Assembly (NCBI GenBank): GCA_034780895.1
Contig: JAUZTB010000069.1
Coordinates: 20,291,035-20,355,034, forward strand
DNA length: 64,000 bases
Direction: 5' to 3'
Source: Rhynchobatus australiae
Taxonomy: Eukaryota
The notes beneath the pieces are model-generated. The model searched no databases. It saw nothing but the letters and a program-made list of their open reading frames with translations, and was not told where the DNA came from. Shown here in pieces: positions 1 through 64,000 of the stretch (its first letter is position 1; each line of letters starts with the position of its first letter). The position numbers and the translations under genes were made by a program.

Positions 1-119
1 GATAGAGAAATGGAGGGCTATGTGGGAGGGAAGGGTTAGATAGATCTTAGAGCAGGATAAAATGTTGGCACAACATCATGGGCTGAAGGGCCTGTACTGT
101 GCTGTAATGTTCTATGTTC
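1..119 (+). mobile_element. CR1-type LINE 3' terminus
   Basis: GAGGGCTATG...GGGCTGAAGGGCCTGTACTGTGCTGTAATGTTCTATGTTC; same 3' UTR and short-repeat tail layout as the CR1 copy at 38331-38460 (-). Confidence 0.8.
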
Positions 120-120
120 C

Positions 121-392
121 ATATGGCAGGTGGGGAATACTGAAAACCTAGGAGGCCCAACAGGAGTATGGAAAATGCATGATGGATGGTACTTATATAG
201 AAATTAAGAGGGCAAAGAGGAGGCACAAAATGTTCTAGGCAGACAAAATTAAGAAAACCCCAAAGCAATTAAGAGTCAAGAAGGTAACCAGAGAAATAGT
301 TGGGCCCATTAGGGACCAAATTGGCCATCTGTGAATGGTGCCAGAGGATGTAGGTGAGGTTTTAAATGAATAATTCTCATCTGTATTCATAA
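121..392 (+). mobile_element. Decayed CR1 ORF2 fragment (between endonuclease and RT)
   Basis: Reads with frameshifts as KIKKTPKA..KSQEVTREIVGPIRDQ.GHL..VPEDVGEVLNE.FSSVF, matching recalled CR1 ORF2. Confidence 0.7.
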
Positions 393-1165
393 TGAGCACA
401 TTGTTGTAGAATTCAAGTTACCTCACTTTTCAGTGGTCACTATCATGTGAAACAATTCACTGGAGTTCCCTTCATTGACAACAGCCTCTTTCTGCTGATT
501 GCTTGTGAGTTGCCTGCTGTGATCAATGGCTCCTTATTCAGCACCAACCTCACAATGTCACTGGGTGCCTTGTGATATGGGAGCTGATGCTCCTCACCTC
601 AATCTTTCTTGTGGTGGTAACATTGCTCCCTGAGTCATTGCAGATTTCCATGAAAGAAACATACTGGATTTATTAATCCCTATCTTACATTTGGGCTCAG
701 CAAAAATGGTAAATGAAAACGTCTACATTTACCCTACTTAACACTTCCACAATCTTAAAACAGCTCAATCAGCTCACTGGTTATCCTTGAAATTAAACCC
801 TCTAATTTTGGTAAATCATCCTTGAAAGCCTATATTCCAATGCCTTTCACTCCCTTGGAAAATGAAAATTGAATCAGTACTCTAAACACTGTCTGAGCCG
901 ACGTCTGTATAAATTGTATATAACTTCACTGCTGTCAAGCTGTGTTCCTCCACAAAAAATATTGTGAGTAGTTTTTTTTATGTTTAATTTCTTTGTTACC
1001 CTTTTAATGACTTGCAAACCTGTGGCCTTGTTCCCTTGATGCATCTGCTCTCAGGAGTAGGTGTTCTTGTTCCTCTTACTAAAGTGTACTCCATCATACA
1101 TTACCCGATTTTTAACCCCTCTATTCTGCAGGAGTTTCTTCTGTTTACAATTAATTTGTGATGAG

Positions 1166-1670
1166 CCCTGGAGCAGGAGGTTGAGGGGTGATCTGATGGA
1201 GGTATATAAGATCATGAGGGGCACAGACAGTGTGAAAGCACATTGTCTTTTTCCCAGGGAGGGGGTACTAAAAAGGAGAGATTTTAGATCAGAGGTGAGA
1301 GATTTAAAAGGGACACCACGGACGGCTTCTTCACGCAAAGGATGGTGTGTATTTGNNNNNNNNNNNNNNNNNNNNNNNNNNNNNNNNNNNNNNNNNNNNN
1401 NNNNNNNNNNNNNNNNNNNNNNNNNNNNNNNNNNNNNNNNNNNNNNNNNNNNNNNACACCACGGACAGCTTCTTCACGCAAAGGATGGTGTGTATTTGGA
1501 ATGAAATAGTGGTTGAGGCAGCCACATTAGCAATATCTAAAAGCCATCTGGATAAGCGCACAGAGAGGAGAGGTTTAGAGGGCTATGGGCCAAATGCGGG
1601 CAGGTGGGACCAGCTCACTGGACAACAGAGTCATCGTGGACAAGTTGGGTTTTTAGACTCTATGACTCTA
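1166..1670 (+). mobile_element. CR1 LINE 3' fragment spanning a 100-N gap
   Basis: ORF track RRLRGDLMEVYKIMRG..LFPR and FFTQRMVCIWNE..GLEGYGPNAGRWD; ends in a GACTCTAT tail. Confidence 0.9.
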
Positions 1671-3206
1671 ATGATGCCATGAGTGTAGAAGAGAAGCAAA
1701 TTGCAGGGATAGAATGAAACTTAGACCTGGAGATTCTCTGAGGTGGGGTTTGGTCGAGGAAAGGACTTTCAACTCATTTTCAAGGCAAAACATATGCTTT
1801 GTACACAGTATCAAGGCTCTCAGGTATGACAGAACAATGCTGTGGGGTGCGAGATCCTCTACATAAAATATTCATTGGCATGGCCCACCTGGTTTGATGC
1901 TCACGCAATTTCTGGACTGTTATGTTTCACTCAGTTATTTCTCTTGAGTTTATTCCACACAGCAGTTACTTCCCTTTGATTTGAGCATACTAGTGACCAT
2001 CTTTTCTGAAGGTGAACTCAAGCACCAAGTCATATAAATCTGAGATTATGCCCCATATTACACTTCTGAACATGTGCCACACACAACATAACCTTACAAT
2101 NNNNNNNNNNNNNNNNNNNNTGGGGGCTTGTGATATATCTTCAACAGGATCAGACAACTGAAATACAATAGGTTCCTCATTTTTACTCATTCAATGACAA
2201 TGCTAAAAAAAAATTAAATGCACAAGGTAAGTTCACAAGAAAAGTTCAATATTACTTATAATTTGATATCACTCCCATACATTTGGTCTGGTAATCCAAT
2301 CTCACAGCCAAGCTGGTAAACCAAGATTGTGCAAACCTTGCACTTTATTCTTGTGATGTCACCTGACTTGCTTTATTAAATTACTGACTTTTAGATCAAT
2401 AGACAGGTATCCAGTATCATTTCCTTTATGGACTTCAAGCTATGGGTCTCTGTTGGCTATTTTTGTGTTACAATATTTTCTCCTTTAAGGTAATGTGAAT
2501 ATCTTGTGAATATCTCTTGAGCCCCTAGTTTTAATTCTTACCTTCTATCTTTAAACAGTGCAGCTGAAATAGGCAGCAGATCATCGCAAAAATCTGAAAC
2601 TGGCAACATTTGGTCAACTGCACAGAAAACTGTGCTCTTTTGCCAGTACTGAGCCAAATAAAATCCTTTCAATGTATTGTGAGTCGCCAGGATTGACATC
2701 TGGGTTTTAATACAAAGCAAAGTGCTGAAGCAAATAAGGCCCACATGATCATATCCTTGAGGTACATATATCTTCCTGATATCTGTCATTAAGTTCTAAC
2801 TAAACACTGGAAATGGATGTAATGCTATCAATGAATACGTTTCTTTCAGATTGATATGAGAAATCATTTCACTGGGCAGTCAGACTGGAAGCATTTAGGA
2901 ACAGAACATGAGTGATGAATTAATTGCTGACACCGGGAGACGGGAACGGGAATGCTGCCTGCAGTGACCCAAATTNNNNNNNNNNNNNNNNNNNNNNNNN
3001 NNNNNNNNNNNNNNNNNNNNNNNNNNNNNNNNNNNNNNNNNNNNNNNNNNNNNNNNNNNNNNNNNNNNNNNNNNNNNNNNNNNNNNNNNNNNNNNNNNNN
3101 NNNNNNNNNNNNNNNNNNNNNNNNNNNNNNNNNNNNNNNNNNNNNNNNNNNNNNNNNNNNNNNNNNNNNNNNNNNNNNNNNNNNNNNNNNNNNNNNNNNN
3201 NNNNNN

Positions 3207-4060
3207 GTAAGGACCCACAGAGATGGGTCATTCTATCGTGACAGGAGAAAGAATCCCTTCAAGAGCTCATGGCTGAAGATGCCTGCAGAAGTCAAGAGCA
3301 GGAGGTGGTAGATCTGTTGTTGCACATTGTTTACTGCTAACAAGTTTCATCCTCATTCAGATGATCTCATTACTTTGATCCCATGATCTGCATCTTAACT
3401 CTAGCGCCGCACAACTCAGCTCGCAGATTTAGTTATCGTTCTCTGCCCATGTAATTTCTTAGAGATCTCGAGTCAAAGGTCACAGAGAGATACAGCACAG
3501 AAACAGGCCCTTCAGCCCACTGAGTCCATGCTGACCATCAACTACCTATTTACACTTTCCAACATTAATCCCTTTTTTATTTTCCCTATATTTCCATCAA
3601 CTCCTTCCAGATTCTAACACCCACACACTAGGGGAAATTCCAGTGGCCAATTAATTTACTAATCTGCAGACTTCTGTGACATGGGAGGAAACCAGAGCAC
3701 CCAGAAGAAAATCCACCCGGTCACAGGGAGAACATGCAAACTCCATATCAAGAGCCCTGGAGGTCAGGATTGAACCCAGGTTTCTGTAGCCTCTACTAGC
3801 TGCACCACAGTGCTAGCTTGTAAGTCGAGGCATCACTAACATTCATCCTCATCTTGGAACGATGTCATGCCTCTCTCTCATGGTTACCAATGACAAACAT
3901 TTCCCAGCTGCTCCTTCCAATTACTCTCACTTGTGGATGTCATCTCTCCCGCCTCACAAGAAAGGAAAGCACAATATACAGAGAACAGCAAGGAACAAAA
4001 GGAGGCACTGGAGGTGAGCAGCATGATAGAAAACATCGCCATTAGAGGCAGGGAGATGGG
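3207..4060 (+). mobile_element. Putative Harbinger Myb/SANT-like accessory ORF fossil, interrupted by a SINE
   Basis: VRTHRDGSFYRDRRKNPFKSSWLKMPAEVKSR (3207-3305) resembles the trihelix Myb/SANT W-x-x-V/I-A-x-x-V motif; 3960-4020 gives a frameshifted NSKEQK..TGG motif typical of this ORF's end. Confidence 0.45.
3478..3814 (-). mobile_element. tRNA-derived V-domain SINE (HE1-like) with CR1-type tail
   Basis: Minus strand: B-box GGTTCAATCC, V-domain GGGTGCTCTGGTTTCCTCCCA, and 3' end GGGCTGAAGGGCCTGTTTCTGTGCTGTATCTCTC shared with the CR1 tails in this window. Confidence 0.85.
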
Positions 4061-5377
4061 GACCTCACAGCTAACCAATGCCAGCATTTGATCTCACCCA
4101 GCTACATTATATGTGATCAACACTGAAACCAGCAGACAGTTAAAAATGATCAAGTGCACCTTGTTAATCTTAAACTTCCTTTCCTTAGCAGTTGTAATTC
4201 ATGTGTTTGACTTTGCACAAGCCCTTCATCTACCTGCAGACCAGCAACCTGTTGACAATCGCTCTGAGGGTGCATTGTCACAGAACTCACACCTTCTGTG
4301 AACCAGCACAAAATGTCACGGTTGAGCTTTCGTCTGATGACTTACACATCATCAGTTGGCAAGAGGCGGTAACTTAGATGAGGACAACAATGGAAAATCT
4401 GTATGAGCCTGTAGGATTGTCCAAGCTCTGTCCAGCTGGATCCAGATGGAGGGCCATGAACAGACAGGATATTTCTGGAGGAACTCCAAAGAATGTCTGA
4501 AGTGCTGGCTGGTGCCCAGCCAGACTGTATATGTATGCAAAGAGATGAAAGGCATATATATCTGAGCAGTGCCAAGGCTTTGTAGGCCTAACTGATGATG
4601 CCTCATTATTGCACATTAACCAAACCACCCAATCAAATGAACACATGCAGGTTGTTACATAGAACTTGTGCAGAACAAATGTTTTCTATGATAGGATAAA
4701 TGATACCTTATTCCTGGCCATCTAAGGCACCAAAATTCTAAAGCAAAGTGCTCAGTAGCTCAATGCTGGCAGGGAAGTCTGAGAGGACCATAAGAAGGAT
4801 GTCAAGGAGAAAGTGCACAAAAAGAGGCCAGTTCCCCTTCTTGTCCATGCACTATCTCACTCCAGTCCTGCAGACCTGGATTGCAACTGCACAGGTTCAG
4901 TTGGAGCTATGCTGGGGTAGTGTGCGTGAGGGAATGTGGTGGGGGACCTCCTGGCTCAACTGCATATTGCTTGACAGCCAAGCATGAGAGTGTGAGCAGT
5001 ATTCCTCTACCTCTGCCGACTTCTGAAATGAAAGCTCACAAGTGTTATTGGAAGAGGAAAGATTTGGAACTGTCAAAGAATGCGCACGTGGATGCTTTTT
5101 GCTATGGTTCCCGATCTTCCTGATTGAAATTTCCACTTGTTCATTTCAGTAAACTCTCCCAAACCCCACTCACCCTCCACCCAAAATTTACAGATAACTT
5201 CTGGGACTGCTGCTTTTAAGGTGTTGGGTCTGTCAAGGGGATGGCTGGGAACCTCAAGGAACACTATAGATGAGGCATGATTGAATACATTTTTATTTTT
5301 AGTTTTTCTTTGAGAACTTTCTAACTAAATTACTTTAACATTATTAAAGGCTTACAAACCCCCTGTATTCTCTATCC

Positions 5378-5483
5378 ACCACCCCCACCCCCGTCATCAC
5401 TGCCTCCAAAGGGGGGGTGGGGGTGGAGGTGCGTGGGATGTAATCCAGGGGATCGGTCACAAATCCCAGGTTAGGAACCACTG
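5378..5483. mobile_element. Possible hAT (Charlie-like) MITE remnant: C/G inverted repeat plus one terminal repeat
   Basis: CACCCCCACCCCC / GGGGGTGGGGGTG inverted pair; AGGTTAGGAACCACTG at 5468-5483 is the reverse complement of a CAGTGGTTCCyAACCT-type end. No second terminal repeat found. Confidence 0.35.
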
Positions 5484-5779
5484 CTTACATAGTGTTAAAT
5501 TTACAAATTTATGTTAAGTTCTAAACCAGGAGGTGTAAATTATGATAATCAGTTTAATGGCAAGTATGATAAGAAATCAAAATAAAGAGAAGGAAAATAA
5601 GTTGAGTTGAAGAGAGGGACTTAAAAGAGACAGGTTGATTTTGACCATGAGGGACCGATATTTTAACATCTAAGCTGTAGAATAGGTAACTCAGGGGCTT
5701 GTATTCACATACAGGTAGGAACCATTCAGTGGGTTTGCATCCGTGTATTTGCACCATGGCACAGAAGGAACAGTATTGA

Positions 5780-6480
5780 GTAGAAAGATTGTGGATTGAG
5801 GATGAGATCAGTGGAAGGGGCTGAGTGTAATAGATTGGAAGGGAGTGGATCAAGAATGGGGGGATTGGGGTAGGATGGTGGGGGGACGATTGCAAGATGG
5901 AAGATGATCAGGGAGACCAGAGGGGTAACGAGATGATAACATTGATCAGGTGACCACAGAATGATGTTTTGGAGAGAAGACTGCAGTAAGAGGGCGAGGG
6001 ACAAGGTTAGAGTTGGGGAGATGATCACGGTGTGAGAAGATCACTTCATGGATAGAGGATCAAAGTGAGTGTAGGTGACCTGGTGTGGGGAGAAAATCAA
6101 GTTTGCTGAGAAGATGAGTGTAAGGAAAAGAACAAGATTGGGAGGTAGATTGAGATGAGGCAGAAGATGAAAGTTGCAGAAGATATCAAGGTGGGAGGAA
6201 AAGATCATGGTGTGGGCAGAAGATGAAGTTTGAGGAGGAGGTCACAGTGTGGAGGGAATTGTGAGGAAATTGGTGGAGCTCAGCAGAAGTTTTGTTGGCC
6301 AGATAGAGACTGGAGAGAGAAGCAGAGTGGGAAAATGGGAAGATGATTGGATTCTTCTGGGATGGAGATTGTTCTAGTGGAGGGATATGATCAAGGAGCA
6401 TGGAGGAAATCAGAGGCAGCCCAAAGAAAACCTTTTGGAGGCATTAGGAGATGAGGAAATCATGAGATTAGAGAGATTAT
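5780..6480 (+). repeat. Purine-rich (G/A) low-complexity tract
   Basis: About 700 bp strongly skewed to G/A with recurring GGAGAT/GAAGATGA/GATCA words. Confidence 0.8.
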
Positions 6481-6782
6481 TTTGGCTTTGAGTAAAGAGG
6501 ATGAAATCTAAGGCAAAATCAAAGGGTCATACATGCCAACAGAGGGGAAATGCACCCCAACATTTTCCCTGCGAGTTTGGTCGTTACTTATCGTATGAGT
6601 TCCCGAACTCACACTATTCAATTAAGTTGAATCCCAAGTCTCTTGCTGAAGTTTAGCTGTGGAAACACTTGAGGAGGAGCAGGCTCACACAAACAGAATT
6701 TTCCTTAATTCCACAATTAACTGTGCATCTGTGGTCACCCAAAAATGGAAAATCCTGTCCAATAGCAAACCACGGGGTTTGG

Positions 6783-7058
6783 AACAAAAGTTGCAGATAC
6801 TGGAAAACTGAAACAAAATGAAAGTTCAAGATGTTCTCAGCAGGTCAGGCAGCATCAATGGAGAGAGAAATAGAATCAACCTTTCAGGTCAAGACCCCTC
6901 ATCCTAATTGTTAAAGAGGATAATAACTTGATAATGAAAATAAAAGAGCTAGAAATCTGAAATAAAAATAGAAAATGCTGGAAACACTCAGCAGGTCAGG
7001 CAGTGTCTATAGAAAGAGAAACAGAATTTATATTTCGGGTTGAAGACCCTTCACCAGA
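6783..7058 (-). mobile_element. Two tandem Penelope-type terminal repeat (pLTR) fragments with degenerate hammerhead cores
   Basis: CTCAGCAGGTCAGGCAG...GAGAAA occurs twice; minus strand gives GATGAGGGGTCTTGACCTGAAAG and CTGGTGAAGGGTCTTCAACCCGAAA. Confidence 0.75.
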
Positions 7059-7074
7059 TGAACATTCCACAGAG

Positions 7075-7380
7075 ATCTGATCTGCAGTTCATAGCTTTTA
7101 CATCTCCCTTTGTTTGTGTTCTCTCTCTCCTCATTAACTGATCAACCAGTTGGCTTATCATCACAGTAACCATGGACTCACCCTGTCAAAAATATTCCCT
7201 TTGTTTCTATCCATCTCTCCCCTATCCTCGCTGCAACTTGAAACAAACTCACTGCAACAAAAGGTTTCTCTCTTCTGCAGTTCTGATGAGGGTTCTTTGC
7301 CCTGCGACAATAACTCTGTTGCTCTTTCCTTAGATGTTGTCTGACCTGCTGAGTGCTTCCAACATTTTCTGTTTTTGCTT
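7075..7380 (+). mobile_element. Non-coding spacer plus pLTR unit (family 2), inverted relative to the copies at 6783-7058
   Basis: CAGTTCTGATGAGGG at 7278-7292, followed by AACTCTGTT..AGATGTTGTCTGACCTGCTGAG; spacer aligns by eye with 28640-28800 (-). Confidence 0.7.
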
Positions 7381-7924
7381 AGCAAGACACATTTTCTAAT
7401 TGATTGTTGTTTAAGCATGAGAATTTGGAGCTATCTTTTGTCATTAGAAGAGCTGCATCAAAGATTACAATTAAATTAATCATCAGCTTCAGTCTCAAGA
7501 AATGAGTCAGTCAGAAAGGAGACCATTAGTTGGCAGAGAGGTACTGAATTCATCAAGATATAAAGTTGTTTTCACATGGAATTATCTTTATACATATACA
7601 TTTCAGTGCTGGCTTATTAGGGAGCTAATTATTAGCAGTATAAAAAGACCATATGATGTCTGAGATTTGGTTTGGAAACAGGAAAAGCAAATGTTAGACT
7701 GAATAATGAAAACATGCAATCATAACAGACGTGCAATAAATGGAATTAGAATAAGAACTACAACTTCCACACAATTTCCTTGTGACTGAAATTTTGCAAG
7801 GACCAGGGAATATTTGTTTGGGAGTGCATTTAGTATCTATCAGAACAATTCTAAACATCAAGACAAAATCATTAATTTTCTGACATATTATTGTGGAAGG
7901 CGCACACCTTCAACTAATTTTAAT

Positions 7925-8053
7925 TGAAAAGCAAATAAAGCTGCAGATATTGGGAACATGAAACAAAAAGAGAAAATGCTGAAAACACTCGAGTCAGGCA
8001 GCATCTTTGGAAAGAGAAACAGAGTTGACGTTTCAGGTCAATGATACTTCATA
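7925..8053 (-). mobile_element. Penelope-type pLTR fragment
   Basis: Minus strand TGACCTGAAACGTCAACTCTGTTTCTCTTTCCAAAGATGCTGCCTGAC; retains GAAACGTC. Confidence 0.75.
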
Positions 8054-8664
8054 TTTTGCTTTTATTTTCATTACTTTAATTAAAGAAGAATGGAATCCGG
8101 GTTCAGGGTGTAACAATTTGAGAAATATTGTAACCTTGCATTGAAAATGAATGATGAAAAGTAAATTAATGAAAGGGGAGGAATTGTTTGCTGTATGTCA
8201 ATGGAACATGAGAAACAATTGATCTATTCAGCCTTTGCAGATTGCTCTACCATTCAGTTGGGAACTGATGTTGTGGGCAAGGATTACACTAGCTCTGATC
8301 ATAGTGAATGTTGGAGCTGGCTTGAGGAGTCACGTGGTCCATTCTTGCTTCTATCTCTTTTGTTCTTATTCATGGGGTGGGTGGAGGGGTTTATGGGAAT
8401 GTGCACACGTATAGGATCAAAAACAGCATTATAGTCACTGACACTCATCCACAATCACCTTACCAGAAGACAGGTCTGGACCTGCAAGCAATGTAATTTA
8501 AACAAAATTAATAAGATTGGAGTAATAAGAGTTGTTTGTGCTTTTATTTTAAAGTTGGATGGAGACTAATGAGACAAAGATATTCCAGACATGGAATCAT
8601 AGGAACACAGAATCACGGATCTGGTACAGGACAGGAGGAGGCCATTCACAAAGTGCCAAAAAAT

Positions 8665-9297
8665 GATAATCTCCAATAAATGGAATTCTTTCTACATCTG
8701 ATTTGAACCTCAACTGGACTAGTCACGTAAATAGTGTGGCTGCAAAATGAGGTCGGGGCAGGGTATCCTGCAGCAAACAACTCACTTCCTGACACCTCAA
8801 AGCCTTTCTTTCATGTATGAGGCACAAGTCAAGAGCATGCTGGAATATTGTCCACTTGTCTGGCTTAGTCCATCTCCAACATCACTCAAGACTAGCTTAA
8901 TTGGCCTTCATCCACCACACTAAACGTTCATTTCCCCCACCATCATAGCACCTGGCTGCAACCTGAGCCATCTCCCAAACACATCACAATACACCAACAA
9001 TGACTCCCTAACCCACAGCCTCCACCACCAAGAAGGACAAAGGCGCAAAATGCTTTACAACATCACCTCCTATGCGTTCGTTACCAGGTCATACATTTTT
9101 ATGGCATAGAATTATATCTCAGAATCTTCACAGTCACTGGGTCTAAATCCTGGAAATCCTTATCCAATAGTACTGTGGAAGGACCTTTGTAAGAAGGACT
9201 TCCACAGTTCAAGATGGCTGCTCACCACTAGCTTCTCGAGGTCAATAAGGGATGGCAATAAACATGCCTGTGATACCATTTGCCAAAAAATGAATTT
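8665..9297 (+). mobile_element. 3' part of a second LINE family (CR1/L2 group, here called LINE-B)
   Basis: Shares GGCACAAGTCAAGAG..GGAATA and the tail CAGTTCAAGATGGCTGCTCACCAC..GGGATGGCAATAAA with 10366-10945 and 26540-26802. Confidence 0.7.
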
Positions 9298-10282
9298 AAG
9301 AAAACTATCTGCTTGAATAACAGTTGTCTGCAGTTTTAAAGTTATTTCTTTGTTGGAGAGATCATGGTTTAAGCAGAGTTAACATTCCATGACTTAAGTT
9401 TTAATCTTGTGCTGTATGTTTATTTTAACTTCTGAAACAGGCATGAACAGCTTGTACTGTGGAAGAGTGAGATCTGAGAATTTTTTAGGCCGGAGATGGG
9501 GTTACTTTGAAATAAGGGGCCTCACAATTGATGCACAAAGGAGAACAATTTGCCAAAAATTGAAGAAGCATATGGTGCAACAAATGGCCAGTGGTGAGCA
9601 TAAATTTGGACAGATGTGAGTTAGAGGAGGAGGATGCTTCATCTTAGTGAGACTGTTTGCTCCTAATGGCCAATCAGCACATTTGGACCCTTGCAGCACC
9701 CCTTCCCTTGGGGAAAACCCCCTGAGGCACTTTGGCTATTACTCCATGAATCTTACACTGTATCCAACACTCCATTAATCCCAAATTGCACTGCGCCAAT
9801 CCTGACTGGTTCCCACTGCAAGCCGTGGGTGCATCTTTCACTGCTCCTCCACTACTTTAACTAACCACGCCACCAAATGTAAAGAGGCAATACTTGCTGC
9901 TGACTGCTACCATTCCCACTTTGGAAACCTTCTAGTTCACTTGGCAGTGGTGACCCGGAATTTCAGTAAAGCTTGCCACGGGACTACTAATTACAGAAGA
10001 TACACTTGAGGCAATCTACCTCAGAGTTCCAACAGCTCTGCTTGCATCATATCAATGAGAAACGGCTGTAATTTATGTTACAAAGTGTGCTTTTAAAGAT
10101 GCCACAACAAGACTGTGAAAAAAAATGACATTTTCTCAGGCAATACAGTTAACTTTCAATTAACCCTTGTTTTCACTATAAAATAAAGCTTTTGATAATG
10201 ATTCTTTTTAAACTGCTTAAACCTTGATATTTGATAGTTATTATGTAATTTTAGATGGTAGCTTGAGTTCTATATTTATGAT

Positions 10283-10365
10283 TAAGCATTCAGCAGGTCA
10301 GGCAGCAACTGAGGAAAGAGAAAAGGGTTATTGTCTCAGGGCAAAGACCCCTCATCAGAACTGGG
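10283..10365 (-). mobile_element. Penelope-type pLTR fragment with CTGATGA core
   Basis: Minus strand CCCAGTTCTGATGAGGGGTCTTTGCCCTGAGACAATAAC...TGCTGCCTGACCTGCTGAATG. Confidence 0.75.
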
Positions 10366-10945
10366 AACATCCACATGGTATTCAATGGCATTAGCCTCAC
10401 TGAGTTCCCCACTCGCTGGCCAGAAACACAGCTTGGCCAACCACATAGATACTATGGCTATAAGAGCAGACTGGAGATTGTGGTGACTGACTCAGCCAAT
10501 TTCCTATCCATCACCTACAAGACACAAGTCAAGACTGTGATAAAATGTGCTCCATTTGTCAGAATGTGTGCTGATCCAGCAAAGCTCAACAAGATCAACC
10601 TCATCCAGGACAAAGAAGCCCAAATGGCTGGCACCCAAGAAGCCACCAAATTCTTTCTCTCCACCACAGGCACACTATGGCTGTAGTGTGCACCATCTAC
10701 AAAATACTCCCAAACCTACACCAAAAATTAACACCACATCTGTGTACCATTATCCTGACTTGGACATAAATTGCCATTCCTTCGTTGTTGCTAGGTCAAA
10801 GCCTTAAAATTCCCAACCTAAACACCATTGTGGGAGTACCTGGTATACACAGCTTACAGCTCATCACCACTTTTGAAGAGTATCTAAAGAATAGTAAAAA
10901 CAAAAGATGGCCTTAGCAGTAATGTCCACAACACATTATAAAATA
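10366..10945 (+). mobile_element. LINE-B 3' fragment
   Basis: ORF FNGISLTEFPT..LSITYKTQVKTVIKCAPFVRM..LNKINLIQDK resembles the post-RT region of CR1/L2-group ORF2 (xYKAQVRSxMEYSP); homologous to 8665-9297. Confidence 0.7.
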
Positions 10946-13104
10946 AAGCCTGAAAATATCAACAGTTTGATACATGGTCTTGCTGTGAATTAGATATTTC
11001 AGATATCTAATCAGATATCTTTTCAGAATACCATTGGGACCTATTTTCCTTACGATGATATTTTTGGTGAAGTATAAGAAGTGAGTAAAACATCGCCTCA
11101 GTGTTAATGAAGTACTCATTCAGGTATTATTTTGCATTTTATCCCTTGAAAAATGGATTAACTATTATTTGCAGGAATTGAGAAACATGTTATTTTTCTC
11201 TGCTTGCTAACTTAGCAACTATAAAGTTAAACTGGAATATATTTTACTCCTGATCAGCAGAGACTAAAGCTGATAGCTAAGCAACCTTTGTGNNNNNNNN
11301 NNNNNNNNNNNNNNNNNNNNNNNNNNNNNNNNNNNNNNNNNNNNNNNNNNNNNNNNNNNNNNNNNNNNNNNNNNNNNNNNNNNNNNNNNNNNNNNNNNNN
11401 NNNNNNNNNNNNNNNNNNNNNNNNNNNNNNNNNNNNNNNNNNNNNNNNNNNNNNNNNNNNNNNNNNNNNNNNNNNNNNNNNNNNNNNNNNNNNNNNNNNN
11501 NNNNNNNNNNNNNNNNNNNNNNNNNNNNNNNNNNNNNNNNNNNNNNNNNNNNNNNNNNNNNNNNNNNNNNNNNNNNNNNNNNNNNNNNNNNNNNNNNNNN
11601 NNNNNNNNNNNNNNNNNNNNNNNNNNNNNNNNNGTGGAAATCCACAGTGGGATGGTCCAACATAAAAAAAAAGCAGCGGCCTAAATTAAATGCAAAACCC
11701 TTGAGGTTCTCAATGAAATCTGGCAATCATCTTAAAATATATACATTTTCATTAATAAAAGGGTAATCTTGATTATATGGAACCTGCAGTTGTTTAACAA
11801 TTACAGCTGAGGGGAAGATTGGAATACCACTTGTTGCGTGGAGAGAACAACAAAGCATCTGACAGCACAGAAGAGGTCATTTGACACATTGTGCCTGTGC
11901 CAGGTCTTTGAAAGTACTTTCAATTAGTCTGACTCCTATACTGCTGCCCCTCGTCCTGCAAATTTTTCCTTGAACGTATGATTGAAGGGACAAGCGTGAA
12001 GGGTTTTCCAAGGAGACACTGAGGAAAGAGATCACTGTGAGTTTAACAGAACTGTGAGCCTGAACTCGGTGGGATGATCTTTAGAAGAATAATACTGAAG
12101 GTGTATGATATGGTCTCGAGCCTGCACTCCCGGAATAGGCAATGCAATGACAATCTTAGTGTGTCCAAGGCATGCTTTGTGACAAACACTGTCCCTTTCC
12201 CACCTCTTCTCCTGTTCTGGTTCAGATTAAAAAGATAGAGCTACTCCAAATTCTAATTCCATTATTTTTAACTCTGTTGTTACTGGCTAATTCCACTTAA
12301 CTGCTGCCATGGATGAGTGACAGAATCAATCATGTTACCTATTATCCATTGCCATCCTCCACTCATCTACAGAGAAACATGGTGTGAAGTTGGCCCATAT
12401 CTCCAACCCCATCCTCACATTGGAATGATTGCCTTCACAGAAAAGGAAAGAGGAGAATAGCAGTACAATATGACTGGCTGCTTAAACATACTTGAACTTG
12501 TTCAGTGTTTTTAAATAATGTGAATAAAACAGTGTTCTCATATTCTTACTCTTGTCCAGTAAGTAGAAGCAGCAAGTAATAGCATTTCATGTGTGACGAC
12601 AAGATTTACTAAATTGAGACTATTGTCCATCACTGTCACATGAAGAAACAGAGACTTTGAAAATAAACAATCGTTGAATTTTACAATAATCTTTAATATT
12701 TTTAAAATAAATTTTGACTGCAGTGACTTGTTACCTTATTTTAAACAGATGCCATTGTTTTGGCATACAAATTCAGAATCGTACATGTCACCTTTTATTG
12801 TGGCACTTGTTATTTTGTGCAAAAAGATCATGGATGTTTCTTTTTATTAATACAGTCAATTGTTGCTTCTGGAATGGAAAATATTCACTATTAGTGGACT
12901 GAAGTGCAAGATCTCAAGTTGTACAACCAGCTATAATGTATAATTGCAAACATAAAATGGTTAGTCCACAGTGTTTGTGTTATACTTTTATTTTTATCTT
13001 GTTTTCTTTGAAAATGGTGGATGTTTACAAGAATATGGGTGTAGAGATGTCACTAACCATACTTAAAAAGTTTTCATCTGTATCCATGTTAATTTTGTTT
13101 TAGA

Positions 13105-13488
13105 TATTCATTTTTTGGGACCTGGGTATCACTGGCAAGACCAGCATTTATTGAACATCTCTTATTGTCCTTGAACTGAATTGCTTATTGGGCCATTTCA
13201 GAGAGCTAAGAGCAATTAAGAATCAACCACATTGGTGGTCTAGAGTCGCATGCAGGCAAACTGGGAGACATGGCAAATTTCCTTTCCTGAAGGGCAGTAG
13301 TGAACCAAATGGGTTTTTGTGACAATCTAGTCNNNNNNNATTATTTTTCTTCCAAATAAAAGTTCCAGATTAATTGAATTTAAATTCCTCGACTGTCATG
13401 GAGGGATTTGACCTCAACTCTTTGAATTGCTAATCCAGGTAACTGGGATGGGTCACCAGAGCAGTATGTTAAACACTGGGCCACCATT
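13105..13488 (-). mobile_element. tRNA-headed SINE with Meta/SlmI-like central domain and LINE-B tail
   Basis: Minus strand: B-box-like GGTCAAATCC; AAAACCCATTTGGTTCACTACTGCCCTTCAGGAAAGGAAATTTGCC; tail CAATAAATGCTGGTCTTGCCAGTGATACCC. Domain name is from memory. Confidence 0.7.
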
Positions 13489-14457
13489 ATACCTGATTGC
13501 AAGCGTTCGTGCACTGTTTGTGGAGAGTAAGACTCAATCTTAATTATTGAAGTCTACACAAATGAACATTTCTACAGTGTCCATTAAATAACAATCAGAT
13601 AAGAAACCTGGGCTGATTATTCCACTCCAGGAGCAATAAAACTGTTTACAATATCCCATTGTTGCCATATCCCAGGTTAATTAGATTGCTTTCCTATTTT
13701 CTTGATTTGTCCTTAATTCCCCAAATTATCACAGTCAAACTGGCTGCTGAAACATACCCAAAATGACAGCTTGGAATAATGCTTGCATTGGCGAGCTGAT
13801 TATTAAAATGAAAAAGGTAAGACTGGGCTCTTTCCAGATTCCCAGAGGCATGGAACCTTTTCATTATGTTTTAAGCACTGCAATAGAATTGATGCTATCG
13901 ACTCATAGAGTTATACAGCACAGAAGGAGGTTCCTCAGCCCAAAGTGTCCATGCTAACCAATATGCCTACCTGAGTTAGTCTTATTTGCCTGTGTTTCGC
14001 CCATATCCACATACCTGTCCAAATGTTTTTTAAAAACTGTAATTGTACCCACCTCTACCACTTCTTCCAATAGCTTGTTCTATAAATGTTTAAAACTTGT
14101 CCCTCAGATCCACTTTAAATGTTTCCCCTCTCACCTTAAAGCTATGTCCTCTGGTTTTAGACCCCCTACCCTGGGGAAAAGGATGCGACTGTCCACCTTT
14201 TCTATGCCCCTCGTGATTTTATAAACCTCTGCAAGGCCACTCCTCAGCCTCCTTTGCTCCAGGGATAACAGTCCCAGTCACACACACTATCCAGTCTCTT
14301 CTTATAACTCCAGCCCTCCAGTCCCAGCAATATCCTTATGAATCTTTTCTGCACACTCTTTGGCTTAATCCCATCCTTCCTATAGTGTGGCAACCAGAAC
14401 AGCATACAATATTCCAGATGCAGTCTCACCAATGTCTTGTACAGCTGTGACGTGACA

Positions 14458-15008
14458 TAAGATAAGATATTTATTTATTAGTCACAAGTACATCGAAACA
14501 GACAGTGAAACGTGTCTTTTTGCATTACTGAGAATGTGCTGGGGGGCAGCCCGCAAGTGTTGCCACTCTTCCGTTGCCAACATATCATGCCCACAGCTTC
14601 CTAACCTGTACATACCAGCAACAAAAGAAACACACCGAGACATGTATAAGTGTTAAAAACTACTTNNNNNNNNNNNNNNNNNNNNNNNNNNNNNNNNNNN
14701 NNNNNNNNNNNNNNNNNNNNNNNNNNNNNNNNNNNNNNNNNNNNNNNNNNNNNNNNNNNNNNNNNCATGACATTCTTTATCTTCTGTTGACGTAAGCACG
14801 CCACACACACGCACACACACACACACTATCTAAAAGGGACACTCACTAATAGTCCTGGTCTGTAACACATGGAAGAAAACCAGAGCACCCAGAGGAAACC
14901 CACACACACACGGGGAGAACATACAAACTCCTTACAGACAGCGGTGGAATTGAACCCTGGTCGCTGGCACTGTAATAGAGTTATGCTAACTGCTACACTA
15001 CCGTGCTG
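14458..15008 (-). mobile_element. V-domain tRNA-SINE with Rex1-like tail, containing a solo LTR
   Basis: A-box region GGTAGTGTAGCAGTTAG, B-box GGTTCAATTCC, V-domain GGGTTTCCTCTGGGTGCTCTGGTTT; tail TTTCACTGT..GTACTTGTGACTAATAAA followed by TATCT repeats. Confidence 0.85.
14607..14867 (-). mobile_element. Solo LTR, copy 1
   Basis: Close match to 36715-37073 on both sides of a 100-N gap; right end TGTAACA; internal CA repeat; left end degraded. Confidence 0.8.
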
Positions 15009-18000
15009 ACTCTTCTACTCAGTGCCCTGTCCGATAAAGGCAAGTGATCGCTATCCTGTCTACTTGTGTCGCTGCTTTCTGGGAACTATATACTTGTACT
15101 CCTGGGTCTTTCTGTTCTACAACACTCTCCAGGGCCCTATCATTTCAATATGTATGTCCTGCCCCAGTTTAATTTCTCAAAATTCATCACTTCACGATTG
15201 TCTGAGTTAAACTCCATCTGCCATTTCATTGCGAACTTTCCAAGTTGATCTATATCAATGTTATAACCTAAGACAACCTCCTTCCCTCTAATTTTGATGT
15301 CATCTGCAAATGTAGCTCAAAAGCTTTAGCTAGCTTTTAGTATAATATGGTATAGTTGAATGATATGTTGCAATGGCAATTAAAATGATTAGGTCTGTGG
15401 TTTATTGGACCTTAAACTATTTGAAAAATACAAATTCTCATAAATAATAAGGGTGCATTAAAGCTGCAAATTTAGTGGAATAAACACATGCCAGTATGTT
15501 TGGTATTTATCTAATGCATAATGCCACAGATTTGTGGAACTGGAAATGTATCAATTGACAAGTTACTAAAAAGGGAGTTCATGCTCCTGTAGTTGCTGAT
15601 ATACTTAGTTAAACCTTTGTCCCATTAATGGACTTTTCAAGTAATGGATAAAATCCTCCGGAGGGAATTGAAAATACCTCATATAAAACAGATAGCAAGT
15701 ATTAAATGCCCTCTATTCTTTTTTTAGCATCATAAAGTGTCAAGTAGATGAAATCCTATTCAATTTTACAATAAAATTGAAATCAATCTCATACAGGATG
15801 CTCATGGTTGAAGGGAATTGTTAGTGGCAACAATATAACACTCTCATATCGATGCAACGTATTCCATATTCAGTGCTTCATCAATCTTTTTTCCAATCAT
15901 AGTGAATTTTATAAACATGCCAATTATATATTCAGTATGTTAAGATCAAATAAAGCAGACATTAATTGCCCATTATATTTAAATGGATCTGAGTTAATGA
16001 TTCATTTCATTTTAAACGCCCTATTTTGTTCACTAGCGACTGCAACTCTGTTGGTCTGATTTTATCCAGACTTCTTTCCATACAAGACACATACCCATAT
16101 CAGATCACATCTCTGCAGACTAATTCTGGTTTGGGGTTAGGCTTTGTGCTACTTTTCTTCTTCGCGCTTAACCATTACATTGCNNNNNNNNNNNNNNNNN
16201 NNNNNNNNNNNNNNNNNNNNNNNNNNNNNNNNNNNNNNNNNNNNNNNNNNNNNNNNNNNNNNNNNNNNNNNNNNNNNNNNNNNCTTACACAACTCGCAGT
16301 TCTGTCCATAAAAAAGTACATACTTGAAGACTGTAATCATTATAGGTCTTCCTCCACTTTTCCTCCCTCTTAAAATATTAGCTTTAATTCCTGAACTAAA
16401 ATAAAATTAGAAAAAGTAGAAAACTGGTAACTATAATAGGAGGTACTGTATGAATGGTGGAGACAAGTGTCCTTGAGAATCTGTAAAAGGTGCTTTTTAA
16501 TTCATCAGTTTTTAATACGCCCAAATGTCCCAGCTAACTTTGCTACTACTTCTAATCACAAACTTATCAGATTTGCTCAAATTGGAACACTGGCAGAGCT
16601 GGAAAATGTAGCTAAATATTTGTTTTAACAAATTCACTTGGCAGGTAATTAAATATTTTAATTTAGTAGTGATAGTATACTGCATAGGCTGAAAGAAAGA
16701 CAAATGATTAGTTGAATTATCACAAGGAAATAAGAACTAATAGAAATGTTCCATTCAATGCACAGGCAATGTTAGGCAGATTAAAGAATCATAACTAGCT
16801 GGGCATTTGTAGGAAGATTCAAAAGTTATCTTGAGGTTTCACTACATAATACAATCACAAATATAAATGAAGATCAGCTTTGTTAAAGATGAAGATGAAA
16901 CAAAACTTCATTAAGGCATGAAAAGAATTAAAGGCTGAAAAATAGATAACATTCTTACAATATCAAACCAAAGCTGTATGGCATAAATGTAAATTGGCAT
17001 AACATGTACTTTAAACATGGATTAGAAAGAAAGCTTTTAATTCAAATAATTATAAATGTTTATAAACCTCTGCCAGAACAGCAAAGACCTTGGTTTGCAA
17101 AATGACATCTTTCACTATTACTCCCACACTGCCCAGCCCAGCCCAGGCTCCAGGGCGCTAGGCGATTGCAGAGATTTGTTTCAGGNNNNNNNNNNACCTC
17201 AAAATATTGACATCTTCTTTTTACTTTGTTGTATCTACTTACAGACATGTTGCATCTCTCCAAAATATTCCATTTCAGTTCACAATCTCAGCAGACACAG
17301 GTTCTAATTTTATTCCCATGTGAAATTGATTCATAACAATGTAGTAAGAAATGTATCCTTGAGGATCTATTTGTTTCTGCTTGGAAAAATTTGCATCTTT
17401 CCAAGTTAAAGGGGTAGCCCTCCTTAATAAATCTAATTCAAAAATTCAAACATCTAAATTCTGTTTGCTTAATTAAAACAAATGGCTTCTGAGAAATAGG
17501 ATTATTTTTTAAACGAGTGTTCACACGATACAATAAATTAAAATGGCAAGTTGTAAATTTCTACCTTGTTCCTCTTTACAGTACAACAGTAAGGAACATT
17601 TACTATTCCTGTTGCTCATTATAGGCCTGGTGGTTATCTGGCTGAAATTACTGTATACCCCAGATAGCTGAAAACCACAGATGTCCCAAGCAACACAGCA
17701 AATGATATATGTTCTGTCATAGCTGCGCTTCTCATGAGATAGAGTAAGTCTTCCCATAAGTAGCACACAAGTAACATCACCACATTCATCACAACATAAC
17801 GTACTAATGGAGTCATGGACAAGACTACATCATTAGTGAATAATGAAGACCGTGAAGATTTATGCATGAGGTCAATGAAGATATCTTCAATTAATCCTGA
17901 TTTCACCATCACGTGCAGTTTGAAATGCATCAATATTTGCTCAAGGTTGATTTATAATAAAGGCCTTTTTGGATCACTATTAATATAACAATTTATAAAT

Positions 18001-19139
18001 CTCCACTAGGTGGTGATAGGGTATTCCTTGATAATTTCTCTATACCAGACAAAGCCAACAACCATTTCNNNNNNNNNNNNNNNNNNNNNNNNNNNNNNNN
18101 NNNNNNNNNNNNNNNNNNNNNNNNNNNNNNNNNNNNNNNNNNNNNNNNNNNNNNNNNNNNNNNNNNNNCAACAACCATTTCAATTACAGATGTTCACAAT
18201 GGCATGGCATAACTAGTTTGATGCTACTGTACCTACCCGCTATAAATCTGAAGTTCCTTGTAAGCATGAATTATTTAATTATTCTATGCACTCAGCACAT
18301 TTCAAAATGATTGGCTTTTTATAAGGAAAGTAATTATTTCAAGACATAATTAAATTATGTTAATTGTGTACTGAATTAAAATTGATTCAATATGAATCAA
18401 GCTATTACATAATGATACAAATATATTATCCATGTATTAGTTACTTCTTTATTCCAAAGGGCAGTACTAAATGACCTTTGGAATCTAATGTCAGGCAGGT
18501 TTAAGATATTAGTAACTTTCTATAAGGACAGAAGTAGGTAATGAAATATCTAAATATCTATGAAATTAGATCAATATTTCTCTGTCACTAGTATTATATT
18601 TTACTAGCATTCATTATTTAATAAATTAAAGATACATATAGAAATGATTACGAACATTATAACAAAACATGCTCTTATTTTATTTAATTCATAATCATTA
18701 AAGATGCAAGTCTAGATGAGTTAAAAATGGCGGGGGAAATAAAATTCACATGCATGTAGATAATGTTGTGTACCACTGTATAGTATGGTTTTGCAACCCC
18801 ATTGTATAATTAAAAGTCATGAACCTAGCTGGCATTTATAGTGCCATCATTTGCAAACTGCCGCATTTTTCTGAAGCATCATATGCCCCGTAAGGTCAAA
18901 AACATTCAGGGGCTCAAATAACTGTTTACCTATTAAGTTATCAAATGTCAAATGAGCAAAAGGAAATGAGCAAAACAGAGTGATGGGCAGAGAATGATCA
19001 GCAACACAACCAGCAATCAATTCTTTTTATTTTTTAAGTTATAATTTACGAACTATCAGGTACCAAAAACCTTGCCTGCTAAATAGGCCACACTGCACCT
19101 GATTCCAACTTTTTGTTTACACTCTGGTCAGTGAACATG

Positions 19140-19830
19140 TCTGGAAAGAAATGGGGTCTATCTAAAATATACAAGTTCAGAGATTGATGGAAGATTTTCC
19201 ACTTGCCTGATGGATACAAACTCCAACAATAGTCAACAAGTTTGATGCCACCTGAAATTAAAGAGCCCATTTAATTGGCACCTGATCCACCACCTTAAAA
19301 GTTATTCCCTCTTCCACTAGCAGATGTGATTTAGTGTGCACGATCTACAAAATACATTGCAACCACTTGAGCAGAACAACTTACCCCCTCCCTTCATCCC
19401 CCACCACAAATCTGCAATCGCTAACCATGCAGGACAATGGCAGCAGGTGGATGGGAATACACAGCATCAAAGATTCCCTCCGTGACTGCGTAGTATACTA
19501 TCATGTTGACTTGGAGGTTCCAGACCTGGAATCCATGAGACACTGTAGGTCATCAAGAGCAGAATCAAATTTCANNNNNNNNNNNNNNNNNNNNNNNNNN
19601 NNNNNNNNNNNNNNNNNNNNNNNNNNNNNNNNNNNNNNNNNNNGCCCCCTCCCCCATCACCCATCCACCCCACTTCCTTAGCATCAAGCCAGGGAACCAA
19701 CTTTACTTTAATGAGGAGTGTAGCAGAGCTTGCAAAGAGAAGCAACAAGATTACCATGGTTCCAACTTGGTGAAACTGCAATGCAGAACAGTTAGAAGGT
19801 GCAAGCAATGAAGATAAGCATCAGACTGAA
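19140..19830 (+). mobile_element. LINE-B fragments
   Basis: AGTGTGCACGATCTACAAAATAC matches 10685-10707; CATCAAGCCAGGGAACCAA..AATGAGGAGTG matches 46160-46230. Confidence 0.6.
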
Positions 19831-22800
19831 GCTCTGCAGTCCTTTCAAAAATCTGGAGACACTCAGGAGGAAATTCCATGAATATCCCCACTGAACTTGT
19901 ACCAGCTTCGACCTTCTGCAACCTCATGCAGGTTCAGTCCCTCCTTTCATTTCAGTGGAGAAAAGCGGCTTTCAGGGTAAATTTCAGGCAATTTCCTTTT
20001 TATGAATCGATTAAGTCAATTTAAATGTATTTGATTATTTTGAGATGTTTTTCATTTTTCTTGTAATTTCTTAAAACTTTCAATATGTTAATAAAGTTCA
20101 ATATTGTATTTAATTTTAATATTTTTTTAATGTTTTCAAATGTTTATGATTGTCAGAGACATTCAGAAACTTTCAAGGTATTTCACAGCTGCTTCACTTT
20201 GGGGACTGGGCTTCACCGGCTGTTAGTAAAAATTACTGTGGGATTGACAACCAGAAATGACTTCACTAATAAGGTTGGAGCTGGCTTTATTCAGGAGGTT
20301 TCCCACTAGGGTATACACTCAAGGTATGAGCAGGTTTAGTAAGCAGTGGAACAGGGAGCAATGGAACACTCTAAGGAACTCTGGGGAAAGATTTCAGAGA
20401 GTACGTAACCAGTACTTTTTATAGTTGTAGCAAAATTTCTTCCCTTTTTTATTCTAGCTCTTTAGTTTTTTTTATACTAACACACTAGATTTTAGAGATT
20501 GATGCAGATGAACTTTTAAATTTTTATGGACCTCCAATGGTTCTAAATTTTTACCATTTACACAAGGTTTAGAAATGTCTACTTATGATCGAGAAAGGAA
20601 TTAAGTTTCAAGTGGTGTAGTGTGTTGATACAAAAAAATAAAAACAATTGTAGAGTGAGATTAAAAAAGGGATTTAGCTACAACTATAAAAAAAGTAGAT
20701 GACACTCAATCTGAAATCTTGAGTGCAGCGTTACTGCAAATGCCAGAGTCAATAACCCCATTTGATAAAGTAGATGGGTGTAGAAATGCGTCATTCATTG
20801 TGAATGCTAATCACAATGTAGCAGTTGTAGGTTGTTTCGCTGACTTCAAACAGAGTACAATGCACAACTAGTATCATGTTTTGTGCTTAATTCTCATGAC
20901 CAAGGACTGCTTTCCAAATTCCTACTTTCTAAAACATTACTGGGATTACTGAGTGGGTTTCACAGGATCTATTAAAATATGGAGGCATGCTTTAACAAAC
21001 CTCCAGATGTTGAAGAATGTAAAGAAACATTTATTGGATTGTCCTCTTTATTTTCCAATTCCATAACTTAAAGCTATCAGAAAGTGCACACGAAGTATTG
21101 GAGGCCAGGAGAGGATTTAATGATTAACAACATCAGCAGAAAAGCCAAATGTTTAAGGATTTATGCTGAAAAAGTTATTCAATGAGAGAGTTTTTTTTAT
21201 ATCTTGCCAAACGTCCTTGAAATGTCAATCAGTAGGTATGAGGGTTTCATTTCACAATCTAAAAGGCCATAAAGAAAATAACTCTCCACAGACTTCAAGA
21301 AATAAAGATCAGCTGTTAACTTGACTATTGGAAAGGGTTAGAATGGATGGTGTTTTTCAACTAGACAATTACAAGTATTTTTGTTTAATTTCAATTTAAT
21401 TAAAATTTGTTTAAATTTGATTTCCAGTTGCATATCACTTCTCTACCGCAGCCTGTTCATGAGTGAAATTTTACATCCAGGTTGTAAGATTGTGCATTAT
21501 TTTGACCAAAAAGGGATTGTTTCCAATGACGGTTATGTGAATAGCATAATCAAGGCAGAAAATGTTTTAAACTCACAATTCATAACAAAAACAATCTCAA
21601 TAATGCCAATTTTCACATTTATTTGCCCCTTGAATATGTTACTGTCTGAATGTGCCTTTTCTAAATGCACTGCTTACATTTAAATGGTTTGTAAATGTAT
21701 GCACTTCCATGCTCACCATCATTTGAGTCAAGTGCTCCTCTTTAAGGAAGCTAGCTTTGTGTTCTTGTTCAAAGTGAATGCCAAACTGACACAGTGGAAC
21801 AGTTGTATTAAGACTTTGATCTTCAATGGGTTTTCCCTGTTTTACAAGCTGCCCCTAGGTGGCATGGTTGCAGGGTATGATACTGGCACACAGTTTCCAA
21901 TGACTCCAACTCAGACACCTTTTCCATTGCTTCAGAGTTCAGGACATTGCCTGCAATCTTTCTTCGAGCAGCTCACTTCTTTATATTAAATGCCATTTAT
22001 TGGGTTGAAATTCTGAAGGATGCCAATCACTCAAATACGCAAGGCATCTGCTGGCTTACTCTGCAGTAAGATGGAGCCTCACCACCATGAAGGTAACTCA
22101 CTGGATATGCTGCGTATCTGGCCTCCCAGCCTGACGCCAGGCTGCTCCATACATGTGAAGGGTAAGTGAAGGGAACTGGCGGAACATCATTTTAATTAAT
22201 ATTAAATGTTTAATTTATTTACATAAAATGAAAGCTGCCTAAAACAAATTTACGGCTTTTCATTTGTTTACATTTTTATTACACTTTGTTATATTTTAAT
22301 TATCTTAATGTTTTTGAAATATTTGTAAATGTGTCCACTCATACACTACTCTACCTCATGGTAACAGCAGTGAGGCTGACAGCTTGTTGGGGATACAGTG
22401 GGTGTACGGGTGGGTGTACCTTGGAAGGCCTCTGTGAGGTGTGGGTCAGGTTGAGCATACTCCGAACCAATATCGTATTTACTTTTCTGTACGGTGTTAA
22501 TATTTAACCTCCTTCTCTTCATGAACCACAGCATGTTTTGAATAAATTCAACATGCATCCTGGGGCAAATTAGGATGAGGAATCAACTCAACCAGTGCCA
22601 AAGACTCCAGTAAAGAACTATTGAAATTCATGCTCTATTACGGTCTGACTGCATAGTATGTATGTCATGGATAGGACTGTATCTGTTCTCAATTCCTCTG
22701 AAGACTGTCCATTCACAAAAACAGTTGTGGTTGTTTACTCCAATGCTACTCACTTTAAAGGAAAAGTCTAGACATTACTCTCTTAATCTTTATTATTGTT

Positions 22801-23695
22801 TATATTATCTTTTCTGTTTTAATTCATGGATACCTATACCTATGTTTAGTAGATGGTCCTAAAAATTATGTATGAATCCTTCTGAATGATGTCATTACTC
22901 TCCCTAATTTAGCAACACAGACAATATAGGAAGACACATTATATATTCCTGATAAGACACTTCAGAGCTATTTTCTTTATATTGAAAAGCCTGTTGCTTC
23001 AAGATGCAAAGAAGTTCAACGGTTAACCCTCAACTCGCCAAGATATTAAGCACTCAATTCCTCAGGCTGTCCAGTATAATGCTGTGGCATGTTTGATGAA
23101 TAGCTTGAATACACTGCATACTTCTTTAGAACAGTACATCCACATGGTACATCTACATGAACACAAATTCTCCATACCTAACTTTACAATGATTTAGTTT
23201 CTCAAACTTACACCCAAATTAGTGCAGACATTGTAATTTCATATTAATACTTGATACTCAAGTCAAGGAACTTCTTCCCTCAAATTCTTTCCTGCTTTTC
23301 AGGGTTGGTGAAGGTATGTTGAAAAGTTGGCACAGGGGCAGTGATTGTTATCATGTTTACTCAGGAGAACAACTTCTGATTTCAAGAATACCCATCACTG
23401 ACAAAACCCTGATCACAGCCTGAAGACTGGGTGTGCACACAATCCATATGGTCACTGCTAAAACTTTTCAATTTTCTCTCAGCAAAAGTTGGTTCACAAG
23501 CATCCTTCAACACATAAGAAGCAAATATTTGGGAAGAGCAAGAGATACCATTGCACATTGATGCGATTTGTCAGATGAAAGATTATAGCAACATAAAACA
23601 CTCCCCTTTCCCTGCTTGGTGGATCTTTGGTTGCCAGGCACTGAAAGAATGTGCCCTTCCAACTTCTTACAGCAATATAAAGATAGATCCCATGT

Positions 23696-23770
23696 TATGT
23701 GTGTGTGCATGCATGCATGCGTGTATGTGTATACATATGCATGTGTGCATATATATGTGCATGTGCATAC
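23696..23770. repeat. Alternating purine-pyrimidine microsatellite (TG/CA/TA mix)
   Basis: 75 bp of uninterrupted RY alternation. Confidence 0.9.
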
Positions 23771-26204
23771 TTAAAGCCTTCAGTTCTGCTGTAAACAAAT
23801 ATTGACCCATCTCCTTTCAGAAACTGATCTGAATCTACAGAAATAATTTCTCTATGATGGCAAGCTATCCCAGATGACTGATGTACTTCAGGCAATAACT
23901 TCCTATCCTGGTCTATTTTGACATTGATGCTGGTTTCCTAAACCATACCACAAACCAGACTGGGATCAGGCAACCTGGTATAAACAGCCGATCATCCTTA
24001 ATTTCCTTTAAGTACTGCTGTAGATGCTCAAGTTGTTGGCTGAGCTGACCCACAGCAGTGTGATCAGTCTGGGCTGCCGNNNNNNNNNNTGCCGGACAAT
24101 GGTTGCTGCTTTGCTGCCAATTACTCCTTCATTGTGAATGATTTTCAGGAAAGATTTTGTCACTGTTTCTCTTGGAGAGGTTCATCCACATTGCTTGATA
24201 ATATCTCTTGTCAATATTGCCATTGCCCTCCAACTGCCCTTTGTCATGAGAAGGAAGTTAATGGTGATGAGGTGCCATGGTAGGTGAGGGCAAGCTTGTT
24301 AAAACATTCAATACCCATTTAGTTCCCACTTTTCTGTCTTCTATTAATATGTTTATGCAATTCAATAAGCAGTGTATCTCCCAAAATATTAAAGCTTAAC
24401 CTGAACATTTTCTTGCTTTAAAACTGTTCTCTGTTTGAACGCTATTTTCTCCTATTAATTAGTCAAAAGAATCATGTGCCCATCTCTGTAATGAATAGAA
24501 ACACCCCTTTCCCTGCAAGCAGTTATAGTACTTGTTTATTTTTGCCACATTTTGACAGTCTAGATTCCATCCAGTCAGTTGTGAATATTTTCTGAAAAAC
24601 TGATAAGAATCCCGTCACAGGCACTGAGACATGCCAAACATACTTAACTGCAGACAGTTAATAAATAACTCCAAATATGAAGNNNNNNNNNNNNNNAGCA
24701 ATGGCTTATGAGTCATATTATATGCTCCACTATTGCTTTTTAAAGAGGGTCATCTGACAAATTTCACCAAAGTGATTCCAAAACACACAGTGTTTGTCAT
24801 AGATGCAGGCCACCCACCCTGTAAATGTCAGCTAAAGTGAGCTGGCAGAGTAGCAAGACTATGGGATTGAATGAGGGAAATTAGAGGTGAGGAGGGAGAA
24901 GACTAATAACTTCCTCCTCACGAGAAAGTTGAACACTAATAAATGGCAGATATCAATATTTGATTAATAGCCTGACCTCTGATAAAATGTTTGCCACAGC
25001 AATTGAAGTTAACTCCTTGCTTTCTGGCATAATTTCAAACGTAAATGACCATTGTAAGTTTTGCACACAACACTTTTGTACATGGCAACTTTTCATTACA
25101 TGCCATGTGTACTCTTTTTTGCAAAATAAAATGCATAGTAAATTCACTCATCAAAACTATCAGCAAAGTATTAAGAGGAACATAAGAAAATGGTTTAGGT
25201 GATTATCATAGTTTGAAAAGGAATGAACATTAAATAGTACTCACTGGATTTGTCTGAATATTTATTGACAAAGCAAATAGGGTAACACAATACAGCATCA
25301 TACAAATTCCTTTAAATCATTTAAAACACAATTGCTTTTTTCTGCTTCTTTTGAAGATAACTGATATACTTGGCATCCTGAATGTTTTCTGTAATAACAT
25401 ATGTAGGAATCTCACTGCAGTGTTACAAAGGATAGAGTTTAGATTAATTAACAGAAGATAAGATGTTGATTTTGAAAATCCAGTCCTCTCTATATAAACA
25501 CAATAGCAGATGGGATAATCCATTACAAAGACACAGGCCACACAGCCAAAAGTGCTGTGCGGCAGAAGAGTCACAATAAATACACACTATAAAATAAAAA
25601 GCTTAATGTGTGAAATGCATTGATGCTTTGTTAAAGCAACCTCTTTTTGCAGTTTTATTTGGTGGAATCTCAAAGTATTTGTCCAAATTCGGTTAATTTT
25701 CAGGTTCTGTTCCATGATGTGAGTTTTGGTCTTACATTAAGAAACAAATAACAAATTGTATCATTGGAAAGCATAAAGCTCGCAGGAACTTTTGCTGATC
25801 CCAGTTTTATTACTTTAATAACTGTCCTTTCTTCCAACTTACTGCTTCATCACATTGCTTTTAATTTGGAGGAAGTTTTTTGCAATGTGGCAAGATGATG
25901 AATTCATTTTAAAAGCTCTTCAAAGGGCTGGTGGATTTTCTAACACTCAAATCACACAGGTTTACTGGTTAAGGAAAGATACATCTTTTTCGAAGTTCAA
26001 CCACAGGCAGATTTTCACTCCTTTTCCAACTTCCCCAGAATTCATTCATGTTTGACAATAGCTCCTCCTACTTTTTGTTTCAATGGAAATGAGATCAATT
26101 GGTGGGGTGTGATGTGATATCCGGAAGATCTTTTATACTAATTCACATAGATGTGAACCTTGCTAGTTTAGCCAGAAGTTGTCATCCATCCCTACTTGTT
26201 ACTA

Positions 26205-26505
26205 CACTTCTGAACAGAATGGTTTGCTGGAACTTTTCAGAGAGAGATTTAGACTCGGGGTCTGGAGCCAGCAAAGACAAGAGGGGCCAATTTCCTTTCC
26301 TGATGGATATCAATGAACCAGCTAGCTTTTAAGAGCAACCTGATGGTTTAATAGCTACTTTTACCCATAATGTCTTCTTAAATCCATTGCTGTTTAATTA
26401 CACAAATGATCCAGCTGTCATGGTGGAATTCAAACATGTCTCTGGATTGATAATCCAGGAGTCTGTATCCCAGTCTAGTAACTAAACCATAATGGCAGCA
26501 TACAC
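26205..26505 (-). mobile_element. Older copy of the Meta/SlmI-like SINE
   Basis: AATTTCCTTTCCTGA..TGAACCA and CTGTCATGG.GG.ATT match 13277-13410. Confidence 0.65.
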
Positions 26506-26539
26506 CTGTTTATTGGTCATTTCATTGCTCATAATCTAC

Positions 26540-26802
26540 TGCACCATTAACATTTCCATCTGCTCAGCAATTGGCTCTGCCCTATGCTGCAGGTTTTATA
26601 TTTTGTGAGCAATTCCCTGACACACTGAAAATATATCAGCATTCTTTCTTCATCACTGGGTCCAAGACCTAAAGCTTGCCACCCAACAATGATAATGGAA
26701 GTGCCATCACCAGAAGGACTATAACCTTCTCAAGAACCATTTAGGATGAGCAACCAATACTGGCCTTGCCAGCAATGCCCACGTCTGATAAATGTATTAA
26801 AA
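26540..26802 (+). mobile_element. LINE-B 3' terminus
   Basis: TCACTGGGTCCAAGACC..GAAGGACT..CTTCTCAAG..ACTGGCCTTGCCAGCAATGCCCAC. Confidence 0.65.
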
Positions 26803-27259
26803 CATTGTGTGAGAATGTTGTGGATATTTGAATGTTACCTCAGAGTCATGATAGGGATTGTTGTTAGTGGAGAGAAGGNNNNNNNNNNNNNNNNNNNNNN
26901 NNNNNNNNNNTACATACAGATTGTCTGGAGAGGCTTCCTTTATTTCCACAATGCCTTCACCACAAGTGAAAGGGCATTAAAAATATTTTGACATGATGTC
27001 TCTGCCCTTAGGGCTATACTTCTGGCATAGAACTAGAAATCTCTTCCTCTTTGCACTTGACAATGAATTTGCAAGGTTTTCTTGGTCCCCTCAAATGGAG
27101 GATCTCTCTTCCTCTCCACTCTGTTATCCAATGTGTTTAAAGCCAAAACACTCACACTCATGTTATGCCATGATTCCCTCACAATATCCAAAACGAGGAA
27201 TGAGTACCTGCCCTTCAAAGAGTGCTGGCACAGTTCAATTTGCATCAGCTCACTTTAAC

Positions 27260-27905
27260 TGGTGCAAGAACAAACAAACTGCTGGGGGACCAACTGAGTC
27301 AAGCAGCATCTGTGGAGGCAAAGGGATGGTTCAGGTTGAGACCCTGCATCAGGACTGTGGTGCAGAGAGAAGGGAGCCAGTATAAAGAGGTGAGAGGGAT
27401 GGGTGAGGCAGGGGCTGGTGCGGGATGCTGGGTGGATGGAGCAGGGTGTGGAGTTAGTGGTATGATCATTGGGATTTGACGTTGGGAGAGGAGGAGTGGG
27501 AAGGGGAGTTAGAGACAGAGGCTGGTGCANNNNNNNNNNNNNNNNNNNNNNNNNNNNNNNNNNNNNNNNNNNNNNNNNNNNNNNNNNNNNNNNNNNNNNN
27601 NNNNNNNNNNNNNNNNNNNNNNNNNNNNNNNNNNNNNNNNNNNNNNNNNNNNNNNNNNNNNNNNNNNNNNNNNNNNNNNNNNNNNNNNNNNNNNNNNNNN
27701 NNNNNNNNNNNNNNNNNNNNNNNNNNCAGGGGCGGGGGGCGTGGAGGAAGGAGGAAAGAGAAGGCAAATAAAGGGAGAGTGAACCTAGGTGGGCAGGAGG
27801 AGTGGGAAAGGGAGACTGAGGCTGTGGGTTACCTGAAACTGGAAAATTCAATGTCCACACCATTGGGTTGTAGCTAACTGAGTGAAGTATGAGGTGACCA
27901 CTCCA
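27260..27905 (-). mobile_element. Penelope-like element 3' end (ORF terminus plus pLTR)
   Basis: Minus strand ORF end ..LQPNGVDIEFSSFR* at 27829-27875, pyrimidine-rich UTR, then CAGTCCTGATGCAGGGTCTCAACCTGAA. Confidence 0.8.
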
Positions 27906-27914
27906 ACTATCCAC

Positions 27915-28205
27915 TGCTCATTTACACGGATCCTACATTCACCCCATTATTTTTTTATTCTCCCCACATTCTCACCAACTTCCCCCAGGCTCTACCACTC
28001 ACCTGCATTCTTGGGGCAATATCCAGTGGCCTATTAACCTACCAACCAACATGTCTTTGGAATGTGGGAGGGAACTGGAGCACCCAGAGGAAGCACTCGC
28101 GGTCACAGAGACAATATGGAAACTCCACAGGGACAGAAGATGGGACTGAACCTAGGTCTCTGGCGCAGTGAGGCAGCGGCTCTCCTAACTGCACATGATG
28201 CCACC
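27915..28205 (-). mobile_element. V-domain tRNA-SINE (HE1-like), tail truncated
   Basis: TGTGGGAGGGAACTGGAGCACCCAGAGGAA; colinear with 3545-3814. Confidence 0.85.
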
Positions 28206-28544
28206 AAGTCAGGCTTTTCAGCAGCATCCCAAACCCACTCTGCCTTCCCAAATAGACTTCATTGCCATAGTCCTTACACTGACTCACATTTTAACACTCT
28301 ACTTTCTTTCACTGAAGCACACATACCTACAACCTGTGCCTCACACGTTCTTATCCGTTCTGCTCCATCAGCTAACTCTGCACACCTAACTACGTTGCAA
28401 GTACAACATTCCTCACCGCCTTATGTATCATTCACCCCAAACGTTCCACAAGGAGATGCTTCTGGCTGGTAGTCTCCCTCACTGAATGCACAGTGCACAG
28501 AGGTGAACACGACAACTTGTCCTTTATATTAGAACCTTATACAA

Positions 28545-28903
28545 AACACAAGGAACTAAAAGTTGATGCTGGAAACAGAGGTGACACTTAAGTTGAAGAC
28601 CCCTCATCAAAGCTGGGAAAAGGAGAAGACAAATTAGCTTTAATTGCAGAGAGAGTGGGGGAGAGATGGACAGGACGAAGGGAATAGGATGGGACCAGGA
28701 TTACCATAACCTGTTGTTGAAGTCACCTGGCTGATAGATTAGGGAGGGAATTTTGAGAGAGAGAAGAAAGGGGACAAGTTAAAACTGTGAAGCGTAGGCT
28801 GGAGCTGTTGCTGGAACCTGAAACCGAAAGGACAATGTCCATCAAGTCAGGCAGTGTCTGTGGAGAGAAATGTTACAGATGGATAACTTACATCTGAACT
28901 GGT
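28545..28903 (-). mobile_element. pLTR-spacer-pLTR non-coding unit (family 2)
   Basis: Two degenerate cores 286 nt apart (minus CAGATGT at 28896, TTGATGA at 28610), each followed by pLTR-like sequence; spacer similar to 7085-7200. Confidence 0.65.
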
Positions 28904-28932
28904 TCGTACCCACAGAAACAAAGAAAGTGAGT

Positions 28933-29529
28933 TAGAGACACAAGGAAATGCAGATGCTGGAGTGTGGAGCAAAAAATAAACTGCTGGAGGAACTCAATGG
29001 GTCAGGCGGCAGCTGTGGAGGGAAATGGACCGTTAATGTTTTAGGATGAGTCCCTTCATCCAGACTGAAAGACAGAGGGGAGATAGCCAGCAAAAAGAGC
29101 TGAGGGAAAGGGGTAAAGCAAGAGCTGGCAAGCGGATCCAGGTGAAGAGGGGTGTGAGGCAGATGGAGGAGGGAAGGGTGGAACTAGCCTGGGAGGTGAT
29201 AGGCGGAGGCAACAGAGGGCTGCAGATGATGGAATCTGAAAGCAAAGGACAGTGGAGCATGGAATGAAGTAAGGGAGGTGGGGTGGGAAGATGGGAACCG
29301 TTGNNNNNNNNNNNNNNNNNNNNNNNNNNNNNNNNNNNNNNNNNNNNNNNNNNNNNNNNNNNNNNNNNNNNNNNNNNNNNNNNNNNNNNNNNNNNNNNNN
29401 NNNNNNNNNNNNNNNNNNNNNNNNNNNNNNNNNNNNNNNNNNNNNNNNNNNNNNNNTACCTGAAATTGGAGAATTCAATGTTCAAGCCATTGGGTTGCAG
29501 ACTATCCAGACAGAATACAAGGTGCTGCT
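28933..29529 (-). mobile_element. Penelope-like element 3' end with full pLTR
   Basis: QHLVFCLDSLQPNGLNIEFSNFR at 29457-29528; pLTR CAGTCTGGATGAAGGGACTCATCCTAAAAC..CCGCCTGACCCATTGAGTTCCTCCAGCAG. Confidence 0.85.
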
Positions 29530-30087
29530 ATAGAGTCATGGAGTCATGGAATACTACAGCACGGAACTAGGCCCTTCAGCTCAACTCGTCTGTGCTGAAC
29601 AAGATTTTGGTATTGGTATTGATTTATTATTGTCACTTGTACCAAGGTACGGTGAAAAACTTGTCTTGCATACCGATCGTACAGGTCAATTCATCATACA
29701 GTGCAGTTACATTGAGTTAGTACAGAGTACGTTGAAGTCAAACAGGTAAAAACAATAACAACACAGAGTAAAGTGTCACAGCTACAGAGAAAGTGCAGTG
29801 CAGGTAGACAATGAGGTGCAAGGACACAGCAAGGTAGATTGTGAGATGTTGATCTAAGCTAGTCCCATTTGCCTGTGTGTGATCTATATCCCTCTAAACC
29901 TTTCCTTTTCATGTACCTGTCCAACTGTCTTTTAAATGTTGTTATTGTACCCACATCAACCAATTCCTCCAGCAGCTCCTTCCAGAAACTCACTGCTCTC
30001 TGTGTGAAGAAGTTGCCCCCAGGGTACATTTTAAATCTTTCCCCTCCCACCTTAAACTTACGCCCTCCAGTTTTGATTCCCTTTCCT
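29530..30087 (-). mobile_element. CR1 LINE 3' end
   Basis: ORF GERFK..GNFFTQRAVSFWKEL.EELVD.GTITTFKRQLDRYM..KGLEGY; GACTCCAT-type tail. Confidence 0.9.
29606..29845 (-). mobile_element. Rex1/Babar-like LINE 3' UTR inserted in the CR1 tail
   Basis: Minus strand ends TTTTCACCGTACCTTGGTACAAGTGACAATAATAAA plus AATACC repeats; CR1 resumes on both sides, with AGAT at each junction. Confidence 0.65.
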
Positions 30088-30117
30088 AGCTGTTCTGAGC
30101 TATTCCTAAAAAAAATG

Positions 30118-30390
30118 AGTTACCTGAAATTGTTGAATATTGGGTCTGGAAGGTCAGAGAGAAGATGAGGTGCTGTTCTTCAAACTTACACGGGGCCTGA
30201 TTGGAACAGTGCAAGAAGCCAGACAGATCAGTTGGAGTGGGAGTGGGATGGAGAATTAAAGTGACAGGCAACTGGAAGCTTGGGGTCACTCCTACTAACT
30301 GAATAAAATGCCCCACAAAGTTGTCTCACAATCTGCATTTGAGTCTTCTGTTTTCTGTTTTAATTTCAGGTTTCCACCATCTCCGTTTTG
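30118..30390 (-). mobile_element. Penelope-like GIY-YIG C-terminal fragment followed by an inverted pLTR tail
   Basis: ORF ..DLSGFLHCSNQAPCKFEEQHLIF..; plus-strand pLTR tail TTCTGTTTTAATTTCAGGTTTCCACCATC at 30352-30385. Confidence 0.75.
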
Positions 30391-30399
30391 TCAATTTTT

Positions 30400-30950
30400 C
30401 AGGAACTAAAATCTGCCTGCCACAAACTGCACAGCGTACAGATGCAGAGGAGGAAGTCATGGAGATAAATGACACATCTGTTCCCAACCGAGACAGAGAG
30501 ACTGGGGACTCACAGTTGCCTGATGACAGAATTAAAAATATCTCTGACACACACGCTGACTTTACTTCATCAATGACTGAACTGTGAGAAGCCTGAGAAT
30601 CGTGATTGCCAAGGGTGTTAATTTGACACGACTAATTGATATCAGTTTCTTTTTCCCTTCCAAGCCCTCACGCGCAGAGCTGGAGCCTGTGGAAATAACC
30701 TGAGGATGATCCCTCAGAGGGTTTCATTCCTCTGAGTAAGCACCACCACAGGACATGCACCCCAGATACTTCTGTGGGTCCACCAGGACGCGGTGTTGGG
30801 TTTTCCAGCAGCTGGCTCTGAATCCGCAAGCAAGCTCAAATAGATACAGGTGACCTGGACGGGGACAAGTATGGAGATGCTGCCTCAGGAGAGGAGAGGA
30901 GAGGGCAGGGCCACAAACACTGCAAGCTTGTTTCAAGTGGACACAATAAA
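30400..30950. promoter_or_regulatory. Candidate conserved non-coding element
   Basis: No recognisable repeat; about 11 CpG in 500 bp; clustered TGAC/TAAT/TGCCAA words (GATTGCCAAGGGTGTTAATTTGACACGACTAATTGAT). Conservation not tested. Confidence 0.35.
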
Positions 30951-31016
30951 CTTATAACACTCCCATGGATTGCAGTTAAATCTTGTCACTTTTCAGAAAC
31001 CCATTCCTGAGGCATT

Positions 31017-33330
31017 TGTAGTATATATGGATATGCACGTACCTTTAAAAAAGATGGATACCATGTGATATGACTGTTGATGCATTGTTGTATCAGCCAC
31101 TGACTATTGACTACCTTGAATAAAGGATGTGATATTGATACAGCTCTCTCCTTGTTTCATGCTAAACAGAACAAATTATGGACTAAATTAGCTTAGACCT
31201 TGTTCTTTTGCTACTTAGGGAAGTAAAAGATCATTAATCAAGAGTGAAGGAAAACAAAACAGGGTTCGCTAGGCAGAACAGTGATTGTGGCAATCTGTGG
31301 ATGTGGTGGATATGTTGGTGAATTCGAGAATTACGAGAAATCTCAGCTATTTGGTCTGCATGTGGAAGGAGAGGAGATATTCTTGAGAACAAACAATATC
31401 ATTGATGTCCCGGGAGCGTATACAAAATGGAGGTACTCAGGCATATGCAAAAAGAGTAGGGTGATATTTTTGTTGGGAGTAGAGCCTGAGTTATGTAAGA
31501 TGTTGGTGAGTTTACTGACGCCAAGGACAAGGTCTTCGACCAGGGTGCTGTGGAAGCCTCGAAGAGAATTTTTAACTCATTCCTGTCAAGGAATCAGAAA
31601 CCAAAAGAATTGATTGTTGACGAGATAGTTAGGTGAGGAGATGCAATTTCAAGATCTTTCTTGGTTGGAAGATGGGGGATTATTTAGCCTGTGGGCTTGT
31701 TGATGAGAAAATCCAGACAGAACTTTTTGATACGGAGGGCTTTAACTTTACTGAGGGCATTTCTGTCATGGAAATAACAGAGGTTGGGTTGACTTGTGGC
31801 TCTGGAGGGCAGGTATTGGACAGACACCAGTGATGGTGATGCCTCCTTTGACCACAGTGTGTGCCACATAGTCACAGACAGTGACTTTGGTGGGAACTGC
31901 TTGGGTTACAAGGCCTGAGACAACTATGGCAGACAAAACAATGCTATTACATACAGAGTCAAAGACCATTGATGTATCAGATTTATTGGCAAGCTGGTGG
32001 GTTCTTGATATTTCACTACATTGAACCTGTCTCATAACGATGAGCAGATGCTTGTGGATTCAGGAGACCAGAAATAGTTCACTATTAATGTGCAACAGGA
32101 GTTGTATGCTTATACCAAGTTGCCGTACAGTGTTATGTTGGCTCCAAACATCCTTCAACACATTGCTGGACAAAATGCAGCAGGGAACAATGAGTTGTCT
32201 GTGTAACCAAGATGGCAAGCTCATTGCCTCTGAGACTGAACAGGTCGCCTGAGAAGATTTTGGGACAAGCACTTGGTAGGCTGCAGAACTACAAAGTGCG
32301 GCCAAGACAGAACAACCTGCATTCACACAGGCTGAAGGTGTTGATTTGGGATTCGGAATTAACAAGGATGGGCAGAGAACAGTCTGGGAGAAGGTGACAG
32401 CTGTGTTGGATGGTAGAGAGCCAACAAATGTTACTGAGCTTCACTCTTCCCTGGCACTGATTCAGTATCTTTTGAAAGTTTTACAGGATTCGGCTACCAG
32501 TTGAGTTCCCCTCGCAAGTTCTGAGGTGAGAAGCAATAATATTGCATAAGCTATGTAGAACAAAAAAATCACAATGAATCCTTCTCAGTCCACTGTCATT
32601 TATATAAATCATTACAGCTGTTATGTAATGTGGAGTGTGTGTGGTCTTCACCCATGTCATGGTATCAAGCAATGGACCACTACTTCTCACACCCTCACCT
32701 CCATGGAGAGGAATTACCAACAGATTGAAAAGAAGGCTCTGGCCATCATTTTTCAGAAGCTTCCCAAAGCTTCATTCTGGTCAGTCTATATTTCAGATCA
32801 TTAATCAACTGGGAAGGGAAAAAGAATAGGGTTCTCTTGTCTCTCCAGTGTCTGCCTGACCTGCTAGTGTTTCCAGCACTTTTTGTTTTTAATTTGAGAT
32901 CTCCAGCAGATGCAGTGTGAACAGGTGGCTTGCGCACTACCAGATTCACCTGCTGTAAACACTGAACCGATTGCACTGGTAGAGGCTGCAGTCTTCTTTG
33001 TAATTTTGACTACTTTCTATCTGACTTCAGTGAACATGTTATTAGAAGTTGAAATTATCCTTTCAGCCTTTGATGTAGTATTGTCAATATCAATGCTCAG
33101 GTGTCAGAGGAATAATATTTTGAGCTGTTTCAAACAGAGCAAGTAGTTAAGTGTATGGTTGGGAGAAACTGATGGTTTAGTACCAGTGGTCCAGTGTGTT
33201 CATAGTAAGGCTTTCATTGCTTCATGCCTGGATCTATTATGAGTTAACTAACAGTGTGATTGCTATGATTGGCCAACAATGCCTTTACACCACGTCTTCT
33301 TCATCTTGTGCCTATTCTCCAAGTCCGTTA
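31017..33330 (+). mobile_element. Highly decayed Gypsy (Mag-like) LTR retrotransposon: LTR remnant, gag, RT, RNase H, start of integrase
   Basis: gag GYVGEF..IFLRTNNI..VIFLLGV..LVSLLTP, RNQK, DYLACGLVDEKIQ; RT YTKLPYSVMLAP, LLDKMQQG..CNQDGKLI (YxDD position), EPTNVTELHSSLALIQY; RNase H SHTLTSMERNYQQIEKKALAIIF. Many stops and frameshifts. Confidence 0.8.
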
Positions 33331-34229
33331 GTCCGTGTTCTGTCCATTGGCGAGCACAATACAAAGCTCACAAGTTGACCTCAGGAAGATCCTAAATTGT
33401 ACTTGCCCATCCTCAGGTAGTGGTGCTGTGTGGCATACCTCACACCTCAGTAGCAGGTCTCAGGCATTGCACTTATCCAACTTAACCACATTGACTCCTG
33501 ATCATCTGAGTTAGGTACAGAAGTGGCCAAAGACCTTCCTGGTAGTCCATTCCTCATTTGCCCACAAGGAGCACCGAGCTTGCAGCCCTGGGAGCCTTTT
33601 GCACGGCATTCACCAAGCAATTATATCATGTGACCGGTCAGGATGAGAGAAGGGAAAATAATAGACATTATTTTCTCATCCAGAAATTTCATTGGCTAGA
33701 AATTGATCCTCAGTTACATGAGTTTAATGTGAGATACGATGCAATATCTTTGTTGTATTCTGCTATTGAAAGTTGGTTCCATTGACTTCAGTGGAATCAA
33801 ATGACAGAAGCAGAAAGCAATGCACATTCTCAGATGCCCCATTTAATACATATAACCTGGGATGAACTCCTACCCCTTTGTTCCTCACATCATATCTACT
33901 GGCAAGGCAGATTTTCAATGCTGTTGTAATTGAAAATAACAGAAGCTGTTCATGATTTCTGATTATTGATATTTTGTTACTGAAAATTTCGATCACAAGA
34001 TCAACAAAAGACCAGGCCATCAAAATGGACACACTAAATTAGGGTGAAAAGTAATTAATCTACTCAGTCTGAAGTGAAATTGAGTGAGAAAGAAGCTCAG
34101 GTGCTTTATGTTTTCACAGAAATACCTTTGAACTAGATCAACTGATGGTTATTCCAGTTTCCAATACTGAAAATATTACCATTCAAAATATCTGGCCTTC
34201 AGTAAAGCTATATCATTTATAGTTTTATT

Positions 34230-34343
34230 ATTCTGATTAAAGTTTATTGACCTGAAACTCTAACTTTATTTCCACATATTCTCCATCACCTGCTGTGTAT
34301 TTCTAACAGTTTCTGGTTTTATTTTACTTTCTTTGAGTGCAGC
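34230..34343 (+). mobile_element. Penelope-type pLTR fragment
   Basis: TTCTGATTAAAGTTTATTGACCTGAAACTCTAAC..ACCTGCTGTGTATTTCTAACAG. Confidence 0.6.
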
Positions 34344-34899
34344 NNNNNNNNNNNNNNNNNNNTCTAGCTTTGATCTGCATTCATCCATAAACGCCAAGAC
34401 CAGAAAATGTCTAAACTACCTTGCACCAAATGTATCAATGGCATGAAGCCCTTGTAATAAAACCTATGATCCTTTGGATAGAGGGAAGAAAACTTCAGGC
34501 AAAATCTTAAGAAACAAAGGTTCAAATACCAAATGTTGTGAAGTAAAGCACTCACAGCAACTTTATAATTTGGGTGATATTGAACCATATTTTTTCTGTC
34601 ATAGGGTGAATAGTTGTGACTTGGATAAAAAAAATCAAGGTGAGTTTAGCAATCCATTTCTTAATTCAGAAATGTATTTGTGTTTGCAAATTTATGGTGC
34701 AATAGGATTGAATTTTGCTTTCCCTGTCTTTACAAACTTCCAGAATAAATGTAAGCAAGGAACTTGTATGAATTTATGCCACTTTCAGATGGTGACATCT
34801 GTCAGCTGAAGCACATGAAGTCATCAGCTTTCTTTGCAGTTTCATTACTAAGTGTCAAACCTTTGATGCATGAGGCATATGTTTAACTTTCTTTCGTTT

Positions 34900-35460
34900 T
34901 AATGCCAGCCCATTCTTGATGGTGTCAGGAAGTTTTATGAGTCGTTCTTGTGTTCCATCTGGACTATTTTTAATGAAACCAACATCATCAAAGATGAGGC
35001 CATCCAAAGTGTTTGCAAGATTCCTCTTTAACTTTCTTGGCTGGGATGTTCAACATTTCTTGAGTCAAATAACTTGCCAGATAATGCAGCTGATGATCAA
35101 AATGGAGGAACAGGGCCAAAATATCTCTCTGAAGAGCTTTCAACTGTTTCATAAGGTGGCTGTCCCCAAGAATGAACCTTCTTAGGTTTGAGCAATGTTC
35201 AAATTGCATGAACTTTTTTGAGAGGGGGTGTTTTGCTATGATTTCTTTTGTAATGGAAAGTAATCAATCAGCAGGAATCAAGCCAGATATCATTTTGAAA
35301 TGAAGAGGTGAAAAATAGTGGGAGATGTTGAATGGTTGTTTCTTTGGTATGGATGAGAATGTAGTCAGTGAATCTCCTCTTGATTTGGAACCTGATCATT
35401 GGTTTGCTCTATAGAAATTTTTTAAGGACTGATTGTATTTTTCCAGAAGACCATCTATCA
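34900..35460 (-). mobile_element. Very old RTE-like reverse transcriptase fragment
   Basis: Minus strand with frameshifts: QRDILA.., PAKKVK, DGLIFDDVGFI.NSP.GTQERL, in the order expected for RTE QGCxLAP..AKTKV..LLFADD. Confidence 0.45.
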
Positions 35461-35748
35461 TAGGCATTCACAATAACAAGACATTACTTATTGACAGTAC
35501 AATAAAATTTTACATCAATCAATCAAAACAATTAAATTACCTATCCAGCAGCAAGCTCTCTGAGATATCATGTGTTATTTTTTTCTTTTTCCTTGACAAT
35601 TGTTGAGGTCAAATGTTGACTGACAATAAAATGGCAGCAGGAAGAGAAATAAACTGGGAAAAAATGTACCAATAATTCGTGCAATAATCTGAAAAACTGG
35701 AATAATTGTGTTTGACTAAAAATATGGTTTGCTTGAAAAATTGTTTTA

Positions 35749-35930
35749 GCATAGAAACATAGAAAATAGGAACAGAAATAGGCCGGTTGACCTTTTGAGC
35801 CTGCTTCCCTATTCAATATGATGATGGCTGATGATCTGAATTCAGTTCCAGCTTTCTCCCTGTATCCCTTGATGCCTCAAGCACTAAAAACAATACTTTT
35901 CTTCTTTGTGAATATATTTACTGAGCTGGC
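35749..35930 (-). mobile_element. CR1 3' tail (CATAGAAA repeat type)
   Basis: CATAGAAACATAGAAAATAGGAACAGAAATAGGCC..GAGCCTGCT..ATTCAATATGAT. Confidence 0.7.
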
Positions 35931-36274
35931 TGTGATGGCAGTGATAATAATTACAGTTATGCGGCTATATGTAAATAAAATGTTCAAAACATGTGGAAAA
36001 TGGAACATTAGAAATGTTTCAATATAATTTGGTTGAACCAGAAATTGGGATGAACAAGTTATTTTTTAATTTAAACTGGTTGGTTAACTTCATACTTCTT
36101 CTAGCTCCTCATCTTTAACTAATTTTCCTTTTTCAAAGGCACCAATGTTTTGCTGGAATAGGAGTTTTTCACCACTGGTTACCTAGTGATAACCGATTCA
36201 GTTTGCTGTTGTTCATTATTCACTGGTGAGCCTGCTACCAATACTGGGATAAGTGCAGGAATCTATTATTCAGG

Positions 36275-36994
36275 AATTGGTATCAGGACACTTGGAAAAT
36301 AATGATAAATTTGAGCAGAATCAACGTGGATATATGAAAGGAAAATCATATTTGACAAGTCTATTGAATTTTTAGAGGTTGTAAATCGCAAAATAAAGGT
36401 GTGGTGTGTATGGAGTTTCAGAAGGCATTCAAGAAGGTGTCATGTGTTATCAGTAAATAAAATTAGTGCAGGGTTTTGGCAATAATGTACTGATATACAT
36501 TGATGATTGGTTAGTGAGCAGAAAATAGAGAATAGGAATAAATAGGTCTATCTCATGTTGGTAAGTTATGACTAATTAGGTGCCACAGAGATTGGTGCTG
36601 GAGCCCTGGCTATTAACAACCAATATCAATGATCTATATGAGGGTATGAAGTACAATATATCCAAGTCTGTTGATGATACAAAGTTGGGGGGGCAGTTTG
36701 GGCTCCATGGAGATTGTTACGAACCAGCAACAAAAAAAACACACCAAGACATGTATAAGTGTTAAAAACTACTTTATTAATAACTACCTATGATAATAAG
36801 TAAAATAAAAGTAAAAATGTTAGNNNNNNNNNNNNNNNNNNNNNNNNNNNNNNNNNNNNNNNNNNNNNNNNNNNNNNNNNNNNNNNNNNNNNNNNNNNNN
36901 NNNNNNNNNNNNNNNNNNNNNNNCAGACTGACTCCAACTGGGTGTTTCAACAAAAACGTCATGACTTTCTTTATCTTCTGTCGACGTAAGCATG

Positions 36995-37034
<40 letters not shown>

Positions 37035-37808
37035 TCTTAAAGGAACACTTACTAATAGTCCTAGTCTGTAACAAGATGCAGGCAGACTTCAGGGGGGCAG
37101 AGACTGTTAAGTCACCAATTGAATGGACAAAGACAAGGCAAATGGAATATCATGTAGAAAAATGTGGAGTCATCCACTTTGACAGAAAATATAAAGAGAG
37201 ACCGAGTATTTTTAAATGGTAAGAATTTGAAAGACGTTGATGTTCAGAGGCAGCTTGTTGTTCTCATGCACAAATCACCAAAACTGAATATGCCTGTTCC
37301 CAAGCAATTAGGAAGGCAAATGCCATGATGGCCTTTCTTGCAAGAGGAGAGATATCTTCCTCCAGTTATAGTCAGCCCTAGTATCATGTATGTGGAATAT
37401 TTTGTTGAGGTCTGCTCTCCCTACCTAAGAATGGATTTACTTGTGACAAGGTGCAGTTGTACGAGGAGTGATTCCCTAGACCACGCCGGCACACTCTTGA
37501 GTTTGGAAGAATGAGAGGTGATCTCATTGGAACATAAACATTTTTTATGAGGCTTGACAGGGTAAATGCTGAATTGATGCCTTCCCCTGGCTCTAGAGGT
37601 CAACCATTCAGGACAAAAGATCTTCAACCAAAGGGAGGCAGGTCTTTGGAATATTCTACTCATTTTCTACAGATTTTTTACAAATTAAGGGACTCAAGGA
37701 ATAAGAGGTGCAAGCTGTGGTAAAAGATCTGCTATGATTTGATTGAATAACCACTGAAACACAAGATGCTGACTAGCCGTGTCTTGTTTCCATTTCTTAT
37801 GTTCTAAT
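36275..37808 (+). mobile_element. Decayed CR1 RT-to-3' end, interrupted by a solo LTR
   Basis: QNQRGYMKGKS.LTSL; VPQRLVLEPWLLTTNINDL..ISKSVDDTKLGG; W.KTRQMEYHVEKCGVIHF; tail TTTCTTATGTTCT. Confidence 0.85.
36715..37073 (-). mobile_element. Solo LTR, copy 2, with 4-bp target-site duplication
   Basis: Termini TGTTAC (36715) and GTAACA (37073); AGAT at 36711-36714 and 37074-37077; minus-strand AATAAA about 60 bp from the 3' end. Confidence 0.9.
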
Positions 37809-38330
37809 GCTGCTCTGGACTTTAAACTCTGTTAATTACTCCTGGCTAATTATGCCTTTCCTTCCCCAATTACTTCAGCCCACTGCTGTATCCTGTCTCT
37901 CACAAGAGCCATTTCTGCTGGTTCTCCAAGTTTTCTACCAACCTTGTACAAAAGTTATGATTTAGGGTCAGTAGAACCCTCTCAAAAAAACTCATTGATC
38001 GACATTTCATACGGCGTACTTTGATCAAAAATATACAATGGGGAATTACAGCTGCTATTTAAAAAGCAATTTTATAACCTTTCTAAGCTATTTGTTCCCA
38101 AGGTTAGGAGCTAGACGTTTATGAGCTATCTTAATTAACCACTACTTGACCTTAGCAGTTTATAAGCAAATAAAATTACCTGGATTTGTCTATAAAGGCC
38201 ACTTCTCAATTGTGGTTAACCTCAACAAGTGGGGTTAAATATAACTGCATCAGTTGCTAAATATTTTCACTGCTTTGCAGATACAGTCAGACCACCTTTG
38301 ATTAACACAAGCTTTGCCAACAGGTCTTGG

Positions 38331-39942
38331 AGTCATGGAATCATAGAGTCATAGAGTAATACAGCACGGATATAGGCCTTCAGCCCGAGTCCATGCTGAC
38401 TATGGTGTCCATCCATGTACTCCCAATTTCCTGTGTGCGGCCCATATCCTTCTAAGTCCCCCACTTCCATGTACCTATCCAAGTGCTTCTTAAATGATAC
38501 TAGTGTACCTGCCTCAACCACTTCCTCTGGAAGTTCATTCCACATACTCACCACCCTCTGTGTGAAAAAGTTGCCCCTCAATTCCTTTGTAAACCTTTCC
38601 CCTCTCACCCTAAATCTATGCCTTGGAGTTTTGGATTCCCCTACCCTGGGGAAAAGACTGTTACTGTCCATCTTATCCATGCCTCTCATCATTTTATAAA
38701 CCTCTCTAATATCACCCCTCATTCTCCAAGGAATAAACGAATAAAGACTTAGCCTGGCCGACCTCTCTCTATAACTCAGGTCCTCTAGTCCTGGCAACAT
38801 CCTTATAAATCTTTTCTGTACTCTTTCCAGTTTAACGATGTCTTTCCTCTAACAGGGTGACCAAAGTTGTACATAGTACTCAAAGTGCATCTCACCAATG
38901 ACTTATACAACTGTAACATAACATCCCAACTCCTATACTCAGTGCCCTGACTGATGATGGCCAGTGTACTAAATGCCTTTTTCACCACCCTGTCTGCTTG
39001 AAATGCCGCTTTCAACAAACAATGCACTGTAATCTTAGGTCTTTCTGTTCTACTACACTCCCTAGTACCCTACCATTCATAGTATAAGTCCTACGCTGAT
39101 TTGACTTCCAAAATGCATCACCTCACACTCATCTGTATTGAAATCCATTTGCCACTTCTCTAACTGATCAAGATCCCCATATAATCTGTGACAAAATTCT
39201 TCACTATCAACAACACCTCGTAATCTTGTGTTATCCACAAATTTACTGATCAAACCTTTGCATTTGCATCCAAATCATTTATCGAAATAATGAATAACAA
39301 TGGTCCCAAAACTAACCCCTGCGTCACACCACTAGTCACTGGCCTCCATTCCGAGAAGCAACCTTCAACCACCACTCTCTGCTTCCTACCTCTGAGCCAA
39401 TTTTGAATCCACCTAACTAGCTCTCCCTGGATTCCATGGGAGCTAACCTTCTAGACCAGCCTGCCATGTGGGACCTTGTCGAAGGCCTTGCTAAAGATAA
39501 CATCCACTGCCCTACCCTTAACTACTCTATTAGTTACCTCTTCAAAATACACTAAAAGTTTCGACAAACATGACTTTCCATGCACAAAGCCATGTTGACT
39601 CCTAATCAGACTCTGTCTATCCAAATGCTGGTAGATCCTGTCCATCAGAATTCCCTCCAGTAACTTCCCCATCACTGATGTCAGGCTGACCGGCCTGTAG
39701 TTCCCTAGCTTGTCCTTGCTACCTTTCTTAAATAACAGAATAATGTTAGCCACCTTCCAGTCTTTGGGAACTTCCCCAGTGGCTAATGATGAAGCAAATG
39801 TCTCTGCAAGGGTCTCCACAATTTCTCCTCTAGCCTCCCACAGAGACCGAGATGAACTCAGTCAGGCCCTGGGGATTTATCCACCTTAATGCACTGTAAG
39901 GCTGCAAATACCTCCTCCTTGGTAATATGAGCATCCTCCAAA
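38331..39942 (-). mobile_element. Best-preserved CR1 copy: RT domain to 3' tail, with frameshifts
   Basis: KVDKSPGPD; VPKDWKVANI..FKKG..NYRPVSLTSV.GKLLE..QHGF..FSKAFDKVPH; catalytic motif decayed to FVDN; GNFFTQRVVSMWNELPEEVV; GACTCTAT tail. Confidence 0.95.
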
Positions 39943-40989
39943 NNNNNNNNNNNNNNNNNNNNNNNNNNNNNNNNNNNNNNNNNNNNNNNNNNNNNNNNNN
40001 NNNNNNNNNNNNNNNNNNNNNNNNNNNNNNNNNNNNNNNNNNNNNNNNNNNNNNNNNNNNNNNNNNNNNNNNNNNNNNNNNNNNNNNNNNNNNNNNNNNN
40101 NNNNNNNNNNNNNNNNNNNNNNNNNNNNNNNNNNNNNNNNNNNNNNNNNNNNNNNNNNNNNNNNNNNNNNNNNNNNNNNNNNNNNNNNNNNNNNNNNNNN
40201 NNNNNNNNNNNNNNNNNNNNNNNNNNNNNNNNNNNNNNNNNNNNNNNNNNNNNNNNNNNNNNNNNNNNNNNNNNNNNNNNNNNNNNNNNNNNNNNNNNNN
40301 NNNNNNNNNNNNNNNNNNNNNNNNNNNNNNNNNNNNNNNNNNNNNNNNNNNNNNNNNNNNNNNNNNNNNNNNNNNNNNNNNNNNNNNNNNNNNNNNNNNN
40401 NNNNNNNNNNNNNNNNNNNNNNNNNNNNNNNNNNNNNNNNNNNNNNNNNNNNNNNNNNNNNNNNNNNNNNNNNNNNNNNNNNNNNNNNNNNNNNNNNNNN
40501 NNNNNNNNNNNNNNNNNNNNNNNNNNNNNNNNNNNNNNNNNNNNNNNNNNNNNNNNNNNNNATTGAAATTTCACCCATTGATGCAGCAAATAAGTCAAGA
40601 TCTCACCATTGGATCTCTGCTTATCCGGTAAGGACATTTGGCTGCTATTAGTGACTGAAGCAAGATGATGGGAGTTTGCATTTCTGAGGAGGTTCTCCCA
40701 ATTGTCCACTGTATCTCTGCATGAAGATTCACCAGTAGCCCAGTGAGGTCATGGAAATGCTGACTTTGCAGTTTTTTCCAATGTTCATCAAATGTCCCTC
40801 ATGTACCCTAAGTGATCAGGAAAACTATCCCTTCCCCACACAGCCACTTCCACCAGAAATCTGCTTTCTTTTTGTTCATTAATTAAAACATGAAAATACA
40901 CACCATCACAGAAGCAAATTTAAACTCTCAAGGTAATACAGAGAACACAAATGACTTTTATTTATCTCATGTACATTGTCATGTCATGT

Positions 40990-41465
40990 CACTTCACTTC
41001 AGCCCTGTAACCATCTTCAATCTAACGCTCTCACTTCCCAGCTCAAACCAACTCCTATTTACTTGTCACCCTTACAATCACTGACCTACATTGGGTCCTA
41101 TTTATGCGGCACTCTAATATTAATCCTTCCAGTCTTGCAATTATCTCCCTCCATGGCTTTACTCCACATCCATGTAATTGTCTTCTGCCTGATTTCTGCC
41201 TTAAATCTCTACAGTCTTCTAAATCTGAACTACAGGTCATCCTTAATACTTCATCATTGGCAACATTCTCAACTCCCAAAGCCCTGAACTCTGGAATTCC
41301 CTTCCTAACCTCTGTTTCTTTCTCTCTCACCTTCTTTATGATGTTCCTAAGTTCTACCCATTTGATCAGCCTGGTCACCTGTCCTCATATTTCCTGGTGT
41401 CTTTGTATCAATTTGTGTCTGACCATGCTTTTGCCGTGAAGCAATGTAAATCCAGGTTGATGCTG
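40990..41465 (+). mobile_element. L2-type LINE 3' fragment
   Basis: CTGACCTACATTGG (DLHW), TCCCTCCATGGC (SLHG), CTCTGGAATTCCCTTCCT (LWNSLP) in L2 order; reverse-complement similarity to 57160-57720. Confidence 0.65.
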
Positions 41466-42109
41466 GTTTTTCATTTCAGCATGATGCAGTTGATCTGTTC
41501 GCTTTCCTATATATGCGGACGGTAGGTATGTGTATGTATGAGGGAGGAAAAGAGTGGTGGGAGGATTTATTTCTTCTTCTTAAACCTCTTTTTTCCCATG
41601 TTTTTGTTCTTTTAAAATGTTATTCATAACTAATCTCACAATCAAAGATCCACACCCCAACATTAACAGAAGTTCTGTCTATGNNNNNNNNNNNNNNNNN
41701 NNNNNNNNNNNNNNNNNNNNNNNNNNNNNNNNNNNNNNNNNNNNNNNNNNNNNNNNNNNNNNNNNNNNNNNNNNNNNNNNNNNNNNNNNNNNNNNNNNNN
41801 NNNNNNNNNNNNNNNNNNNNNNNNNNNNNNNNNNNNNNNNNNNNNNNNNNNNNNNNNNNNNNNNNNNNNNNATGGATAGGGTTGATGAAGTTGGCCTGTA
41901 ACCTTGATCTGGTAGTGCCTGCAAATTGGAGACACCATAATGCCTCCCAAGCCTACTGACTAGTGGGTAGGCAGGACTTGTGCACCCTGAAGCATGAGTG
42001 GGTGAGTATCTCCTGGATCTATTCACTGCCCAATATTATGATCATTTCATATATCCAGTCCCTTAAGCTGGGTGACTCAATCCATTCTCTATCTCATCTA
42101 CCTTCATCT

Positions 42110-43055
42110 TAGGGGATAGGCTTGTGAACAATGTCCATTACAAGTCCCAAGACTCCCAAAGCTACACTCCTCCCACCAACTTTCTGTAAAGACTCCTCTC
42201 CATTCTCCTTGTATCTCCATCTCCTCTGTGTCTGTTATTTGTTCTGATGATGACGTTTTCCAGACTACTGCTTTCAAGAAGTTTTCCTTTTCCCTTAACC
42301 ATGCTTTCCCCTGCAATGTGTCTGACAGGGCTCTCAACTAGATATGCTCCATTTCCCATATTTCTGCTCTCACTCACCTCCTTCTACTGAGCAAGAAGAG
42401 TTGACCTTGTCCTCACCTTCCACACCACCAGCCTCTGCATTCAATGGATCATATCCTTAATTTCCACCACCTTCAACATGATGCCCCCACTAGACATATC
42501 TGCTTCTCCCTTTCAGTTTCAGAATTCTGATGGGACTGTACCTTCCATGACNNNNNNNNNNNNNNNNNNNNNNNNNNNNNNNNNNNNNNNNNNNNNNNNN
42601 NNNNNNNNNNNNNNNNNNNNNNNNNNNNNNNNNNNNNNNNNNNNNNNNNNNNNNNNNNNNNNNNNNNNNNNNNNNNNNNNNNNNNNNNNNNNNNNNNNNN
42701 NNNNNNNNNNNNNNNNNNNNNNNNNNNNNNNNNNNNNNNNNNNNNNNNNNNNNNNNNNNNNNNNNNNNNNNNNNNNNNNNNNNNNNNNNNNNNNNNNNNN
42801 NNNNNNNNNNNNNNNNNNNNNNNNNNNNNNNNNNNNNNNNNNNNNNNNNNNNNNNNNNNNNNNNNNNNNNNNNNNNNNNNNNNNNNNNNNNNNNNNNNNN
42901 NNNNNNNNNNNNNNNNNNNNNNNNNNNNNNNNNNNNNNNNNNNNNNNNNNNNNNNNNNNNNNNNNNNNNNNNNNNNNNNNNNNNNNNNNNNNNNNNNNNT
43001 GTTTCTTTTTTAGCATTTTAACCTTTTATTTCAGAATTTTAACATCTTCATTTTT
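42110..43055 (+). mobile_element. Penelope-like ORF fragment (RT C-terminus/linker), gap, pLTR tail
   Basis: SSH..FCKDS.PFS..LHLLC..ICSDDDVFQT....FSFSLNHAFP..VSDRALN; DLVLTFHTTSLCIQWII; FHHLQHDAPTRHI. Confidence 0.8.
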
Positions 43056-43358
43056 CTGTTGCTCACACTCCCAGTGTTATTTGACTCTCTCTCTCATTCT
43101 TCTCTCTCCTCATTGATTTCCTTCCGCCAACATCTCCTCAGACAGATCACGTGATTAACCGGACTTCACATCCCTCTCTCAGCTGGCAACATCACCATGT
43201 GGAGCACAGTCTCACCATCAGTTCCAGTGAAAGGTCAGTGACCTGAAACATTAACCATATGTCCTCTTCTACAGATGCTTCCTTACCTGCTGAGTATTTC
43301 CGGCACTTTCTGCTTTCATTTCAAATTTACAGCACCTGCAGCGTTTTTGCTTTTCATT
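43056..43358 (+). mobile_element. Spacer plus pLTR unit (family 1)
   Basis: Spacer CAGACAGATCACGTGATTAACC shared with 62063-62086; core CCAGTGA-A-AGGTC-AGT-GACCT-GAAAC at 43224-43249. Confidence 0.75.
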
Positions 43359-43499
43359 CTAATTTATTCCCTTGAATATTGGTGCACGCTCAAGGCCAAG
43401 AGCTATGATAAGAAACTGCACCCATCTATCTCCACTGGCAACCCAATTCACTGAAATCAAACACAAAGATTCGCCTGAATATGTGGCCACACCATTTTG

Positions 43500-44300
43500 C
43501 TCAACTTCAACTGGAAGTGTGTTAGGCATTTCAGATACCTATACTGTCCAATCACAAACTGATTTGTTACAATATCAATACACATACTTCTTGTTGCTTC
43601 CTCAATCAATAAGATGGCCTTGAATGCACTGTTCTTATCAACCTCCTCGAACTGGCAATGGATTACATTCAATATGCCCATTTCCACTTCCTTGTTCTCC
43701 AATTATACCATGCGTACATGGCCCCGGCTGTTCTAGAACTTTGACAATGTTCACTTGGGGCAAATAATATTGCCCCAGTGTTATTTGCCTGCTTTAACAG
43801 CAGTTCATTCTCACAGGTGCTTATACCCCCCACCCCCCTGTAATATGGCCCATGCTGTCATAACTATATATTCAGGTCAAACTGAAGGGGCATTCTGAGG
43901 CTGGGGAGTTCCTATAACATCCGTCTGATGCTTCCCACCTTTTGCACCTACATGACTCAAAGCCTTCTTGCCTTTTGCACTCACATGACCTCCAACTTTG
44001 CTGCTGAACTTACAGGCAGCATCCACATCACTTAGTGGGCTTGTACCTCACTTGCACCTTACTTGCACCTTGGAATGAGCACCAAAGTAAGTCTGGTGGC
44101 GTCGTTAGCCTGACCATGTATTCACCAGGCAATTCCTCTGTTTCCTGGTTTCACATGCCAAATGTAGTTCTCCAAAAACTCTAACCATGCCATCTTAAAA
44201 TGTCTATTCCACGTTTTCACTGTGTCCACTGACTGCCATTACCACTGCTCTTTAGAGAACCCTATTCCCTATTTTCTTCAATAGATTATGGTTCTGCCAC
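43500..44300 (-). mobile_element. Possible Harbinger transposase fossil (C-terminal half)
   Basis: Weak motifs in the expected order: HS.VQ, DAACKF, GTPQPQ, TGAILFAP..C, YN, then an acidic stretch ending ATRSMCIDIVTNQF. Confidence 0.35.
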
Positions 44301-45267
44301 CTCACCAAGCAACATCTTCTCTGGGTCACATAAACTGTCCCTAAACTTGCATGTGCTTGTGAATGGAAATAACAAAGGTCAAGCTTGCAACAGAGCATCC
44401 TTTATTGAAGGAAGTGACCCTCAATTGATAATGGAAGCTGGTACCACAATGTATCAAAAGTTATACTACATGGTACATTCAGTTCTTAAAGGACAAATTA
44501 CATTTATAAANNNNNNNNNNNNNNNNNNNNNNNNNNNNNNNNNNNNNNNNNNNNNNNNNNNNNNNNNNNNNNNNNNNNNNNNNNNNNNNNNNNNNNNNNN
44601 NNNNNNNNNNATTACATTTATAAACACTGTTCTATTATTTCAGCTTAAAGTGAGTTAATAACTATGAACCATGCTCACACAAGATTCCTCCAATATAATA
44701 CTCAGAAATGCAACTTCCGGTAGAGTCAGAATAACAGCCTAATCGTGTGTTAATTTTACAAATAGAGGCATAAAGCATCGGGATAAAGAAGTAATGACCA
44801 ATCTATACAAAATATATATAAAATAATGCAAATTCCAAAAATCTTTCAAATTAACAAAACACTAAATCACGTGGTTGGTGAATCAATTATTATTGCCAGA
44901 ATGCTCTGTTTTTTTTAACAAATTAAACATTGACTGAAATGAAGGCATCTCATGAATTAAACATCACCAGACTCAGCTGTCCCACAGCTAGGTCAGCATG
45001 ATAAACCAAAAGCATTTTTAAACCACTGCAATCCCCAACAGAAGAGTTTTGGGAGGCCAGTTGCAGAGATTAATCACTGCTAAATCACAGGAAGCACCAT
45101 CAAGTACCGGGTGAAGGTCCTTCTACCATATTCTAGAAACATTTTGAAAGCCCAAATTCAGCAGACTAAGTTCAAAGAGATGAAGTTTTTGAAACAAGCC
45201 TATGGTTTGCTGAAGAGAAACTCCCAATTTGGGCCACTTGTTTAATGAACGAGCTGGGTTCTTACAA

Positions 45268-45355
45268 ACACAGAAAATGTTGAAGAACTCAGCCGGTCAA
45301 GCAGCATCTGTAGAAAGAGAAACCGGCTTAACTTTTGGGTCTGGGACCCTTCCCT
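45268..45355 (-). mobile_element. Penelope-type pLTR fragment
   Basis: CACAGAAAATGTTGAAGAACTCAGCCGGTCAAGCAGCATCTGTAGAAAGAGAAAC. Confidence 0.7.
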
Positions 45356-45361
45356 TGACGA

Positions 45362-47230
45362 TCATTTAATATCAAACAAATCTGAAAATAAAGCCAGTAT
45401 CACGAACAGTGATCATGATCTATTGGGCTGACTGGAAATTCCAATTTAGTTCATTGATGTGATTTAGAAATGCAAACTGCCATCTTTATTTTGCATCTTT
45501 ATGATCACAGCAACATGCTTGGCTCTTAAATGTTCTTTGACATAGCTGAAGAAATCACTGAATTGTCTCGTATGAAAATACACAAGAATAATAATAACAT
45601 CAACTTTGTCATCGGGTTCAGACAGAATGAAGACACAACCAGCCCGGTTAACCATACACTTACATCTGGTGACTGTGCACAAATTCAGAGAGCTGCCTCA
45701 CTTAAACCTCATTTCTTTCAGACAATATCCAAGTCAATCATCTGCAAATATCCCCACTCTCTGACTCATGATTGAGGGAAGAACAGATGAAGAAATTTGG
45801 AACTTGGGAACTGTCCAAATAACTCTTGCTGTGATATCAAAGAGATGATTGGCCACCAACAATTCTCCTTTGTGGTAGGCAAGACTCCATTTGCTTCAGA
45901 GCTTTCCCCTCATGCCCACCTCCTTCATTGCTGTTCCTGGCCATGTGTGAACAGTCCTCGGATGGAAACTTGAAAAACCATCACCCTCAGGGCCACTGAC
46001 TCGGTGTTGGAATGCAGGAGAAGTGTGGATAGCTCCTCTCCAACTGGTGTAATGAACTGAATGACGTCCTTCATCATCATAAATATTATCTGATCCTACA
46101 TTTTGCCCCACCATCCCATCACTGAGAAGTTGTGGGGCATCAGCTGCAATTTGGAATGTCATATCCCTCACTCTGCACTTACCTGGTTCGGTGAGGAGTG
46201 TCGAAGACCATGGCTGAAGCAGCGCCTGGTCAAAGCTCTTCAAATACGCATTCACCTATTGTTTGAACATAACTGGGGACAGTAATAAAGGAGGCACGGA
46301 TGAAAGAGAGTGCCACTCTGATGAGTCTACGACGTGTAATCACATGCTTGTCATAAACATAGCAAAGCAATCTCACTTGCAAAAGTATATTAAAGCTCTG
46401 TAATCTTGCCACATCCAGTCATGAAAAGTGGTGGACATTAACGTAACAGGAAACAGCTTCATGAACATTCTTAAACTTAATGATGGCATAACCTGGCTTG
46501 GTAGTGCAAAGCATTTACAGCTGCCTTAATCCAGAAGTGATGAGTTGATAATTCATCTCTGCCTCTTGTGATCCCAAGTAATTTTCAGCTAATTCAATCC
46601 ACTCCATGTGACGTCAAGAAATGGTTGAGTGCACAGGAAACAGCAAGCACTTTGTACTCTGACGGCCTCCCAGTTGCAGTGCTATAACCCTATGCTCTAG
46701 AGTTATCTGCAGCTTTGCACAAACTGTTCCAATACAACACTGGCATCTACCACTTGAAGTGGAAAACTGTCCAGATACACCCCAAGCAGACAAATAGAAT
46801 GAATTCACTCCAGCTATATGTCACCCAATCAGTTCTATCTCAGTCAACTTCAAAATAATGCAATGTGCCATCTGCTGTACTAGAACTTCTCATGGCTAAA
46901 CCGTGGGCAAAATAACTTCATTACAGAGTTGAGGTGAGAATGAGTTAACACTCTTATTGAAAGTGGAATCAAAGTCCACAAATAAAATTAAAGTCCACAG
47001 GGATAACTCCAGCAGCAGAAGTCCTGATAGCATAAAGAGGGATTCTTGGAGACCAATCACTTCAGCTTTGGGGCACAGTTGCTCAGAGCAATAACTTCAC
47101 CTCCTTCATGAATGCCCTTCCATCCACTGTAATGTCAGAAGTGGGAATGTTCACAGATGATTGGAGCATTGAAATTCAATTGTAATTCCACAAATAATGA
47201 AGCCATTGGCTTTCACATAAAGCAAAATCA
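45362..47230 (+). mobile_element. Long decayed LINE-B copy: SINE-like 5' region through RT
   Basis: 45362-45570 aligns with the middle of the SINE at 13105-13488; WFGEECRR; QLIQSTPCDVKKWL; HKLFQYNTGIYHLKWKT; FMNALPSTVMSEVGMFTDD (FADD position). Confidence 0.7.
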
Positions 47231-49489
47231 GGGGAACTGTATTATCAGAGGCACCACCTTATGGTGAGANNNNNNNNNNNNNNNNNNNNNNNNNNNNNNN
47301 NNNNNNNNNNNNNNNNNNNNNNNNNNNNNNNNNNNNNNAGCAAGAGAGTTTCTCTTGCTAACATCTAGCCCACGGTCACTAGCACAAAGATAAAGCAGTG
47401 TACGTGCACCTTGCTGCATTCAGACTGGCTGCTGTGATTGCTTAGATAGCAAAGGAAAAGATGTTGTGAAGTAGTTTCATGTATTCCAAGGTTAGGTACC
47501 TCGACCCATTGCTGGATTTAGACTGATGTTTGGGAGTGGGGGGAAAGTCATTTCTTTCAGAACCAGGGCCCCTGTGGCAGTCCGAGAAAACAAGAAAATA
47601 ATCTAATCCCAAATCCTGGCCCATTATCCCAAAAAGAGGAAAAGGCCTTTTGCAGAACACTGGCTCTGCAAACAGCAAGGTTTAGCATGTTGCCTGATTC
47701 TTCCATATAACCCTCCATTTGAGGCAGTAAAGCTGAGGAAGCAACATCTTACATCGCTGACTGCGGCTGACCTGTGTGACTTGTAGTTTGAGAAAGTGAA
47801 TGACTGTCCCTCCAAATCTGTGAATTGGTAATAAACTGAATGTTTATTGAAGTAGAGAGGTTAATTAGACCTCAGGCAACTGGTTGATCAGACAGGGAAC
47901 AGTTTGTCATCAGTAACAAATAAATTCAAATCAATACCTGTTGTTAACAATTGCATAATATAGTAAAACATACAGTTATAGAAGAGGGGGGTAGATCTGG
48001 GGGATATTTAGCACTAATGCAGGCATAATAGGCCAAGTTGCTTCAGTCTATCTATGGTACATTTGGATACAATTTATATTCTAAATATCTTGTTTCTTAG
48101 TCGATACCAGATTTACTTTAAAGCAACATCTATATGGTTTGTTAAAGTATTACATAGTTCAGTATGTTTTGCATCGTCCTATTGTTTTGCAATAGAATAC
48201 TGTCTGCTCTCAATTATATTCTATCCTAATGCAGACGCACAAAAGGAATACCTTTTAGCAAGTGAATTATTTATATGTTGCTGGGAATTTTGGCAAGTGC
48301 ACTGTTCCACTTTCAGTATTACTGTAAGTGCCACACTGATATTTTACACAAATCACCTGTTTTCAGTGCCAGCAAACATCATAATTAACTATGTGCCATT
48401 TACTGCATTTGGGAAAATATAGCTGTTCTGGTAAGATGGTTAGTTGTTGCCTTCAGTTACAGAATGTTCTAATTAATTATAGCCTTGAGTGCCGATATTT
48501 CAGGAAGATAATTGAAGTCTTTCTGAACTGCTTCCTGAATGTACAGAAGGACTTCCTGAGTATAATTGCTATTGTTGATATTTGGCTCTGTCCTTATCCT
48601 GGGACACATACCTACATTTCATGAAGCCTCTTCTTTGCAATTAATAATAGTGAGGCTCAAAAATTGCATACAACTTTTTCTATTAGAGGCAGTCTGTTTA
48701 TTTTATTATTACAGAAAAAGCTAACTTGATGACAAAGCATCTATGTCAAGTCATTGCCTAGGCCCAGCTTAAGTGTATTCCACGTGTAGACAAGTTATGA
48801 AATCAATGCAAACTGAATGCTCCAGATACATAGAAGCTGAAGTAAGCTTGGTGCTACTTACAAATCGAAGTTCAAACTCCTGACCTTAATTCATCAAAGT
48901 ATTTGCAGGTCACCTCTGATTAGCAATAGCCCTCAACATGAAAGCAGTTGTTTATTGTTTGATACTTAAGATTTGAAAGATTGCTGCAACTTTTCTTCTG
49001 ATTGCACTAGGTTTCAACAGGTTGAATGTTGGAAGCATTGGGACATGGCAGGATGGTGTTCACCAACACTGCGCCCAGTATAGAATGATTTGCATTCATA
49101 AAGCACCTTTCATAATCAAAATACTTTACAGTCATTTATGTACTTTCTAAGTTTATTCACTGCTGTAATATATTGAAATGTTTTCCAGTGAGAACAAAGG
49201 AATACAGGAAGATCCTATTACACACAATATGCCTAGAAAACCAAGATATTCTTTCCTAAGCACTTGAAGTCATTAAGACAGAAGGGTCTATTTCTTCATG
49301 AAATGAGTGCCAAATGTAAACACAGTAAAAGGAACAATGCAGAGGTAGGCTGGTATGAATAGGCCACTACAGTACCATATATTACAATATATTTTAAGTC
49401 TGTTTACGGATTTGAACGCAATATAAACAAAACAAATCCCAGAAACTTCATAATCTCAAATGCAGAGGTCTGTTGTTTTTATAATTTTG

Positions 49490-50165
49490 TGACTGATTCC
49501 TTTGAAGGGAATGGTGATTATCACAGTCTCATCATCCTCTGAGTGAAGAAATTTCTCATCTCAGTCCAAATGAATAACTTATTCATTCTGTGACTGTTCC
49601 CTCTAGCTCTTAACTCTTGAGCCATTCTCTCAGTATTAACTCTGCTAGGATCTGAGACTTATCAATGAAATCTACTTTTTTCTGAGTTCCAGTGAAAATA
49701 GAACCATTTTAATAAATTTGTCCTCAAAGGACAGCAACCTCATCTCATAAATCAATCTGGTGAATGTATGCTACATTATTCTTACAGAGATCAACAGCAG
49801 GGAGAACACTTCAGATGTCGACTCGCCAAAGCCAAGAGCAATTGCAGCAAGACTTCTTTATGCCTTCTCTCCAAGGCTTGCATTCTCATCTAGCTTTGCT
49901 CTCTCATCAACTTATGGTTGCATTACTCTCATTCTCTTTATCTAAGTCATTAATATAGATTGTAAATAGTTGAGATCCTAACACTGAACCTGTGACATTC
50001 CACTCAGAAAATCTGCCAACCTGAAAATAATTTATTCTCTGTTATTAACCTCTTTTTTTTCAATCCATCAACCAATATATTAGTGGTTATCTATTACCAC
50101 TGATCCCTTATTTTCTCTAATAACCATTGGTATGAGATCTTATTGAATATATTATGAAAACCCAG
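49490..50165 (-). mobile_element. Old CR1 fragment
   Basis: CCTCTGAGTGAAGAAATTTCTCATCTCAGTCC, ATCAATCTGGTGAA, TCCTAACACTGAACCTGTGACATTCC (minus GMSQ.SVLG), colinear with other CR1 copies. Confidence 0.65.
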
Positions 50166-50173
50166 AAATATTC

Positions 50174-50942
50174 AGGAGGCGTACAGGAGTTGAGTGGCAT
50201 CACATCAACAATCTCACACTCAACAACAGCACCACCAATGAATTGATTGTAGACTGCAGGAAGGGGAAGTCAGGAGATCACACACCAGTCCTCATTGAGG
50301 GGTCAACAGTAGAAAGGGTGAGCAGCTTCGTTCTTGAGTTTCAACATCTCAAGAGGATCTTTCCTGGGCCCAACACATTGTTACAATCACAAAGAAGGCA
50401 CGCCAGTGGCTCTACTTCATTAGGAGTTTGAGGAGATTTGGTACGTGACCAAAGACTCTTATAAATTTCTACAGATGTACGGTGGAGAACATTCTGACTG
50501 GTTGCATCATCGCCTGGTATGGAGGCTCTAATGCACAGGATCGCAAGAGGCTGCAGAGGGTTGTAGACTCAGCCAGCTCCATCATGGCACAACCGTCCCC
50601 ACCATCGAGGACATCTTCAAGAGGTGGTGCCTCAAGAAGGTGGCATCCATCATTAAGGACCCTCACCATCTGGGACAAGCTCTCTTCTTGTTACTACCAT
50701 CAGGGAAACGTACAGGAGCCCGAGTCCACACTCAATGATTCAGGAACAGCCTCTTCTCCTCCACCATCAGATTTCTGAACGATCCATAAACCCATGAACA
50801 CTACCTCATTATTCCTTTTTTTGCACTTTTTATTTATTTTTGTAATTTATAGATTTTATGTCTTTGCACTGAACTGCTGCTGCTACAGATCAACAAATTT
50901 CACGTCATGTGTCAGTGATAATAAATCTGATTCTGATTCTGA
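50174..50942 (+). mobile_element. Rex1/Babar-clade LINE 3' end
   Basis: ELIVDCRK..HTPVLIEG..VERVSSF; NFYRCTVENILTGCIIAWYG.SNAQDRKRLQRVV; ends AATAAA plus TCTGAT repeats. Confidence 0.9.
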
Positions 50943-51229
50943 CGTTTAACAAGCATTTAAAGTCACAGATAATTCTCTAGCTTTTAACTTGTAAGAGCTT
51001 TTAAAAACCAATCATTTGAGACTTGGAAAGAATTGTAAACCAAGCAACAGAAACTGAATATTAAAATAAAGATTGGACCTAGGCTAGAATGAAGCAAGCA
51101 GCAGGTGATGAGAATGAATATTTTAGAGAAGTTATCTAGTGCGTGTCCTGGATGGAACAGCTACTGACAGCTATCAGCAGCAGTGACTGGAGGTGAGGGC
51201 TGTCTGGGAATCAGGGAGAGCATAAAAAG

Positions 51230-51470
51230 CACATACTTGCAGAACAATTTACCCCAGGCAGTGCACTGGGTGCAACAGGGTCAGCTACCGGACATAGCCG
51301 GGGAGCAGTGCATGGTGAGAGCTACTCTCAGCAGTATAGCTGTGATTGAACTCTGCCAGCTAATGCATGAATGTCGACAGAGATAGCAATCATCCGCCAT
51401 CCATTACCACTGAAGGTCACTAATGCTTCAACTTTTATTGCACAGAGTACTTCACCACAAGGACATCAAA
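51230..51470 (+). mobile_element. Harbinger (HARBI1-like) transposase N-terminal fossil
   Basis: DIAGEQCMVRATLSSIAVIELCQLMHE followed by HPLPLKVTNA.NFY (one frameshift), matching the recalled pattern EQCxRRLRLSxxxVxELC..LPVAVKVTxALNF. Confidence 0.65.
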
Positions 51471-52154
51471 GGCGTCTAATGCTCTTCCACAATCCGTTTC
51501 TTTAAGGAGGCAACTGAAGGCATATTTCACAACACACTTCTACAGCAATCTGCAAAAGCAGCAGAACAGTTAAATTTCTTTGTTAAAATGCCAAATTGAA
51601 CTGCTAAGTTGAACTGTGGACGTTCACGCAAATCATCAATCCCATGGAATGCCTAACCAGAAGGAGATGATGCCAAGTCTGCACAAACCTTTAATGGAAA
51701 ACAGATATGAGGCTGAAGTATAGGCCCTGGCCCATGAAAACAGGTGCCATCTGCTCCCATAAGGTGCGCTCTATGTGCATCGTTACCTAGTTTATCCTGC
51801 ATACGTTCAATTCACCTACCTGCAAGTTGTATTGGGCTCATTGTTGTTACAAGTCCATGTCAGGCCTGTATAAGATGTGCTCTGCATGTTTTTCTCATAG
51901 ACACAGAGCTGATGGGAGGGTGGGGTGAGGTGCGGTGATGGTGGGGAGGGTTGGTGGCAGGGAAGATCAAGTCTGGAGGCAGAAAGGATCAGAGGTACCA
52001 GAAGAAGGGGCTGTCAGTATGAGATACAGGATGATCAGACATATGTTTGGGCAGCAGGGAATGTTGGATGAGGGGCCTGTGGAATAAGGGGTACAAAGGA
52101 AAGGAATTAGACATGCCATCAAAGTCCTAGTGATGTGAGATGGTGGAACAGTGG

Positions 52155-52196
52155 TGTTTTACGGACTAGGTTACAATTAGTGAGTGTCCTTTTTGA

Positions 52197-52227
<31 letters not shown>

Positions 52228-52440
52228 GTGTGCTTATGTCAACAGAAGATAAATAACGTCATGACGTTGTTGTTGAAACAACCAGTCGGAGTCAGTCTGA
52301 AGAGAGAGACAGAAGAACAAGAGAGACAGAGAGAGGCACCAGCCTGCTTGTTTTCTCTGTCGACGATGAGAAACAATAACTGTGACTGTCACTGCAATCC
52401 ACGTATGGATTGTTGAGAGTAATCCGGTGGAGTTCACTTT
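52155..52440 (+). mobile_element. Solo LTR, copy 3 (5' part; runs into a 100-N gap)
   Basis: Reverse complement of 36924-37073: TGTTTTACGGACTAGG..GATAGT(GT)n..CAGAAGATAAA..CGTCATGAC..GAGTCAGTCTG. Confidence 0.85.
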
Positions 52441-52684
52441 NNNNNNNNNNNNNNNNNNNNNNNNNNNNNNNNNNNNNNNNNNNNNNNNNNNNNNNNNNNN
52501 NNNNNNNNNNNNNNNNNNNNNNNNNNNNNNNNNNNNNNNNAATTTATAGATTCTTCTGTCTTTGCACTGTACTGCTCCCGCAAACCCAATCAAGTATTGA
52601 TTTTCTAAGTAACTAATCATCACTTTCCCAATATTGAATTCCAGTAATAGGCTAATGATTCACTCGTTGTCTCTCTTTTCTTGC

Positions 52685-53470
52685 ATAAGAACATAAAAAC
52701 ATAAGAAAATGGGAGCAGGAATGGGTCACTCCACTCCCTCAAACCTGCCATGTCATTCAATGTGATCATGGTTGATCTGCCTTATGCTTCAGCCCTAACG
52801 TCTTCTTCTGTGCCAGTTCCCCATAACCCTCGATTCCCTGATCTTCCAAAACTTTACCTACTTTCTCTAATTATCCTCTATGATCCAGCCTCCCCTGTCT
52901 TTTGGCAGATAATTCCAGAGATTCACCATCCTTTGTGAGGATAATGGGAGTTGCTTCAAAATCTGAGGAATTTTGTAAGATGCATTTAATATTACTGCCA
53001 TTACTTCAATGAGAACCTTGGGATGCAGGATCTCATGTTCAAGGGATTGAGTAACTTTGTGTCCCATTAATTTCTCTTTATTAATATTAATTTGTTTAAG
53101 TTCCTCATTCTCATTTGACCCTTGGCTCCCAATAGTTCTGGTATTTTATTTATGGCACTTGTCAGGAAGAGAGTGACAGAATAGTTGTTAGACATCTCAG
53201 ACATTTCCTTATTCTCTATTATAGTTCCCCTCAGACTCCAGCAGACCGAAGTTAAAGTACTTCTCCCTTTTTTTCATAATTATCATACTCATAATCTTTA
53301 TCTTCAAGTTTCATGCTAGATCACTCTCATGCAATAATTTCTTCAACCATTTCAGTCATCCTTTGCTAGTTTTTGAAGCTCTCTAAATCCACACTTTCAT
53401 GACTCTTCTTCAAACTCTTATGATAATTTTAGCTCTTCTAGTGCTTTGACCAATTTTTCTAACTAATTGC
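52685..53470 (-). mobile_element. CR1 tail plus an older internal CR1 fragment
   Basis: CATAAGAACATAAAAACATAAGAAAATGGGAGCAGGA tail; minus KSLNPLEHEILHPKVLIEV is a decayed KSPGPDxLHPRVLxEV. Confidence 0.7.
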
Positions 53471-53734
53471 ACCATTTGTTCACCTCCAAGTTCTTTGTGC
53501 GATCTTATGATGGATGGAATGATATTTGAAGTCACCTACATAAGAAAAAATTGCATAGTTCTAATTTGAGATGTTCTGAGTCCGTAATTAATTCCTGCCT
53601 TCAGAAATAACACAATCTGTGTATAAAGGGCTACATTTCAAACACATCACTTCCCACCTATCCTGAAAGACTTAAATTGACAGAGCTTCTCAGTTAGAGC
53701 CATGTAGTAACTACAGCTTCATTGGAATCAATTC

Positions 53735-53885
53735 AAACACAGAACACTGTAAGAACCTCAGTGGCCAAGCAGCATCTGTGAAGACAAAAGGTATAAGCCG
53801 ATGTTTCAGGTTGACATCCTGCATCAGGACTGAGAGGGAACTGGAAAGAATTGGGAATTGATTGATGTGTATTGAAAGAGAAGTA
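53735..53885 (-). mobile_element. Penelope-type pLTR with hammerhead-like core
   Basis: Minus strand CAGTC-CTGATGC-AGGATGTCAACCT-GAAACATC-GGCT..CACAGATGCTGC. Confidence 0.75.
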
Positions 53886-54075
53886 ATTGGGATCAGTTCC
53901 CTTTCTGTTCCGTGTTTTGACGCTGACTCTTCCTGCCAAAGAAATCCGTTCGGCATTGGCTTTTTGGCTCTGTAGGATTCCTACAGTCCTCCAAAGAGCT
54001 CATTTTCATTTCCAAAGTTGAGCTGTGCCTAACTGTGCTAAAGTTTTATCTGAAGCCCNNNNNNNNNNNNNNNNN

Positions 54076-54125
54076 GATCGCTGGCGCTGTAATAGCGTTA
54101 CACTAACCGCTATGTTACCGTGCCA
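54076..54125 (-). mobile_element. 5' head of the V-SINE family seen at 14458-15008
   Basis: TCGCTGGCGCTGTAATAGCGTTACACTAACCGCTA..ACCGTGCC matches 14961-15006. Confidence 0.8.
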
Positions 54126-54139
54126 CCCCTCTATTTGGC

Positions 54140-55455
54140 ATTGGAGAAGGTGAAGAAGAGACTTATCAAAATCATTCCAGAGATGAGAGATTTTAGTTGT
54201 GTGGACAGAGTGGAGAAACTAGGGTTGGTCTCCAAGAGGAGGCTCCAAACAGATCCATTGCAGGTACTAGAATGAGAGAAGCTGTTCCCTTTGGCAGGAG
54301 GGGTCAAAACCTAATGGTCAGAGGATGAAAGTGATTGACAAAGGAATCAAAATTGATGAAGAAATATATTTTTACACTGTGAGTGGTTAAGCTCTGGAAT
54401 GCACTGCGACAGTTCTGGCAACCTGTTTTCCTATTTACTAAGCGTTTATTTTAAAAAATTTCATCCATTTATTTAATAAAGGCCTCAAAATTTCTTCTTT
54501 GTTTCTGATACAGTGTTCCTGTCTGAAAAATCATCTATTTTAAAGTAAGTCTCATCTTTCTTTTCCAGCAGAAATCTTAAATATATGTCTCTAATGAATG
54601 ACCCATTGAGGATATAAAATCACCTTTTGCTATTTAAATAAAGCTTTTAAGCATCACAATCAAATCTTTCCTTAAATATTTCTGCTCTAATGAAATAAGC
54701 CCGTTTCTCAGGTCTCTCAAGATGAATAATTTTTCATATCTCTGGCATCAACTCCTGTATCTTCTTCATGGTTTTGATATCTATCTTGAAGGAAAGATTC
54801 CAAAGTTCAACACAATTTTCTAGTTGTGACCCAATCAACAATTTACATAGATTTAGATCTCCCTTTTGTTCCATATTCTGTGCTTATGATATAATTTGCT
54901 TCTTTAGCCATTTGTCTTTTCAATATTTGTGCACTGGAATATTATCCTGCTGGAGGTTTTATTGGCTCATGTGTTTAAAGTGCTTCACCTCACACTTCTC
55001 TTCAAGGAAGTTCTTCAGATGTCTATGGGTCCACTTTATCAACCTGTCTATGACCTTCTTAAATTTGCTTCATAATTAGCCAAGTCCTTTCCTTTTGTGT
55101 CAGCTGCAAATGCATCTTACACCCAAGCACAGATTACTAATACATGCTGAGAAGAGCCATTGTGCTAATATCAATGCCTGGGGGATATCATTCCTCACAG
55201 AACACATAAGATCCATTAACCATTATTCTCAGTTTTCTGTTTTTTTTCAACTGTCTATCCAGGCTGCTGCCTTCTGCTGAACATTGTCTGCCTTTGTTTT
55301 ATCATATGCAGAAATAATCAATGTTTCTTTTGGAAATATAGAAGAGCCACTGAATTTCCTTCAATAATATATTCCATTACTCACTCAGAACTATTGAATT
55401 TGTCACACTATGTTTGTCTTTTACAATTCCTTGCCATCTATCCTTGATTAACCAA
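54140..55455. mobile_element. Old CR1 fragments: plus 54140-54407, minus 54500-55455
   Basis: LEKVKKRLIKIIPEMRDF..DRVEKLG and FTL.VVKLWNAL on plus; TTTTGTGTCAGCTGCAAA (minus FAADTK) at 55092-55110. Confidence 0.6.
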
Positions 55456-55459
55456 TTTC

Positions 55460-55790
55460 AAAACAGCAAATAAAAACCTGCAGAAGCTGGAAATCTGAAA
55501 TAAAAATAGAAAATTCTGGAAATACTCAGTAGGTCAGGCAGCATCTGTGGAAGAGAAACAGAGTCATCTTCCAGGTCAATAACCTTTCTTCAAAACTCAG
55601 AAAAGTCAGAAATTTAACACAGATTATAACTGAGAAAGTAGAGAACAAAGGGTGGATATTGTCTATGGTAGGGCGTATGTCCAAGAAAGACAGAATATCA
55701 CAAGAGGTTAGCTGGGAGAGCATGGTGTAGGCTCGTCTGTCTGCCAGAAAGATCAGCTCTGACAAACAAACCTTCACCACCCCCTTTCTG
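55460..55790 (-). mobile_element. Spacer plus pLTR unit (family 3)
   Basis: Full pLTR tail CTGCAGAAGCTGGAAATCTGAAATAAAAATAGAAAATTCTGGAAATACTCAGTAGGTCAGGCAGCATCTGTGG; spacer repeated in inverted form at 56196-56415. Confidence 0.8.
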
Positions 55791-55799
55791 CAAGCACCA

Positions 55800-56020
55800 A
55801 CACTATTTGCATTGTTCAGCGTATCCTGGCTTCTACCCTGTCATAGACAGTCCATTCATTCTCTCCACCCCTCCCCCTTCTTGCAATTTAAGGTTAAGCT
55901 TAAACATGCTTGCTTTCTGACTTGACCTGATAGAAGGATCAACAATGAAAACATTGACAGTCTTCCACTCCACAGATGCTGCTTGTCTTGCTGAGTATTT
56001 CCTGCATTTACTGCTTCTTG
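55800..56020 (+). mobile_element. Spacer plus pLTR unit, head-to-head with 55460-55790
   Basis: ACCCTGTCATAGACAG..TTCTCTCCACCCCTCC..CTGATAGAAGG..CCACAGATGCTGCTTGTCTTGCTGAGTATTTCC. Confidence 0.7.
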
Positions 56021-56195
56021 AAATATTAACTTTGATTTATATTATGGCCTCTGGAAACTTATCCTTCACAGTTGCATAAGAAAGGAACAAATAACTGGCA
56101 CTTGGATAATTCCTTTCTTAAGTCCTTCACCATTTGAAAAAAACACCTTTGAACTTAAGTTATAGGAATGCAGTCAGCCAATTTTCAGACACAAA

Positions 56196-56415
56196 GTGGC
56201 TGGTGAATTCTTGTTAGTCAAAGCTGATCTTTCTGGCAGACAGACATGCCTTCATCATGCTCTGTCAGCTAGCGTCATCACCTCTTGTGATATTCAGTCT
56301 TTCTTGGACATACACCCTGCCACAGACGGTTCCTTTGTTCTCTCCACCCCTCCACCTTCTCTGTTACAAACTGTGTTGCATTTTTGACTCTTCTTAGTTT
56401 TGATGAAAGATTATG
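56196..56415 (+). mobile_element. Family 3 unit, inverted copy of 55590-55790
   Basis: AGCTGATCTTTCTGGCAGACAGAC and ACCTCTTGTGATATTC.GTCTTTCTTGGACATAC are reverse complements of 55675-55758. Confidence 0.85.
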
Positions 56416-56544
56416 GTGCTTGTGGTAATGTTCAGATAATTTTCATGTTGTTACTTGCAGGATGATATTGTCCAGAGAAAATTTCCATGCTCTTCTTTGA
56501 AATAGCACCATGGGTTGTTTACCCTGCACTTGAGACAGCAGTGG

Positions 56545-56830
56545 TTGGTTAATTGTCCACTGTAAATTGCCCCTAGAGTATAGGTGAGTATAACGTGATG
56601 GGAATGTGGAGAGACTAAAATGGGATCAGTGGAGTGAATGACAACAGTCCACTTCCCTCCACAGATGCCGCCTGACCCGTTGAGTTCCTCAGGCAATTTG
56701 TTGCTCCAGATTCCAGCATTTTCAGTCTCTTGTGTCTCCACTTGTGCAGTGTAAATGGGTGCTTGACACTCAGTGTGGACTTGGGGTTAAAGTGCCTGTT
56801 TCCATGCTGCTTGCCATGATTCTATGACTC
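56545..56830 (+). mobile_element. V-SINE 3' half, itself interrupted by a pLTR at 56640-56742
   Basis: GGTTAATTGTCCACTGTAAATTGCCCCTAG and CR1-type tail GCCTGTTTCCATGCTG..TTCTATGACTC; insert CCACAGATGCCGCCTGACCCGTTGAGTTCCTC. Confidence 0.75.
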
Positions 56831-57159
56831 AATACATCATGTACTAAAGAGAACATTCCTGAAAGCGCGGTACTCCCCGAGTTTTGCATCAAAGTGTCAG
56901 TGAGCCCACAACCTTCTGAATCAGAGGCAGGAGTGCACAGATGATCACAGCTAGCACCTTGTGGTGAAAGAAAGATTCATGCTGAAAAAACACAGCTAGC
57001 CAGTCAGCACCTGTGGAGACAATAGAAGAAAGGACTCCTTGGATGTACTTCCTTCTTCTGAATCCAGAACATTGAATAGTTTTCTCCAAAGACGCTGACT
57101 TGCTTTGTGTTCCCAACCTTTTCTATTTCAGTTTTTCATGTTTTTAGTTTCAGATATTT

Positions 57160-57720
57160 CCAACAATAATGTGTATTAATACAGCACCTTTTACATAACA
57201 ACAATCTTAGGGCAGTTGAAATCGCAGCCACCAACGGATTTGGGGTGATCAAAAGATCAGGCTGAGGAAGCGCAGTTACCTGAGAGAGTCATAAATCTGA
57301 AGGAATTGCAGAAACAGGGAAAGGTAATCTCATGGAAAGATGTGAAAATGGGGGTGAAAATTTAAAAAAAAACAAGCCATTGCTTTACCAGAAGCCACTG
57401 AAGGTCAGTAATTCCAGAGGTGGCAGTTAAGCAAGAGTTGATGTGAGTTAGGACACAGGGAACAGAGGTTAGGATGTTTGCAACTTAAAGTAAGATATAA
57501 GAAGGGAGGCTAGTCTGAAGTTCATTGGAATAGTCAAGTCAAAAGGTAACAGGCATGAATGAGGGTTTTGGTATTAGCTGAGGTCAGTTAGAGGCAGAAT
57601 CAGGTAAGGTTGCATTGGTAATATTGGGAAGCCTTGGTCAAGGCACCAATTCATGGTCTACAGTTCATTTTGCAGTCAAATATGACAACAACAGTGTGGA
57701 TCACCAGAGTGCTGGGACAA
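57160..57720 (-). mobile_element. L2-type LINE 3' fragment
   Basis: CATTGGAATAGTCAAGTC (minus RLDYSN), GGCATGAATGAGGGTTT (minus TLIHA); tail AATACAGCACCTTTTAC. Confidence 0.65.
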
Positions 57721-58194
57721 GGAATGTTAATGATATTAACAAAATAAATTGGTCGATTGGTCTACTGGTCTGCTTTTCTTTAATTCTTTGTCAGTCATAC
57801 ATGACACATTGGTATGTGTCCCATATTGAATGAACTTCAGAAAGATTGTCTCAGAGCTTCAGTTAGTTTGTCACAAGTTTTTCTCAGTACTTCAGAATGC
57901 AAACCATCAGGACAAGGTGGTCTTTTGACCTTGAGTTCCACCAATTAATGATCCCCTTATCAACGATAAATTATCAACTATTCCCTTAACTATCCTGTTA
58001 ATTCCAATCTTTCAACTTTCCTTTCTTGTTTTCTTTCATTTCTGGTTTAAGACTGTTGTGAAAATTGAGCTGAAGAAATTGTACAATTCCTTGATGCTCT
58101 TCAATAATGTCTTCTTCATCTCTAGTGAGTCTTACCATATTAAACTGTGCATGTATTCTTAAAATCCTGTACACTATTGCTTCAATATTTGTAA

Positions 58195-58640
58195 ACTTGA
58201 GGAAGGGTGTGAAGTTCCTGGGGAGATGGATTGGTTCTGAGAAATGAGGGATTTTGGCTGCAAGGTTACACTGGAGAAGCTGGGGCTGTTCTTATAATGC
58301 AAAGGTTGCGAGGAGAATTGATGGATATGTACCAGATCATAACTTCATTTGAATTGGTAACTAGAGGGAAGCTGCTTCCATTTGCAAGTCAGCTGAGAAC
58401 CAAGGGCAGAGAATTAAAACATTGACCAAACAGTGATTGTGAGGATAAGCTTGTTTCTGCATGTAACTCTAATGATTGGCACTGAGTGTCTGTAGGTGTG
58501 ATGAAAGTAAAGTCAATCAAGGCTTTCAAAATAAATCAGATAGGCAATTGAGTGCAGGCTATGGGGAAAGAAGAGTGTGTAGGGACTAACAGAATTCTTC
58601 TTTCTGGCACAACATAGAATCAATAGGCTATAACAATTCT
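58195..58640 (+). mobile_element. Old CR1 3' fragment
   Basis: ORF QRLRGELMDMYQII..KLLP....RTKG; GGCTATGGGGAAAGA. Confidence 0.65.
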
Positions 58641-59599
58641 ACAACGCTAACAGACAGACCAGTAATTTCCCTACACCTCCCTATTCTCTGCTTAATGTTG
58701 TTGTGTTATCAGCCTTAGACATGACAGAATCAATAATNNNNNNNNNNNNNNNNNNNNNNNNNNNNNNNNNNNNNNNNNNNNNNNNNNNNNNNNNNNNNNN
58801 NNNNNNNNNNNNNNNNNNNNNNNNNNNNNNNNNNNNNNNNNNNNNNNNNNNNNNNNNNNNNNNNNNNNNNNNNNNNNNNNNNNNNNNNNNNNNNNNNNNN
58901 NNNNNNNNNNNNNNNNNNNNNNNNNNNNNNNNNNNNNNNNNNNNNNNNNNNNNNNNNNNNNNNNNNNNNNNNNNNNNNNNNNNNNNNNNNNNNNNNNNNN
59001 NNNNNNNNNNNNNNNNNNNNNNNNNNNNNNNNNNNNNNNNNNNNNNNNNNNNNNNNNNNNNNNNNNNNNNNNNNNNNNNNNNNNNNNNNNNNNNNNNNNN
59101 NNNNNNNNNNNNNNNNNNNNNNNNNNNNNNNNNNNNNNNNNNNNNNNNNNNNNNNNNNNNNNNNNNNNNNNNNNNNNNNNNNNNNNNNNNNNNNNNNNNN
59201 NNNNNNNNNNNNNNNNNNNNNNNNNNNNNNNNNNNNNNNNNNNNNNNNNNNNNNNNNNNNNNNNNNNNNNNNNNNNNNNNNNNNNNNNNNNNNNNNNNNN
59301 NNNNNNNNNNNNNNNNNNNNNNNNNNNNNNNNNNNNNNNNNNNNTTCACTATCTTTATTTCTCTTTCAGTACCTGGCTACCAAGTTTTACACAGTATTCA
59401 TCCCTCTTTACTGCCTCTGTTAATATCACAATCCTTCAGTCTGATTAAGGAGACACTTTGTCCCTTGTAACGTCAATTCACTGAGATAACTTGACTCTTT
59501 AATGAAGTATCATTTACAGAAATATATGGCAACATCTCAGCATTTTCAAGGTACTTACGTTTATAATGCTGTCAATTATGTCAGTGGAATGATCTTGGA

Positions 59600-59939
59600 G
59601 ACCACAGCGGTGCAACTAGTAGAGCTGCTGCTTGACAGCTCCAGTGACCTGGGTTTGATTCCCACCTCTGGTGCTGTATACATTTGTGTTGTATGCAAGT
59701 GTGGACTTTGCACATTATCCCTGTGATTGCATGAGTTTTCCTCAGTTGCTATGGTTTCCTCCCACATCTCAAAAATGAGTGGGCAAAATGAGTTAATTGG
59801 CAACTGTAAATTACCCCTGATGTGCAAGTCACTGATAGAATTAGGGTAGGATTGGTATAAACGAGTACTCAATGGTCAGTGTGGACTTGGTAGGCAGAAG
59901 GGCATGTTTCCATGCGGCATCTCCCTATGACTCAATGAC
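59600..59939 (+). mobile_element. Full-length V-domain tRNA-SINE with CR1-type tail
   Basis: GGTGCAACTAGTAGAGC head, B-box GGTTTGATTCC, GGTTTCCTCCCACAT, tail GAAGGGCATGTTTCCATGC..CTATGACTC. Confidence 0.85.
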
Positions 59940-61859
59940 CTTCAATTTTCCCATACCAGCCAGAACCTATAACAAAGAAATCAAGCATTGCTTTAGAACG
60001 ACATTAACATACCTCTGAATAAGCTACATTAAATCATTCAAACCAGTCCAACACAGGCCAATATACAAAATACATATTCCAATCAAAATTGTCCCTCAGA
60101 GACTTTAAACTGCAACTGAACTTCTCTGTGTTCTGGTCAAAGGAAATGGGGAAAGGTAATGTATCAGCACTGCAATGCAAATTTCAAATTCCACAATGTG
60201 CTACGGGATCATTGCCCAGGAAAACTGAAGATTGGTTAGCTGCTGAAAGTGCCAGCAGACACAATTAAGAGCTTTGGTTTCTTGTAGCAGCTGCACAATT
60301 ACCTGGAGCTCTCTTGGGTCTGTACGCCATGTGGTTGTCAGTGCGTACCTATTAAAAACTGATACATATCGTGTTGTGCAGTTATAATGACACTGGCAGT
60401 CACTACCTTCTCAAGTATATGTTCCTTGGGTTAAACAGAACCTTCCCAGATTCCTCACCTGTTCCAAAGTCATTTCTAAAAGCCTCCAGGTTATAAAGCA
60501 ATGGGTCCTTCCATCTAAAATTTGGTTTTCAGTGTGCAGATAAGCTATGCTAGACTGTGTGCTACACCTAATGAGATTTGCACCATTTTAAAACCTCAAA
60601 TGGAACGTCTGTGATCAACTTTGTGTTCTCTTCATTCTGGTTTTTGACTGCAGTGGATTTGCTAAGGCATTTTGGTTCTGTAGCAAAATTTTCATCCCAC
60701 TTGTCATACATTACAGCAGTTGGATGTAGATTTGTCAAGATAACAACTGGCTACGATATTGGGAGGTAAGGGAAGAAGGACAAATACATTTCTGAACTTG
60801 AAACCTCTAGGACTAAGAATGAGATTTTTATTATTTCAGGGTATTGGGAGGTATGGAGGAAAGGGAAACACTTGCGGTACAGGGACAGATCAATTATGGC
60901 AGAGCAGGCTCAAGAGGCTGAGTACCCATTTCCCTTTTCTGCATTCAGCTGTGAATAACCTGGACTGGTGGCTGTATCAGGCACTTGAGTGACAATGGAA
61001 ACCTCACTGGTAATAAACAGCAGATTCAATTTGAAGCAATCACGATCCCAATGGATCATTAGAGTCTTTGCTTAAAGACGAAATATGTCTGAATATTGTG
61101 CTCATCCAAACAATTATCACGGAGACAATAAACTTTTGAATCGAAATTTTTGACTTTCCTTAATATCTTGACAATGGAATTCTAGGTTCCTGTTAGCCGA
61201 CATAATTGCCTTGCTTGTTGCATTGTGGTATAAATCTCTGGACTTTGAATCCAGGCTAATATTTGAGAGATTAACAATATGCCCTCAACAACATGTTTTC
61301 AAATGATTCTAATATTAGTGCACCTGAGTGTTTCCTGGTTCTGCTGCAACTAGTCTATTGTCCATTGCTTTGGCAATGAATAAAAGAACATTATTCAACT
61401 TCTAAACACAAGCTCAAAGAGCATCTTCTCTGCCAACTTCCACACAAACATTATCAAAAGCAGAAGATCTGAAATATTAATTATTTACAAGTGCTTTTAG
61501 ATGATTTGGATACTTTTAAAATTTAAAAATGTAATTATTTTCCATTTTTAAAATAAATTAACTTTGTTTTGTAATACATTGTAAATGTCCTTGGATGTCA
61601 GAAACCTACAGAGACCTATAAAAATTCTCGCAACTTTAACAGGGGTGTTATGGGGGCTGGGCTCCCTTAGCAAGTCTCTGGAAGGTTTGTCAGTGTTCAG
61701 TCCATGCCACTTACTCCATTATTGGCAGTAATTGCATACAGCAGACCTGTGCCCTCAAAATCTGGCCCAATTTTCATCAGTGTTCTGCCCAATTTTCATG
61801 AGCTTCTTCAAAGATGTTTTTTTCCCTGTAATTTTTCGGAACTTAACAAACATGATCCT

Positions 61860-62936
61860 GGGACACTGATGAAATATCATTGACCTGAAATGTTAACTCT
61901 GCTTCTCTCTTCACAGATGTTGTCTGAGTTGCTGGGTATTTCTTGCAATCTCTTTTATTGCAGGCTTTGGAATCTGCGGTGTTCTGTATCTCACACTTCC
62001 AGCCTTATCTTTTCTTCTCTCTCTCATCTCTCCTCATTGGTTTCCTTCCACTAACATCTCTCCAGACAGATCACAGGTGATTAACCAGACCTCACCTCCT
62101 TCTCTCAGTTGGCAGTGACATCATTTGCATCACAGTCTCTCCTGGTCACCACCCTGTCACCAATATCCCCTGGCAACAAACAAAATGCTGGAGGAATTCG
62201 GGGGTTGAGCAGTGTCTGTGGAGGAAAATAGACAGTTTGGGGTCTAGACTCGCTGGCAAGTGACAGGTGGATTCAAGTGAGGAAGGGTGATAGGGCAGAT
62301 GGAGGAGGGAAGAGTGGAAATAGCGACNNNNNNNNNNNNNNNNNNNNNNNNNNNNNNNNNNNNNNNNNNNNNNNNNNNNNNNNNNNNNNNNNNNNNNNNN
62401 NNNNNNNNNNNNNNNNNNNNNNNNNNNNNNNNNNNNNNNNNNNNNNNNNNNNNNNNNNNNNNNNNNNNNNNNNNNNNNNNNNNNNNNNNNNNNNNNNNNN
62501 NNNNNNNNNNNNNNNNNNNNNNNNNNNNNNNNNNNNNNNNNNNNNNNNNNNNNNNNNNCCCTGGGGGGGGGGCCGGGGGTGAGTGCAGGAAGAACTGGGG
62601 GGATCAGGAGGAGAGAAAATAGAGACAAGGGACAGAGGGGGAGCAGCTTACCTGAAACTGGAGAACTCAATATTCATACTGTCCGGTTGTTAACTACCCA
62701 GGTTTTCCTCCTCTATTTTGTTTGTTGCTCCAGATTCCAGCACCTGCAGTCTCTTACATCACTACTAAAATCCCCTTTATTCGATCCACCCCTTCACCAT
62801 CCATTCTGATGGAAGGTCACCGACCTGAAACATTAACCCTGTTTCTCTCCCCATATATGCTGACTGACCTGCTGAGCATTGCTGGCACTTTCTGTTCTTA
62901 TTTCAGATTTCCAGCATTTGCAGAGTGTCACTTTTG
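61860..62936 (+). mobile_element. pLTR-spacer-pLTR unit (family 1), interrupted by a Penelope-like insertion
   Basis: Cores CTGATGA..GACCT-GAAA at 61866-61890 and CTGATGG-A-AGGTC-ACC-GACCT-GAAAC at 62806-62831; each followed by the pLTR tail; spacer shared with 43056-43200. Confidence 0.8.
62172..62769 (-). mobile_element. Penelope-like 3' fragment with inverted pLTR tail and flanking ATCCCCT duplication
   Basis: ORF end QPDSMNIEFSSFR* at 62648-62690; GCAACAAACAAAAT (62173-62186) inverted at 62715-62728; ATCCCCT at 62165-62171 and 62770-62776. Confidence 0.8.
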
Positions 62937-64000
62937 AAAGAACATTGACTGCAATTCTCTCACCTAGAAGTCCACTGCAGCAGATTTGCCGCTCTAAGAT
63001 AGATGAATTGGATAAATGAATGGCTTAAAAAATAACAACTAATCATCCAAAAAAAAAGATATCTAGGCAGAATTCAGCTGTGAATAGCGTGGTACAGGGC
63101 TATGTGTTGGCACAATTGCTGTTTATCATTTTTAAATGACAGCTCTCTGCAGTGAGCTGCAAAAAGTCAACATTTTAAAAGAAGGGCAGCAGAAATTGAT
63201 ATAACAAAAAAAAAACTTGGGTTGAATTTCTGCCAAACAGTACAATTCAGCCGCAGTAGTTGCAGAAAAAAAATTGAGTTGTAAATCTACGAATGCTTGT
63301 GTTGTTCATTATGCTTCATCGAAAATCATCTTGCTTGAGTCAGACCTTACCACACTTTCAATGAGAAATAACGNNNNNNNNNNNNNNNNNNNNNNNNNNN
63401 NNNNNNNNNNNNNNNNNNNNNNNNNNNNNNNNNNNNNNNNNNNNNNNNNNNNNNNNNNNNNNNNNNNNNNNNNAACGGAGACTGCAAATTTTCTCCAATT
63501 GTACCTGGGGGCAGGGGGTGTTAAATTATGTTTATTTTTAACAGTGCTCATGTCACAAATTGATGCATTAATAAATAAAGTTAAATCTTTCCAACTGATC
63601 CCCTTAGGACAAGACATGTTTGGTCATTGAAGGCTGGATGACTTTTAATCTTTTATGTCAGCTAAGAAGCTTATTAGAAGCTTAGGAAATGACTAACTTG
63701 ATTGATTATTTTTCTTATTATTCTCATTATTGAAATTATATTGCACAAAATCAGCAGAAATAAACTGAGAGTGCCCCCAGTCTGCTGAACACAAAACTAA
63801 AATAGAGTAATGAACTCTTTGTAAGAAACAGGCACACCAGGCTATTATAGTCAAAAGTGGAAACACTTGCAGTCCTTCAAGTAAGCGTTGCACTAATGAT
63901 ATAAAAGGACTGAGGGAATAAATACACCTCAGGCTTTTTACGTTGGCTGTGGGGCTACCTTTACTATATTGGAATAATGATTTCTCCTCATGCAGAGCTG

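What the first reader, a model, noticed from the sequence alone, without database searches (positions are those of the whole stretch)
61860..62936. Retrozyme-like unit: hammerhead-pLTR / spacer / hammerhead-pLTR, about 335 nt monomer, recurring 19 kb away
Seen: two direct copies of a hammerhead-core repeat (61866 and 62806) enclose a non-coding spacer. Removing the later 605-bp insertion leaves 335 nt core to core. The same spacer (CTCACAC..TCCTCATTG.TTTCCTTCC..CAGACAGATCAC..GTGATTAACC..TCTCTCAG.TGGCA) lies between a pLTR tail and a second core at 43056-43358. Known: Penelope-like elements carry minimal type I hammerheads in their pLTRs, and small non-coding hammerhead repeats (non-LTR retrozymes) in some animals yield circular RNAs. 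Inference: this is a dispersed non-autonomous family mobilised by the local Penelope RT/GIY-YIG, whose transcript could self-cleave to a unit-length RNA. I do not know whether it has been described in elasmobranchs. Both copies here carry core or stem mutations and are probably dead.
Basis: partly seen in the sequence, partly recalled or inferred. Interest (0 to 1): 0.72.

Follow-up and report, generated by a model that had tools for sequence, protein, structure and literature searches.

The report
Penelope element tail with doubled hammerhead
The two ribozyme motifs and the spacer between them are real and recur across the genome, but they are the worn tail end of an old Penelope-like jumping gene whose tail carries its ribozyme motif twice, the first copy usually mutated, so the unit likely never worked as a free circular-RNA retrozyme.

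Summary
The repeat pair, spacer, 605-bp insertion and 335-nt arithmetic are confirmed, and the spacer is a dispersed family (165 exact 17-mer hits). It is not an ORF-less unit. In 26 of 70 motif-anchored loci the end of a Penelope GIY-YIG reading frame lies directly upstream, and the window's second copy has about 475 nt of Penelope ORF before its N run. Layout: ORF stop, 20-nt palindrome, core 1, tail, spacer, core 2, tail. 5' ends are staggered, with no pile-up at the cleavage site (3 of 70). Core 1 mostly carries A13U (32 of 42), core 2 keeps A13 (45 of 52), so double cleavage to a monomer is unlikely. Spacing is 319-398 nt (majority sequence 375); 335 reflects a deletion. One head-to-tail dimer was seen in 70 loci, no arrays. 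The two window copies are a local sister pair; all three visible cores are broken in core or stem I. Verdict: an old Neptune-like PLE subfamily with a fixed duplicated hammerhead/pLTR, not a retrozyme by published criteria. The scan noted similar PLE stubs, including double-core ones, on other DNA. Residual interest: a possible one-way double hammerhead or retrozyme precursor.

The parts
61866..61901 (+). Left minimal-hammerhead core (core 1 position); catalytic nucleotides intact, stem I 5' arm absent, stem II damaged; the copy's 5' boundary falls at its first base
61902..61995 (+). Rest of first pLTR copy and its subfamily-specific tail
61996..62171 (+). Pyrimidine-rich spacer = subfamily 3' UTR
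62172..62776 (-). Later insertion: 3' stub of another Penelope family with GIY-YIG C-terminus at about 62654-62737, short inverted arms, decayed 14-nt duplication (62158-62171 / 62763-62776); N run 62328-62558
62777..62805 (+). Shortened linker before core 2 (about 40 nt lost against the family majority)
62806..62936 (+). Core 2 (A9G), pLTR and long tail = 3' end of the insertion
42076..42550 (+). Decayed Penelope ORF (RT thumb to linker region) directly upstream of the second copy
   Evidence: 59% over 359 nt to the RT part of L135, E 6e-11; 65-74% to family ORF DNA
43007..43358 (+). Second copy: tail 1, spacer with about 100-nt deletion, core 2 at 43226 (U4C/G5A/A6G) and tail; its core 1 position falls in the N run 42552-42999
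55450..56414 (.).

Best explanation
The unit is the 3' end of an old Penelope-like (probably Neptune-type) retrotransposon subfamily whose untranslated tail carries two hammerhead/pLTR copies, and it likely spread as ordinary 5'-truncated copies made by the element's own reverse transcriptase and GIY-YIG endonuclease. Shown: order ORF stop / 35-nt linker ending in a 20-nt palindrome / core 1 + tail / spacer / linker / core 2 + tail; staggered 5' ends; some 5' inversions; short and long 3' ends; A13U in core 1. [quoted passage not shown] Inferred: unit-length RNA was not released, because cleavage at site 2 in a cis double hammerhead needs core 1. The two window copies are sisters, likely by a local RNA-mediated re-insertion or gene conversion.
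For: ORF end upstream in 26 of 70 loci, 0 of 70 downstream, 0 of 70 reversed control; anchored alignment also gives 26 of 70, 21 of them at least 97 nt into the ORF. The frame of L059 is 42% identical over 88 aa, E 4e-16, to the C-terminal part of L135, whose same frame carries a YIDD RT motif across an N run; a related natural frame (L108) hits GIY-YIG clusters at 0.95 in the atlas. Window copy 2 has ORF upstream. 5' ends: 3 of 70 in the 20 nt around site 1, against 18 in the next 89 nt. Position 13: core 1 T32/A3/other 7, core 2 A45/T1/other 6; independent genome pattern GTAA 15 of 18. Palindrome pairs at p about 0.96 over stem I and CUG of core 1. Inverted 5' pieces in 9 of 70. Tandem-order pattern 1 hit (false, L147) against 29 in normal order. 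Palindromes at pLTR 5' ends, tails and inverted copies are described for PLEs.
Against: 44 of 70 loci do not reach the ORF, so a co-existing ORF-less template is not excluded by count alone. 17 of the 26 ORF-reaching loci went into the majority sequence used as query (they were picked with a model from other loci); among the other 53 only 9 reach the ORF. Pfam did not name the ORF fragments. No full-length copy of this subfamily was found: locus flanks were 1.5-4 kb and N runs are frequent. A minority keeps GAAA in core 1 (3 of 18; L090, L145), and the window's left core is one of them. One head-to-tail dimer exists (L071, weak piece scores 15-28 bits).
Confidence: 0.85

Rival explanations
1. 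Non-autonomous non-LTR retrozyme: both cores cleave as a dimer, a unit RNA circularises and is re-integrated in trans by the Penelope enzyme.
For: Dispersed family with two cores 319-398 nt apart, in the size range of animal retrozymes and near the 363-bp chondrichthyan mean; one dimer L071; minority GAAA core 1; window copy 1 starts at core 1 and has a core-2-like left core.
Against: ORF upstream in 26 of 70; no cleavage-site pile-up; A13U in most core 1 copies; no direct second spacer found by profile search in 69 loci; tandem-order pattern 0 true hits against 29; sequence upstream of the window's left core does not match linker 2 (p=0.17); circular monomer of the in-script majority folds no better than shuffles, z=+1.0; cores are minimal, not canonical.
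Confidence: 0.06
2. One-way double hammerhead kept for a reason: core 1 is a catalytically dead partner strand that lets core 2 cut once, at site 1 just behind the stop codon, while site 2 near the RT start stays uncut.
For: Both lesions (A13U and the hairpin over stem I/CUG) hit only the core 1 to site 2 reaction; core 1 keeps the CpG-decay pattern at 15.2/16.2 and the 3' arm of stem I; all needed pairs are nested and Watson-Crick.
Against: The one-way fold is 9 kcal/mol above the minimum-energy fold; no 5' pile-up at site 1; minimal HHRs cleave weakly in vitro and HHR mutants do not affect PAc insertion in vitro; one master mutation explains A13U without selection.
Confidence: 0.07
3. Chance juxtaposition of two unrelated solo pLTR stubs around an ordinary UTR fragment.
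For: pLTR stubs are very abundant (about 15 in the window).
Against: The same core 1 / tail / spacer / core 2 order, with the same palindrome and A13U, recurs in dozens of loci.
Confidence: 0.02

Closest known systems
Endonuclease-bearing Penelope-like elements, Neptune/Nematis type, with partial-tandem pLTRs (PMC8557442, passages; PMC3846280, passages)
   Same: C-terminal GIY-YIG ORF end, Cys-rich linker motif remnants, 5' truncation, inverted 5' copies, palindrome at the pLTR 5' end, optional 3' tail.
   Different: The second pLTR/HHR is not a per-insertion accident: it sits between stop codon and 3' UTR in the master and was amplified with it. The younger family in this genome has one core after its UTR.
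[quoted passage not shown]
   Same: Type I, short stem I, unpaired base after A9, 5-bp stem II, palindromic CG at 15.2/16.2, no stem III loop.
   Different: Direct pair about 375 nt apart on one strand (the paper reports pairs about 3 kb apart in direct, or 100-700 bp in opposite orientation); upstream core mostly A13U.
Non-LTR retrozymes (Cervera and De la Pena 2020, PMC7229834, passages; Li et al. 2026, 10.64898/2026.07.22.740005, parts 1-3 of 5 read)
   Same: Type I HHR motifs a few hundred nt apart, low GC, PLE-derived pLTR sequence.
   Different: Tied to the ORF end, not in tandem arrays, no complete HHR in consecutive units, minimal rather than canonical cores, no stable self-paired circle predicted, expression not shown.
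PAc Poseidon element of Anolis (PMC11167929; parts 1-2 of 4 read)
   Same: Two 3' end classes fit internal RT start sites; endonuclease cutting near the ORF-pLTR junction offers a route to the duplication.
   Different: Different clade; no second HHR in the UTR described in the parts read.

Membership tests
Non-LTR retrozyme | Tandem repeat with at least two consecutive units, each with a complete type I HHR | tested here: not met
   One decayed dimer (L071) in 70 loci; tandem-order pattern 0 true hits vs 29 normal; core 1 A13U in 32 of 42
Non-LTR retrozyme | Non-coding, independent of the PLE ORF | tested here: not met
   ORF end colinear upstream in 26 of 70 loci and in window copy 2
Non-LTR retrozyme | Unit of about 150-450 nt, GC under 50% | tested here: met
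   319-398 nt; majority unit 375 nt, 43% GC
Non-LTR retrozyme | Highly self-paired circular RNA | tested here: not met
   Circular fold -44.8 vs -49.2 +/- 4.5 kcal/mol for 60 shuffles, on an in-script majority sequence
Non-LTR retrozyme | Self-cleavage and expression as linear/circular monomer RNA | not testable with these tools
   Needs cleavage assay and RNase R / divergent RT-PCR
EN+ Penelope-like element | ORF with C-terminal GIY-YIG endonuclease | tested here: met
   Pfam itself gave no hit on the fragments
EN+ Penelope-like element | Telomerase-like RT in the same ORF | tested here: inconclusive
   Thumb-region DNA in window copy 2 matches the RT part of the younger L135; no full-length copy of this subfamily recovered
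EN+ Penelope-like element | pLTR with minimal HHR, optional tail, inverted 5' copies | tested here: met
Neptune/Nematis clade | CX2-5CxxC linker between RT and EN | tested here: inconclusive
   Complete in the younger L137; first two cysteines kept in 1 of 7 old copies checked, L094; no RT tree built

The most novel reading that the evidence does not exclude
A Penelope lineage that built its hammerhead's dimer partner into its own 3' UTR: core 1 went catalytically dead (A13U plus a blocking hairpin) while staying a substrate, giving a one-way double hammerhead; the same layout, by slippage between the two repeats (dimer L071) and in the GAAA minority, is a frozen early step in the birth of a non-LTR retrozyme from a PLE.
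Probability: 0.13. Interest if true: 0.55.

Novelty: new variant of a known kind. Interest (0 to 1): 0.24.

Why it matters
Mostly ordinary: a dead retrotransposon subfamily. It warns that two hammerheads a few hundred bases apart are not enough to call a retrozyme; the upstream flank must be checked for a PLE ORF end. If the two-core tail did cleave one way, it would give a natural cis construct for the open question of what PLE minimal hammerheads do, and a concrete intermediate for the proposed PLE origin of animal retrozymes.

Tried and rejected
Rfam scan: no hammerhead family at E<=1; five low-complexity matches elsewhere. Pfam on ORF fragments: no relevant hit. Circle or tandem junction as origin of the window's left core: upstream sequence matches neither linker (p=0.50 and 0.17). 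Target-site duplication around window copy 1: best match no better than random (171 of 300). Segmental duplication of the two window copies: no flank similarity up or down. A dispersed subfamily with the window pair's private changes: only the two window copies match exactly, 5 more at one mismatch against 3 in the control; BLAST with copy 2 finds only copy 1 over the spacer among 40 scored of 1779 candidates. L147 as a tandem: false, another family's end plus a chance 12-mer. Sequencing runs: no RNA holder listed; contigs of three runs laid on two N-free stretches showed no joint from core 2 back to core 1 and no empty insertion site, which is no evidence either way. Lenient pairwise core tallies were dropped for the thresholded ones. 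The full double-hammerhead energy (-65.8) included one non-canonical forced pair and is not relied on. Copy number is poorly fixed: about 600 (8 of 30 BLAST loci hold the exact 17-mer) to about 10,000; 0 spacer hits in 337 kb of unselected flank. Literature searches for this layout in sharks or rays found no description; Repbase/Dfam and subscription papers were not searchable, and the supplements of the 2026 preprint, which hold its chondrichthyan families, were not seen and may include this family.

Full report
Observation. The window holds two direct copies of a hammerhead-type core at 61866 and 62806 (73% over 94 nt) and a spacer that recurs at 43023-43216 (76% over 198 nt). The insertion spans 62172-62776, 605 bp with one copy of a decayed 14-nt duplication (11 of 14 identical), and removing it leaves 335 nt core to core. 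It is a minus-strand 3' stub of another Penelope family. Rfam found no hammerhead; the motif matches the minimal PLE hammerhead described in PMC4209133: short stem I, extra base after A9, palindromic 15.2/16.2.

The family. BLAST with the spacer gave 40 matches at 69-86% apart from itself. An exact spacer 17-mer has 165 hits, control 0, and none of the 100 listed lie within a unit length of each other. I took 70 of the first 71 listed hits as an anchored sample (L045-L114; the skipped one was already held as L012). Copies are about 78% identical to their majority sequence, so the family is old.

What lies upstream. Alignments showed a conserved frame ending just before core 1. It carries a YYI..C..CGLLYIGET GIY-YIG-type motif in the majority translation. 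A natural copy (L059) is 42% identical over 88 aa to the C-terminal part of the younger element L135, whose frame also holds a YIDD RT motif across an N run. A related natural frame hits GIY-YIG clusters in the atlas at 0.95, with the Pfam family on 17-31% of members; Pfam scans of the fragments gave nothing relevant. The ORF end lies upstream in 26 of 70 loci, 0 of 70 downstream, 0 of 70 in the reversed control; 17 of these fed the majority query, and 9 of the other 53 also reach it. An anchored alignment gives the same 26. The window's second copy has decayed ORF at 42076-42550, directly before the N run that hides its core 1. Downstream of core 2 the copies end at a short or a long tail and run into unrelated flank (24 loci displayed). 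So the unit is a PLE 3' UTR, preceded and not followed by the ORF.

How copies were made. 5' ends are staggered: 21 deep in the ORF, 5 in its last 97 nt, 4 in the linker, 4 in the first half of core 1, 3 around cleavage site 1, 18 in tail 1 and 15 in the spacer (local ends are approximate and 10 adjoin N runs). There is no peak at the cleavage site, which a cleaved or circular template would predict. Nine of 70 have an inverted piece at the 5' end, as described for PLE insertions.

The two cores are unequal. Among 95 loci (70 plus 25 BLAST loci, after dropping the two window copies and three duplicates), position 13 of core 1 is T in 32 of 42 scorable copies and A in 3; in core 2 it is A in 45 of 52. 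A genome-wide pattern anchored on the linker gives GTAA in 15 of 18. A13 belongs to the consensus core used to accept or reject hammerheads in PMC3088659 (passages); that A13U abolishes cleavage is established knowledge recalled, not tested here. A 20-nt palindrome pairs over stem I and the CUG of core 1 with probability about 0.96 in a local fold. Palindromes at pLTR 5' ends are known. In a cis double hammerhead each core cuts the other's site (inferred from the dimer model), so site 2 would stay uncut and no monomer would be freed. Core spacing is 319-398, median 348 (n=28), majority 375; 335 is this copy's value after a deletion of about 40 nt.

Tandems. A profile search found no direct second spacer in 69 loci, only three inverted ones. 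By eye and by a more lenient search L071 is one decayed head-to-tail dimer behind an ORF end. A genome pattern for the tandem order gave one hit, false on inspection, against 29 for the normal order. The would-be circle is 68% pyrimidine and folds no better than shuffles, unlike the self-paired circles reported for retrozymes.

The window pair. The two copies form a supported pair in a tree of 81 spacers (99/95; few columns, bootstrap not settled) and share private changes, but share no flank, and no third copy carries their private pattern exactly. The recurrence 19 kb away is thus a local event, by re-insertion or gene conversion (not resolved). Copy 1 starts at the first base of its left core, which keeps GAAA like a minority of the family (L090, L145) but lacks stem I; the right core is A9G and the core at 43226 has three core changes. 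A third, fold-back locus of the family lies at 55450-56414.

Comparison and verdict. It works like a standard endonuclease-bearing PLE and meets the PLE features that could be tested. It fails the retrozyme criteria of Li et al. 2026 (two consecutive units with complete HHRs) and of PMC7229834. That preprint already reports retrozymes in one chondrichthyan and proposes birth from PLE ends; its supplements were not seen. PMC7229834 mentions PLEs with minimal HHR copies in tandem in axolotl (passage). My searches found no description of a fixed two-core 3' UTR with a dead upstream core. Earlier notes of this scan reached PLE-stub verdicts on other DNA, including double-core one-offs; I had reached my reading before seeing them. 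The variant is real but dead: interest 0.24. The bold reading, a one-way double hammerhead and retrozyme precursor, is not excluded (0.13), but the needed fold is 9 kcal/mol above the minimum and HHR cleavage is dispensable for PAc insertion in vitro.

Noticed in passing
window 55450-56414: Fold-back stub of the same 3' UTR family plus an inverted partial repeat with the same two breakpoints; a second case of local re-copying in this window.
   Followed up: partly
L071 (G000:C2:78245477-78248493): Decayed head-to-tail dimer of spacer-linker-core 2-tail behind an ORF end and an inverted ORF piece; the only tandem seen.
   Followed up: partly
L145 1404-1939 (minus-oriented) and L090: Copies with GAAA in core 1 and a longer first tail resembling the second; possibly the older form of the duplication.
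   Followed up: partly
window 4355 minus strand: A different hammerhead-like string (CUGAUGA ... GAAA-GC-UC) with a palindromic 15.2/16.2 but no clear stems I or II; may be a decayed end of another PLE clade or chance.
   Followed up: no
window 6790-8050, 10285-10363, 28833-29066, 32829-34317, 45269-45352, 53738-53831, 56643-56700: About a dozen further solo or inverted pLTR stubs; PLE ORF ends at 29459-29527 and 30113-30340 (minus).
   Followed up: no
whole window: Three loci of this family in 64 kb against none in 337 kb of unselected flank, so the window is locally enriched.
   Followed up: partly
L116-L140: A much younger and very abundant PLE family (42,278 first-look candidates) with a single core after a 300-nt pyrimidine UTR.
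   Followed up: partly
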